Shown here: piece after piece, positions 1-47,477 of the stretch
Layout: each line of letters opens with the position of its first letter
Numbering within the stretch: the first letter of the stretch is position 1
Notes under the pieces: model-generated
Databases searched by the model: none
The model's input: the letters and a program-made list of their open reading frames with translations, nothing else
What the model was told of the DNA's origin: nothing
Made by a program: the position numbers and the translations under genes
Source: an uncultured Bacteroidaceae bacterium
GTDB taxonomy: Bacteria > Bacteroidota > Bacteroidia > Bacteroidales > DTU049
DNA: 47,477 nt
Assembly: GCA_964559205.1 (NCBI GenBank)
Contig: CAZLHV010000001.1
Location: 1 to 47,477, forward strand
Direction: 5' to 3'

Positions 1-1
1 T

Positions 2-2038
2 TTATTTATCATTGCTGTAACGATTTTTATACTCTAAAAGTGCCCGATCAAGCCAAGCAATATATTCATCAATATCTAAATCAAAAACTCGAGGTTCAGC
101 CATGAGAACTTCATTGTGATCGACGATGAAATAATATGGCTGGCCGTTCGATTTATATTTTTCCTTCTGAATATCAGAATTTTTTTCTCCAAGCATTGTA
201 CGCTTTTTACCACTCTGATTTGTATACCATTCGCTTTCAGGCAGTTCAACAACCTTATCATCGACATATAAGGCGACCATTACAAAGTTTTCCCTAAGCC
301 TTTTTAACACTTCAGGATCACTCCAAACCTGATTCTCCATTTGCCGGCAGTTTGTACAACCATGCCCTGTGAAATCAATAAAAAGTGGTTTGTTCTCTTT
401 TTCTGAAACCTTTAATGCCTGATCATAATCAAAGTATCCTTCCAGACCCAGCGGAAATTTTAATTCACCCCCAGAATATTTGGGCTCTTCTGAAAGGTAT
501 CCGGACTGTGAACCTGAATTTTCTCGAACAATTCTATTTACATCAAAATCTTGTGTCTCCATGGGTGGTATCCAACCAGATATAGCTTTTAACGGAGCAC
601 CCCATAAACCCGGAATTAAGTAAATAACGAAAGTGAACGTCGCAATTGCAAGCATTAATCTGCCGAACGATTTCTGAATTGGATAGTCACTATCGTGAGG
701 GAATTTAAGTTTGCCAAGAAGATAGAATCCCATCATTGTAAAAATAACAATCCAAAGAGACAAGTATACTTCGCGGTCAAGAATTCCCCAGTGGTAAGTT
801 TGATCCGGCACATTAAGGAATTTTAGTGCAAATGCAAGTTCAATAAAGCCCAATACAACTTTCACTGCATTTAACCAACCGCCTGATTTTGGAAGTTTAT
901 CAAGCCAACGTGGGAAAAATGCAAATAATGTAAATGGAATTGCAAACGCCAGAGAAAAGCCAAGCATGCCAATAATTGGTTTCATAATCTGGCCTCCAAC
1001 AGCCTGAATCGCTACAGTGCCTACAATTGGACCAGTACATGAAAAAGACACCAAGACAAGAGTCAAAGCCATGAAAATCGTTCCCATTGTCCCCCCCTTG
1101 TCTTCATTCTGAACACTTTTGTTTACGAGCCAACTTGGCATTTTTATTTCAAAGTATCCAAAGAAAGATGCAGCGAAGATGACAAAAATTAGAAAGAACA
1201 GCACATTCGGAATCCAGTGCGTGCTTAGCCAGTTCCCAAATTCTTCACCAAAAATGATGGCAAGTAAGACGCCGAAAATAACGTATATTGCAATAATTGA
1301 AATGCCATAAATCATGGCTTGAGTTTTACCCTTTTTGCCACTTTTCATAAAATACGAGACCGTCATTGGAATCATTGGGAATACACATGGCGTTAAAATA
1401 GCTAACAAACCCCACCCAAAAGCCTGTATGAAAAACCACCACAAGCTTTTATTTTCACCGGTAAATTCATCGTTATTGAATTTTTGTGGCTCATCTGTTT
1501 TTTCAACTTTAGAAGCAGTTTCTGGGGTGTCCACCTCGATCACTGCCATAGTATCAGCAGGTTTTTCCTTGTTGTATTGACTCCCGTCAATCTGAAAGGT
1601 CATGGTTTCTGACACCTGTACGCATGTGCCTTCATTACAAGATTGACCTTCCATTTCTACCGTGATGGTAAAAGGTTTATCCCCAATGATTTTTATTCGC
1701 TGCGTAAATGTTGCAGTTCCTTCAAAGAACTTTTCATTTACACGAAAAACCTCTTCATATACCTCTTTTGGCTTCGGATATTCATACACAGGTCCAACCT
1801 TCTGATAGAAACGCGATGGCTCAAAGGTGAAAACTGTGGGCAGTCCTCCACCGGAAGGCGTATGCTGGGAAAACAAATGCCAGGTTTTATCAATGACTGC
1901 TGTCATGACCAAATTGGCTTCGCTGTCCGACACTTTATCGACGCGGGTGGTCCATTTCACTGGATTGATGAGCTGGGCCTGCAGCTGAACAACCACAAAT
2001 AGTGCAAAAATTGAGATGAGGATGCGGCGGAGATTCAT
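2..2038 (-). CDS. dsbD: Protein-disulfide reductase, DsbD family (N-terminal periplasmic domain, CcdA-type membrane core, C-terminal thioredoxin)
   Basis: 678-aa ORF with a signal peptide. The membrane core has paired Cys motifs (LTPCVFPMIP and SFSCTGPIVG). The C-terminal thioredoxin fold has a CxxC motif (GHGCTNCRQME). The stop codon lies at 2-4, so the gene is complete. Confidence 0.85.
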   Translation of the reverse strand: MNLRRILISIFALFVVVQLQAQLINPVKWTTRVDKVSDSEANLVMTAVIDKTWHLFSQHTPSGGGLPTVFTFEPSRFYQKVGPVYEYPKPKEVYEEVFRVNEKFFEGTATFTQRIKIIGDKPFTITVEMEGQSCNEGTCVQVSETMTFQIDGSQYNKEKPADTMAVIEVDTPETASKVEKTDEPQKFNNDEFTGENKSLWWFFIQAFGWGLLAILTPCVFPMIPMTVSYFMKSGKKGKTQAMIYGISIIAIYVIFGVLLAIIFGEEFGNWLSTHWIPNVLFFLIFVIFAASFFGYFEIKMPSWLVNKSVQNEDKGGTMGTIFMALTLVLVSFSCTGPIVGTVAIQAVGGQIMKPIIGMLGFSLAFAIPFTLFAFFPRWLDKLPKSGGWLNAVKVVLGFIELAFALKFLNVPDQTYHWGILDREVYLSLWIVIFTMMGFYLLGKLKFPHDSDYPIQKSFGRLMLAIATFTFVIYLIPGLWGAPLKAISGWIPPMETQDFDVNRIVRENSGSQSGYLSEEPKYSGGELKFPLGLEGYFDYDQALKVSEKENKPLFIDFTGHGCTNCRQMENQVWSDPEVLKRLRENFVMVALYVDDKVVELPESEWYTNQSGKKRTMLGEKNSDIQKEKYKSNGQPYYFIVDHNEVLMAEPRVFDLDIDEYIAWLDRALLEYKNRYSNDK

Positions 2039-2083
2039 ATATAGTTTTGTTTATATGTTTTCTACTGCAAAAATATGAAATGT

Positions 2084-3412
2084 TCATGTCATTTCCAGCA
2101 CAAGTGCTTCAGCCGGGAATGACTTCAGAGCAAATCGCTGGTCGATCCGATGTCCGACCAACCAGCAAATGCGGTCGTTGCTGATCACAACAAATGATCT
2201 ATTTCGTTCATAAACAGGTATTTTCAAGTCAGTGAGAAAGTCGCCGATTTTTTTGAAGTTTGTCATTCCGTAAGGAATAAAGCGATCGCCTGGTTGCCAT
2301 TTTCTGACCAAAAGCGGAAAATTTATTTCAGCTGCGCTCAGAAAAGCAAATGAATGAGATGATAATATTTGGGTTTTGTCGTGAACAGTTAGATTTGCAA
2401 CCTTAAGACTGAATGGCAGATGGCTGGAGTCAAGGTCATCCTCGATGTAGTATTGAAGTGTATTTTCGTCGGATGAATCATGAGGTGAAGCGATGAGTCT
2501 TCCACGGTGAGCACTGAGTTTCAAAGATACAGAGTGAAATGAATGAGGGAGATGATGGTCATTCAGTCTGAGAATTGTTTCGATGACTTCAGGGCTGAAG
2601 CCATGAGGAATGAGAAGGTGTTTGAGGAGGACTGAGGAAAACTCATGTTGTTGCAGCCTGATTAAATCGATGCCGTCTGTAAACAGATTGCCGAAGGCTT
2701 CTGCTTCTCTTTCGGCCATAGCCCTGATGAATGGAATGTGTTCTCGAAGATGAGCTGCAGAAATGGCTGCGCGTTTCGAAAACCCGGGAATTTTTTGCTC
2801 GATCACGGGGATGATATCATGACGGATCAGGTTTCTGAGGTATTCGGTTTTTTGATTAGAGCTATCCTCGATAAATGAAATATGATGATGATTTGCAAAT
2901 TGTTCAATTTGCTGGCGTGAGTAGGGGAGGAGCGGGCGAACTATCACCCCTTCTTTTTCCCTGATCCCGCCCAGCGCATCAGGGCTTCCTTTTCGGTTGA
3001 GCGCAAGGATGATGGTTTCTGTCACATCGTCGGAATGATGGGCCGTGCAGATATAATCAAAACCGTGCAAGCCGGCCGCTTCCCTGAAAAAATTGTAGCG
3101 CTGCTGCCGTGCGGTATCCTGAATGTTTCGACCAAGAATCTGAGCCTGATGGAATGTATCGAAAGCAGCTTCATAAAAGTCAACATTCAGTTTTAATGCA
3201 GCCTGGTGAACAAAATCCCGATCACGGAGGCTTTCTCCTCCACGCAGGTTGAAGTTGCAATGTGCAATCCCTGCCGTTAAGCCTTCATTCAGGAATAAGT
3301 GAAGCATAACCATGCTGTCGATTCCCCCCGAAACCGCAAGCAGAAATTTTGCATCTGATGCATCGGGACAAAGCTTTTGGAGGTGATGACGAAAGTCGGC
3401 AAGTTCACTCAT
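2084..3412 (-). CDS. tilS: tRNA(Ile)-lysidine synthetase
   Basis: PP-loop motif SGGIDS near the N-terminus and typical TilS length. The ORF-track start at 3487 is an upstream extension. The ATG at 3412 (MSELADF) overlaps the stop of the upstream gene (ATGAGTGA). Confidence 0.88.
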   Translation of the reverse strand: MSELADFRHHLQKLCPDASDAKFLLAVSGGIDSMVMLHLFLNEGLTAGIAHCNFNLRGGESLRDRDFVHQAALKLNVDFYEAAFDTFHQAQILGRNIQDTARQQRYNFFREAAGLHGFDYICTAHHSDDVTETIILALNRKGSPDALGGIREKEGVIVRPLLPYSRQQIEQFANHHHISFIEDSSNQKTEYLRNLIRHDIIPVIEQKIPGFSKRAAISAAHLREHIPFIRAMAEREAEAFGNLFTDGIDLIRLQQHEFSSVLLKHLLIPHGFSPEVIETILRLNDHHLPHSFHSVSLKLSAHRGRLIASPHDSSDENTLQYYIEDDLDSSHLPFSLKVANLTVHDKTQILSSHSFAFLSAAEINFPLLVRKWQPGDRFIPYGMTNFKKIGDFLTDLKIPVYERNRSFVVISNDRICWLVGHRIDQRFALKSFPAEALVLEMT

Positions 3413-6368
3413 AGCGTATGAAATTGGTAGATATCGATGCCAACCTGACTGAGGTGAGAAAGTGCCTGAGGTTTTCTGCCCTGACATGCATGATCAGGCC
3501 ATCCTCTGCATTGAAGATATAAAGTTGAATATCTTTTCTTTCAGGCGATGAACGAATCATTTCTGTGAGGTTTTCATGGAAAAATACCGCTTCGCCTGCC
3601 GATGGGATCAAGCCGGCAAAGATATGCTGCAAAATGATATTGTTTCTGACAATGCTAAAACAACCAGGTTTATTTCTGACAATGTTTATTTCTGCAGATT
3701 TGACATACACTTCTTCCACCAGATGAGTCATGACAAGCTGATCGGGCAAGGATAACAAATGGCTGGTCCAGTCGCTGGAGTGTGATATTGACAATGCTGA
3801 TGCAATGTTCTGAACAAGAACCTGTGAAACAAAAAGTGGGTCCTGACCTCCGGTTTTCGAATGTGTTGAGGAAATTCCATTCCATTGAATCACCGGGTGC
3901 TGGGGTTTTTCCAACATTCCTTTTAGGGATTCGGCTGAAGTACGGTGCTTGCGCAACAAACCCAGCAATGCTGCTTCCTCGTTGCTGATTACTCCTGAAG
4001 CGAAACCGAGATTGCGGATCATCCATTCTGCAGGCTGCTGCCCGTTGTGAAAGAGCGGATGCAGATCGGAAACGGATATATTTGCCGGAACAACCGCATC
4101 AAGTTTCTGGTTGAAAACCCAGGGTTTTTGCTGAAGTTTCGACAACCATGTAGGCGTGAATGAAATGTCTGCCGAGCGGATATAAGATTCAAAGCGTGCA
4201 AAAGCAGAAGCTTGTTCTTGGGGCAGCAGGCAAAGCATGTTCCACAATGCAGCAGAAGATTGGAGTTCCGGTGCTTTTAAAAAGCTCTCGAGCCCATCGA
4301 GTGTTACATCACAAAAAGTCTCTTTCACAATTGGATGAATATCGGCTTGAATACGCAGATTCGCCTTTTGCTCTTCGCTAAATTCTATCGGGTGTTCAAT
4401 AATGCGAGGGCATTGATGAAGCCCAATCTCAAGAAGAAAACGCAGGGTTGCTTCGCCAGATATACCATGCTTTATGAATGAGCTGATCAATGACGAACGG
4501 ATCAGTAATGCCGGAATATTACGAAAAAAAGCGAGCACCGATGCAGTTTGGATGTACGAGTTCCCAGGTTTGGAAAACAATTTTTCGCCACTTATAGATT
4601 GGGTAACTGGAACAACCTGCATGTCTGCAAGCCTGTGCCGGATTCTGATTTTAAGGTCAGAATCGCTGCTGTTGTATAATTCGAACATATTGAGCCACCA
4701 GTGGTTGGCTTTGTCGGGGTTGAATTTTGCCAGCAATTGTTCCACCATGGGCAGAGCTGGCTGAACTGACGGGATTCCGATGGTTCGCAGAAAATCGAAG
4801 CTTTCACTGTTGTTGATCAGATCGGGATGTACCACCGGAACACCTTTGGCGGGTTTGCCTATGAAAATACAAGCCTGACCATGGTGGTTGAATGGGGCAT
4901 GAAGTATTTTTTTTGAATCAGGAATGCAAGGTTTAAATCGCAAATTGTAATATCTTTCCGAGTGTTTTACATCCCAGTAGCGTGGATACGATGACAGGAG
5001 GCTGAAGAATTGAATGAACCAGCCTGTTTTTTTTGCGGCTAATGCGCCGGGGGTCGATGCCCAATGGAAACAAAAGGTGTCGAGGTCAATCAACTTGAGT
5101 TTGTGTTTGTTGCGCAGGTGGGCAACAAACTCCGGAATCTGGTCATAGTGGTCAGAAATGAAACCGGCGCGGTGAAACACCGATTTCAGCTCTCGTTTGC
5201 TCAGAAGGTTTAGCAGCCTGAAGTCTTCAGCAATTCCAAGTGAACCGATCTGGCATCGTTTCCCGTCAGCATCCATGATTACTTTTTCGTTGGCGATGAA
5301 CTCGCTAAGACATTGCATGATGGTTTCAGAAATCGGATCGCTTGACCCGGCTGTCCAATTGAATAAATTGAAGAAAGATGGATTGATGATGTCCGATCGC
5401 AGCAGGGCATGCAGCATGCCACGGAGCTGGGTTGCCAGATGCTCCAGTAACACAAAATTTTCAGGCGTCAAATCCTGTTGAAAGGGGATGTTTTCGCGGT
5501 TCGGAGTAGTGGTGAATCTGCCATGAACGAAAACAGAATGGGGGATAGTCATCTTGGTTGGGAAATACACAGAGACTGGAGCAGACTGACGCGGTGAAAA
5601 ATCGCCATTGTTGCTTATCGGAAGAGCAATACAAATACGATCCTTTGAGGGATGCCGGTGTATCAGAAAGGTGTCGGTGATCGTTTTGTCTTGATCGAAA
5701 GCCGAAAGTTGGATTCTTCGGAACAATCCATGGTTTTCGCTTGATGCTGCAAGAGTCAGAGAGCGGACTCCGTCGGTGATGTCGATTTGCTGAATCTGGC
5801 TGAGAAAAAGCAGAACGGATGCATTGAGAGAAAAGAGGCGGTTGCTGAGGCTGGTGCGCAACTCTTCGGTGGCACGAATACCCCAAGGCATGCGGATGAG
5901 GGTGCTAAACTCTTTCAGTTGAACGGGACTGACCTTGTGCAATACCTCGTAATCGTGAATACTGTAATGTTTGTCCCCACTATGAATTTCAGGTTGATCG
6001 CAGAAACCAAAAACAGAGCGAAATCCGATGCCGAATTTTCCGATTTTATTGATTCCCGGCTGTCCCGTTTTAGTGGTTGATGCAAAAGTGGTGATGGCCA
6101 TGAGGTCTTCGTCGCTGAAGGGGTCACCATTGTGAAAAAAATCGATGCCGTTTTCCGAAATTTCGATACGAACCATACCGGGTTCACCGGTTTGGGTTTG
6201 GCTCCGTGCAAAAGCGTCTTCGGCATTTTGAAGCAGCTCTTCCACAAAATGAAATGGTTCGGAATATAACATCGACAAAATATGACCGTGACGATTGCCT
6301 TTTATTTTGTTGGCAGCCGCAGCAATTTTACTTTGGGCAATATGTTCATCGAGAGTGAGCCGTTTCAT
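3405..6368 (-). CDS. Sacsin/Hsp90-like GHKL ATPase domain protein, function unknown
   Basis: 987-aa ORF. The N-terminus carries a Bergerat-fold motif set: EELLQNAEDA (N box), HNGDPF (DxGxG-like) and KIGKFGIGFRSVF (G2 box, as in sacsin repeat regions). I recognise no motif in the remaining roughly 750 aa. Confidence 0.65.
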   Translation of the reverse strand: MKRLTLDEHIAQSKIAAAANKIKGNRHGHILSMLYSEPFHFVEELLQNAEDAFARSQTQTGEPGMVRIEISENGIDFFHNGDPFSDEDLMAITTFASTTKTGQPGINKIGKFGIGFRSVFGFCDQPEIHSGDKHYSIHDYEVLHKVSPVQLKEFSTLIRMPWGIRATEELRTSLSNRLFSLNASVLLFLSQIQQIDITDGVRSLTLAASSENHGLFRRIQLSAFDQDKTITDTFLIHRHPSKDRICIALPISNNGDFSPRQSAPVSVYFPTKMTIPHSVFVHGRFTTTPNRENIPFQQDLTPENFVLLEHLATQLRGMLHALLRSDIINPSFFNLFNWTAGSSDPISETIMQCLSEFIANEKVIMDADGKRCQIGSLGIAEDFRLLNLLSKRELKSVFHRAGFISDHYDQIPEFVAHLRNKHKLKLIDLDTFCFHWASTPGALAAKKTGWFIQFFSLLSSYPRYWDVKHSERYYNLRFKPCIPDSKKILHAPFNHHGQACIFIGKPAKGVPVVHPDLINNSESFDFLRTIGIPSVQPALPMVEQLLAKFNPDKANHWWLNMFELYNSSDSDLKIRIRHRLADMQVVPVTQSISGEKLFSKPGNSYIQTASVLAFFRNIPALLIRSSLISSFIKHGISGEATLRFLLEIGLHQCPRIIEHPIEFSEEQKANLRIQADIHPIVKETFCDVTLDGLESFLKAPELQSSAALWNMLCLLPQEQASAFARFESYIRSADISFTPTWLSKLQQKPWVFNQKLDAVVPANISVSDLHPLFHNGQQPAEWMIRNLGFASGVISNEEAALLGLLRKHRTSAESLKGMLEKPQHPVIQWNGISSTHSKTGGQDPLFVSQVLVQNIASALSISHSSDWTSHLLSLPDQLVMTHLVEEVYVKSAEINIVRNKPGCFSIVRNNIILQHIFAGLIPSAGEAVFFHENLTEMIRSSPERKDIQLYIFNAEDGLIMHVRAENLRHFLTSVRLASISTNFIRYE

Positions 6369-6378
6369 GACCTATGAG

Positions 6379-6386
6379 CAAATGTA
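6379..6386 (-). promoter_or_regulatory. Candidate Bacteroidota -7 promoter box (TACATTTG, matches TAnnTTTG)
   Basis: Exact TAnnTTTG match on the minus strand, 11 nt upstream of the ATG at 6368 and just downstream of the exbD terminator. Confidence 0.4.
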
Positions 6387-6406
6387 ACGGTTTTTATGAA
6401 TTCAAG

Positions 6407-6433
6407 AAAAAAAGGCTGCACGAAGCAGCCTTT
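6407..6433 (-). terminator. Rho-independent terminator after the exbBD cluster
   Basis: Minus strand reads GGCTGC-TTCGT-GCAGCC followed by a run of 7 T. It lies 24 nt downstream of the exbD stop. Confidence 0.7.
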
Positions 6434-6456
6434 CAATGATACAGTAAAAGCAATAC

Positions 6457-6924
6457 CTATTCAGTTACTTTGCCTTTTTTTGTAGAGTAGTTGATTTTAA
6501 AGGCACCCACTTTCCGCAGTTCCTGCTTTACGTCGGTAACAATTCCCATTTTAACTTTTTTGTCCACTTTCATGGATGTGGTCAGGAATTGGCGATCGGC
6601 TTCACTTCGGGCTGCGCGTTCCTTTTCAATAAACTGAGCAATGTCGTTTGACGAAGCAAACTGGTCGTTGAGCTGAATGCGCGCCTCGGAACCATAGGTG
6701 CCTTTATTTATTGGTTCACCAATGTAGACATAAGACACGAGGTTTTTACGCTCAAGTTTCTGTACTTCGGTAGCAGATGGAGCCGACACCCTGACAAAGA
6801 GAGTTGCCTCACGAATGGTGGTGATCACCATGAAGAAGAACAGAAACATGAAGATGATGTCGGACATAGAGCCGGTGTTGATGCCGGGGGTTTCCTTTTT
6901 CTCGTTTTTTCTGAAACGTGCCAT
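6457..6924 (-). CDS. exbD: Biopolymer transport protein ExbD/TolR
   Basis: 155 aa with a single N-terminal TM (DIIFMFLFFFMVITT) after a charged N-terminus and a periplasmic domain. It sits in a cluster with ExbB. Confidence 0.8.
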   Translation of the reverse strand: MARFRKNEKKETPGINTGSMSDIIFMFLFFFMVITTIREATLFVRVSAPSATEVQKLERKNLVSYVYIGEPINKGTYGSEARIQLNDQFASSNDIAQFIEKERAARSEADRQFLTTSMKVDKKVKMGIVTDVKQELRKVGAFKINYSTKKGKVTE

Positions 6925-7499
6925 TATTTGGTTCCTCCAATATCTTTTGGTTCTGCCTCAGAAACTGCAATAGGAATCGCTTTCGAAATAGCTTTGGACT
7001 GTTCTTCGCTTTTGAGGTCGGCGAATTTCACGCCAAAATGCTTCATCGACAAATCGTCGCGCATTTCGTTGATGGCAGCGGCTATTTCATTTTGCACCTT
7101 GATATACATCTCGTAGGAGGTGCCGCGGTCGTTTTGCAGAGAAATCACTCCCTTCGATTTTTCGTAAGGGCCAATCAGGGGAATGGTTTCGATTTTCTTC
7201 TCTGAGAGATTGGGATCGTTATTGGGATTAAGGAAAAAGTTTTTTGCATCCCTGCGCAGGGTGTTGATGTTGCCGGGTTTTCCTTCAACCAGCAACATAT
7301 CGTATGCGTTGACCAAAACCACAAAAACATTCCGTTCCTTAACATCAGGAATTGGAGCATTAGGGTCTGGCATTGGAGGCAACTTTCTGGCTAATCCCAA
7401 ATCGGTATCAATACTGGAGGTCAGCAGGAAGAATGTCAGCAATAAGAAGCTGATATCAGCCATTGAACCGGTATTGACTTCGGGTGGTTTCTTTGCCAT
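6924..7499 (-). CDS. exbD: Biopolymer transport protein ExbD/TolR (second paralog)
   Basis: 191 aa with N-terminus MAKKPPEVNTGSMADISFLLLTFFLL, typical of ExbD. It abuts the downstream exbD with a 1-nt overlap. Confidence 0.8.
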   Translation of the reverse strand: MAKKPPEVNTGSMADISFLLLTFFLLTSSIDTDLGLARKLPPMPDPNAPIPDVKERNVFVVLVNAYDMLLVEGKPGNINTLRRDAKNFFLNPNNDPNLSEKKIETIPLIGPYEKSKGVISLQNDRGTSYEMYIKVQNEIAAAINEMRDDLSMKHFGVKFADLKSEEQSKAISKAIPIAVSEAEPKDIGGTK

Positions 7500-7503
7500 A
7501 GTC

Positions 7504-7899
7504 CTAGTTTTTGATCAGGTTGCGGACGCCGAAGAACACAAGGATGAGGACAAAGATGCCAAGAAAAGCGTAGATGGCATAAAGTCCGGCACCAATGATT
7601 GCGCTCCAACCTTCGCCTGTATTGGTTTTCTCCCATAATTCGGGATTGACATCCTTCACAGGTGAAATGAAGTAGAACACAAGCAGCAGAGCGATTACGG
7701 CAGCGGCACCGAGAATGGATTGAAGGTTTTCTTTGAAGTTGATTGCCAGATTAAATGCGGAAAACAATATGGTGGTGATGATGCTGACGCCGAAGACAGC
7801 GTAAGCCACATAGAGTTTTGTATCCGCATCGGCAAAAATCAGAATTGCAGCGAGCAGCAGCAGCACTGCAATCAGGATGATGCTTTTGAGGGCTTTCAT
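7504..7899 (-). CDS. Small integral membrane protein, function unknown (between exbB and exbD)
   Basis: 131 aa with four predicted hydrophobic helices. It is tightly packed between exbB and exbD. Confidence 0.6.
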   Translation of the reverse strand: MKALKSIILIAVLLLLAAILIFADADTKLYVAYAVFGVSIITTILFSAFNLAINFKENLQSILGAAAVIALLLVFYFISPVKDVNPELWEKTNTGEGWSAIIGAGLYAIYAFLGIFVLILVFFGVRNLIKN

Positions 7900-7902
7900 G
7901 GG

Positions 7903-8733
7903 TTACTGTTTTTGAGTGCTTTTGCAGCGATAAACGATATCCATGAATGAAATGGTTGAATCTTCCATGTCATTCACGAGTTTTTCAACGATTGAAATAA
8001 TGAGGTTGTAGAGAACCTGAAGCAAGATGGCGACAATAAGACCGAAGACGGTTGTAATCAGAGCCACTTTCATACCACCGGCCACAACGGTCGGGCTGAT
8101 ATCACCTGCAGCTTCGATATCGTCAAACGCCTGAACCATACCGATTACTGTACCAAGGAATCCGAGCATAGGTGCAAGGGCAATGAAAAGACCAATCCAG
8201 CTCAGGTTGCTTTCGAGGCGGCCCATTTGCACACCACCGTAAGCTACCACTGCTTTTTCAACATTGTCCATTCCTTCATTAAAGCGATCGAGTCCTTGAT
8301 AAAAAACGCTTGCAATAGGTCCTCGGGTGTTGCGGCAAATTTCTTTTGCGCCTTGAACATCATTGCTTTGCAGTGATTCTTCGATTTTCTCAAGAAGTTT
8401 TTTAGTATTGGTTCTGCTGAGGTTGAGATAAAGAATACGTTCAATCACAAGTGCGAGACCAAGCACGAAAACGATCAGAATCGGAGTCATCCATTCTGCA
8501 CCCCCTTCGATAAACTTTTCCTTTAAAACCTGATGGAAAGTTTGCTCTTCGGCAGGTAATTCTTCGCCTGCAGGAACGGCAGCAGGATTTTCAGCTACTT
8601 GTTGCGAGTCGCCGCTAAGGGAGTCATTGGTTTCCGTTTTTGCAGGTTCTTTGTTGTCCTGTGCGAACGAGAATTGGGTTGCACCAAAAAAGAGTACTCC
8701 AGTGATGGCAACCAGTGAAATCAACTTTTTCAT
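7903..8733 (-). CDS. exbB: MotA/TolQ/ExbB proton-channel family protein
   Basis: Signal/TM segment, then a periplasmic acidic linker, then three TMs with the conserved ExbB C-terminal core (GLFIALAPMLGFLGTVIGMVQAF, GMKVALITTVFGL). The track start at 8862 runs through the tRNA-Ser gene. The ATG at 8733 (MKKLISLVAITG) is the credible start. Confidence 0.85.
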   Translation of the reverse strand: MKKLISLVAITGVLFFGATQFSFAQDNKEPAKTETNDSLSGDSQQVAENPAAVPAGEELPAEEQTFHQVLKEKFIEGGAEWMTPILIVFVLGLALVIERILYLNLSRTNTKKLLEKIEESLQSNDVQGAKEICRNTRGPIASVFYQGLDRFNEGMDNVEKAVVAYGGVQMGRLESNLSWIGLFIALAPMLGFLGTVIGMVQAFDDIEAAGDISPTVVAGGMKVALITTVFGLIVAILLQVLYNLIISIVEKLVNDMEDSTISFMDIVYRCKSTQKQ

Positions 8734-8788
8734 AATGGATTTGATTTTCGTGTGTTTTTGATTTGACAATTTCGTTTTTTTGGTTTTG

Positions 8789-8876
8789 CGGAGAGGGTGG
8801 GATTCGAACCCACGTACCGCTTTTGGCGATAACACACTTTCCAGGCGTGCCTCTTCAACCACTCGAGCACCTCTCC
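8789..8876 (-). tRNA. tRNA-Ser (anticodon GGA)
   Basis: Minus strand reads GGAGAGGTGCTCGAGTGGTTGAAGAGGCACGCCTGGAAAGTGTGTTATCGCCAAAAGCGGTACGTGGGTTCGAATCCCACCCTCTCCG. It has a 7-bp acceptor stem, anticodon loop CUGGAAA, a long class II variable arm and a GTTCGAATC T-loop. CCA is not encoded. Confidence 0.93.
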
Positions 8877-9139
8877 ATCGGAAACCGGCTGCTAAAATAC
8901 AAAAAATCTAACACCTCAAAGAACCCCAAAAAAATTTTAGACGACCGTTTACTGAATTGTATCGCACAATTTGCAGGTCGGTAACAGTTTGTGGGAAACT
9001 TTAAACATATTGCCTTTGAAAATCCACGATGTCCCGGTTCGGGAAAGCAGTCATTTCGCAGCAAAGGTGGCTGCCCTTCCCATGATTCAAATGGCATTTT
9101 TAAGCTTGAACCTCGGCCTTTGATCAGATACTCGTTGGG

Positions 9140-9919
9140 TTAGAAGAGCATATACGATGTCCACTGACGAGAATCCTTATTGTATGTCCAAAGCCTGTTG
9201 TTGCAGAAGGATACATTGAACATTTCGTGCAGATATTCTTCAGGGCTGAAATAGATCATTTTCACGTAGGCACCCTTGCTGTTAAAAAAATACAGCTTGT
9301 TGCTCAGGTAATTGACCAGGATGAATTCATAGCCTTTTTTACCTGTATAAAGCACTGACCCACTGACACATGATTCCAGCTCTTTTTCATTGAATCCGGT
9401 GATGGGAAGCGATTTGAGCTCATTCCCGTTTTTAAGACTGTAGCTAATGATTTTCATGCCATTGAGGCAATACATGATGCCCTTTTTGGTATTGAAGGTT
9501 CCTCCTGCTTGTGCATCTGGCTGGTGCATTCCGGTGATGAAGTAATCTTTCTGGCCGGTTGGCATGCCGCTTTCGCTCAAATAAATGCGAAAATAACCGG
9601 CATCATCATAGCAGTTGCCAATCAAGCAGTTCCACTTCTCGTGATATACCATTCCCCGGATATCGAACCCGATTTCTTCGCTGTAAACGTTTCTGCCATC
9701 GGCTGTGAATACTTCAAGCGGATACGAGGCGTTGCCTCCGAAAGCAGCGTAGTAGAGATGTTTTGCAGGATTCCATGCTACAGCCATCCCGTTGTTACCG
9801 TCGGACGATTTAATGATGAGTTCTATATCCTTTTGGGGATTGTCCTTTGGTTGTGAAAAACCCTGCAGAGAAGCGAACGCAAAAATCAGGAATAAAGCAA
9901 AAGTACTGATGGTCTTCAT
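9140..9919 (-). CDS. Secreted hypothetical protein
   Basis: 259 aa with a signal peptide (MKTISTFALFLIFAFASLQGFSQ). No motif recognised. Confidence 0.55.
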   Translation of the reverse strand: MKTISTFALFLIFAFASLQGFSQPKDNPQKDIELIIKSSDGNNGMAVAWNPAKHLYYAAFGGNASYPLEVFTADGRNVYSEEIGFDIRGMVYHEKWNCLIGNCYDDAGYFRIYLSESGMPTGQKDYFITGMHQPDAQAGGTFNTKKGIMYCLNGMKIISYSLKNGNELKSLPITGFNEKELESCVSGSVLYTGKKGYEFILVNYLSNKLYFFNSKGAYVKMIYFSPEEYLHEMFNVSFCNNRLWTYNKDSRQWTSYMLF

Positions 9920-9994
9920 ATCATTTCATTTTGTCCAAATGTACTGCAATTTTGCCGAAGAAAATGAGCAATTCCTGTTAAAACATTCCTAAAA

Positions 9995-10588
9995 TCAGTT
10001 CGACTCATAAAGACCTTCTCTTTGAATCATACTGGCAACCGAAGCAGGTAAAAAGAAACGTGGATCCCGGCCTTTGGCGAATTCTTCGCGAATGAAACTG
10101 CTGCTGATTTCCATCAGTGGGGCTGCTACGATTTGAACATTTTCATGTTGAATGTGGGGCTCTCCGTTGTATCCGGGGCGGGGGTAAACAATTATCCTGT
10201 AGTTTGAGATAATGGTTTCCCAGGCTTTCCATTTATGAAGCGATTGCAGGTTATCCATTCCCATAATAAGGCTGAAGCAACGACCGGGATATTTTTCCTC
10301 GAGGTGGACCAGGGTTTGGATGGTGTAATTAGGGGCAGGCAGATTGAACTCAATGTCGCTGGCTGCCATGTGCTGAAAATCGCCAATTGCTGTTCTGACC
10401 AGTTCGAGTCTTGTTCGCGCCTGCAGGAGTGTTTTCTTCTCTTTCAGGGGGTTGTGAGGCGAAACCACAAACCAAAGCTCATTCAAGTTGCCATGATTGA
10501 TTAAAAAGTTGGCAATGACCATGTGTCCCACATGTGGCGGATTGAATGATCCGAAGAAAAGGCCGGTTTGCAGCTTTTTGTTTGCCAT
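9995..10588 (-). CDS. nadD: Nicotinate-nucleotide adenylyltransferase
   Basis: GLFFGSFNPPHVGHM nucleotidyltransferase (H/T)xGH motif and the ISSSFIR motif near the C-terminus. The ATG at 10588 (MANKKLQTG) is preferred over the track start at 10660. Confidence 0.88.
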   Translation of the reverse strand: MANKKLQTGLFFGSFNPPHVGHMVIANFLINHGNLNELWFVVSPHNPLKEKKTLLQARTRLELVRTAIGDFQHMAASDIEFNLPAPNYTIQTLVHLEEKYPGRCFSLIMGMDNLQSLHKWKAWETIISNYRIIVYPRPGYNGEPHIQHENVQIVAAPLMEISSSFIREEFAKGRDPRFFLPASVASMIQREGLYESN

Positions 10589-10622
10589 GAAGGGTGAAAT
10601 TGTGGAACCAAAGGTAAAAAAA

Positions 10623-10991
10623 TCAAGGCAATTCTTTGTTGGGATCCCAAAAATGCTCATCGAACCTCAATACCTGATCGTCACGAACCAACAGACCTTC
10701 GCTTGCGAGCAACTGTTCCATAACTGCCGGGCCTCCAAAGTGATGCTTTCCGGTTAAACGGCCCTGTCTGTTCAGAACCCTATGGGCTGGAATGGACGCT
10801 TCGGAATGATGAGATGCATTCATGGCATAGCCAACCATTCGGGCTGCACCCGCTGAGCCGAGATATCGGGCAATGGCTCCATATGATGTAACCTTTCCTC
10901 GCGGGATGAGCGCAACCACCTGCCATACCTGCTCGAAAAAATCACTTTGTGTCTTTGTCATAAGCTGGATGATTGATGGAGAATGCGACAT
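10623..10991 (-). CDS. MGMT-family DNA-binding protein lacking the acceptor cysteine (alkyltransferase-like, ATL)
   Basis: 122 aa with the MGMT C-terminal domain signature (KVTSYGAIARYLG...ARMVGYAMNA...IPAHRVLN). The canonical PCHRV site reads PAHRV. The start is uncertain (10991 or the ATG at 10961). Confidence 0.75.
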   Translation of the reverse strand: MSHSPSIIQLMTKTQSDFFEQVWQVVALIPRGKVTSYGAIARYLGSAGAARMVGYAMNASHHSEASIPAHRVLNRQGRLTGKHHFGGPAVMEQLLASEGLLVRDDQVLRFDEHFWDPNKELP

Positions 10992-11634
10992 GAGAAATTA
11001 TTTTCCCCATGTCAAGCCATATGTTTTCATAGAAGGTTCTGATTTCAGAAAGTGGTCCTTTGCAGCCTGATCCATAGATGTCATCGGTTCGCGATTCTAC
11101 ATGAAAGCCATTGTGACTGATGATGCCAAGGGTGTATTCGAACAGTTCCTGCGAGTCTGTTTTGAGGTGAATGAGACCTCCAGGTTTAAGGAATTTTCGG
11201 AACATGTTTAGATACCGGGGCGAAGTGAGCCGTTTGTTTGCACGGGACCCGGGCTGGGGATCCGGAAAGGTGATCCAGATTTCGTCGACCTCAGCTTCTC
11301 CAAACCAAAAGGGCAACAGACCCGCCTGCGACCGAATGAAAGCTGCGTTGTTGAGTTGGTCGTCCTGAACAGTTCTTGCTCCGCGCCATATTCGTGCACC
11401 TTTGATATCCACACCAATATGGTTGTTTTCGGGATAACGGCGGGCTAGTCCGATGGTGTATTCGCCTTTTCCACAGCCAATTTCCACCACCAGTTTACCC
11501 TGACGGTGAAAAACCAGCTGGTTCCAATGGCCTTTGTTTGGGTGGGGGGTTGAAATCAATTGAGGGTATGGGCATTCAAAGTAATGCGCAAAAGACCTGT
11601 TTTCGGCAAAATGCTGCAGTTTCTTTTTTGCCAT
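10942..11634 (-). CDS. trmB: tRNA (guanine-N7)-methyltransferase
   Basis: 230 aa with SAM-binding motif VVEIGCGKGEYT, then ITFPDPQP and HLKTD, characteristic of TrmB. Confidence 0.88.
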   Translation of the reverse strand: MAKKKLQHFAENRSFAHYFECPYPQLISTPHPNKGHWNQLVFHRQGKLVVEIGCGKGEYTIGLARRYPENNHIGVDIKGARIWRGARTVQDDQLNNAAFIRSQAGLLPFWFGEAEVDEIWITFPDPQPGSRANKRLTSPRYLNMFRKFLKPGGLIHLKTDSQELFEYTLGIISHNGFHVESRTDDIYGSGCKGPLSEIRTFYENIWLDMGKIISHVAFSINHPAYDKDTK

Positions 11635-11640
11635 TGGATT

Positions 11641-12588
11641 TTATTTGTGGGTATAGAGCCAAATGTCGGGTTTGTTTTCCGTAAGCCGAAGTTCGTTAAG
11701 ATAGGCTACAGCTTCGGTTTTATCGCTGAATTTCTGATAAGCCACTCTAATTCGACCTTCGTCAGGGCTTTCAACAATTTCGGCAGGGAACCCCTTTTTT
11801 TTCAATTCAGCACAAAGACTTTCCGCTTCAGTCATGTTTGTGAAGCTACCGCCGATCACAAAATAATTTGCTGCATCGGATGGTTCAACCGCAGAATCAT
11901 CTGACAGAGTATCAGCTTCCGTCGTCTGGGCGTTTTCGTTCAGCGAATCGTTTGATCCGGGCACGACCCGATCGGTGTTTTCCTTTGTTTTGCTTTCGGT
12001 GGCCCCTTTTTCTGAAGAAAACAAGCCAATCAATTCGTCGGCAAGCGGCTGTACTTTGTCAGGAAAAACGAACCATGATGCCACAACACAAGCCAAAAGA
12101 AATACGACCACAAACAAAAACACCGGTCGTTTCCTGCGTCGGGTAATAGTCGGAGCTGTTCGGGCATGTTTCTTTCCTGCAACAATCTCGGCTGAAAATT
12201 CAGGAAGCCCAAATCCAAACACATCATTGGTTTTTGATTCTTCAAGAACGATGCTGTTGTTTTGCCGGATAAGTTTGCCCATTCCAGGCATAAAGTAATG
12301 GCTTTCTGAGTCGATAGCCTTCAGAATCTGAGATGAGTAGCTCAGCGCGATATCATTTGCTTCGGCAGGACTCAGCCCAAACTCGCTTTGCAAAATGTCG
12401 GCGAGCGTAAGCGCATCGGGGTTGGTTTGTGAAAGAACCGGTTTGGCGACAGGCGGTTGAAAATCGCGACCCATTCTCGACATGTTTGCGGGCTGGGTCA
12501 TGAGCGAGAAAGTCCCGATGTCATGAACACTAATGGCTTTGTATTTGGAGAGCCAGAGGATGAAGTAGTTGTCGTTGACGGATTGCAT
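11641..12588 (-). CDS. SPOR domain-containing protein (N-terminal HU-like domain, TM segment, C-terminal SPOR)
   Basis: 315 aa with a central TM (PVFLFVVVFLLACVVASWFVF). The C-terminal domain YFVIGGSFTNMTEAESLCAELKKKGFPAEIV...RVAYQKFSDKTEA matches a SPOR peptidoglycan-binding fold. Confidence 0.7.
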   Translation of the reverse strand: MQSVNDNYFILWLSKYKAISVHDIGTFSLMTQPANMSRMGRDFQPPVAKPVLSQTNPDALTLADILQSEFGLSPAEANDIALSYSSQILKAIDSESHYFMPGMGKLIRQNNSIVLEESKTNDVFGFGLPEFSAEIVAGKKHARTAPTITRRRKRPVFLFVVVFLLACVVASWFVFPDKVQPLADELIGLFSSEKGATESKTKENTDRVVPGSNDSLNENAQTTEADTLSDDSAVEPSDAANYFVIGGSFTNMTEAESLCAELKKKGFPAEIVESPDEGRIRVAYQKFSDKTEAVAYLNELRLTENKPDIWLYTHK

Positions 12589-12614
12589 TATTCAAAAATA
12601 TAATAAGGAATAAA

Positions 12615-12643
12615 CAAAAAAACCCCGCTTTGGACGGCGAGGT
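12615..12643 (-). terminator. Rho-independent terminator after rpmH
   Basis: Minus strand reads CCTCGC-CGTCCAAA-GCGGGG followed by an 8-T run, about 23 nt after the rpmH stop. Confidence 0.65.
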
Positions 12644-12665
12644 GCGACAAATATGGTTTCACGGA

Positions 12666-12824
12666 TTACTGTTTGTGAAGTTTGTTATCGGAAACTGTAA
12701 GTCTGTGACGACCTTTAGCCCTGCGGCGAGCAAGCACTTTACGGCCATTGGCAGTTTCCATACGGTGACGAAATCCGTGTTTGTTTCTTCTTTTGCGGTT
12801 TGAAGGCTGAAAAGTACGTTTCAT
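12666..12824 (-). CDS. rpmH: 50S ribosomal protein L34
   Basis: Hand translation of the minus strand gives [52 protein letters not shown] (52 aa), the canonical L34 sequence. It is absent from the ORF track, probably because it is short. Confidence 0.95.
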
Positions 12825-12853
12825 AACAGATGGATGTTTTGAAATTGGGAGTG

Positions 12854-12861
12854 CAAAAGTA
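12854..12861 (-). promoter_or_regulatory. Candidate -7 promoter box for rpmH (TACTTTTG)
   Basis: Exact TAnnTTTG match on the minus strand, about 30 nt upstream of the rpmH ATG. Confidence 0.45.
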
Positions 12862-12986
12862 TGAAAAAGATTTTGATGGGCAAAAAAAATGTTTAAAATT
12901 ATTCAGAATGACATTTATCTGCCATACTTTTAATAACGAACAATGTTAAAGTGCGAAGATGCGTTAATGATTATAAAGCAGATATC

Positions 12987-13319
12987 ATGAGATGCATACC
13001 ATTGTTATGGCTTTGTTTCGTTTTGTTTGTTTCGTGTCAGAACGACATCGATTCAAATGCCCCCGACTGCGTGAAACACCGAACGCGAAGTTTTAGATCG
13101 GAATGTTGTGACAGCGGTGCAAGTGTGAAGGAGTATATATTTCAGGGACAAAATGTCTATGTGTATGATCCGGGCGACTGTGGCGCTGACATGACCAGTG
13201 AGGTTACCGACGAGACCTGCACAACACTGGGTTATTTGGGTGGAATAACCGGGAATACGATCATCAATGGAGAGGACTTTTCGTTGGCTCAGTTTGAGCG
13301 GTTAATCTGGAAAAACTAA
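12987..13319 (+). CDS. Small Cys-rich lipoprotein, function unknown
   Basis: The ATG at 12987 gives MRCIPLLWLCFVLFVSCQND, a lipobox-like signal (LFVSC). The track start at 12951 is a GTG extension. The mature part has 7 further Cys. Confidence 0.55.
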   Translation: MRCIPLLWLCFVLFVSCQNDIDSNAPDCVKHRTRSFRSECCDSGASVKEYIFQGQNVYVYDPGDCGADMTSEVTDETCTTLGYLGGITGNTIINGEDFSLAQFERLIWKN

Positions 13320-13344
13320 AAGCCGCCCTTTCGGAGCGGCTTTT
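13318..13344. terminator. Bidirectional terminator hairpin between convergent genes
   Basis: AAAA-GCCGC-(9-nt loop)-GCGGC-TTTT lies between the stop at 13319 (+) and the stop at 13360 (-). Confidence 0.6.
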
Positions 13345-13359
13345 GCGGAAAGATGTCTT

Positions 13360-15396
13360 TTACTTACTGATAATTTTAAACTCTGTACGTCGGTTGAGTT
13401 GTCGTCCTTCGTCAGTAGCATTTGATGCAATAGGTTTGTCGAAACCATAACCCACTGATGTCAATCTGTCGGCTGCGATACCTGCAGCAATGAGATAATC
13501 AACCACAGCTTTGGCTCGCTGCTCTGAGAGGGTTTTGTTGTAGGCGGCAGAACCCACATTGTCGGTGTGACCTGAGATTTCAATTTTCAGTGTGGGGTTT
13601 TCGCGCATGAGCTGAGTAAGGTTTTCGAGCTCTGCCTTTGATTCAGGACGCAGTGTGGCTTTGTTGAAATCGAAGAAAATATTGCGAAGAACGATTTCTT
13701 TACCCACTTCGACTTTTTTGAGATAGATGTCTTTTTCGATTTCCTGATAGGCGGCGGCATTGGGAATGTCGAAATTTTCGGAGTGGAACAGGTATCCTTC
13801 GGCTTTCACAGCAATTCCGTAGTTTTTACCGCTGGGTAGCGAAACAAGATATTTACCAGTGGCGCTGTTTGAGGTGAAGGTAGCCAGTTCTTCATTTTTA
13901 GAGTTGTCGGTGAGGATGATCTGAGCCTCGACAGGCTGTTTGGTGGCTTCGTCGAGAATGCGGCCTTTCAGCAGAGTGAGAGAGGCATTGATTACCGATA
14001 CAGTTTGTTCAATCACTGTTTCGCTGACAGGTTCAGTTCGCCATGCAATTAAATTGTCTTCGGAATTTGTGACTACGGGTTTTTCTGTCAGGAACGTGAT
14101 AAGGTAGATATCTTGTTCTCCGATGCTTCCGGCACGGGCCGAGCTCATAAAGGCATGTAATCCGCTTGCAGTGATTGAGAAGAAAACATCGTCGTCGGCG
14201 GTGTTGATCGGGTATCCCATGTTGGCAGGATCGCTCCATTTGCCGTTTTCATAAACACTTTTAAAGATGTCAAAGCCTCCCATGGTTTTATGTCCTTTTG
14301 AGCTAAAAAACAGGGTTCGTCCATCGGGATGCATAAAAACAGCTTCTTCGTCGTATATGGTATTAAGCTCTTTCAGGTTTATGGGCTCGCCCCAATTTCC
14401 TTTTTTGTCGAGATAGGAAACATAAATGTCGCGTCCACCTACACCTCCTTCACGATCTGAGACGAAATAGAGTGTTCTTCCATCGGGGCCTAGCGAAGCA
14501 GAGCTTTCATGAAATTTGGAGTTAATGTTTTTGTTCAGGCGTTCAGGTTTTCCCCATTCATTTCCTTTCAGTTTACACTCGTAAAGATCGCCGCCATTTT
14601 CGCCTTTATAAATATAAAGTGTTTGTCCATCGGGGCTAAGACCAACCGTGGCGTCGTGAAGATCGCTGTTGAGTGGTTTTCCGGGGTTGCTGAGTTTCCA
14701 GTCTTCGCCAGCTTTTTCTGCAATATAAATATCTTCGTAATACTTTTGATCCTGAGGGTCACGCTTTTCGCCCGTAGTGTTTTCGCGGCGACTGGTGAAG
14801 ATGAGCATGGATTCATCCGCATTTACAATCGGGCAGTACTCCGGAAAAAGCGTATTGATTGTTGTTCCGAGATTATCGGTGAAAACTTTCACTGGTTTTT
14901 TAATCAGATCGGCACCAACCTCGCATTCTGCGATTTTTTTATTCAGCTCAGGGGCAATGGCACTGTATTCTTTTGGAGAAAGCTTGTTTTTATAAGCTTT
15001 GTATTTTTCCATCCCTTTTTCGAAATCATGATTTTGATGATAAGCGATGCCAAGCTGGTAGTATAGATCTGGAGCGCAATGAGGATTCAATTCTTCAGCT
15101 TTTTTCAGCATGTCGAGTCCTTTTTCTTTGTCAACAATCATGTTACAAACCCCCATCTTGTAGTTGAGCAAGGCATTATTGGGGTTAAAGTTGTAAGCTT
15201 TTGTGTATGAGTTGAGTGCTTCGATATACATTCCTTTGCCCCTGGCAAAATAACCGTCGCCGGTTTGAATGTTTTTCAAGGCTTCTTTCAGTCCCTTTTT
15301 ATCTGAAAAGTTGGCTTTGGTAAATTCAATATCTTTTTGAGCCACTACGTTGAACGTGATCAGCAGGCCGGCCAGAATTACAAGTATTTTTTTCAT
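13360..15396 (-). CDS. OmpA-family protein with N-terminal TPR, TolB-like beta-propeller repeats and C-terminal OmpA peptidoglycan-binding domain
   Basis: 678 aa with a signal peptide. Repeated SPDGxTLYF/SxR motifs resemble a WD40-like TolB repeat. The C-terminal OmpA_C signature is FDFNKATLRPES...ISGHTDNVGSAAYNKTLSEQRAKAV...NRRTEF. Confidence 0.8.
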   Translation of the reverse strand: MKKILVILAGLLITFNVVAQKDIEFTKANFSDKKGLKEALKNIQTGDGYFARGKGMYIEALNSYTKAYNFNPNNALLNYKMGVCNMIVDKEKGLDMLKKAEELNPHCAPDLYYQLGIAYHQNHDFEKGMEKYKAYKNKLSPKEYSAIAPELNKKIAECEVGADLIKKPVKVFTDNLGTTINTLFPEYCPIVNADESMLIFTSRRENTTGEKRDPQDQKYYEDIYIAEKAGEDWKLSNPGKPLNSDLHDATVGLSPDGQTLYIYKGENGGDLYECKLKGNEWGKPERLNKNINSKFHESSASLGPDGRTLYFVSDREGGVGGRDIYVSYLDKKGNWGEPINLKELNTIYDEEAVFMHPDGRTLFFSSKGHKTMGGFDIFKSVYENGKWSDPANMGYPINTADDDVFFSITASGLHAFMSSARAGSIGEQDIYLITFLTEKPVVTNSEDNLIAWRTEPVSETVIEQTVSVINASLTLLKGRILDEATKQPVEAQIILTDNSKNEELATFTSNSATGKYLVSLPSGKNYGIAVKAEGYLFHSENFDIPNAAAYQEIEKDIYLKKVEVGKEIVLRNIFFDFNKATLRPESKAELENLTQLMRENPTLKIEISGHTDNVGSAAYNKTLSEQRAKAVVDYLIAAGIAADRLTSVGYGFDKPIASNATDEGRQLNRRTEFKIISK

Positions 15397-15413
15397 GGCA
15401 ATTCCTTTCTTAA

Positions 15414-16481
15414 TTATTTACACATCTGTTTTACGTAGAATTCGGCATTCTTAATACCTAAATCAATAGCCTTACGCCAGTCGGCACAGGCCCCGGTCAT
15501 ATCGCGCTTCATTTCCTTTGCGTTTCCGCGGTTGAGATAGGCCGATCCGTAATTTGCATTCAGTGAAATGGCTTTGTTGAAGTCTTCAACGGCTCCGTCA
15601 TAGTTTTCTGCTTTGTATTTGGCGCTTCCGCGATTGTTATAAGCATAGGCGTAGTCGGCATTTTTCTCGATGGCCTTGGTGAAATCGGCAATAGCTCCTT
15701 CAATGTCACCTTTATCCATTTTGGCCAAGCCTCTGTTGTTGTAAGCTATGGCATAATCCGGATCGGCATCAATGGCTTTTGAGTATTCGAGAATGGCATC
15801 GTCGAAACGGTTAAGCTTGCGGTAAACACTGCCGGCATTGTTGTAGGCAAAGGCAAGCTTTGGATTTTCTTTTGTGGCGCTTTTGTAGTAATTGAGAGCT
15901 TCTTCATAGTTTTCCATCATCTTATAGGCGCTGCCAATGTCGTTCAGCGCATATGCAAAAACATAGGCAGGAGAATTGTCTCTTTTGCATGAAGCCACCA
16001 TTTTCCAGTCGTCGATGGCTGCTTGGTAGTTTTTTTCGTCGAAAGAAATGCTGCCACGGTAATAATAGGACTGTGCATGCATATTGTCGATTTCAAGGGC
16101 CTTGGCATAGTCGCTTTTTGCGCCTTCTGAGTCGTTGTTTTTCATGTATTTGAGATGACCACGACTAAAAAATGCATTTGCTGACGGTTCGAGTTCGATG
16201 GTTTTGTTGTAGTCGAGCATGGCACCGTCTTTATCGCCAAGAGCTTCTTTTACCACACCACGGTTATAGTAGGCTTTGGCGAAATCGGGTTTAAGACTGA
16301 TGGCTTCGTTGAATTTCTGAAGGGCAGGTTTGTGCTGACCATTGTCAAACAGGGTAGTCCCTTCGTTATAAAGGCGCTCAGCCTTCTGCGGATCATCAAC
16401 GGCTATTTTTACCGTGTCTGTCTGGGCTTTCAAACCCAGCAGCAATCCGCTGAACAGAACACAAGTCATCATGAATCTCAT
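15414..16481 (-). CDS. Tetratricopeptide (TPR) repeat protein, secreted
   Basis: 355 aa with a signal peptide and at least 8 consecutive 34-aa TPR units (repeated AxxxYNxAIxLxPxxAxAYxNRG). Confidence 0.8.
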   Translation of the reverse strand: MRFMMTCVLFSGLLLGLKAQTDTVKIAVDDPQKAERLYNEGTTLFDNGQHKPALQKFNEAISLKPDFAKAYYNRGVVKEALGDKDGAMLDYNKTIELEPSANAFFSRGHLKYMKNNDSEGAKSDYAKALEIDNMHAQSYYYRGSISFDEKNYQAAIDDWKMVASCKRDNSPAYVFAYALNDIGSAYKMMENYEEALNYYKSATKENPKLAFAYNNAGSVYRKLNRFDDAILEYSKAIDADPDYAIAYNNRGLAKMDKGDIEGAIADFTKAIEKNADYAYAYNNRGSAKYKAENYDGAVEDFNKAISLNANYGSAYLNRGNAKEMKRDMTGACADWRKAIDLGIKNAEFYVKQMCK

Positions 16482-16629
16482 AAGCTCAACATTTAAATTA
16501 ATCAGCTAAATTACAAAATTCATTGAATTATGGTTGCACTTTGGGTAAATTATTTCGTATGCCGGACTGACATTGTTTCGATTGCTGATTTTGATAATTT
16601 GATTAAATTCGCTGCAAATTATCGGAATC

Positions 16630-18684
16630 ATGATTACGAAAGAACTGATTAAGCCTCAGAGCATTGCCGTGATTGGAGCATCTCAGGACGTGAAAAAACC
16701 CGGCGGAAAAGTGTTGAAGAATATTATTGACCATGGTTTTGGCGGCCCTGTTTATGTGGTCAACCCCAAAGAAACCGAGATTCAGGGAATCGCCTGTCAT
16801 GCAGATGTAAAGTCGCTTCCTCAGGTCGATCTTGCCATATTGGCCATTGCAGCTCGTTTTTGTCCAGAAACGGTCGATGTCCTTGCCCGCGAAAAAGGAA
16901 CCAAGGCCTTTATTATCCTCAGTGCTGGTTTTAGCGAAGAAAGCGAAGAAGGGAAAAAGCTCGAGAAACAGATCGTCGATACCGTCAATGCGCATCAGGC
17001 TTGTCTGATTGGGCCAAACTGCATTGGCATGATGACTCCCTGGCATGCATCGGTGTTTACCACTCCTGTTCCGAAACTCGAGGAACAGGGAGTCGATTTC
17101 ATCAGTGGAAGTGGAGCGACTGCGGTCTTTATCATGGAAAACAGTATTCCAAAAGGATTGACGTTTTCTTCAGTATACAGTGTTGGAAACAGTGCTCAAA
17201 CAGGTGTTGAAGATGTGCTCGCTTATCTCGACGAATCATATGTCCACGGGAAAAGCAGCCCCATCAAGCTTTTGTATATAGAAAGTGTCAATAAGCCTCA
17301 GATGTTGCTCAGGCATGCCCGTTCACTCATCTCTAAGGGCTGCAAAATTGCCGCTATAAAAGCAGGATCGTCCGATGCCGGGAGTCGAGCCGCATCATCT
17401 CATACAGGAGCAATGGCTTCGAGCGACGTCGCCGTCGATGCCTTGTTTCGTAAAGCAGGCATTGTGAGGTGTTACGGTCGCGAAGAGCTTTCGGCTGTGG
17501 CCTCGGTGTTCCGGTTCAACAAGCCTAAAGGCAACAATGTGGCCATTGTGACTCATGCCGGGGGTCCTGCCGTGATGCTTACCGACGCACTTTCCTCAAA
17601 TGGGCTTCAGGTGCCTCATATTGACCATCCTGAAGCAAAAGAACTGTTGACAAAATTGTTTCCAGGCTCTTCAGTGGCCAACCCGATCGATTTTCTGGCC
17701 ACGGGCACAGCGCAGCAACTTGATGATATTTTGTCTTTTTGCACTGAAAAATTCGATGAGATTGATGCCATTGCAGTTATTTTCGGAAGCCCGGGTCTTT
17801 TTGAGGTGTACGATGTTTATGATGTTTTGCATCAGCATATGCAGCGCGGATTAAAGCCGATTTACCCTATTCTGCCTTCCGTCATCAATGTCAAGAATGA
17901 AATTCAATATTTTATCGATAAAGGAAATGTGTTCTTTCCCGACGAGGTTACCCTGGGCAATGCTCTGGCGAAAGTGATGAATACTCCGGAACCTGAGCAT
18001 GAAGAAGACATGATTCAGGTTGATGTTGCCACAATCAGACGCATCATTGACTCATCGGCCAATGGCTATCTGCTGCCAGAAGAGGTTGGTGAATTGCTCG
18101 ATGCAGCCGGCATCCCACGTGCGGGCGAAGCGACCTCTGATCAGGAGGATGTTCTTGTTGCTGAAGCCGAAAAAATTGGATATCCACTGGTGATGAAAGT
18201 CGTAGGTCCTGTTCATAAAAGCGATGTTGGGGGTGTGGTGCTCAATGTCAGGGATCGTGAAAAACTGGTGCAGGAGTTTCGTCGTATGATGCAGATCAAG
18301 GACACCACGGCCATTCTAATCCAGCCCATGCTGAGTGGAACTGAGCTATTTGCAGGTGCCTCTCGCGAAAGCGATTTCGGTCACCTTATCCTCTGTGGTC
18401 TTGGTGGTATTTTTGTGGAAGTGCTGAAGGACGTTACATCGGGACTCAGTCCTTTAGGCAGGAAGGAAGCGCAGGCGATGATCGAGCGTCTGCGGGGCCG
18501 CAAAATACTTGAAGGGGTCAGGGGACAAACAGGGGTTGACATGAATGTCTTTGCCGACATTCTCATTAAGCTGTCAGCTTTGCTTCAGGCAGCACCTGAA
18601 ATTGCTGAAATGGACATCAATCCTTTGTTGGGGAATGGGAAGAAAATTGTTGCCGTTGATGCGCGAATCAGTTTAAAAAAATAA
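16630..18684 (+). CDS. Acetate--CoA ligase family protein (ADP-forming acyl-CoA synthetase; CoA-binding, succinyl-CoA-synthetase-like and ATP-grasp domains)
   Basis: 684 aa. The N-terminal CoA-binding Rossmann region is SIAVIGASQDVKKPGG and the phosphohistidine loop is SSHTGAMASSD. The C-terminal ATP-grasp region is GYPLVMKVVGPVHKSDVGGV. Confidence 0.82.
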   Translation: MITKELIKPQSIAVIGASQDVKKPGGKVLKNIIDHGFGGPVYVVNPKETEIQGIACHADVKSLPQVDLAILAIAARFCPETVDVLAREKGTKAFIILSAGFSEESEEGKKLEKQIVDTVNAHQACLIGPNCIGMMTPWHASVFTTPVPKLEEQGVDFISGSGATAVFIMENSIPKGLTFSSVYSVGNSAQTGVEDVLAYLDESYVHGKSSPIKLLYIESVNKPQMLLRHARSLISKGCKIAAIKAGSSDAGSRAASSHTGAMASSDVAVDALFRKAGIVRCYGREELSAVASVFRFNKPKGNNVAIVTHAGGPAVMLTDALSSNGLQVPHIDHPEAKELLTKLFPGSSVANPIDFLATGTAQQLDDILSFCTEKFDEIDAIAVIFGSPGLFEVYDVYDVLHQHMQRGLKPIYPILPSVINVKNEIQYFIDKGNVFFPDEVTLGNALAKVMNTPEPEHEEDMIQVDVATIRRIIDSSANGYLLPEEVGELLDAAGIPRAGEATSDQEDVLVAEAEKIGYPLVMKVVGPVHKSDVGGVVLNVRDREKLVQEFRRMMQIKDTTAILIQPMLSGTELFAGASRESDFGHLILCGLGGIFVEVLKDVTSGLSPLGRKEAQAMIERLRGRKILEGVRGQTGVDMNVFADILIKLSALLQAAPEIAEMDINPLLGNGKKIVAVDARISLKK

Positions 18685-18687
18685 GAT

Positions 18688-19356
18688 ATGAAAACTTTTG
18701 TGCTTTTGTTTTTCGGGATGGTCCTGGCCGGATTATCACAAGCTCAGGTGAACACATACAGCACCCTGGGTTCCGATTTCATCTGGTCCTATGCCAATCT
18801 TGAAACCACCGGCAGTTCACCGCAGTTAAGTCCGCGATTCAGCGGCTGGTTTCATTTATCTGAAACCTTCCATATTGATCTGGCTGACCATTTTGGCTTT
18901 TTCACCGGAATTGGGGTAACCAATATTGGTTTCATCGCCGAATACACAGATACTTTGAATGTTAAGAAGAAATATCGGACTTATAATCTGGGTGTTCCTG
19001 TAGGATTTAAGGTTGGCGATATGTACAGTGATGAGCCCTTGTTTTTCTTTGCAGGGGCTTCAATCGATGCGGCGTTTCATTATAAGGAAAAGACGTTTAT
19101 CAACGATAAAAAAATTGATAAAATGTCGGAATGGATGAGCAACAGGGTGAATATTCTACAGCCATCCTTCTTTATTGGATTTGCCCTCAGGAATAAATCG
19201 GCCGTGAAAATTCAGTATTATTTCATGGATTATATGAATACTGGTTTTACTGAGACCGTTGGCGCCGTGCAAACGAAACCCTATGACCATCTTATCCATT
19301 CAAATTTGATTCTGATCAGTTACGGAACCAGCATTACAGGCGTTAAAGATTTTTAA
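18688..19356 (+). CDS. Putative outer-membrane beta-barrel protein
   Basis: 222 aa with a signal peptide, alternating aromatic/hydrophobic strands and a C-terminal Phe. It starts 3 nt after the preceding gene. Confidence 0.5.
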   Translation: MKTFVLLFFGMVLAGLSQAQVNTYSTLGSDFIWSYANLETTGSSPQLSPRFSGWFHLSETFHIDLADHFGFFTGIGVTNIGFIAEYTDTLNVKKKYRTYNLGVPVGFKVGDMYSDEPLFFFAGASIDAAFHYKEKTFINDKKIDKMSEWMSNRVNILQPSFFIGFALRNKSAVKIQYYFMDYMNTGFTETVGAVQTKPYDHLIHSNLILISYGTSITGVKDF

Positions 19357-19359
19357 TAT

Positions 19360-20064
19360 ATGAAAACCAGCGATTTAGTTTTTGCAGGAATTTTTATTCT
19401 GATTTTTGCACCATTTTTTCTGTTTTCCGAAGCCTATACTTGGTTTAAAACCATGACCGCCGAATATGGGCTATGGATGAGTTTTATAAAGTTTGCCATT
19501 CTGGCTACATTGGGCGAATGCCTTGGGTTAAGAATTAAAACAGGCCGGTATTTTTATGCCGGTTTTGGGGTGCTGCCACGGGCAATGGTTTGGGGATTTC
19601 TTGGCTTATTTATCTTTATTGCCTTTATGGTTTTTAAAACCGGAATCCCTGTTTTTGTTGAAGCTATGGGACTTGATGGAGCCGTTTTGTCAATGAAAGG
19701 CGATTTTACAACCACGAAGCTACTTACTTCGTTTGCGATAAGTTTCTTTCTGAACCTGATTTTTGCTCCGCCCATGATGACCTTTCATAAAATCACAGAT
19801 ACCCATATTGAAAAGAATGGAGGTAAAGTGACTTCATTGTTGAAATGCATCAAAATGGGTGAGATCATGCAGGGCATTAACTGGAATGTCCAGTGGGGAT
19901 TTGTTTTTAAGCGCACCATCCCTTTTTTCTGGATTCCGGCTCACACCATCACTTTTCTTCTGCCCGCTGAATTTCAGGTGCTGTTTGCAGCATTGCTTGG
20001 TGTGGCCTTGGGGGTCATTCTTGCAGTAGCCAGCCAAATGAATGCTCCAGGCAAGAGCCATTAA
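19360..20064 (+). CDS. Integral membrane protein, function unknown
   Basis: 234 aa with about 6 hydrophobic helices. It starts 3 nt after the preceding gene. Confidence 0.55.
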   Translation: MKTSDLVFAGIFILIFAPFFLFSEAYTWFKTMTAEYGLWMSFIKFAILATLGECLGLRIKTGRYFYAGFGVLPRAMVWGFLGLFIFIAFMVFKTGIPVFVEAMGLDGAVLSMKGDFTTTKLLTSFAISFFLNLIFAPPMMTFHKITDTHIEKNGGKVTSLLKCIKMGEIMQGINWNVQWGFVFKRTIPFFWIPAHTITFLLPAEFQVLFAALLGVALGVILAVASQMNAPGKSH

Positions 20065-20170
20065 TAAGATGGAAAAAATGTAAATCATTGTTCTTTTGAT
20101 GGCTTTGATTCCTGATGGTGATGTTTTAGCACAGTAATATTCTCGCTGCACTTGGTGTGGATAAATCATA

Positions 20171-20205
20171 AAAGAGGCAGAACTTGATTAAGTTCTGCCT
20201 CTTTT
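20171..20205. terminator. Bidirectional terminator hairpin between convergent genes
   Basis: AAA-AGAGGCAGAACTT-GATT-AAGTTCTGCCTCT-TTT: a perfect 13-bp stem flanked by A and T runs, between the stop at 20064 (+) and the yidC stop at 20248 (-). Confidence 0.8.
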
Positions 20206-20247
20206 ATTGTCAGCGAGTAATAAACATCGCTCCTATACAGAATAGCA

Positions 20248-22203
20248 TTATTTACGGGGCTGAATGCCACGAGCTTTTGCAGCCTCTTCAAGCCTCTTTT
20301 GCCAGTTCGATTTCTTTACGGGTTTTTTCTTGTTGTCTTCGATCTGAGCACGGAGCTTTTTCTCGTCCATAAAATACCTGATGGCAAAAATCTGTGCAAA
20401 TGTGATCAGGTTTGCCAGCAAATAATAATAGGAAAGGCCAGAAGAATAACTGTTGAAGAATCCAAGGAACATGATCGGCATGAGATACATGATGGTTTTC
20501 ATTCCGGGCATGCTGTTGGCCGATCCCATCATGCGGTCATTGAGTCTGGTGTAAATTATGGTGGAAATGGTCATCAGAAGCGTGAACAAACTTACATGAT
20601 CGCCATAAAAGGGGATAGAAAACCCGAGATCAAGAACAGAGTCATAGCTTGAAAGGTCATCGGCCCAAAGAAACGATTGTTGCCTGAGTTCAATAGAAGC
20701 CGGGAAGAAGCGGAACATGGCGATGAGGATAGGGAATTGCAGCAGCATGGGAATACAGCCGGAAAGTGGACTGACGCCAGCTTTTTTATAAAGCTCCATG
20801 GTGGCGCTTTGTTTTTTCATGGCATCTTCCTTTTTGGGATATTTCTTGCCAATTTCATCGATTTCCGGCTTAAGTATCCTCATTTTGGCAGAGCTTTTAT
20901 ATGTCCGCATGGCAATGGGGAACAGAACGATTTTCAGAAGAATGGTCAGAATGAGGATAATGATACCATAATTAAGGGCATATCCTTCGAGCCAGTTGAA
21001 AACAGGAATGACTGCAAAGCGGTTGATCCAGGCCAGGGGGGCAAAGCTCCATCCGAGCGGAATCTGCCGTTCAAGCGACAGATCGTAATTGCGAAGTATG
21101 GCGTATTTATTTGGCCCGGTGTAGTAGGTAAAACCAAGGCTGCTGTCCTGAGCCATGTTGTATTCAACAATCATGCTGGCCTGCATGGTTTTCAGATAAG
21201 TGCTGTCGTCGATTTCACGGGTATACGCCTTCAGCTTTCCCTCAGAAAAATTCTTGTCAGCAATAAGCGAAGTGGAGAAAAACTGTTGTTTGAACGAAAC
21301 CCATTTCAGCGCATATTTAAGATCTTCCTCATCGTCGCTGGTCTCAGACAGATAATCGACATCCTCTTCAGCATCACAATAATAAACCGTGCTTGAATTC
21401 CGTTCGTTATCGATACTCTTCTCGTTTCGGCTCATATCGGCATTCCACTCGATGGTCATAAAGTTGGTGCCGCTGCCTATAATGTTGTTGCGGTTGATGA
21501 AATCAACATGAAAACCAAAGTCATAGGTGCTTTTGTTAAAAACATAGCGGAAAACTATGGCTCCTGTTTCTTTGCCTGTGTCATTAGCGGCAATTGCTTT
21601 AAAAGAGAATGTAATCGAATCCCCGTCGATGCTTGTGATTGCCCCTGGTTTCAGATCCTTGTTTTCAGGAACGAAATACAGGTTTGCAGTATTGACCGAA
21701 GGACCGGTTGATTGGAAAACAATGCCGAAGTGGTTGTTGTCGTCCTGATAGAGCAAAAGGGGCTTTTTGTCATAGGTAAGATAGTCTTTCAATTCTACCT
21801 GTTTAATGACGGCACCTTTGCTGGCTATTTTTACCTTTAACAGTTCGTTTTCGATAATATAGAAGGTGTCGGTGCCCGTCATGGACTGATAAAACAACCC
21901 ATCTTTACTGAAACTAAAGGGAGCAAGAGTGTCGGTGTTCAGGCTGTCGCTTCCCGGCACCGCCGAGATAGCTTGCCCTTTTTTTTCTGTTGAAGCAACG
22001 ACCACTTTGTTGCTGTCGGCATTTTTCAGTGAGTCGTTCAGTGCGACATTCCTGAGTGAATCCTGCTTTTTGGTAGCAGCAGCAATAGAATCCTTTTTTG
22101 CCTTTTCCTGAGCAACTTCCTCCTTCGAGGGAGCATTGAGTATCGAAAATCCGATCAGGATTCCGAAAATGAGCACAAATCCTAAAATCTGGTTGTATTT
22201 CAT
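20248..22203 (-). CDS. yidC: Membrane protein insertase YidC (long Bacteroidota form)
   Basis: 651 aa with an N-terminal TM, a large periplasmic domain and the conserved C-terminal 5-TM core (ILLKIVLFPI, GCIPMLLQFPILIAMF). It lies next to pyrG, as is common in this phylum. Confidence 0.88.
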   Translation of the reverse strand: MKYNQILGFVLIFGILIGFSILNAPSKEEVAQEKAKKDSIAAATKKQDSLRNVALNDSLKNADSNKVVVASTEKKGQAISAVPGSDSLNTDTLAPFSFSKDGLFYQSMTGTDTFYIIENELLKVKIASKGAVIKQVELKDYLTYDKKPLLLYQDDNNHFGIVFQSTGPSVNTANLYFVPENKDLKPGAITSIDGDSITFSFKAIAANDTGKETGAIVFRYVFNKSTYDFGFHVDFINRNNIIGSGTNFMTIEWNADMSRNEKSIDNERNSSTVYYCDAEEDVDYLSETSDDEEDLKYALKWVSFKQQFFSTSLIADKNFSEGKLKAYTREIDDSTYLKTMQASMIVEYNMAQDSSLGFTYYTGPNKYAILRNYDLSLERQIPLGWSFAPLAWINRFAVIPVFNWLEGYALNYGIIILILTILLKIVLFPIAMRTYKSSAKMRILKPEIDEIGKKYPKKEDAMKKQSATMELYKKAGVSPLSGCIPMLLQFPILIAMFRFFPASIELRQQSFLWADDLSSYDSVLDLGFSIPFYGDHVSLFTLLMTISTIIYTRLNDRMMGSANSMPGMKTIMYLMPIMFLGFFNSYSSGLSYYYLLANLITFAQIFAIRYFMDEKKLRAQIEDNKKKPVKKSNWQKRLEEAAKARGIQPRK

Positions 22204-22248
22204 GAAATCTGTTTGAAATGGGGTGCAAAGGTAATGATTTGCACCGAA

Positions 22249-23928
<1,680 letters not shown>

Positions 23929-23965
23929 TCATTCATTCGGCTCCTGTTGCATCCCCGTGTCCTGA

Positions 23966-26899
23966 TTATTTTAGGGCGTCAAACAGAATCTCGATGGGAT
24001 GCAGTGCCTCTTTATTTGCACCATCTTTGATCTGATGACGGCAGCTGGTGCCTGAAGCAGCAATGATGGTTCCTTTGGCTGCATTCCGGACAGCAGGCAG
24101 CAACACCAGTTCGCCAACTTTCATGCTCAGATCGAAGTGTTCCTTCTCGAAACCAAACGATCCGGCCATTCCGCAGCAACCCGAAGGAATTTCCTCGACC
24201 GTAAAATGTGCCGGAATGCTCAGCATCTCGCGGGTGACAGCTGTTCCAAGCAGCGATTTTTGCTGGCAATGTCCGTGGTATAAAATGGATTTGCTGTCGT
24301 CGGTGAATTGTTGCTGAAGAATATTCCCTTTTTTAAACTCGCTGACGATGAATTCATCGATCAGCATGGTGTTCGGTGCGAGCACTTTCGCTTTTTCGCG
24401 AAGCTGCGGGCTGCATAATTCGGGATACTCGTCGCGGAAACCAAGAATGGCCGAGGGTTCAATACCAATCAATGGTTTTTCGGACGAAATCTTCGCGGCA
24501 AGGCTGTTGATGTTCTGGTCGATGATGGTTCTGGCGCGCTTAAGCAAACCTTTCGAAATGAAGGTTCTGGCACTGAGCCCATGAGCGGGAAGTTCTACCC
24601 GATAGCCCAGTGCGCATAGCAGGCTGATGGCCTTGATTCCAATGTGGAGGTCATTCAGGTTGGTAAATTCATCCACAAAAACATGTACGGTTCCACGATG
24701 ACCCGTGAGTTTGTTCAGTTCGGGCAACTGTTTTTTTGCCCAGCGCCTGAGTGATTTGCCATGCAGTTCGGGCAGGCTTCGTCCGGTGGCAAAACCCAGC
24801 ATCTTTTTTATGGGCCACGAAAGCTCGCGGCTGCGGGCAAAGAGATTATATATTCTGCTGAAAGGCAGCGCCATGCGGTTGATATGATCAATATAGGCAA
24901 TGGCTCTGGTGCGGATGCGAACCGAATGATTTTCGTACCAGTGCTGCAAAAATTCGGTCTTATACTTTGCCATGTCTACCGACGACGGGCATTCCGATTT
25001 ACACAGTTTGCATCCCAGACACAGGTCCAGTATTTCGTATATTTCGGGGTGATCGAAAGGATTCTTTTTTGAGCTGTTGGTGAGAAATTCGCGCAGAATA
25101 TTTGCCCGTGCACGGGTGGTATTTTTTTCATCAAGAGTGGCCTGATAGCTCGGGCACATGCCTCCCTGAGCCAGATGAGGCTTGCGGCAGTCTCCCGATC
25201 CGTTGCATTTTTCGACAGCACGCAGCATTCCATGATCATGAGTGTAATCGTACCATGTGTCGATTTCTCTCACCGCTTTTCCGGGTTCAAAGCGCAGTGA
25301 GGTATTCATGGGAGGCGTGTCGGTGATTTTCCCCTGATTGAAAATGCCTTTCGGATCCCAGGTCTTTTTAATTTTTTCCAGGAGCGAATAGTTTTCATCA
25401 CCGATCATGAGCGGAATAAATTCTCCGCGCAGGCGTCCGTCGCCATGCTCGCCACTGAGTGAGCCGCGGTATTTTTTTACCAACCGGGCTGTTTCAAGGG
25501 CAATGGTATGAAACATCATCACATCGTTCGGGTCACGCAAATTAAGAATGGGTCTCAAATGCAGCTCCCCGGTAGCGATGTGCGCATAATACACGCATGA
25601 AAGATTGAAGCGTTTAAGCAATTCGGCAAAATCGGCCATATATTCAGGCAGAACAGCCGGATTGACTGCCGTGTCTTCGATCACGGGAACAGGCTTGGCA
25701 TCGCCGGGCATATTACTCAGTACGCCCAGCCCTGCTTTTCGCAGCTCCCAAACCTTTTTAATATTGGCACCGGTTACCAGCGGAAAATGGTAGCCGTAAC
25801 CGGCGGTACGCATAGCCTTTTCCATGGCGGCAGCTTTCTGCATAATGGCTTCCTGCGTGGGTTCTGCAAATTCTGCAATCAGAATGGCTGCCGGGTCCCC
25901 TTCAACGAAAAAGCGATTTTTATTCTGATTAATATTTTCTTTTGTGAGATCAAGAATGGCTTTATCCATCAGCTCGACCGAAACCGGACCATGCTCCAGC
26001 GCAATCAGATTGGCCTTGAACGATTCTTCGAGCGTGTGGCAGTGTACACAAACCAGCGCCTTTTCTTTAGGCGGCAGCGGAACCAGGTTGAGCTTTATTT
26101 CAGTCATCAGGGCCAGTGTGCCTTCTGAACCGGTGAGCAATTTGCACACATTGATGGGTTCGCCTCCCGAAAAGGGCTCAGCTTCAAGCAGCAAGTCGAT
26201 GGCATATCCGGTATTGCGTCGTTTAACGGCCGGATCGGGATACTCGCGGCGGATATTTTCCTGATTCCTTGCATCAGACAAAATTTCGCGAAGATTTCTG
26301 TATATGGCGCCTTCAAGCGTGTCGAGGGTGATTTTATCGCGGTACTCTTCGCGGCTCAATGTTTTAAATTCGGCATCACTTCCGTCGCTCAGGATGGCTT
26401 TTATCTCAAGAACATGTTCTCTCGTTGAACCATACACCAGACTGTGTGCACCACACGAATTATTGCCAACCATTCCGCCAATGTTGCATCGCGACGAAGT
26501 GCTGGTTTCCGGACCAAAAAACAACCCGTATTTCGCCATTTCGCGGTTGAGCTCATCGAGTATCACTCCGGGCTGAACCCGAACCCAGTGCTCGTCTTGG
26601 TTAACTTCGAGAATCTGGGTGAAATGCTTCGACATATCCACCACCAGGCCGTTGCCTACCACCTGACCTGCCAGCGAAGTGCCAGCAGCACGCGGTATCA
26701 GGGTAATGTTGTTGTCGGATGCAAAACGTATAAGCGTTTTTAGATCTTCATGGGTTGACGGATAAACCACACCCAATGGCAGCTCGCGGTATGCCGACGC
26801 ATCGGTCGCATACAACAGGTGGTGAAGGTGATCAGTACAAATTTGTCCATCAAAAACTGCTTGCAGTTTTTTTAGTTGGGGAAAAATATCCTGTGGCAT
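23966..26899 (-). CDS. FAD-binding and (Fe-S)-binding oxidoreductase (YdiJ-like 2-hydroxyacid dehydrogenase fusion)
   Basis: 977 aa with an N-terminal FAD_binding_4/GlcD-like domain (PRAAGTSLAGQ). The central ferredoxin-type clusters are CNGSGDCRK...C and CLGCKLCKSECP. The C-terminus has CCG-type Cys-rich repeats (CCGMAGSFG). Confidence 0.75.
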   Translation of the reverse strand: MPQDIFPQLKKLQAVFDGQICTDHLHHLLYATDASAYRELPLGVVYPSTHEDLKTLIRFASDNNITLIPRAAGTSLAGQVVGNGLVVDMSKHFTQILEVNQDEHWVRVQPGVILDELNREMAKYGLFFGPETSTSSRCNIGGMVGNNSCGAHSLVYGSTREHVLEIKAILSDGSDAEFKTLSREEYRDKITLDTLEGAIYRNLREILSDARNQENIRREYPDPAVKRRNTGYAIDLLLEAEPFSGGEPINVCKLLTGSEGTLALMTEIKLNLVPLPPKEKALVCVHCHTLEESFKANLIALEHGPVSVELMDKAILDLTKENINQNKNRFFVEGDPAAILIAEFAEPTQEAIMQKAAAMEKAMRTAGYGYHFPLVTGANIKKVWELRKAGLGVLSNMPGDAKPVPVIEDTAVNPAVLPEYMADFAELLKRFNLSCVYYAHIATGELHLRPILNLRDPNDVMMFHTIALETARLVKKYRGSLSGEHGDGRLRGEFIPLMIGDENYSLLEKIKKTWDPKGIFNQGKITDTPPMNTSLRFEPGKAVREIDTWYDYTHDHGMLRAVEKCNGSGDCRKPHLAQGGMCPSYQATLDEKNTTRARANILREFLTNSSKKNPFDHPEIYEILDLCLGCKLCKSECPSSVDMAKYKTEFLQHWYENHSVRIRTRAIAYIDHINRMALPFSRIYNLFARSRELSWPIKKMLGFATGRSLPELHGKSLRRWAKKQLPELNKLTGHRGTVHVFVDEFTNLNDLHIGIKAISLLCALGYRVELPAHGLSARTFISKGLLKRARTIIDQNINSLAAKISSEKPLIGIEPSAILGFRDEYPELCSPQLREKAKVLAPNTMLIDEFIVSEFKKGNILQQQFTDDSKSILYHGHCQQKSLLGTAVTREMLSIPAHFTVEEIPSGCCGMAGSFGFEKEHFDLSMKVGELVLLPAVRNAAKGTIIAASGTSCRHQIKDGANKEALHPIEILFDALK

Positions 26900-27360
26900 G
26901 GAGGAAGTTCTTTTTCAAGGCCAAAAGTAAGAATAATTGAGTAATCAGAGGTTTATCTTTACTCCTCCGCGAATGCCAATGCTGCTAAATGATTGATTGT
27001 ATTGAAGCGATTTTGTTGGCTCATTTGCACTTTGATGATCACTGTCAGCAAAGGATTCGACATAATCAATTTCTTTTTCACTGTCGGTCTTGCATTCGTT
27101 GCGTTATTCGGAGCCCCGTTTTTTGCGGTATACACTCTCTTTTTGTGAGAACCCTTCATGAACTGAGTGTTCGACACAGCAATAAGGCTGAGTTTATTTG
27201 CCTAAGGCTGCCAAAAAACAATAGACACAGTAGTATTGCGCTATTCATACTGTTAATTTATTACAAAAATTGATTTTGGACTTATTAACATGTAAATTTT
27301 TTTTCTGACATAAGTTAATATAGAAAAAGTAGTAGCTTTATGCCTTAAAAGAACCCATCT

Positions 27361-28980
27361 ATGAAAAAAATTGTTGTGTTGATTGCTTTGATTTTCAGCC
27401 TGAATATCACGGCTGCAATTGCTCAGACAATGAAGGCCACATCAAATGTGCAGTCGGTTACCGTCTATATGTTGGGAGCCGAGCTTCATTCCACCGCAGT
27501 GGTGATCCTGCCAAAAGGGAAAAGCACGGTTGTTTTTAGCGGACTGAGCCCTCAGCTCAATCCGGGAAGCATCCGATTCAGTGTTGCCGCAGGCGATGCC
27601 ACTATTCTGAGTGTGAGCTCAAGAACAAATTATCTTAGCGTTCAGAACGATAACAAGCAAATCGGGCAGCTGAAAGATTCGGTTGAGCTGATACGCGACC
27701 AGCTTTCACGCATTGCGATGAGCCGTGAGACATATGTTAAGGAAAAGGATCTCCTGTTCAAAAACCAAAGCATTGGGGGTACCGAAAACGGAGTGAAAGT
27801 GGAAGAAATTCAGCGCTCTGCCGATTTTTTCAGGCAACGCAGTAACGAAATCAATGACCTGATGTTCGATCTGAACAAAAAGGAAGCACGGCTTCGCGAA
27901 ACCATGAGCCGTCTTGAACAGGAGTTGAGCGAATTGAACGCACAGTACAACCCACCTTCATCCGAAATCGAAATTATTGTCATGAACCAGCGCGAAGGTC
28001 AGGTGGGTTTCGACTTTTCGTACATGGTCAATGGTTGTGGCTGGGCTCCAAAGTACGATATCAGAGCAAGCGGGAATGACAAGCCCATTCAGCTGGTTTA
28101 CAGAGCAAACCTGTTTAATAATTCAGGGGTGGACTGGAACGATGTAAAACTCACACTTTCAACAGCTGAGCCGGGAAAGAGCGCCAATAAGCCCACCCTC
28201 GATAAATGGGCCTTAAATTATGGATCTGATGTCAACGATGGCTTTGTCTCTAATGAGTTGAATATGGATCAGCGCGTGACAATTAATCATCAACAGGCTC
28301 CAGCCGGGGCAATTGCTGGATATGAAACCATCAGGGTGGATGAGCTGAGTCAGGAGTTTGAAATTGCTGTTCCATACACCATTCTATCGGATTCAAAGGC
28401 TTATACAGTCGAAGTCAATTCGTTTGATCTGCCTGCGATTTTTGAATACTCAGCCGTTCCGAAAATGGACCGCGATGCCTTCTTGGTTGCCCGCATCACC
28501 GACTGGAATAAACTGAATCTTGTCAGTGGCCACGCTTCCATTTTTTATGCCGGAACTTATGTAGGTCAAAGCTTTATCAACACAGCCACGGTGGCCGACA
28601 CCATGACCATTTCGCTTGGTCGCGACAAGCGTATTGTCATCAAGCGGGTGGAAAAAATGGAAGAATCCAAAACACAGGTGGTCGGCAGTTCTGTTAAAGA
28701 GACTTTTATGTATGAAATTGTGCTTCGCAACAACAAAGAAACCGCTGTGTCCATCACCATTCAGGATCAGGTTCCTGTGTCCCAGAACAGCGACATTACG
28801 GTTGAAACCATCAGCGTTTCGGGTGGTGTGATTGAGCCCCTGAGCGGGATCATCACCTGGAAGCTTACGCTGCAGCCCGGTGAAACGAAATCTTTGATTC
28901 TGCATTACTCCATCAAGTATCCCAAGAATCAAAAAATTGAAAGGAAACGAGTTCGATCGATTAATTGTCCAAGTTTTTAA
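27361..28980 (+). CDS. DUF4139-like (MuiA-family) secreted protein
   Basis: 539 aa with a signal peptide, a central coiled-coil and a C-terminal beta-rich region. The overall layout resembles the DUF4139/TIGR02231 family. This call is from memory only. Confidence 0.45.
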   Translation: MKKIVVLIALIFSLNITAAIAQTMKATSNVQSVTVYMLGAELHSTAVVILPKGKSTVVFSGLSPQLNPGSIRFSVAAGDATILSVSSRTNYLSVQNDNKQIGQLKDSVELIRDQLSRIAMSRETYVKEKDLLFKNQSIGGTENGVKVEEIQRSADFFRQRSNEINDLMFDLNKKEARLRETMSRLEQELSELNAQYNPPSSEIEIIVMNQREGQVGFDFSYMVNGCGWAPKYDIRASGNDKPIQLVYRANLFNNSGVDWNDVKLTLSTAEPGKSANKPTLDKWALNYGSDVNDGFVSNELNMDQRVTINHQQAPAGAIAGYETIRVDELSQEFEIAVPYTILSDSKAYTVEVNSFDLPAIFEYSAVPKMDRDAFLVARITDWNKLNLVSGHASIFYAGTYVGQSFINTATVADTMTISLGRDKRIVIKRVEKMEESKTQVVGSSVKETFMYEIVLRNNKETAVSITIQDQVPVSQNSDITVETISVSGGVIEPLSGIITWKLTLQPGETKSLILHYSIKYPKNQKIERKRVRSINCPSF

Positions 28981-29004
28981 GGAATAACGAATAAATCAAA
29001 AAAA

Positions 29005-30201
29005 ATGAAAGCAATTTTAATTTCAACTGTTTTGGCCATCATTTCAATTGGGTTGAACGCCCAAACCGCCACATCGGTTGCCAACGGTTCGTGGAACATG
29101 CCAACAACATGGGATTGCAACTGTGTTCCGACGCCTGGTTACACCGTTATCATCAATCATGATGTGACACTATCTTCGGACTGGGCCATTTCTTCAGGAT
29201 CCATTACCATTGGAGATTCAGGAATTCTCGATGACGACGGCGGTGGCTTTGGAATGCTTATCAACAGCGGCGGAACGCTAAATGTGGCAGGATCTTTTAC
29301 CATGGCAAAGCTGGCTGTTATGGGTGGAACCATTACCAACACAGGCATTATTACCGATCTCGACAGTCTGTATCTTGATGCTGCATTTGAAAATTTTGGT
29401 GCTGTTGAATCTTCGAATCTCTACAACGCAGGGCATATGACAAATGAAGACATCATCAACACGACGAATTTTTACAACAACGGAGGTATGCTCAATTATT
29501 CAGGTATCAATTCCATGAACTTCACCAATGCCGATACCTGCGAGAATTACGGTGAGTTGTTTATCGATGACTTTACCAACATGGGATATGTAAACAATAA
29601 ATATCGGTTCATCGGGACGGGTGATTTTCTCAATATGGGCGAGTTTTATAATGTGACGGATACTGCTTACGTGCTTACAAATGATATTCTCAACAAGGAT
29701 TCGGTGAATCACGATGCTATATTGCTGAATTGGGGAAGCATTTTTGCCGGTAATAATTTTGTCAATTATGATCTGGTAACCGGAAATGCCAACGGATTTT
29801 TTTGCACAGGTAATTACACCGCAAATTATGGTAATATGGTAGGTGATTTTACTTTCGACGACAATACTCCGCCTGCCACCGTGCCTTATATTGATTACAA
29901 CTCGGGCACACTTGATCCACTGATAGTGTGGATTGCTGACTGGTGTTTCGAAGGTATTCTCGAAACTTCTGAGAAAACCATACAACTGTATCCCAATCCG
30001 GTGAGCGATATGCTGTATGTGAGCGGTGTGCAGGAAGGTCAGCTGTGGAAAATCTTAACTATCAGCGGAACGCTTGTTATGAGCGGCCGCAGTGATGATG
30101 GTGATTTTACAATAGGTGTCAGCCAGCTGCCCGCAGGAACCTACATGATTTCGGTTTATCAAGGAATGGATCGTCAGTGCAGGATTTTTACCATTGAATA
30201 A
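29005..30201 (+). CDS. T9SS C-terminal sorting domain protein with Asn/Gly-rich beta-helix-like repeats
   Basis: 398 aa with a signal peptide and repeated xNxGxxxNxxxFxN units. The C-terminal 75 aa (LYPNPVSDMLYVSG...GTYMISVYQG) match the Por secretion tail pattern. Confidence 0.75.
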   Translation: MKAILISTVLAIISIGLNAQTATSVANGSWNMPTTWDCNCVPTPGYTVIINHDVTLSSDWAISSGSITIGDSGILDDDGGGFGMLINSGGTLNVAGSFTMAKLAVMGGTITNTGIITDLDSLYLDAAFENFGAVESSNLYNAGHMTNEDIINTTNFYNNGGMLNYSGINSMNFTNADTCENYGELFIDDFTNMGYVNNKYRFIGTGDFLNMGEFYNVTDTAYVLTNDILNKDSVNHDAILLNWGSIFAGNNFVNYDLVTGNANGFFCTGNYTANYGNMVGDFTFDDNTPPATVPYIDYNSGTLDPLIVWIADWCFEGILETSEKTIQLYPNPVSDMLYVSGVQEGQLWKILTISGTLVMSGRSDDGDFTIGVSQLPAGTYMISVYQGMDRQCRIFTIE

Positions 30202-30206
30202 GAAAT

Positions 30207-31919
30207 ATGAAAAACCTATTTGCATCTTTTCTGCTTCTGTTTGCAATGAGTGCATCAGCGCAGTCGCTCAAAAAGCCTTTTAAAGCGCTCAATGAAGGGC
30301 AATTGGTTGAAGCTGCAACGGGTTTTGAAGAATATAAGCTCAAAGACAGCCTCGACCCGCTCTTATGGTTCGGTTTTGCACGCCTGTATTCCGAACCCGC
30401 CTATGTCAGGTGTGATTTCTTTCTTGCATGGAAATGCATATTGCGTTCGCAGCAATTACTGGCTGCCCTCGACGAAAAGGGACTCAAAAAGCTAGAGGGC
30501 GAACTGAATGCCGACTCGCTCAACCGCTGGCAGAAACACATTGACGATCGGCTGTTTGAGAAAGTAACTGCTGAAAACACCGTTGCCATGTATGAAAAGC
30601 ATTTACAGCTTTGTTCTGCTTCCACCCACAACAAAGAAGTGATTCAACAGCGCAATGCAAAAGCTTTTTTGGATGCAAAGGAAAAGAACACGGTAATTGC
30701 TTATCAGGAATTCATTAGAGATTATCCCGGAGCAGCAGAAGTCAGTCAGGCACGCATGCTTGAAAAATCAGCTGCAGCACGTGATGCACTCAGTGTCAAA
30801 ACAGAAGCCTCGTGCGAAACATTTCTGTTGGACTATCCTGATGCAGAAGAGGCGCAAGCCGTGTTTGACACCTTGCAGGAACTTCGTTTACAATTTTTCC
30901 TGAACAATGTTAGCGATTCATTGTATGAAGTTACTTGTTTTAATTTCTATATCGCTGATTCGGGAAGGTACCACCTCGATCCAAGTCTGCTGGTCAGGGC
31001 TTACGATGCCATTCGCTTTGCCAGTAGTCAACAACACTGGATTTATTACCTGTCGGGAGGAAATATTTATCGCATGAACGAAAAAGATATGAAAACCGAA
31101 GAGGTGCTCATGGATGGAAAAATCGCAAGTTTTGTGATTAACAGCAAGGGCGACATCGTTTTTTTGAAGGAAACACAACCTCAGCTTCTTACATTCTATC
31201 TTTTCTATGGTACAAAAGCCGAAAAACTGTGCGATTTTCCGACCAAAGATCGGTTTTCCGATTTCGACCCCGTGGTCCCTACATTTGAAGCAACTTCCGA
31301 CTTTTCCTATATTTATTTTAGTTTCGGCACCATGGCAGAAGCAGGTCAGACACGAAACGCCACTTATATTCGTGCTGAAAAGAAGTGGATTGTCTGCGAT
31401 GTTTTGGAAGAGCGGCCCTGCAAGTCGCCGATTGATCCGAATAATCTCATGCAGGCAGGAGCATTGATTTCTCATGCGGGACCCGGACAGGAAGAAACAT
31501 ACCTGACAAAAAAAGTCAACGGTGTTTGGGAGTTGTTTCGTAAAGAAAAAGATCGCCTCATTCAGATTTCGCACACCGAATCATTTAAAGTAAGAGAAAC
31601 CTGGGGCGAGGAAGTCAACTACTTTGGTTACACCGAAAGCCCGAAAAAAGTGTTTTACTATTTTCCTCAGGAATGTGGTGATTTTTGCTACGGTCCATGC
31701 TTTGTGGCTAACCTTGACGGCAGTCAGCAGGTGCTCATCGATAACAGTATTTGGGTTGGTCAGGTTGATGTGCAGTGGCTCTATGTGTCAGGCGATTTGC
31801 TCTGGATAGATGAGAGTGGAAATCTCATTGTGTATGAGGGCAAAGAGAATACCATCAGGCTTATTGCTTCGTCGGTTGATCAATTCAGAACCGTACACAT
31901 TGAAAACTCTGGCGAATAA
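30207..31919 (+). CDS. Secreted hypothetical protein (N-terminal helical repeats, C-terminal beta-rich domain)
   Basis: 570 aa with a signal peptide and repeated motifs YQEFIRDYPGAAEV / CETFLLDYPDAEEA. It starts 5 nt after the preceding gene. Confidence 0.55.
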   Translation: MKNLFASFLLLFAMSASAQSLKKPFKALNEGQLVEAATGFEEYKLKDSLDPLLWFGFARLYSEPAYVRCDFFLAWKCILRSQQLLAALDEKGLKKLEGELNADSLNRWQKHIDDRLFEKVTAENTVAMYEKHLQLCSASTHNKEVIQQRNAKAFLDAKEKNTVIAYQEFIRDYPGAAEVSQARMLEKSAAARDALSVKTEASCETFLLDYPDAEEAQAVFDTLQELRLQFFLNNVSDSLYEVTCFNFYIADSGRYHLDPSLLVRAYDAIRFASSQQHWIYYLSGGNIYRMNEKDMKTEEVLMDGKIASFVINSKGDIVFLKETQPQLLTFYLFYGTKAEKLCDFPTKDRFSDFDPVVPTFEATSDFSYIYFSFGTMAEAGQTRNATYIRAEKKWIVCDVLEERPCKSPIDPNNLMQAGALISHAGPGQEETYLTKKVNGVWELFRKEKDRLIQISHTESFKVRETWGEEVNYFGYTESPKKVFYYFPQECGDFCYGPCFVANLDGSQQVLIDNSIWVGQVDVQWLYVSGDLLWIDESGNLIVYEGKENTIRLIASSVDQFRTVHIENSGE

Positions 31920-31940
31920 ATATAGGGTCAAACGTTAGTT

Positions 31941-33101
31941 TTACCGGGCTACTTCCCGAATACGGGCGTCGGTCTGCATTTTTTTGCGGGTATCGGCCAT
32001 CACCGAATGAAAATCTTCCTGTGTTTCGGCATCAGGAATCAGACGATCGATCTGCTTCTCGGTTATCATTCCGGGCAGGACAAAATAACCAGGTTTTCGC
32101 GAATCGGTTTTGTGTCGATAGAGCGGGATATACCTGACATTGCTGAGGTATGGGTGCCCGTTGTGTTTGCGTTTCAGCGTGAATCCGACCAAAAGGCCAG
32201 CATCGGTAAGGGGGTCTTTTTGGTTTGAAATGAAATTGCCCATGGACCACATGATAAGCTTTTCATCGGTTTGTCCGATCGGAGTAACAAATTCCATGGG
32301 TTGAACTACGTGTGGGTGGCTTCCAATAATCACATCGGCTCCATTGCGCCAGAGAAAATCAGCGATGGATTTTTGATGAACATTGGGTTTGTGTTGATAT
32401 TCCTCACCCCAATGAATGGTGACGATGATGGCGTCAGGATGATAATTTTTGGCTTTGGCCATATCGGATGCAAGTTGCATTGTGTCGATCATGTTGACCA
32501 CATAGGGTTCGGGTGCCTTGATTCCGTTAGTTCCATAAGTGCAATTAAGAAAGGCCAGTTTCCAGCCGTTAATCTCAATGATGAGAGGATATCGTTTTGT
32601 ACGTTCTTCGTCGTTTCTGAAAATTCCGGTATGCCAGATTTTGGTGCTGTCGGCATAATCCAGATTTCCTTCCAGTCCTTCGGCACCGCGGTCGCAAGCA
32701 TGATTGTTGGCAAAGATGAAAAAATTAAAACCTGTTCGTCTCAGGGCGTCGGCATATTCAGGCGGAGCACAAAACTTTGGATATCCGCTGAAAGGAGGTC
32801 CTGCCAAGGTGGTTTCAAAGTTTACCAGCCTGATATCAGCAGCAGACAGTATATTTCGTATGTGGGTATAGCATGAATCGAATTCGGCCAAGCCCGTTTC
32901 TTCGTTTTTTGCCATGGTATACTGAGGCAGATGCATCATGGCATCACCACTAACCCAAAATGTGACAGAGTCATCGTCGGCCGAAGCGGACCACGCCACC
33001 TGATCGGTCTGGTGTTGATTGCCGAAAGGTTTCAGAATGAACATGCCTGCAATAATGAGCAATGCGGGAGCTGCAAAAAATAGTATTTGCCGTTGTTTCA
33101 T
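31941..33101 (-). CDS. CapA-family metallophosphoesterase-like protein
   Basis: 386 aa with an N-terminal TM/signal and PGA_cap-type motifs (GDAMMH, NFETTL, ANNHACD, HWGEEY, GSHPHVVQ). Confidence 0.75.
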   Translation of the reverse strand: MKQRQILFFAAPALLIIAGMFILKPFGNQHQTDQVAWSASADDDSVTFWVSGDAMMHLPQYTMAKNEETGLAEFDSCYTHIRNILSAADIRLVNFETTLAGPPFSGYPKFCAPPEYADALRRTGFNFFIFANNHACDRGAEGLEGNLDYADSTKIWHTGIFRNDEERTKRYPLIIEINGWKLAFLNCTYGTNGIKAPEPYVVNMIDTMQLASDMAKAKNYHPDAIIVTIHWGEEYQHKPNVHQKSIADFLWRNGADVIIGSHPHVVQPMEFVTPIGQTDEKLIMWSMGNFISNQKDPLTDAGLLVGFTLKRKHNGHPYLSNVRYIPLYRHKTDSRKPGYFVLPGMITEKQIDRLIPDAETQEDFHSVMADTRKKMQTDARIREVAR

Positions 33102-33107
33102 ATGAGA

Positions 33108-34541
33108 TCAGTTCTTTTGCAAAATTAAGCGAAAGTGGCAAATATCGTTGCCATTGCTGATGCGTATCATATACATGCCATTGGCAAGAAAGGATGCATC
33201 GAAAACACTCCCTTGGAAATAATCGCCCTGATAGAGGATTGAACCGTTGATTGAATAAATCTGAAGTTTGCAGAGGTCTGCTCCGGGGAATCGGATGACC
33301 AACTCTCCACGCGATGGATTTGGAAATAATATGGCTCTTGTGGCTGGCGTTTCCTGAACCGGAGTAAAATGGGCATAATCAGAGGTCTGATAGCTTTGGT
33401 CAGCCCCCACTTTAACAAGAAAAATATTGGTCACCCCGGGCCCATAGCTCTTGGTGCTGCCGATGTAAACCATGCCACCGTCGGCAGAAAAATCCAAATC
33501 GGCGCTTTCGTCCTGTTGCAATGCCCCATAATACCAAAAGTTGACATATCCGGCACTGTCGTGCCATGAACCGATATCGCTATTCCCCCACCAATACTGC
33601 GATGTATTTCCTGTGAGAATAAACCGGTTTAAGCTGTCGGTTAATGAACGAAATATTGTTCTGAAATAATCGGGATGAATGAAAGTATCCCATGAATACT
33701 GGCCGTTATTTTCTCTTGCACCGTACCAGCCTCTGGTCAGGGTCGTGGTGTCGGGCAGGGCATAGCCATAATAAACAATTCGCTCCAACGTGTCCTGCAT
33801 GACTCCTTCAACATAAAACTCAACGGAATCTTTTTCCGGGCGAAAAGTCCAAAGGGTATCGAGGTTGAAATCCAACCTCCAAATCTGGCTGAGAACAGAA
33901 TCGTTTGAAGCAGCAAAGGACTGCGATGCCAGAATGAGCGAATGGCCGCTGGCTGTATCGATGTACATGCCTTTGTCATCGTAGCCGTTATCAATGCGTT
34001 TGTAGAGTAGTGAGTCTCCGCTGCTTCCATCGAGCCGGTAAACAAACAAGTCTTGATCCAATGTATCGTACCCAAGGGCATAACCAGTCACCCAAACACT
34101 GCCCGTGAAGTCGCTGGCTGAACAGGTAGCAACGTCCCATGCCGGTGAGTTAATTTCGCGAATCCAGATCACTTTTCCCGATTTGCCAATGCGAGTGGCA
34201 AATGCTGCATAATCGCCTCCCAGTAATCTGGTGCCACAAACCACAACCGAGGTGTCATCGTGTTTCGACATGCTTAGACACGATGACAAATCAAACTGAT
34301 CGAGGTAGAGTTCCCACATGATATTGCCTGTGGAATTTACCCTGAATATCCACGCCGATGATTCACCTCCAGGACTAATCCGGTTTCCGCAAAGCATATA
34401 GGTGGTGTCGGGCAGGGCGGTAACTCCTTTTCCATCGTTGAAAGTTCCCTCCACGCCAAAGGTTCTGATAAAGCCATTTTGGGCCAACAGCATGCTCAAA
34501 TGCAAAATGAATATTGAACTAAAAACTGCTTTCATTCGCAC
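33108..34541 (-). CDS. T9SS C-terminal sorting domain protein with beta-propeller-like repeats
   Basis: 477 aa with a signal peptide. The C-terminal tail LFPNPSRGELVIRF...NGMYMIRISNG matches the Por secretion tail. Confidence 0.72.
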   Translation of the reverse strand: MRMKAVFSSIFILHLSMLLAQNGFIRTFGVEGTFNDGKGVTALPDTTYMLCGNRISPGGESSAWIFRVNSTGNIMWELYLDQFDLSSCLSMSKHDDTSVVVCGTRLLGGDYAAFATRIGKSGKVIWIREINSPAWDVATCSASDFTGSVWVTGYALGYDTLDQDLFVYRLDGSSGDSLLYKRIDNGYDDKGMYIDTASGHSLILASQSFAASNDSVLSQIWRLDFNLDTLWTFRPEKDSVEFYVEGVMQDTLERIVYYGYALPDTTTLTRGWYGARENNGQYSWDTFIHPDYFRTIFRSLTDSLNRFILTGNTSQYWWGNSDIGSWHDSAGYVNFWYYGALQQDESADLDFSADGGMVYIGSTKSYGPGVTNIFLVKVGADQSYQTSDYAHFTPVQETPATRAILFPNPSRGELVIRFPGADLCKLQIYSINGSILYQGDYFQGSVFDASFLANGMYMIRISNGNDICHFRLILQKN

Positions 34542-35721
34542 TGATTTTATAGGTCAAACGGGCCATGCCCATATATGAAACAGGTTTGAGCGGGTTGCCA
34601 AGCCCGAGAAGCATTGGAAGGTTAACCATGGCGGACCATCGACCCGAAAACGAGTACTCAAGGCCTAATCCAGCGTTAAAAGAACCCCAGCCGCCATATT
34701 TTAGCGGAACACAAATTCTTAACGCACCGGCAATTGGGTATGAGGCATGCAGGCCAAGCAGGGGAACAAAGCCAGGCATATTGATGTACATAAATGATGA
34801 ACCTGTATTCAGTTTCCCGAAACGCTGCCTGTATTCGCCATAAAGCAGCATTGGAGGACTCAGACTCAATCGTTCGGTGTCGCCCTTGAGGTTCAGACTT
34901 TGCTCCAATTGGTCGAGCTCCTGTTCGGCTGAAGCACTGAAGTCAGAAAGGTTGCTTATTTCAAATCCCGTGAAACTGATCAGCGTATCACGCGAGGATG
35001 AAATGCTGTGTTTGTTGACCCAAAAGTTCCCGATGTTGGAGGCCATGATTTTCCAGCTTGCTTTTCCGGTTTCGCCAAAGGCCCCTATTTCGAAGGTGAA
35101 ACCAGTTCCTGATATCATTGCTGATCCGCCGTCACGTTGATAATCTCCGTTGAGCTGAAGGGCCAGACTGTCGGCAGTTGCAGATGTGAAGAAAGTGGAT
35201 TTCGAAAAATCGGTTTTTGCAAAAGAATATAAAAATGCAGGACCAAGCGAGAAATAAACAGAAAACTGATCGTTCAGTTTATAATTCAATCCTCCGTGAA
35301 TAGTAGAGAATGAAAACTTATGAAAGCTTCCCGGGTCCATAAGGACGGTTTCCCCGCACAAATGACTATTTCCCGTAAAGATGAGCTCGAAAAACGACGA
35401 GGTAAAGCCTGCAGATAACATGGTTTGATGTGTTCCGGAAAACCGCAGAGACAGTTTTTTGTCAGAATTCAGGCTGACATCAGCCCTTGTGTAGCTTAGA
35501 ACACCAAGAAAATTGCTTTGGTTGAGTTGCCCGATGGCATCTTGTTTAACAGCTGAATCGAGGTAATGACCGCCATAGAAATCTGAGAAAAATCCTTTGC
35601 TGACACTTCTGCTTTCAAGTGCCTGAGTTGAAAAAAGTGAGATTTCAGGCCTGATGCTGTTTTGAGAAAGCAAGGCAAGTGCGATACCAAAGATGAAAGC
35701 TGCCGTCAGGAATGATCTCAT
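34519..35721 (-). CDS. Putative outer-membrane beta-barrel protein, function unknown
   Basis: 400 aa with a signal peptide, Gly/Ser/aromatic-rich alternating strands and a C-terminal F. Its start overlaps the upstream gene by 4 nt. Confidence 0.5.
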   Translation of the reverse strand: MRSFLTAAFIFGIALALLSQNSIRPEISLFSTQALESRSVSKGFFSDFYGGHYLDSAVKQDAIGQLNQSNFLGVLSYTRADVSLNSDKKLSLRFSGTHQTMLSAGFTSSFFELIFTGNSHLCGETVLMDPGSFHKFSFSTIHGGLNYKLNDQFSVYFSLGPAFLYSFAKTDFSKSTFFTSATADSLALQLNGDYQRDGGSAMISGTGFTFEIGAFGETGKASWKIMASNIGNFWVNKHSISSSRDTLISFTGFEISNLSDFSASAEQELDQLEQSLNLKGDTERLSLSPPMLLYGEYRQRFGKLNTGSSFMYINMPGFVPLLGLHASYPIAGALRICVPLKYGGWGSFNAGLGLEYSFSGRWSAMVNLPMLLGLGNPLKPVSYMGMARLTYKISANESSF

Positions 35722-37274
35722 TCGATGTAAATATTAAACAATCCTGTGGCCAGCACATCAATTTTATAATGCGGGTAAAACAGCACCTGTTGGCCGGGAG
35801 TGCCGCCCGTGCTCATTCTGGCCGATAATACCACCTGTTTTCCTTCATATAAATGATCGGTTTGGGTTTTATCGAGCATGATCTTAATGCTAACTTCCGT
35901 TGGGTTGATTACTATGCCTGCAGCGTCAACAGAGCCGGAAGGAATGATCATGTCAGGAACAAGACTGTCAGTCACAAGTCCGTTTTGATCGAGAAGATAC
36001 ATGATAAAGCTGCATTCGAGAGGAAAACCATTAGAAATCTGCAGGGTCAGCTCACTCCCTGAAATATAATTCTCGGAACGTTCAAGCTCGTAGGCAATCG
36101 TATCCTGCAATAATAGATTGTTGATTGCAAACTTCATTGGGATTTCAGCGTGGATATTTCCGGTAAGGCCCTGACCATAGTAAACAAAATCATTACCTGA
36201 AGAAACGTTGCCCATGGGGTTGATGGTTCCGTCAAGCTGATATGATACTGCAAGCGGTATGTTTTCGAAAAAAGCTTCGACGTTGGCAGGAGTGAAGTCC
36301 ATGGTGAAGGTGCTTGGGATAACCTGTCCCGACAGAGGTGGGTTTTCGGTGGCCCTGGGCAAAAGAATGGGTTTTCCGATCCATTCGCTGTTTAAGGCAA
36401 CATCGGTATTTCCGTGTCCTGTAAGATCATCGAGCTTGAAAACGGCGTCAACGCCCAGATGATTTTCAAGGGTAAGCTGCATGTCGATATTGTCCAAATC
36501 GAGATAGGTGATGCCAAGTTCTTCGAGATATTCAAAATCTTCGGTTCCACCCGAACTCACCTGATGTTTTCCAAAATACCCTCTTGAATAGTCGATAACA
36601 ATGTCCTTGAATTCAACCAAAATGTCAATGCTGTCGTTATAATTGATTACCACCGGTGCAGTGGCTTCGGGATTGGCATAAACCTTCAGTGTCGATTTAA
36701 GTGAATTGCAATGCATGTAGCTGGCGCGCAGGTCGAGGTACATTCCGCTTACGTCGACCTCCTGCATGAGGTGCTGTCCGGTTAGCGGATAGCTGGGGAT
36801 GGTGCCCTGAAGCATGACTGGCTGCCCGTTAAGTATTGAATTGTCGAGTGAATACTCTATGTAGGCTTTGTCGCCCACATAATTAAATGCGCGAATGGTT
36901 AATTTGCCGCTTTTAATACGCATTTCGGTCAGAAGGGCTCCATCCAGATCATAAAATTTGCTTTCAGTTTTACTAAGAACCAGGGTGCCCGGCGGTGCCT
37001 GTATTCCGAAGGGTATGGCATAATGAATATAATACAACGAATCGGGCATCGATACAAACGTATCGGTGGTGATTGAAAACAGGTTATAGTCGAAGACAAA
37101 AGTCAGACTGCTGTCTAAGTTCGTAAGCAAAAGCGAGTCGGCGATCAGGTCGCCGGGCCCAAGTGATGTGTTGAAAAGGGGAGTGCGCACGTTGACATCC
37201 CATGATGCATCTTTTGCACATGAATAAAGGAACATGCTTGCCGCACAAATAAGTAAAATATAAAGCCTTTTCAA
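35718..37274 (-). CDS. Putative lipoprotein, function unknown
   Basis: 518 aa with a lipobox-like signal (AASMFLYSCAKD). It is the first gene of a tightly packed four-gene minus-strand unit. Confidence 0.55.
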   Translation of the reverse strand: MKRLYILLICAASMFLYSCAKDASWDVNVRTPLFNTSLGPGDLIADSLLLTNLDSSLTFVFDYNLFSITTDTFVSMPDSLYYIHYAIPFGIQAPPGTLVLSKTESKFYDLDGALLTEMRIKSGKLTIRAFNYVGDKAYIEYSLDNSILNGQPVMLQGTIPSYPLTGQHLMQEVDVSGMYLDLRASYMHCNSLKSTLKVYANPEATAPVVINYNDSIDILVEFKDIVIDYSRGYFGKHQVSSGGTEDFEYLEELGITYLDLDNIDMQLTLENHLGVDAVFKLDDLTGHGNTDVALNSEWIGKPILLPRATENPPLSGQVIPSTFTMDFTPANVEAFFENIPLAVSYQLDGTINPMGNVSSGNDFVYYGQGLTGNIHAEIPMKFAINNLLLQDTIAYELERSENYISGSELTLQISNGFPLECSFIMYLLDQNGLVTDSLVPDMIIPSGSVDAAGIVINPTEVSIKIMLDKTQTDHLYEGKQVVLSARMSTGGTPGQQVLFYPHYKIDVLATGLFNIYIE

Positions 37275-37443
37275 TTTTCAGATCTTTATTTATCAGACAA
37301 AGTTAATGATTTTAGGTTGTCTGACGATAATTTTGATGTTTGTTATGATTGAGTTAAGCATGACGGTCAGGAAAGCGTTTGGCTGAAGCGAAATGATCTA
37401 TTGGCTGTCATTGCGTAAACAGAATAAAATATATCTTTGGCGT

Positions 37444-39786
37444 ATGAAAAGACCAAATTTTGCTCAAGCTCTCCCCTGGCCACTTATTGGTTCAATCATT
37501 ATCTCTTTAGTGCTGATAATCATATACTTTGGAGATACATTGTTTTCTCTGAATGCTGTATCTTTCGGGGCAAATGGTGATGGAATCAAGTCATATTTTG
37601 CCGCTGATTATTATGTCAGCTACGATGAGTCTTTTCTGATGAGCAATGGACTTAATTATCCTTATGGTGAGCATGTGTTGTTTACCGATAATTTTTTTCC
37701 GGTTTTTTTTCTGATAAAGTTGTTTGCACCCATTTGCGATTTGTCCCCATATACCAATGGGATTATCAATTCAATAATGCTTCTTTCGCTGGTTGCTGCC
37801 ACATATTTCTTGTTTAAAACGCTGCGATTGCTGAGTATCCAGTCGTGGGTAAGCTGTTTGGCAGCACCTGCCAACGCTTTCATGTCGCCTCAGGTGATGC
37901 GGTTTGCTGGTCATTATAGTCTGTCCCTGGTTTTTTATATTCCGTTGCTCATTTATGTTTTGATTTTATTTGGCAGGGAGAAAAAATTGAAATATGCGAT
38001 TCAGGCTGGAATTGCTATTCTGTTGTGCAGTTTGTGCCATATGTATTATCTGATGATGGCAGGAGTTCTTGTGGGAGGCTTTTTGTTCTATTTGATTGTT
38101 TTTGGGGACTTAAAACTACATTGGAAGAAGTCGTTGTATTTTTTCGGAATCAGTGTGGCTGTTCCATTTGTCATGATTTTTTTATTCATGCTATTGACTG
38201 ATCCGGTGTCGGACCGTTCAGCCTACCCCTATGGTTTTCTGGTATATAAAAACGCATGGGAAGGCATTTTTTTATTTGACTCTCAGTCTTCGTGCGAATT
38301 AGTAAATCGTTTTCTTGAACCCGATGTGATTGAGTGGGAGAGCCGGTCTTTTATTGGTCACTCGGCAGTTGCAGGATATTTCCTGTTATATGGCCTTGTG
38401 GCCGGTATTCCTTTTTTGTTTCACAAATCTGTAACTGCTTTTATCATTGCATCGGTTATCGGTGTGCTTTTATATTTGCTCTTCAAGCGACGCAGAAAAA
38501 TTTGGAAACTTACCGGCCAATCCGAAATCGATGCGCTTCTGTGGACGGGTTATGCAGCCATGTTGGTTTCAATGGCATTTCCGGTCAACGTTTTTCCTGA
38601 TCTTTATAATCATATTGGGGTTTTTCGCGAAATCAGAGGGATTGGGCGCATGGCCTGGATATTCTTCTTCGTGGTGAATATTGCCATGCTGTGGTTTGTG
38701 CAGAAGCGGGTTTTGAAGAAATGGCTGCAGATTGCATTGTTTTCTGTGATCATCCTTGTTATGAGCTTTGATCTTCACCGGCTGTGTTCGGCTAACTTGT
38801 CGAAAATTACTCAAAATGAATCCCTGCAAAGCCTTGAAAAACTGGTTGTTGGGTCCCCGCTGTCTGACGAATCTTTTTGCGGGCAGTATCAGGCGATTTT
38901 GACTGTTCCGGCTTATCTGGTTGGAAGCGAGAACACCACGGTTTGGAATCAGGATGAACAAATCCTGATGTTTTCATTGTTTGCTTCACGAACATCAGGC
39001 CTTCCGATTTTGTCCTCGTTTCTTGCAAGAACATCGATTTCACAATCTACCGATAAAGCATCATTCGTGTTTGGACCTTCCAATCATGAACCTCGTTTTT
39101 TTAATGAATTGAATGATGGCCGTGACTTTTTGCTCATTTCAGGACCGGCAAATCGCGAATTATATCAGGGTGAATTACTTCTGCTCAATCATTCCACGCC
39201 GGTATGGGCCGGGCAGGGCTTTGCCTTAAGTAGAATATCTGTGGATACGGTTAAAAGCTTATATCGTCCCGGACCGCGCGATACAAGCGGCCTGTCGTTC
39301 GAACAGCCGATTTTGGTTAATCACTTTACTGATCAGCCCGGTGATGGTTATGGCACCAAGGGACATATTGGCCCTTTTGCATTATCTCATCCCAACCTGG
39401 TTTTGTCAGATTCATTGGTGATGCCATCTGAGTTCAGTTCTGAAGCTGACATTTCGTTTTGGTTTTCAGATATTTACGAAGACGGTCTTGTGAGGGCTTA
39501 TGCCGAATTGTCATTCTACGATGCTCAGGGTAATATGGTGCTATATGACCTGACAAGTCTGGTGAAAACGGTCTGTAAAATAGATGGTCACTGGGCCATG
39601 TCGAAGCGCAGGTTGGTAATTCCTGCCAATGCGGTATTGTTTAATCTGGCCATTGTTCATTATGAACTAAGCATCAACAGTATCATGATTGATGACGTCA
39701 TGATTTCAAAAGCTGGCAGCCATGTGTTTGAAAGCCGGCAGGGAGTTCAAATGATCGATAATCAGTATTTTTTTCTGCAAAAGTAG
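37444..39786 (+). CDS. Large polytopic membrane protein with C-terminal extracytoplasmic domain (possibly a YfhO/ArnT-like glycosyltransferase)
   Basis: About 12 hydrophobic helices in the first 460 aa, followed by a soluble 320-aa domain. The start is at 37444 (MKRPNFAQ) or 37393. The functional assignment is weak. Confidence 0.4.
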   Translation: MKRPNFAQALPWPLIGSIIISLVLIIIYFGDTLFSLNAVSFGANGDGIKSYFAADYYVSYDESFLMSNGLNYPYGEHVLFTDNFFPVFFLIKLFAPICDLSPYTNGIINSIMLLSLVAATYFLFKTLRLLSIQSWVSCLAAPANAFMSPQVMRFAGHYSLSLVFYIPLLIYVLILFGREKKLKYAIQAGIAILLCSLCHMYYLMMAGVLVGGFLFYLIVFGDLKLHWKKSLYFFGISVAVPFVMIFLFMLLTDPVSDRSAYPYGFLVYKNAWEGIFLFDSQSSCELVNRFLEPDVIEWESRSFIGHSAVAGYFLLYGLVAGIPFLFHKSVTAFIIASVIGVLLYLLFKRRRKIWKLTGQSEIDALLWTGYAAMLVSMAFPVNVFPDLYNHIGVFREIRGIGRMAWIFFFVVNIAMLWFVQKRVLKKWLQIALFSVIILVMSFDLHRLCSANLSKITQNESLQSLEKLVVGSPLSDESFCGQYQAILTVPAYLVGSENTTVWNQDEQILMFSLFASRTSGLPILSSFLARTSISQSTDKASFVFGPSNHEPRFFNELNDGRDFLLISGPANRELYQGELLLLNHSTPVWAGQGFALSRISVDTVKSLYRPGPRDTSGLSFEQPILVNHFTDQPGDGYGTKGHIGPFALSHPNLVLSDSLVMPSEFSSEADISFWFSDIYEDGLVRAYAELSFYDAQGNMVLYDLTSLVKTVCKIDGHWAMSKRRLVIPANAVLFNLAIVHYELSINSIMIDDVMISKAGSHVFESRQGVQMIDNQYFFLQK

Positions 39787-41049
39787 TCAGTATCCATACT
39801 TCCCTTTCCACCGCTCTTTCAGAAACCTTCTGTGTTCTTCTTCGCGAGCGGTTTTGCCGGGCTCGTAAAATTTAGTCCCCTGTATTTTTTCCGGTAGAAA
39901 TTCAATGTTCACAAAACTGTTTTCAAAGTCGTGTGCATATTGATAGTTTTTACCATAGTTCAGATCTTTCATCAGTTTGGTGGGCGCATTACGCAGGTGG
40001 AGCGGCACCGGAAGATCTCCGGTTTTGCGCACTTCGGCTATAGCGGCATCAATGGCCAGATACGTTGCATTGCTTTTGGCCGATGAGGCCAGATATACGG
40101 CGCATTCCGCCAGAATAATTCTTGACTCAGGCCAACCGATTTTATGCACCGCATCGAAGCATGCATTGGCCATGAGAATTGCATTGGGATTGGCCAGACC
40201 GATATCTTCGGTAGCAAGAATAAGCATTCGGCGAGCAATAAATTTTGGATCTTCGCCACCTTCAATCATGCGGGCCATCCAATACAACGCTGCGTTCGGG
40301 TCACTCCCCCGCATCGATTTTATAAATGCTGAAATGATATCGTAATGCATTTCGCCGCTTTTGTCAAAGCGAGCCAGATTGTTCTGAATCACTCGGGCTA
40401 CTTTGTCGTTGGTGATTTCAGCACTGTTGTTTTTCAAACTGTTTTCGACCACCAGTTGCAGTGCATTGTAGAGCTTGCGCGCATCGCCGCCCGAAAAACG
40501 GTACAAGGTGTCGGTTTCCATCACGTTGAGCGAAATGCCAACACTTTTATAGTGCTCAATGGCTTTTCCCAGCAGTGTATTCAGTTGTTCAACCGACAAT
40601 GATTCGAGCACATATACCTGACAGCGCGAAAGCAAGGGGCTGATGACCTCGAACGAAGGATTTTCGGTTGTGGCACCTATCAGCGTTACTGTGCCGCGTT
40701 CAACCGCAGCGAGCAGACTATCCTGCTGCGATTTGCTGAATCGATGAATTTCATCAATGAACAGAATTGGACTTGTTTCGCCGGCTGCCGAAGCAATGAC
40801 CTCGCGCACTTCCTTTACTCCGCTGCTGATTGCACTTAACTGGTAATACTTGCGGCCAAGAACCTGAGCAATGAGCAGGGCAAGTGTTGTTTTTCCAACA
40901 CCCGGCGGCCCCCACAGAATCATTGAGCTGATGGCATTGTTGTCAAGCATGCGCCTGATGATGCCTTCGGAACCCATCAGTTTATCCTGTCCAACGTAAT
41001 CGTTGACAGTTCTTGGTCTTAATATTTCTGCCAGCGGGCGTGGATCCAT
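39787..41049 (-). CDS. rarA: Replication-associated recombination protein A (AAA+ ATPase)
   Basis: 420 aa with Walker A GPPGVGKTTLA, Walker B LFIDEIHRF and a conserved MgsA C-terminal domain (ISAFIKSMRGSDPNAALYW). Confidence 0.9.
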   Translation of the reverse strand: MDPRPLAEILRPRTVNDYVGQDKLMGSEGIIRRMLDNNAISSMILWGPPGVGKTTLALLIAQVLGRKYYQLSAISSGVKEVREVIASAAGETSPILFIDEIHRFSKSQQDSLLAAVERGTVTLIGATTENPSFEVISPLLSRCQVYVLESLSVEQLNTLLGKAIEHYKSVGISLNVMETDTLYRFSGGDARKLYNALQLVVENSLKNNSAEITNDKVARVIQNNLARFDKSGEMHYDIISAFIKSMRGSDPNAALYWMARMIEGGEDPKFIARRMLILATEDIGLANPNAILMANACFDAVHKIGWPESRIILAECAVYLASSAKSNATYLAIDAAIAEVRKTGDLPVPLHLRNAPTKLMKDLNYGKNYQYAHDFENSFVNIEFLPEKIQGTKFYEPGKTAREEEHRRFLKERWKGKYGY

Positions 41050-41086
41050 GCGCTTATTGAGCCAGCAATGTGGATTTCAATCAGGG

Positions 41087-42094
41087 TTACTGATTGTTAA
41101 GAATTTTCATGAACTCATCGAGATTCGGGGTCAGAATAATCTCGGTGCGGCGGTTTTTCTGACGCGCTTCACTGTTGTTGGCTGCATCGACAGGAACATA
41201 TTCCGAACGACCCGATGCGATGATGCGCGAAGGGGTAATTTTGCCACTTTCAAGGATGATTTTAGTCACACTCGTTGCACGCATCACACTCAAATCCCAG
41301 TTGTCTTTCACCTGCCCGCTTCCCTTGTATGGCACATTGTCGGTATGACCCTCCACCATGATCGAAATATCGGGGTTTTCGGCCAATACGGTCGCCAGCT
41401 TGTTCAATGCATCTTTTCCTTTTGCATTAACAGTCCAGCTGCCCGAAGCAAACAAAAGCGATTCATCCATCGATACATAAATTTTTCCGTTCTTTTCGAC
41501 AATGGTGAGTCCGTTGTTTTCAAAGCCTTTCAACGCAAGCGACAATTTGTCCTTCAGGGCTTTCATTACGCTGTCCTTCTGAGCCAGCATGGATTCGAGT
41601 TCCATGATGCGTTTTTCTTTCAGCAGAAGATCAGCCTGCATCTGATCGAGGTTCTGTTTTTTTAGATTCAGTTCATTCTCAAGCTTTTTCAGTTCAGCTT
41701 CTTTCTGAGCCAGCTGCTCCTGAGTTAGTTGTAGCTCTGTGCTGATTTTTTGGGTTTCCGATGCATTCATTTTCAACAATTCCTCGTACCGGCGATTCAA
41801 CTCTTCGTAAAGGCTGTTGAGCTTGTCATATTGCATGGTCATTTTTCGCAGCGAAATGCCAGTAATGCTCGTATCACGTTCCAAACCGGTGATTTGTTTG
41901 GTCATTGAAGCAATTTTCTCGTTCAACTCAACATTGGTAGAGTTCAGTTTGTCGTAATCGGCTTTCATGGCAGCTGTTTCCGATTCGGCTTTTTCTCGAC
42001 GGGCTTTTTCGTCCTGATACTGTCGGGCGGGCACACACGATGCGGCAAACAAAACAAGCAGTATCGCAGCAGGGATGACAGACTTAATGCTCAT
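41087..42094 (-). CDS. OmpA/MotB-family lipoprotein with long coiled-coil
   Basis: Lipobox LVLFAASC from the ATG at 42094, about 200 aa of heptad-rich coiled-coil, and a C-terminal OmpA_C domain (VEGHTDNVPY...NRRTEI). Confidence 0.78.
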   Translation of the reverse strand: MSIKSVIPAAILLVLFAASCVPARQYQDEKARREKAESETAAMKADYDKLNSTNVELNEKIASMTKQITGLERDTSITGISLRKMTMQYDKLNSLYEELNRRYEELLKMNASETQKISTELQLTQEQLAQKEAELKKLENELNLKKQNLDQMQADLLLKEKRIMELESMLAQKDSVMKALKDKLSLALKGFENNGLTIVEKNGKIYVSMDESLLFASGSWTVNAKGKDALNKLATVLAENPDISIMVEGHTDNVPYKGSGQVKDNWDLSVMRATSVTKIILESGKITPSRIIASGRSEYVPVDAANNSEARQKNRRTEIILTPNLDEFMKILNNQ

Positions 42095-42162
42095 AGGATA
42101 ATGGATTTTGATGTAAAAGTACAAAAAATCATTGAGCTTTGTCAAACGCAGTTAAATGGAAT

Positions 42163-42195
42163 AAAAAAAGCGACAGAACAAAATGCCCTGCCGCT
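42163..42195 (-). terminator. Rho-independent terminator after the MFS transporter gene
   Basis: Minus strand reads AGCGGCAG-(11-nt loop)-CTGTCGCT followed by a 7-T run, 20 nt after the stop at 42215. Confidence 0.6.
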
Positions 42196-42214
42196 TTCTG
42201 AAAATAAAAACAAA

Positions 42215-43870
42215 TTATTTCTGAATATTCGGCAATTCGAGGCCGTATCCGTTTTTACGATCAACACTTTTTAGAACAACGCCCAGAATCAGGGCTGCGA
42301 CGCCGAGGCCGGCCAGCATAATTAAAGGCACGGTGTAATCGTATGAAACAGCAGCCTGTTCGGGTGTGATCACCCCGTTATTCAGGTCTTCGACCACCTG
42401 CGGATTGGTGTTGTCGAGAATTTTACCAATCAGCATCGGGAATAACCATAAACCAATGTTTTGAATCCAGAAAATGAGTGCGTAAGCCGATCCGATGACT
42501 TTCTGATCGACCAGTTTCGGAACGCTCGGCCAGAGAGAAGCAGGCACGAGCGAGAAGGATGAACCAAGAATCAGAATGGTGAGATAAGCAATGACAACAC
42601 CCCCAATGGCATCGCCTTGGAACATGGGAAGAATAAACGCGAAGGTGAGGTGACACACAATGAGCAGGATTGAGCCAATCATCAGCATTGAAGCAGCCTT
42701 ACCTTTGGTATCGACATATTTTCCGAGAATCGGGGTAATTCCCACAGCAAGCAGGGGGAACACTGCAAAAATGGTTTCTGCCGACTGACGCATGTAGCCC
42801 ATGTAGCAGAAGGTGATTAAACTCACCACCGAAATGGTCAGTAGTATGAATTTTGTTGCTTTTTTGCTGAAATTGCTGGCGAATGCTGTGCCGGCAACAA
42901 CCAGCATGATGACATACTGAATAATGGTCACCGTGCCGGAAGCCCAGAATGAACCTTCGGGTACCTTCGTAAAGGTAAGGTTACACTGCAACATATTCAC
43001 CGCATATTTCTGGAAAGGGAAAATGGCTGAATAATACAGCACGCAAAGTAAGGCAACGAGCCAGAAACCGGTGCTTGAGAAGATACGGCTGATGTCGCGG
43101 ACTTTGAAAGGATCGTCTTTTTCTTCCGATTCGCGGGTTTGCGCATCGAGTTTTTTATCCATGAAGAAATACACCACAAACATCATGAGGGCAATCATAA
43201 GCAGGATGACGCCGAAAGCGACCGAGCGTGAAACGTCTATGCTGCCACCAAGATGAGCAAACACCGGCGAGAAGATCATACAGGTAGCCACACCCAAACG
43301 TGCCAGCGCCATTTCTGATCCCATGGCCATGGCCATTTCGCGGCCTTTGAACCATTTGACAATACCGCGCGATACGGTAATTCCGGCCATTTCGACACCA
43401 CAACCAAATATCATAAATCCAACCGCCGACATTTTGGCCGATGCCGGCATGCCCTTATAGAAAGGGGCGATACCCAGTTCATCAAAGCCCGGTATATAAT
43501 TCAGATTATTGTTAAACCACGTCTCCAGACCGCTACCGACAAAGGTATCCGTCACCGCATACCAATTGATGACCGCACCGATCAACATCACAATACCCGA
43601 TAAAATGGCGGTGAACCTAACCCCCATTTTGTCGAGAATGATCCCGGCAAAAATCAGGAAGAAGATAAACACATTCAGGAAAGTTTCCGATCCCTGCATG
43701 GTTCCGAAAGCTGTTGAATCCCAGCCACGGGTCGATTGCATTAAATCTTTGATCGGCGACAGAATGTCCATAAAAATGTATGAACAAAACATGGCGAATG
43801 ACAAGAAAACCAATGCGGTCCAACGGACTGCGGGTTTGTCTCTCAACGTTTTTACAGCATTTTCAACCAT
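42215..43870 (-). CDS. MFS transporter
   Basis: About 12-14 TM helices with a central charged loop. The track start at 43894 is a TTG codon, so the ATG at 43870 (MVENAVK) is preferred. Confidence 0.7.
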   Translation of the reverse strand: MVENAVKTLRDKPAVRWTALVFLSFAMFCSYIFMDILSPIKDLMQSTRGWDSTAFGTMQGSETFLNVFIFFLIFAGIILDKMGVRFTAILSGIVMLIGAVINWYAVTDTFVGSGLETWFNNNLNYIPGFDELGIAPFYKGMPASAKMSAVGFMIFGCGVEMAGITVSRGIVKWFKGREMAMAMGSEMALARLGVATCMIFSPVFAHLGGSIDVSRSVAFGVILLMIALMMFVVYFFMDKKLDAQTRESEEKDDPFKVRDISRIFSSTGFWLVALLCVLYYSAIFPFQKYAVNMLQCNLTFTKVPEGSFWASGTVTIIQYVIMLVVAGTAFASNFSKKATKFILLTISVVSLITFCYMGYMRQSAETIFAVFPLLAVGITPILGKYVDTKGKAASMLMIGSILLIVCHLTFAFILPMFQGDAIGGVVIAYLTILILGSSFSLVPASLWPSVPKLVDQKVIGSAYALIFWIQNIGLWLFPMLIGKILDNTNPQVVEDLNNGVITPEQAAVSYDYTVPLIMLAGLGVAALILGVVLKSVDRKNGYGLELPNIQK

Positions 43871-43996
43871 TGTAGTTTTAATTTGGACGGCCAAATTATT
43901 AAAAAATACAACGCCGTAGAATTTACAACTCTATTTAGAATTTTTACAAATAACATGTTAAACCTAGCATGCAAAAAGAGAGCTAGTTAGGGCTTT

Positions 43997-44608
43997 TTAA
44001 AAAACCTTTACCACCCATTTTGAAGAAAAGAAAACTTCTTCGAAAAAGTCAGAAATAGCAGTCGTGTGACTTGCTTCAGTAATAGCTGCCAGTTCAGCAT
44101 CAATCTCACCACCTTTCAAATACAAAACCCTTGGCTGAGTTCCTTTTGGTTTGCCAATCACAGGTTTAACAAACTGCATAAAAGCAGGGAGAGCCGTGAC
44201 CGCCCGGCTGACCACCACGTCCCAGCGGCCTTTCATTTCTTCGGCTCGCGTTTGAATGGCTTCAACATTTTGTAATCGAAGTGCCGAGGCAACTTCTTTT
44301 ACCACCATGATTTTTTTCCCGATGGAATCAACAAGCGTGAAATGACATTCTGGAAACATGATGGCCAGCGGAATTCCGGGAAATCCGCCACCGGTACCTA
44401 CATCGAGGATTCGTGTGCCTTTGTTGAATGGATACACTTTGGCAATGGCCAGCGAGTGCAAGACGTGCCGCTCGTAGAAGTGATCGAAATCCTTGCGGGA
44501 AATCACATTGATTTTTGAATTCCAGTCGGCATACAAAGCAAACATGTCTGCAAATTGCTTTTGCTGAACGCCGGTGATGTCGGGAAAGTATTTTTTTATC
44601 AGCTCCAT
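43997..44608 (-). CDS. rsmG: 16S rRNA (guanine527-N7)-methyltransferase
   Basis: SAM motif ILDVGTGGGFPGIPLAI and typical 200-aa GidB length from the ATG at 44608 (MELIKKYF). The track start at 44722 overlaps the upstream gene. Confidence 0.88.
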   Translation of the reverse strand: MELIKKYFPDITGVQQKQFADMFALYADWNSKINVISRKDFDHFYERHVLHSLAIAKVYPFNKGTRILDVGTGGGFPGIPLAIMFPECHFTLVDSIGKKIMVVKEVASALRLQNVEAIQTRAEEMKGRWDVVVSRAVTALPAFMQFVKPVIGKPKGTQPRVLYLKGGEIDAELAAITEASHTTAISDFFEEVFFSSKWVVKVF

Positions 44609-44616
44609 GGGCACAA

Positions 44617-45201
44617 TCAGAACTCCGATGTAATGTCCATGAGCGGAACTCTTTCGGCTCTGTAAAAACGGGCCTTGTAATAGGGGCTGCTGAGATAATC
44701 GAAGCGCACGCCGCCATTGCATGCGGAATGAATGAATAAGATATCGTTGTCGAGCACCTCGTACACCATTCCAACATGACCAATACCGCTGCGGTAGCGT
44801 TGTGTATTGACAAAAAACAGAATGTCGCCAGGCCGGATGAGACTATCGGGAACCACACGACCTGAGCCGGCCATGTCGGCAGCACTGGGCGAGAGACTCA
44901 CACCAAGATGGGCATACATGGTCATGACATATCCGCTGCAATCGAAGCCAGCCCGGCTTTTACCAGCCCAACGATACGGTACGCCTAGAAAGCTTTTGGC
45001 ATAGGTAAGCAGTTCGGTGGTAAGGCTGTCGCGAATATAGCGGGCTTTTGCAAGGGTATCGTTCTGAATTTGCGTTTTTACCGAGTCATCGACCTGAGCG
45101 TTTGCCGGGGGCGACGAAACCACCACGCCGGTTTGAGCGATGAGGCTCAACGAAGCGGCTACAACAAAGATCATCAAAAGAGAAACAAAAGAAAATCGCA
45201 T
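44617..45201 (-). CDS. C40-family (NlpC/P60) peptidoglycan peptidase
   Basis: 194 aa with a signal peptide, catalytic Cys motif GFDCSGYV, and downstream GDILFF...HVGMV (catalytic His). Confidence 0.85.
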   Translation of the reverse strand: MRFSFVSLLMIFVVAASLSLIAQTGVVVSSPPANAQVDDSVKTQIQNDTLAKARYIRDSLTTELLTYAKSFLGVPYRWAGKSRAGFDCSGYVMTMYAHLGVSLSPSAADMAGSGRVVPDSLIRPGDILFFVNTQRYRSGIGHVGMVYEVLDNDILFIHSACNGGVRFDYLSSPYYKARFYRAERVPLMDITSEF

Positions 45202-45235
45202 CCAAAATTATTTACATTCAACAAGGTGTAAAACA

Positions 45236-45243
45236 CAAAGATA
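45236..45243 (-). promoter_or_regulatory. Candidate -7 promoter box for the peptidase-rsmG unit (TATCTTTG)
   Basis: Exact TAnnTTTG match on the minus strand, 35 nt upstream of the ATG at 45201. Confidence 0.45.
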
Positions 45244-45536
45244 CATATTTTTTTTAAAGCAGGGAGCTTGCAGTTTTTTGTTATGGCACAAAGACCGGAA
45301 CGATTGTGTGAAGATGGATGAGTGGTTTATTTCAATCTTTTTTTTGAGATACTTGATGATTGTGATGTTTCTTCAGTGGATTAAACCAATGAGTTCGGTA
45401 GGTGAATCAATGTTATCGAAAGTTAAAGCAATGATAAGTGAAAGTGTGGCAAAGAGGAGGAGTAAGCAAGAAGCTAAGAGAGGGGAAGACGGTTCCAGAA
45501 GGTGGGAAAGCGATACAAAATGAGGGAGGACTTGGT

Positions 45537-45998
45537 GCGAAGCGCACAATTTCATTCGCGAAATGCACGAAGAAGTGTGCAAAACTGACTTTGAGTTGCG
45601 CGAAGTGGAGTTTGAGTCTCGCGAAAAGGAGTGCACGTGTCGCGAAATGCATTTTTGGTAGTGCAAAATGAAGTTTGAGTTGTGCGGAGCGGAGTTTCAG
45701 TAGTGCAAAAGGCGCGGACAGTTGTGCGAAATGCTGTGACAGCAGTGAAATGTAAAATGTCAGTCATGAAATGCAAAGTGTCGGTTGTGAAATGCAATGT
45801 GTTGGACATGAAATGCAATGTGTCAGCAATGAAATGCGTAGTGTCGGTCATGAAATGCAATGTAACAGTAGTGAAATGCAATGTAACAGTAGTGAAACGC
45901 AATGTGACAGTAGTGAAATGTGCAGTGTCGGTCATGAAATACTGAGTGTCGGTAGTGAAATAAGAAATGACAGTTGTGAGTAAAGAGTTTTGAGTGGA
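45537..45998. repeat. Array of about 22 contiguous 21-bp tandem repeats (no spacers) in two sub-families
   Basis: The right half (45745-45977) has 11 units with consensus (G/A)TGAAATGCAATGTnnC(A/G)GTnn, including two adjacent identical copies (45852-45872 and 45873-45893). The left half (45537-45746) has 10 more diverged units starting GCGAA/GCAAAA. Unit types there recur every 84 bp: GCGAAATGC at 45558, 45642 and 45726, and GAGTTTGAGT-type pairs at 45579/45600 and 45663/45684. A single 19-bp junction at 45726-45745 separates the halves. Degenerate units continue on both flanks. Confidence 0.9.
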
Positions 45999-46225
45999 CA
46001 GTTGTTGGTGGACGATGGCTTTGGCAGAAAGGATCAAACTCAACGATTCCATATCCCCTGGCTCCTTTGTTGTCAGTGGACGATGGAATGGAATTTGTGT
46101 TTGGGGTGTGATTATTTGATTCATTGATTGAATTATGGGGCAGTGGGGGAGTGAGGTTAATAGAATAAATTTGTGAAATTATCTGGTTTTTTTCTTTAAC
46201 GCGATAACTTTTAGTAAACTTTTTC

Positions 46226-46233
46226 TATTTTTG
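46226..46233 (+). promoter_or_regulatory. Candidate plus-strand -7 box (TATTTTTG) upstream of the tracrRNA/cas9 region
   Basis: This is the only exact TAnnTTTG match I found on the plus strand in the 160 nt before the cas9 ATG. A transcript from here would run antisense through the tracrRNA gene. Confidence 0.3.
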
Positions 46234-46239
46234 TTTTAT

Positions 46240-46330
46240 AAAAAAAAGCGATCCCGACATGTCGGGACCACTTTGAATGTTTTCACAACGGAATAATCCT
46301 TATTGTGATTTGCTTAGTTCTGAGGGCAAA
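46240..46330 (-). ncRNA. tracrRNA candidate (anti-repeat, nexus, terminator hairpin), divergent from cas9
   Basis: Minus strand reads ...CCCUCAGAACUAAGCAAAUCACAAU-AAGGAUUAUUCCGUU-GUGAAAACAUUCAAAGUGG-UCCCGACAUGUCGGGA-UCGC-UUUUUUUU. The module order and the AAUAAGG..CCGUU..AAAGUGG..hairpin..U-run mirror the S. pyogenes tracrRNA scaffold. An exact TATATTTG -7 box on the minus strand at 46327-46334 would place the 5' end near 46320. The exact 5' end is uncertain. Confidence 0.75.
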
Positions 46331-46361
46331 TATACAATAAAAAATTAAAAAACAATATACT

Positions 46362-47477
46362 ATGAAAAAAATTCTTGGTTTGGATTTGGGAATAAACTCT
46401 ATTGGATGGGCTTTGGTAAACGAAGCTGAAAACACGAGCGAAAAGTCTTCAATTATAAAACTTGGTGTTAGGGTAAACCCATTAACTGTTGACGAATTAA
46501 TGAATTTTGAAAAAGGCAAAAGCATTACAACGAATGCAGATCGTACTTTGAAAAGAAGTATGCGCCGAAATCTTCAACGATATAAGCTTCGCAGAGAAAA
46601 TCTTATCCAAGTTCTTTTGCAAAACAAGTTTATAACTGAAAACACATTACTCTCTGAAAATGGCAATCACACCACTTTTGAAACATTAAGGCTTAGGTCT
46701 AAAGCCGCAACAGAAAAGATATCGTTAGAACAATTAGGACGAGTTTTTCTAATGATTAATAAAAAACGAGGATATAAGAGCAGTAGAAAAGCCAAAAATC
46801 AGGAGGAAGGCCAGCTGATTGATGGAATGGAAATAGCCATGAAATTGTATAATGAACAACTGACTCCTGGCCAATTTGTGTTTCAAAGCTTGCAGAGTGG
46901 CAACAGGTTCATCCCTGATTTTTATCGCTCGGATCTTCTATCTGAATTTGAAAAAGTTTGGAAGTTTCAAAAGCAATTCTATCCTGAGATTTTAAGTGAT
47001 GATTTCCGTGTTGAAATAGAGGGTAAAGGTTTGCGATTTACTTCTGCAGCTTTTTATAAAAAATACGGGTTCAATACAGCTGAGATGAAAGGCTCTCGAG
47101 ATGAAAAAAAACTGCAATCGTATCATTTGCGTTCTGTAGCCATCAAATCAAAGCTGACAAAAGAAGAAGTTGCTTTTGTTTTGGCAGAAATTAACAATAA
47201 TCTTAATGCATCGAGTGGATACTTAGGCTCTATTAGTGACAGAAGCAAAGAGCTCTACTTCAATAAAAAAACAGTTGGAGAGTATCTTATGGCGCAATTA
47301 GATACGAACCCACACACAAAGCTCAAAAACCAAGTTTTCTATCGCCAAGATTATTTGGATGAATTTGATAAAATATGGGAGACTCAAAAATCATTTCACG
47401 ATGTATTGACTCCAGAACTTAAAAAAGAAATAAGAGACATTATAATATTCTATCAACGTCGATTAAAAAGCCAGAAA
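46362..47477 (+). CDS. cas9: CRISPR-associated endonuclease Cas9, N-terminal 372 codons (truncated by the window end)
   Basis: Hand translation gives MKKILGLDLGINSIGWALVNEAEN... (RuvC-I motif with catalytic Asp8). It also shows the Arg-rich bridge helix RTLKRSMRRNLQRYKLRRENL, MINKKRGYKSS and IIFYQRRLKSQK. The frame is open for all 1116 nt with an in-frame stop at 46338-46340 upstream. It is not in the ORF track because no stop codon is reached. Confidence 0.9.
   Translation, partial: MKKILGLDLGINSIGWALVNEAENTSEKSSIIKLGVRVNPLTVDELMNFEKGKSITTNADRTLKRSMRRNLQRYKLRRENLIQVLLQNKFITENTLLSENGNHTTFETLRLRSKAATEKISLEQLGRVFLMINKKRGYKSSRKAKNQEEGQLIDGMEIAMKLYNEQLTPGQFVFQSLQSGNRFIPDFYRSDLLSEFEKVWKFQKQFYPEILSDDFRVEIEGKGLRFTSAAFYKKYGFNTAEMKGSRDEKKLQSYHLRSVAIKSKLTKEEVAFVLAEINNNLNASSGYLGSISDRSKELYFNKKTVGEYLMAQLDTNPHTKLKNQVFYRQDYLDEFDKIWETQKSFHDVLTPELKKEIRDIIIFYQRRLKSQK

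Follow-up and report, generated by a model that had tools for sequence, protein, structure and literature searches.

The 21-bp tandem array described here is probably an ordinary non-coding minisatellite of the VNTR type, lineage-specific and variable in copy number, which makes up the central part of a block of about 860 bp at a rearrangement point. Comparison with related loci shows that this block sits between two synteny breakpoints, at 45254 and at about 46110, and that it is not part of the CRISPR-Cas module next to it. The window, by which we mean the whole stretch of 47,477 nucleotides that was analysed, is the entire contig CAZLHV010000001.1 of a metagenome-assembled genome (GCA_964559205.1) of an uncultured Bacteroidaceae bacterium; its relatives carry Bacteroidales labels. 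Within it the block is intergenic and consists of a ‘leader’ (45255-45534), the array (45535-45997) and a ‘tail’ (45998-46110), with an NlpC/P60 peptidase gene on one side and a tracrRNA/cas9 locus on the other.

An earlier sequence-only reading of this DNA had described about 22 head-to-tail 21-bp units, and 21-mers cut from 45535 do give 22 units in a single register, a structure seen by Tandem Repeats Finder (TRF), by a repeat search, in the unit listing and from lag identity. In an ungapped comparison, identity at a lag of 21 is 0.66 over the array against 0.25±0.04 at other lags, and it reaches 0.75 in the right half alone. The repeat search places copies at exact 21-bp spacing from 45556 to about 46000. 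TRF, which had been proposed as a check, reports a 21-bp period at 45746-45961 (10.3 copies, 76% matches) that is overlapped there by periods of 42, 63 and 84 bp, and a further 84-bp period at 45577-45734 (1.9 copies, 77% matches). The consensus unit has four matches at three mismatches or fewer where 0.02 would be expected by chance, and at the same threshold the consensus finds no further match outside the array within the 47-kb window. The three heptamers that make up the 21-mer are unrelated to one another.

The units fall into two subfamilies. The right subfamily (45745-45975; consensus GTGAAATGCAAAGTGTCAGTA) has 11 units with 13-20 of the 21 positions in common and a conserved TGAAATG core, in which only three of the 45 deviations from the consensus are found (P about 2e-5, for a core that was picked post hoc). 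The left subfamily (45535-45744; consensus GTGCGAAATGCAGTTTGAGTT) has 10 diverged units of the type GTGCGAAATGC, with 10-17 of the 21 positions in common; its core is displaced by 2 nt, and an 84-bp higher order is weakly visible. The nearly invariant core claimed for the array as a whole therefore holds for the 11 right-hand units but not for the left half, where the motif is mostly degenerate. The earlier reading was correct on the two identical neighbours, TGAAATGCAATGTAACAGTAG at 45851-45871 and 45872-45892. The most alike units are units 16-18, with 18-20 of 21 positions in common. The A-B-B-C order that it saw recurring every 84 bp survives in modest form: units 3 and 7 are identical at 17 of 21 positions and units 4 and 8 at 16 of 21, but the mean identity at a lag of four units is not above that at a lag of one. 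Its 19-bp junction is real in that GAAATG starts at both 45728 and 45747, but no unit is short; because the overall DNA register stays at 21, the 19-bp spacing reflects a 2-nt shift inside the unit. The 21-bp period is maintained despite this internal shift between the subfamilies. Apart from the extent of the conserved core and the strength of the higher order, the earlier description of the array is essentially correct.

The sequences that flank the array are not repetitive. The leader is purine-rich, with C making up only 9% of its + strand, and carries a faint 21-bp signal (lag-21 identity 0.37 vs 0.29±0.03). The tail is about 96% identical to a sequence in another assembly, discussed below. 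Beyond the tail is an A+T-rich unique spacer (46111-46240, + strand) with two Bacteroidetes-type -7 boxes facing cas9, TAAATTTG at 46166 and TATTTTTG at 46226; this spacer is common neither to that second sequence nor to the relatives of the cas9 locus. From 45255 to 46240, flanks included, the + strand is poor in C and the GC skew is +0.4 to +0.5. The extreme excess of G over C across the whole block is beyond what drift alone explains.

The left breakpoint is defined by relatives of the peptidase locus. The peptidase gene (44617-45201, - strand) belongs to the NlpC/P60 (C40) type by its PF00877 match and by source names, and a -7 box, TATCTTTG, lies upstream of it at 45243-45236. The closest relative of this locus (L215) has 92.9% DNA identity to the window over 41100-45254, and in blastn its homology ends at exactly 45254, a short way upstream of the peptidase promoter, where the leader starts. 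From there L215 continues into a 318-bp repeat-free spacer, and it has neither the array nor cas9 at its peptidase locus. The array is also absent from this locus in relatives with 60-83% peptidase identity. Those with 60-63% identity keep the gene order peptidase, GidB, MFS, OmpA, and upstream of the peptidase they have a gap of 390-610 bp followed by a divergent beta-propeller gene, with no 21-bp repeats. On the synteny of these relatives, the array does not belong to the peptidase locus. In a metagenome scan with the peptidase the best match had only 44% identity, and no useful synteny was obtained. Look-ups for exact protein matches returned no record for the peptidase or for RarA of the window.

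On the other side, the window holds the 5’ part of a cas9 gene (46362-47477, + strand, 372 codons), which runs off the contig end and whose homologs, at 60-77% identity, carry the source names type II Cas9/Csn1. The tracrRNA gene, at about 46245-46325 on the - strand, was located by alignment with four Cas9 relatives (L179-L182, 66-72% identity). It has a 34-nt invariant core, TTTCACAACGGAATAATCCTTATTGTGATTTGCTT in + strand letters, and a 48-nt match to L179 at 98% identity, while terminator and motif scans place an intrinsic terminator at 46274-46245 and a -7 box, TATATTTG, at 46334-46327. These four relatives have sequence in common with the window only from 46268 rightwards. Upstream of cas9 there are 134 bp in L179, a Pedobacter contig, and 233 bp in L180, with unrelated genes adjoining, and no array lies upstream of cas9 in either of these two relatives, which are the ones with upstream flank on the contig; the other two contigs start inside the tracrRNA region. 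The functional tie between the array and cas9/tracrRNA that the earlier reading had thought worth testing is not supported; against it are this limit of shared sequence at 46268, the array-free flanks of L179 and L180, and the different context of the second copy of the array. Most likely the CRISPR-Cas locus is a horizontally acquired type II-C locus, and the position of the array beside it is incidental.

This second copy came to light through an open reading frame. The 190-aa minus-strand ORF at 45552-46124, with TLHFTTV repeats, is present in the window as had been reported, and an exhaustive phmmer search with it returned one close match, a protein of 101 aa at 85% identity (P0241), deposited as the hypothetical protein MEW6713406.1. 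The contig that encodes it (L183; JBFLWH010001185.1, 1,051 bp, assembly GCA_040758335.1) aligns in blastn with window positions 46110-45865 at 92%, a value that rises to about 96% for the tail and first units. Where the window continues from the tail towards tracrRNA/cas9, L183 instead runs directly into the 3’ end of a CHU_C (T9SS) gene. At least the tail and the array occur, then, in two contexts, and with differing unit numbers: in L183 the unit at 45892 runs straight into the unit at 45724, and it therefore has exactly seven units fewer (147 bp, in register), those at 45745-45891 of the right subfamily. The expansion and contraction proposed by the earlier reading are in agreement with this in-register block of seven units, with copy-number variation seen in one comparison, to a short-read contig that ends inside the array. 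Because L183 stops within the array, the difference could also be a collapse in short-read assembly. The earlier reading had allowed that an array scattered over many unrelated loci, with no CRISPR link and no transcription, would be a generic minisatellite; L183, with its CHU_C neighbour, comes close to that situation with one such locus.

We propose slipped-strand mispairing, or unequal recombination between units, as the process by which the array gains and loses copies. Either process would explain the identical neighbours, the 42-, 63- and 84-bp sub-periods, the two subfamilies and the seven-unit difference. Recombination or MITE-like mobilisation may have brought the block to where it now lies. 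Its effect on the neighbouring genes is most likely passive, in that about 0.9 kb has been added between the peptidase promoter and those of cas9/tracrRNA, and the 21-bp period would sum small DNA bends coherently. A dedicated binding protein, an RNA product or a CRISPR role would not be required. Some observations sit less well with a minisatellite and nothing more: right-half units vary far less in TGAAATG than at their other positions, as they might if a factor bound there; the subfamilies hold to a 21-bp period although shifted internally by 2 nt; the G-over-C skew extends over the whole block; and the seven-unit difference in L183 could be assembly collapse.

Genomes were also scanned for three TGAAATGC cores at 21-bp spacing. 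This gave 90 stretches from very diverse phyla, and no Cas9 is encoded in any of them. At least 21 of them fall within long ORFs and have the appearance of coding heptad repeats, for example E-M-R-E-F-K-D; the remaining ones are intergenic and mostly from Bacteroidota, Verrucomicrobiota and Acidobacteriota. In Odoribacteraceae Cc175_bin13, Prevotellaceae Roe453_bin86 and Paludibacter the same array is found at several loci with conserved flanks, and in those genomes it thus behaves as a dispersed element. Because the 90 stretches were chosen by the core, the set proves little about the core itself. Forty non-coding arrays show no special conservation there: the core has 0.175 deviations per site and the other unit positions 0.211, with the core the less variable part in 22 arrays and the more variable in 18. 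No neighbouring gene recurs among the TGAAATGC arrays. Orientation bias is weak, with the downstream gene co-oriented with the core in 31 of 48 non-coding arrays against 17, on rough gene calls. In viral contigs TGAAATGC had 17 matches against 10, 2, 1 and 1 for four composition-matched 8-mers, a control that is confounded because nearly all 17 matches are coding repeats of the E-M-P type. A cross-phylum family of TGAAATGC arrays was therefore rejected, given the mixture of coding and non-coding members, a core that is not specially conserved and the lack of a recurrent neighbour. Homology to the most similar array (L071, 71-73% identity) was rejected as well; for loci picked by their 8-nt core, a match at this level does not exceed chance. 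Among the other tandem repeats of these loci, 7-, 14- and 21-bp periods are preferred, which fits the excess of heptamer repeats reported for prokaryotes (Mrazek 2007, as cited in PMC4679880). A literature search on 21-bp repeats in Bacteroidetes found nothing specific, and searches of viral, plasmid and phage collections gave no match to the tail or the array.

Among known systems the nearest in form is BrickBuilt, a minisatellite-bearing MITE of Porphyromonas gingivalis (Klein et al. 2015, PMC4596501). In BrickBuilt elements, imperfect 23-nt repeats without spacers are present at up to 22.8 copies, and leader and tail reach 285 and 318 nt, respectively; the elements are always intergenic, are sometimes mis-annotated as hypothetical genes, have promoter activity in both directions, and were judged by their authors to be unrelated to CRISPR (PMC4596501). 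The block resembles them in its intergenic position in Bacteroidales DNA, its spacer-less imperfect repeats of about 20 nt with conserved and variable positions, its leader and tail, its extent of up to about 1 kb and the spurious hypothetical genes called across it. The likeness is one of architecture, and the unit is 21 nt here against 23 nt in BrickBuilt. In contrast to the bidirectional promoter of BrickBuilt, there is no TAnnTTTG (-7) motif between 45244 and 46165, array included. The IS5-like terminal inverted repeats GAGACCTTTGCA / TGCAAAGGTCTC, which define BrickBuilt, are found at neither block boundary at up to three mismatches, and the sole long inverted pair at the block is A+T-rich promoter DNA (31 nt, 71% complementary). 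Because these inverted repeats are absent and the one contig of this genome carries a single copy, we call the block BrickBuilt-like in form but not a member.

The array also resembles VNTR/MLVA loci, with head-to-tail units in the 10-100 bp range, an intergenic position, an in-register copy difference and identical neighbours in its youngest part, and it is unlike a typical VNTR in being long and degenerate with two subfamilies. Of the features that characterise such loci, its repeats are above chance, its unit number differs in register (in L183 only) and it is non-coding. Heptanucleotide repeats such as the cyanobacterial STRR and the TAACTGA repeats of Beggiatoaceae, Cyanobacteria and Bacteroidetes are likewise intergenic, of unknown function, patchy across phyla and of 7n period (PMC4679880). 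The present array differs from them in that its unit is a true 21-mer and has no TAACTGA motif. Plasmid iterons are a further point of comparison; the R6K gamma origin, for example, has seven contiguous 22-bp iterons. As in iterons, the repeats are contiguous and direct, about 21-22 bp long, each with a conserved core and two helical turns from the next. Unlike iterons, they have no Rep, unwinding element or DnaA boxes, they lie in a chromosomal housekeeping context without plasmid homology, and their copies are far more numerous.

Several other explanations of the array have to be weighed against the minisatellite. The one that its position invites is a CRISPR-linked role, whether as a regulatory or decoy RNA that pairs with tracrRNA, as a degenerate spacer-less CRISPR array or as an autoregulatory Cas9 target, and this we consider extremely improbable. 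The array is about 250 bp from the tracrRNA terminator, and its unit core GTGAAATGC agrees with GTGATTTGC, the 5’ end of the CRISPR repeat as inferred from the tracrRNA anti-repeat, at 7 of 9 positions by direct reading. By our own estimate, however, a 7/9 match is expected about twice by chance over all offsets, so the agreement is at chance level and pairing with tracrRNA or the CRISPR repeat was rejected. In the unit listing the units abut with no spacers between them, and at 21 nt they are far below the size of type II CRISPR repeats, which are 36-47 nt. The upstream flanks of L179 and L180, homology to the four Cas9 relatives that is confined to the tracrRNA region, and the unrelated gene adjoining the array in L183 all speak against such a role too. 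It is likewise highly improbable that the array encodes, or once encoded, a heptad-repeat protein, either as the 190-aa minus-strand ORF or in the + frame VKCNVTV. Direct reading confirms that five of the six frames of the consensus unit are open, as had been noted, the + strand is purine-rich, a 101-aa hypothetical protein is annotated over the homologous stretch in the other assembly, and variation by codon position in + frame 0 (16, 8, 21) is weakly codon-like but not significant. The earlier reading had itself argued against a conserved repeat protein, and the data bear it out: the L183 copy is the single homolog of the minus-strand ORF, the other phmmer matches being generic heptad-repeat matches; seven ORFs across the region have no Pfam match; and the six codon differences between the window and L183 are five nonsynonymous and one synonymous. 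On the minus strand the two halves read the conserved core in different frames, so that no single frame is consistent across both, and the + strand ORFs are broken at 45669-45682. A search of 5.8 billion proteins found no homolog of the 190-aa ORF and not even the ORF itself, which indicates that gene prediction for the deposited record passed over it; the peptidase from the same contig is present in that collection. Nor does the array look like a structured RNA. Compared with shuffled sequence, neither strand has an advantage in predicted folding (z = +1.17 and -0.12), and Rfam gave nothing at or above a gathering score.

A role as phased binding sites, in which a protein would read TGAAATG on a single face of the helix and control promoters, replication or partition, is quite unlikely. 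The conserved core of the right half and the weak co-orientation of downstream genes noted above favour it, as does a spacing of 21 bp, which by the established geometry of B-DNA is two helical turns. The helical phasing pointed out in the earlier reading is thus correct as geometry, but periods of 7, 14 and 21 bp are common in comparable loci, which indicates heptamer-based slippage rather than selection for the helical repeat. Its iteron- or operator-like interpretation fares worse, since the neighbours are the NlpC/P60 peptidase and tracrRNA/cas9, with no rep, par or regulator gene adjoining, no DnaA-box cluster and no plasmid similarity. The DnaA box TTATCCACA at up to one mismatch has 12 matches in the window where 11.8 are expected, none of them in 45200-46300, and an iteron origin would have an A+T-rich unwinding element and DnaA boxes beside the repeats, neither of which is seen. 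Close relatives of both flanking loci are without the array, the core is no better conserved than the rest in the 40 other arrays, and the motif is mostly lost from the left half. A replication origin, considered on account of the nearby rsmG/gidB and a DnaA box in L083, was dropped with the window’s DnaA boxes at chance. The broader proposal that TGAAATG-core 21-bp arrays form a real cis-acting or mobile class in Bacteroidota and other phyla, mostly upstream of sense genes and with the core bound by a protein, here modulating the cas9/tracrRNA or peptidase promoters, seems to us quite improbable; the unexplained conservation of the right-half core, together with the strand skew of the block, leaves a small probability that a factor binds the array. 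That the block is a mobile, non-autonomous, minisatellite-carrying element in the manner of BrickBuilt, with several copies per genome and a transposase acting in trans, is a credible if rather unlikely alternative. The tail and array are found in two different contexts, homology is lost abruptly at both block ends, the dimensions, with 22 units between about 280 nt of leader and about 110 nt of tail, are within the BrickBuilt ranges, and 21-bp arrays with conserved flanks are multi-copy in other Bacteroidales genomes. Against this, there are no terminal inverted repeats beyond the A+T-rich promoter similarity (31 nt, 71%), the IS5-type repeat GAGACCTTTGCA is absent at the ends, no target-site duplication is visible, plasmid, phage and viral collections have no match, and there is no second copy in the 47-kb window, a count that covers one contig of the source genome. 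Finally, the repeat might have led the metagenomic assembler to fuse two regions that have nothing to do with each other. The window is a single MAG contig that ends 1.1 kb into cas9, synteny breaks at both ends of the block, and such arrays often terminate contigs in other assemblies; but the units are diverged (about 76% identity), so that short reads can span them uniquely, the breakpoints at 45254 and 46110 are outside the array, and L183 independently confirms the junction of tail and array. We regard an artefact of this kind as very improbable.

Reading the array as a minisatellite removes a tempting false lead, in that an array beside cas9 looks CRISPR-linked while related loci show its proximity to be incidental. 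Such arrays also yield spurious ‘hypothetical proteins’, of which MEW6713406.1 is one deposited copy. In the intergenic regions of Bacteroidota, minisatellites without spacers and with a period of 7, 14 or 21 bp appear to be common, and they are poorly described. In this uncultured Bacteroidales lineage the array marks a rearrangement point, and it could act as a marker for strain typing.

Among the relatives of the peptidase locus, L215 is the closest, and its homology to the window extends only over positions 41100-45254, where the two share 92.9% DNA identity. Past OmpA, the window encodes RarA while L215 encodes a 1,092-aa TPR protein. Since the homology is confined to this segment and the genes past OmpA differ, the short block of synteny with L215 has rearrangements at either side. 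Right at the left breakpoint, the plus strand carries a hairpin, GCAGGGAGCTTGC, with a T run after it (window 45259-45271); the hairpin resembles a terminator and is directed into the block formed by the leader, the 21-bp array and the tail. This hairpin may be a remnant of the block's earlier context. In two further relatives of the peptidase locus, L171 (5690-5760) and L175 (5700-5830), an intergenic element some 70 nt long is conserved, gacgccagaatgttgggt...ggacatggaatcgtcggga, and L175 carries part of it a second time. This element may represent a REP- or MITE-like repeat belonging to the lineage.

The tracrRNA gene beside cas9 is well defined (window 46245-46334, minus strand), with a -7 box, TATATTTG, at 46334-46327 on the same strand, and is transcribed away from cas9. 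The 34-nt core of the tracrRNA does not vary among the four Cas9 relatives, and the terminator hairpin is kept between loci although its sequence varies from one locus to another. The Rfam family GibS sRNA weakly matches an overlapping region (window 46239-46372, minus strand), scoring 34 bits where the gathering score is 115 (E = 0.012); this is most likely a chance match.

The tail and array are also found in a second assembly, on a 1-kb contig (L183; JBFLWH010001185.1, GCA_040758335.1) binned as 'Candidatus Riflebacteria', where the array ORF has been deposited as a hypothetical protein, MEW6713406.1. This contig contains a CHU_C/T9SS-type gene and sequence about 96% identical to the Bacteroidales window, and is therefore probably mis-binned.

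In the 90 genome stretches picked by the core motif of the array (L001-L090), we counted the periods of all tandem repeats other than the selected arrays. Arrays with a period of 7, 14 or 21 bp are in excess (21, 17 and 20, respectively) over those with a period of 20, 22 or 23 bp (1, 2 and 1). Many hits of the core pattern in coding sequence are explained by a recurring protein family, in which E-M-R-E-F-K-D heptad repeats are followed by a conserved 'NRxWGxLANK'-type segment (L008, L010, L024, L034, L036, L056, L062, L082 and L085; hosts in Desulfobacterota, Chloroflexota, Chlorobiales and Thiomargarita).

In a Bacteroidales genome (L071, 4183-5031), the intergenic zone 3' of a housekeeping gene is crowded with unrelated tandem arrays in succession: TTGCTAT/TTGTTAT heptamers, CACAGAG, GGAGCTTTG and a 21-bp TGAAATGC array that extends to the contig end. 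In Odoribacteraceae Cc175_bin13 (L014, L016, L022, L041, L068, L070, L078 and L080) and Prevotellaceae Roe453_bin86 (L026, L030, L042 and L081), 21-bp arrays occur on many contigs of one genome, with a conserved tail or leader, and frequently lie at the end of a contig; those of Roe453_bin86 have GCTGGCGCCAGC palindromes and runs of heptamers at their flanks. These recurring arrays within single genomes look like dispersed elements bearing minisatellites.

Follow-up and report, generated by a model that had tools for sequence, protein, structure and literature searches.

A type II-C-like cas9 gene and its predicted tracrRNA at the end of a contig from an uncultured Bacteroidota bacterium

The window analysed here, a stretch of 47,477 bp that is the whole of its source contig, ends inside an open frame that is absent from the ORF track. 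The question is whether this frame is the true start of a cas9 gene and, if so, what kind of CRISPR-Cas locus it would belong to. Plus-strand translation from the ATG at 46362 to the last base, 47477, gives 372 codons with no stop. Since the window is the entire contig, the gene is cut by the contig end and not by a mutation, and it is missing from the ORF track because the lister leaves out ORFs that run off the source; the initial annotation, which described a Cas9 start missed by that track in a locus running off the window, was right in this respect. The rest of the window carries ordinary chromosomal genes, including those for DsbD, TilS, YidC, CTP synthase, RarA, RsmG and an NlpC/P60 hydrolase. 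The CTP synthase shares 86% identity with its counterpart in 'Bacteroidetes bacterium GWF2_43_63' and 80% with the one from a Marinilabiliales MAG; the host is, to judge from its genes, an uncultured Bacteroidia lineage, itself Bacteroidota.

The product of the frame begins MKKILGLDLGINSIGWA and runs from RuvC-I through the bridge helix into the first part of the REC lobe. The RuvC-I motif ILGLDLGINSIGWA is conserved in 26 relatives and aligns with the start of CbCas9, GeoCas9 and Nme-type Cas9. It is followed by an arginine-rich bridge helix that contains RTLKRSMRRNLQRYKLRR and whose arginine-rich stretch, RTLKRSMRRNLQRYKLRRENL, occupies residues 61-81, and the residues after the helix align with the helical recognition lobe of Cas9. 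The N-terminal signature of Cas9, RuvC-I with its catalytic Asp and then the arginine-rich bridge helix, is thus present in the fragment (Table 1). The 372-aa fragment scores 161.2 bits against NCBIfam TIGR01865 (Cas9), covering profile positions 2-232, where the curated cutoff is 100 bits, so that the Cas9 N-terminus first read by eye in frame from 46362 is borne out by the profile then proposed as a check. Four PADLOC Cas9 models also match (E 6e-23 to 3e-17); a Pfam profile search of the fragment fires no N-terminal Cas9 model. We give a probability of about 0.85 to the reading that a type II-C cas9 gene of the ordinary Bacteroidota kind truly begins in the last 1.1 kb of the contig and is cut off where the contig ends.

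Table 1. Positions of the cas9 fragment, the predicted tracrRNA and the compositional boundary in the window.
Feature	Position	Strand	Basis and remarks
cas9, 5' part, 1,116 nt / 372 codons	46362..47477	+	Open frame, family matches
RuvC-I motif ILGLDLGINSIGWA	46371..46412	+	Translation; catalytic Asp is residue 8, codon 46383-46385
Arginine-rich bridge helix, residues ~58-85, NADRTLKRSMRRNLQRYKLRRENLIQVL	46533..46616	+	Translation; aligns with CbCas9 bridge helix region
Predicted tracrRNA gene	46242..46329	-	Covariance model; transcribed away from cas9
Putative promoter box TATATTTG	46327..46334	-	Matches Bacteroidetes -7 consensus TAnnTTTG; directly upstream of anti-repeat
Predicted anti-repeat CCCTCAGAACTAAGCAAATCACAA	46303..46326	-	Complementarity of the same segment in relatives
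Nexus-like hairpin AAGGATTATTCC	46290..46301	-	Inside family-shared 37-nt core; paired in fold
Predicted intrinsic terminator of tracrRNA	46240..46274	-	13-bp hairpin 46274-46245, then T-run; terminator scan and fold
G+C change point	46157		Two-segment likelihood scan; support interval 45159-46170, log-likelihood ratio 26

Hundreds of Bacteroidota Cas9 proteins, 1371-1412 aa long, share 60-80% identity with the fragment. Over the 372 N-terminal residues the closest reaches 80%, with none above that value in the databases searched, and the genome collection has no match to the fragment above 75% identity. Exact look-ups gave no record of three proteins encoded nearby, and a 40-mer had no identical copy in the metagenome collection. 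The Pfam domains HNH_4 and RuvC_III are present in the full-length-type relatives (up to 80% identity; 1371-1412 aa). The first search, in which the matches were 60-77% identical and all ≤646 aa, had suggested a Cas9 of ~635 aa that is short by nature or split, and this possibility was rejected. Several of the short matches lie on long contigs and their C-termini end at many different alignment positions. A chimeric full-length query, made from the 372 aa of the window and the remainder of the closest full protein (locus L005), returned Cas9 proteins of 1371-1412 aa, and the 646-aa ceiling is therefore a side effect of candidate choice for the fragment query.

Relatives in the genome collection have Cas9 proteins of 1338-1519 aa, and most are followed by cas1, cas2 and an array, in the layout cas9-cas1-cas2-array, some with one small gene between cas9 and cas1, and without csn2 or cas4. 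Their arrays have a period of 76-77 nt, equivalent to a 46-47-nt repeat, and start 1.3-2.9 kb after cas9. On the cas9 strand the repeat ends ...GAAAGCAAwTCACAAC, which places the crRNA strand of these relatives opposite to cas9. Among solved structures the type II-C enzyme CbCas9 matches best (E = 1.4e-20), followed by the Geo- and Nme-type enzymes; all matches at E ≤ 0.01 are II-C enzymes, and none at that threshold is a II-A or II-B enzyme. By these matches and by the II-C layout of its nearest relatives the Cas9 sequence groups with the II-C Cas9 proteins, and this particular locus would by analogy be of subtype II-C. The earlier comparison with the large type II-C-like Cas9 proteins of Bacteroidota agrees with this, the close relatives all being Bacteroidota proteins in the 1338-1519 aa range.

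Known II-C enzymes differ in how far they resemble the fragment. The type II-C Cas9 proteins of Neisseria meningitidis, Geobacillus and Campylobacter (~1,000-1,090 aa) belong to the same subtype by sequence, with E values of 3.5e-14 to 2e-7, but are ~300 aa shorter and have 36-nt repeats and a different tracrRNA scaffold. Their crRNAs, too, are read from the strand opposite to cas9, and promoters within the repeats have been described. CbCas9 is, like the relatives of the fragment, a large Bacteroidota Cas9 (~1,440 aa), and its RuvC-I and bridge helix align over residues 2-94; its REC lobe, however, aligns only in patches, which indicates a different clade. This Chryseobacterium type II-C Cas9 is described as working with an accessory protein, PcrIIC1 (PDB 8iyq, 8wmh; Zhang et al. 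2024, as cited in PMC13153721, PMC12669027). The small gene between cas9 and cas1 in the close relatives encodes either a 217-aa protein of unassigned family or a 242-aa DUF6261 protein. These products were considered as PcrIIC1 candidates and set aside, as they match no PDB chain, and a PcrIIC1 partner is not indicated by the sequences.

A second component can be placed upstream of cas9. A covariance model built from 22 relatives only, with the window left out, matches 46329-46242 on the minus strand over its full length (74.2 bits, E = 8e-14), and nearly every related locus examined has an element of this kind on the strand opposite to cas9, 33-200 nt upstream of the gene. In the window the predicted tracrRNA gene is placed 33-40 nt upstream of cas9 and runs in the opposite direction; the predicted transcript extends from ~46322 down to 46240 on the minus strand (~83 nt), with a fold of -28.5 kcal/mol (z = -5.15). 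A search of the tracrRNA against Rfam gave no match at the gathering score and sub-threshold noise only. The first reading of the window overlooked this element, a defining component of type II systems, although it falls within the window (minus strand, 46242-46329).

Each part of the predicted RNA has its counterpart in the relatives. Boxes resembling TAnnTTTG, the promoter consensus of Bacteroidetes as cited in PMC10309648, are found at the same place in most of them, and TATATTTG would serve as the promoter here. The anti-repeat segment is complementary to the local repeat in 14 relatives with arrays (duplexes of -21 to -35 kcal/mol) and changes together with the repeat, for example in loci L009, L013 and L025. 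The anti-repeat of the window thereby predicts a CRISPR repeat which, in the crRNA sense, would begin GTTGTGATTTGCTT(T)AGTTCTGAGG. After the anti-repeat comes the core TAAGGATTATTCCGTTGTGAAAACATT, which almost every related locus examined has at this position and in this orientation, and the nexus-like hairpin with its flanking AAT and GTTGTGAAAACA falls within a run of invariant alignment columns. We take this hairpin to resemble the nexus of the SpCas9 tracrRNA, AAGGCUAGUCCG. At the position of the terminator the relatives have hairpins of differing sequence, each followed by a T-run. All of the usual sequence features of a tracrRNA, that is the promoter box, anti-repeat, nexus and terminator, are thus recognizable in the predicted gene.

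The way in which such a locus would work can be sketched from the family. In this sketch an uncultured Bacteroidota bacterium carries a type II-C cas9 gene on its chromosome, and the window ends within the 5' third of that gene. Transcription of the tracrRNA would start just past the TAnnTTTG box, and its anti-repeat of ~22 nt would pair with the 5' part of a long CRISPR repeat, probably of 46-47 nt. Cas9 would hold the nexus hairpin and the terminator hairpin of the tracrRNA, and the crRNA:tracrRNA:Cas9 complex would cut PAM-flanked foreign DNA through its RuvC (Asp8) and HNH sites.

Whether cas9 remains open beyond the window can be addressed in a metagenome run, X1, in which 100% of the sampled words of 45000-47477 are present. 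Among the public k=31 (Logan) contigs of this run, one of 37,469 bp (depth 25.6) ends at 46308 and another of 14,960 bp (depth 25.2) covers 46286-47477 and extends 13,768 bp further. The run was matched to the relatives' loci at 80% DNA likeness, and bases past 47477 were placed by similarity anchors. On the 14,960-bp contig these anchors lie at codons 674-681 (the RuvC-II segment KPDEI..E.AR, via locus L018), codons 922-952 (the RuvC-III segment DHRHHAMDA, via L006), codons 1153-1165 (via L018) and codons 1274-1299 (with the overhang LNPENYHLIS of the PAM-interacting domain, via L009). At the RuvC-II and RuvC-III anchors, which are placed by similarity and are in phase with the ATG, the DNA is 80-100% like that of the relatives. 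A third anchor on L006, of 21 nt with a G+C-rich overhang, was judged unreliable, and a 36-nt match of a 26.8x contig to the AT-rich spacer after cas2 in L008 was taken as chance.

All eight anchors, four of them inside the window, are in the codon phase of the ATG. Their positions agree with the corresponding positions 679, 932 and 1307 in the closest full-length relatives (proteins of 1375-1383 aa), and anchor spacing differs from that of the relatives by whole codons only. As placed by these anchors, the cas9 frame of the source population continues to codon ~1300 or beyond, and the gene is most likely full length, encoding ~1,375-1,385 aa and ending near the window-equivalent position 50,500. 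The spacing between the RuvC-II and RuvC-III anchors, ~253 codons with no anchor inside HNH, is the same as in HNH-bearing relatives, which is suggestive of an HNH domain. By this likeness to the family the HNH domain is presumably intact, and the protein would be active as a Cas9.

A decaying pseudogene, with an intact N-terminus but broken further on, would be in keeping with the fate of some family members: the Mucilaginibacter gossypii copy (L002) has an in-frame TAA after AGYNHSS, and the cas9 genes of L001, L024 and L025 have frameshifts or early stops. The cas9 bases past 47477 are, moreover, known from the anchors alone. However, the stop or frameshift soon past the window that the initial annotation named as the sign of a degraded gene was not seen. 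The four downstream anchors keep the ATG phase to codon ~1300 with whole-codon differences in spacing, the 372 codons in the window are clean, and the tracrRNA is intact. We consider decay of this copy improbable, and an unbroken cas9 gene is the preferred reading.

The contigs of X1 also bear on the integrity of the window itself. They break exactly at 46279-46315, a 37-nt tracrRNA core that is common to several organisms in the sample and that joins the housekeeping and cas9 parts of the window. This 37-mer has extra depth (42.9) and is entered by other contigs of depths 7.75 and 4.4, as might be seen if the assembly had joined the cas9 gene of another organism to this chromosome through the shared core. 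Such a chimera would explain the step in G+C content too, the change point at 46157 being ~120 nt left of the 37-mer. That same offset can be turned against it, since the drop begins before the shared sequence is reached, and the relatives show the same drop at cas9. The left contig already carries the 3' half of the tracrRNA, and so must adjoin some cas9 locus. Further, the depths match across the join, at 25.6 and 25.2 in X1 and 5.8 and 4.8 in a second run, X2, whereas the other branches differ; depths so nearly equal indicate the same genome on both sides. A chimeric join is thus very unlikely, and we continue to treat the chromosomal genes and cas9 as one sequence.

The compositional step is itself clear. 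The first 60 nt of cas9, put at about one-third G+C by hand count in the initial annotation, are exactly 33.3% G+C, and the fragment as a whole is 34.9% G+C with a GC3 of 30.9%. Windows of the same size over positions 1-45201, in contrast, average 45.1 ± 2.4%, with 0 of 882 as low as cas9 (z = -4.3), and six neighbouring genes have a GC3 of 44-55%, so the sequence to the left is richer in G+C, as was thought. Windowed analysis confirms the drop, with ~45% G+C to the left of the change point and ~35% to the right; the atypical composition of the cas9 segment thus has a sharp boundary. That boundary lies close to the start, near 46100, proposed for a horizontally acquired island, but the acquisition itself is less readily upheld. 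Of 14 related loci, 11 likewise have a cas9 that falls short of its flank by 3 or more G+C points, which makes low G+C a trait of the cas9 clade, and the drop can be only a faint sign of recent transfer here. The left border has no integrase or tRNA, the only tRNA in the window being at 8789-8876. The collections searched contain no close relative of the host: for the NlpC/P60 gene next to cas9, identities among metagenome contigs do not exceed 44%, so that no empty site was available for an insertion comparison. The literature records cas9 exchange within II-C loci (PMC12669027, PMC10309648), and a foreign origin of the cas9 segment is plausible.

The remaining components of a CRISPR-Cas locus are harder to place. 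There is no cas1, cas2 or CRISPR array anywhere in the 47.5-kb window, including the 46 kb upstream of cas9, as expected from the earlier statement that they lie outside its 47,477 bp. A 21-bp tandem array was considered as a CRISPR array or a coding repeat and rejected, as it lacks spacers, a three-base periodicity in its variation and a family match. Extension of the contig, which had been suggested as the way to find the missing genes, gave a divided result in X1: cas9 continues in phase, but cas1 from four relatives never caught the 25x contig, and at 80% DNA likeness hit only low-depth contigs of other organisms. Likewise, the single repeat of L009 and the window's own anti-repeat, used against X1 at 80% likeness, caught no array contigs.

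The structure of the extended contig is informative here. The Logan contig of L045, a close relative, extends precisely between the tracrRNA core and the first repeat, and its end at the repeat implies that Logan contigs break at CRISPR repeats. The 14,960-bp contig of X1 continues unbroken for ~10.7 kb past the predicted cas9 stop. Taken together, these make a normal array directly after cas9-cas1-cas2 unlikely, and a multi-repeat array anywhere within the ~10.7 kb after cas9 is unlikely on the same grounds. The adaptation genes and array probably do not occupy their canonical position immediately behind cas9. The 14,960-bp contig may have the array at its far end, the array may lie in another part of the genome, or there may be none.

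One possible arrangement is that cas9 and the tracrRNA form a module with neither adaptation genes nor an array next to it, as an orphan or with at least 10 kb of other genes between it and cas1-cas2-array; cas9 may be intact in this case. This would fit the 46 kb upstream that lack cas1, cas2 and an array, the contrast between an unbroken k=31 contig of ~10.7 kb past the cas9 stop and arrays at 1.3-2.9 kb in relatives, the stopping of the relative's Logan contig at its first repeat, and the failure of the four cas1 genes to catch the 25x contig. However, the 80% DNA threshold could miss a diverged cas1, and the first repeat may coincide with the contig's far end. Some relatives, such as L006 and L022, also lack an array close by. 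Moreover, the tracrRNA is fully intact, with its promoter box, anti-repeat and terminator, which argues for a working crRNA partner somewhere. We therefore hold this arrangement to be possible but doubtful. That cas9 and the tracrRNA are uncoupled from the adaptation module, with the 10.7 kb after cas9 holding something else, is offered as a tentative and rather unlikely proposal. An ordinary type II-C cas9 gene cut by the contig end remains our main reading of the window.

The closest described parallels are the II-C loci of Flavobacterium psychrophilum (Fp1/Fp2Cas9), F. columnare and Riemerella anatipestifer (PMC10309648, PMC5006608), which begin with the same layout, tracrRNA and then cas9. 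They share the N-terminus MKKILGLDLG, the TAnnTTTG promoter box and the anti-repeat core AGCAAwTCACAA, which in Riemerella is found upstream of cas9 as TGAAAGCAATTCACAA (PMC5006608). In F. psychrophilum the full order is tracrRNA-cas9-cas1-cas2-array, with TAnnTTTG promoters (PMC10309648). As in other Bacteroidota II-C loci, the relatives of this cas9 carry repeats of 46-47 nt and encode the crRNA on the strand opposite to cas9; in those loci cas9 is lower in G+C than the host, as here, and exchange between genomes is documented. This locus differs from the Flavobacterium and Riemerella examples in that no Cas9 in the databases searched shares more than 80% identity with its N-terminal 372 aa, in that its host is an uncultured Bacteroidales-like lineage, and in that cas1, cas2 and the array are probably not in their usual place.

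The value of the locus lies mainly in annotation, in that a contig-end gene absent from the ORF track is a real Cas9. It provides one more orthologue for the large Bacteroidota II-C group, with no new principle, and a tracrRNA placed to the base, which allows the opening ~25 nt of the repeat to be predicted. The point that could raise further interest is the unusually long array-free stretch after cas9 in the source population. If cas9 and its tracrRNA are uncoupled from the adaptation module, these 10.7 kb could hold new accessory genes, or the Cas9 could be a stand-alone enzyme that relies on a distant array.

The cas9 gene at the right-hand end of the window is preceded by a 21-bp tandem array, which is listed in the table together with the other features treated here. 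The register of this array is strict in every unit, with zero indels; towards its later units the consensus is RTGAAATGCAATGTGNCAGTA. Guanine is abundant and cytosine scarce on the plus strand (148 G versus 59 C). A CRISPR array is ruled out because spacers are absent. A search for three-base periodicity in the variation of the array found none, the ORFs that span it have no family match, and the array was not found in the related loci. A unit of 21 bp corresponds to two turns of the DNA helix, and thus one idea is that the array is a candidate for phased protein binding.

Features of the window and of two related Bacteroidota cas9 loci (L042, L044)
Feature	Location	Strand	Size	Match or setting
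ORF	window 3405-6368	-	987 aa	PADLOC TmtA models, E = 1e-42; Pfam Sacsin domain
ORF	window 37393-39786	+	797 aa	SpoIISA-toxin, sub-threshold (22 bits vs cutoff 27)
21-bp tandem array	window 45556-45996		~21 units x 21 bp	between NlpC/P60 gene and tracrRNA terminator
cas9-cas1 intervening gene	L042 14153-14806		217 aa	no family
cas9-cas1 intervening gene	L044 14515-15243		242 aa	DUF6261

The 987-aa ORF, with its match to TmtA of the Tiamat candidate defence system, would be a second defence-related gene of the contig, 40 kb from cas9. For the 797-aa ORF, no family match was found besides the sub-threshold one, and no PADLOC match.

When the 372-aa Cas9 fragment of the window is used as the query of a protein search, the longest match listed is 646 aa, a length that should not be taken as biology, as is the case for match lengths from a fragment query generally; with a full-length query, in which the fragment is completed with the rest of the L005 protein, relatives of about 1,380 aa do appear. 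The closest full-length relatives carry an additional gene between cas9 and cas1. Neither the L042 nor the L044 gene matches any PDB chain, so that neither is detectably PcrIIC1, the accessory protein that works with CbCas9, and both are candidates for an accessory role in this Cas9 clade.

Some of the 47-nt repeats of relatives (the L026, L028 and L008 arrays) contain, in the crRNA sense, TATCTTTG, a match to the Bacteroidetes promoter box TAnnTTTG. As a sequence match, this fits with the repeat-borne promoters that have been reported in Flavobacterium II-C arrays (PMC10309648).

Two related cas9 genes are broken. That of Mucilaginibacter gossypii (L002, FNCG01000007.1) has an in-frame TAA at 11914, after ...AGYNHSS, beyond which the frame runs on into RuvC-II, and that of L001 has a frameshift at about 11850, ~25 codons upstream of the corresponding spot. 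A pseudogene or a sequencing error is the probable explanation in both cases, and the two breaks nearly coincide in position.

Just upstream of the window cas9, a 37-mer of the tracrRNA core (window 46279-46315) is identical across several organisms of the same metagenome, and because of this identity the public k=31 contigs end there, where depth reaches up to 42.9. This 37-mer is a predictable assembly break point beside Bacteroidota cas9 genes.
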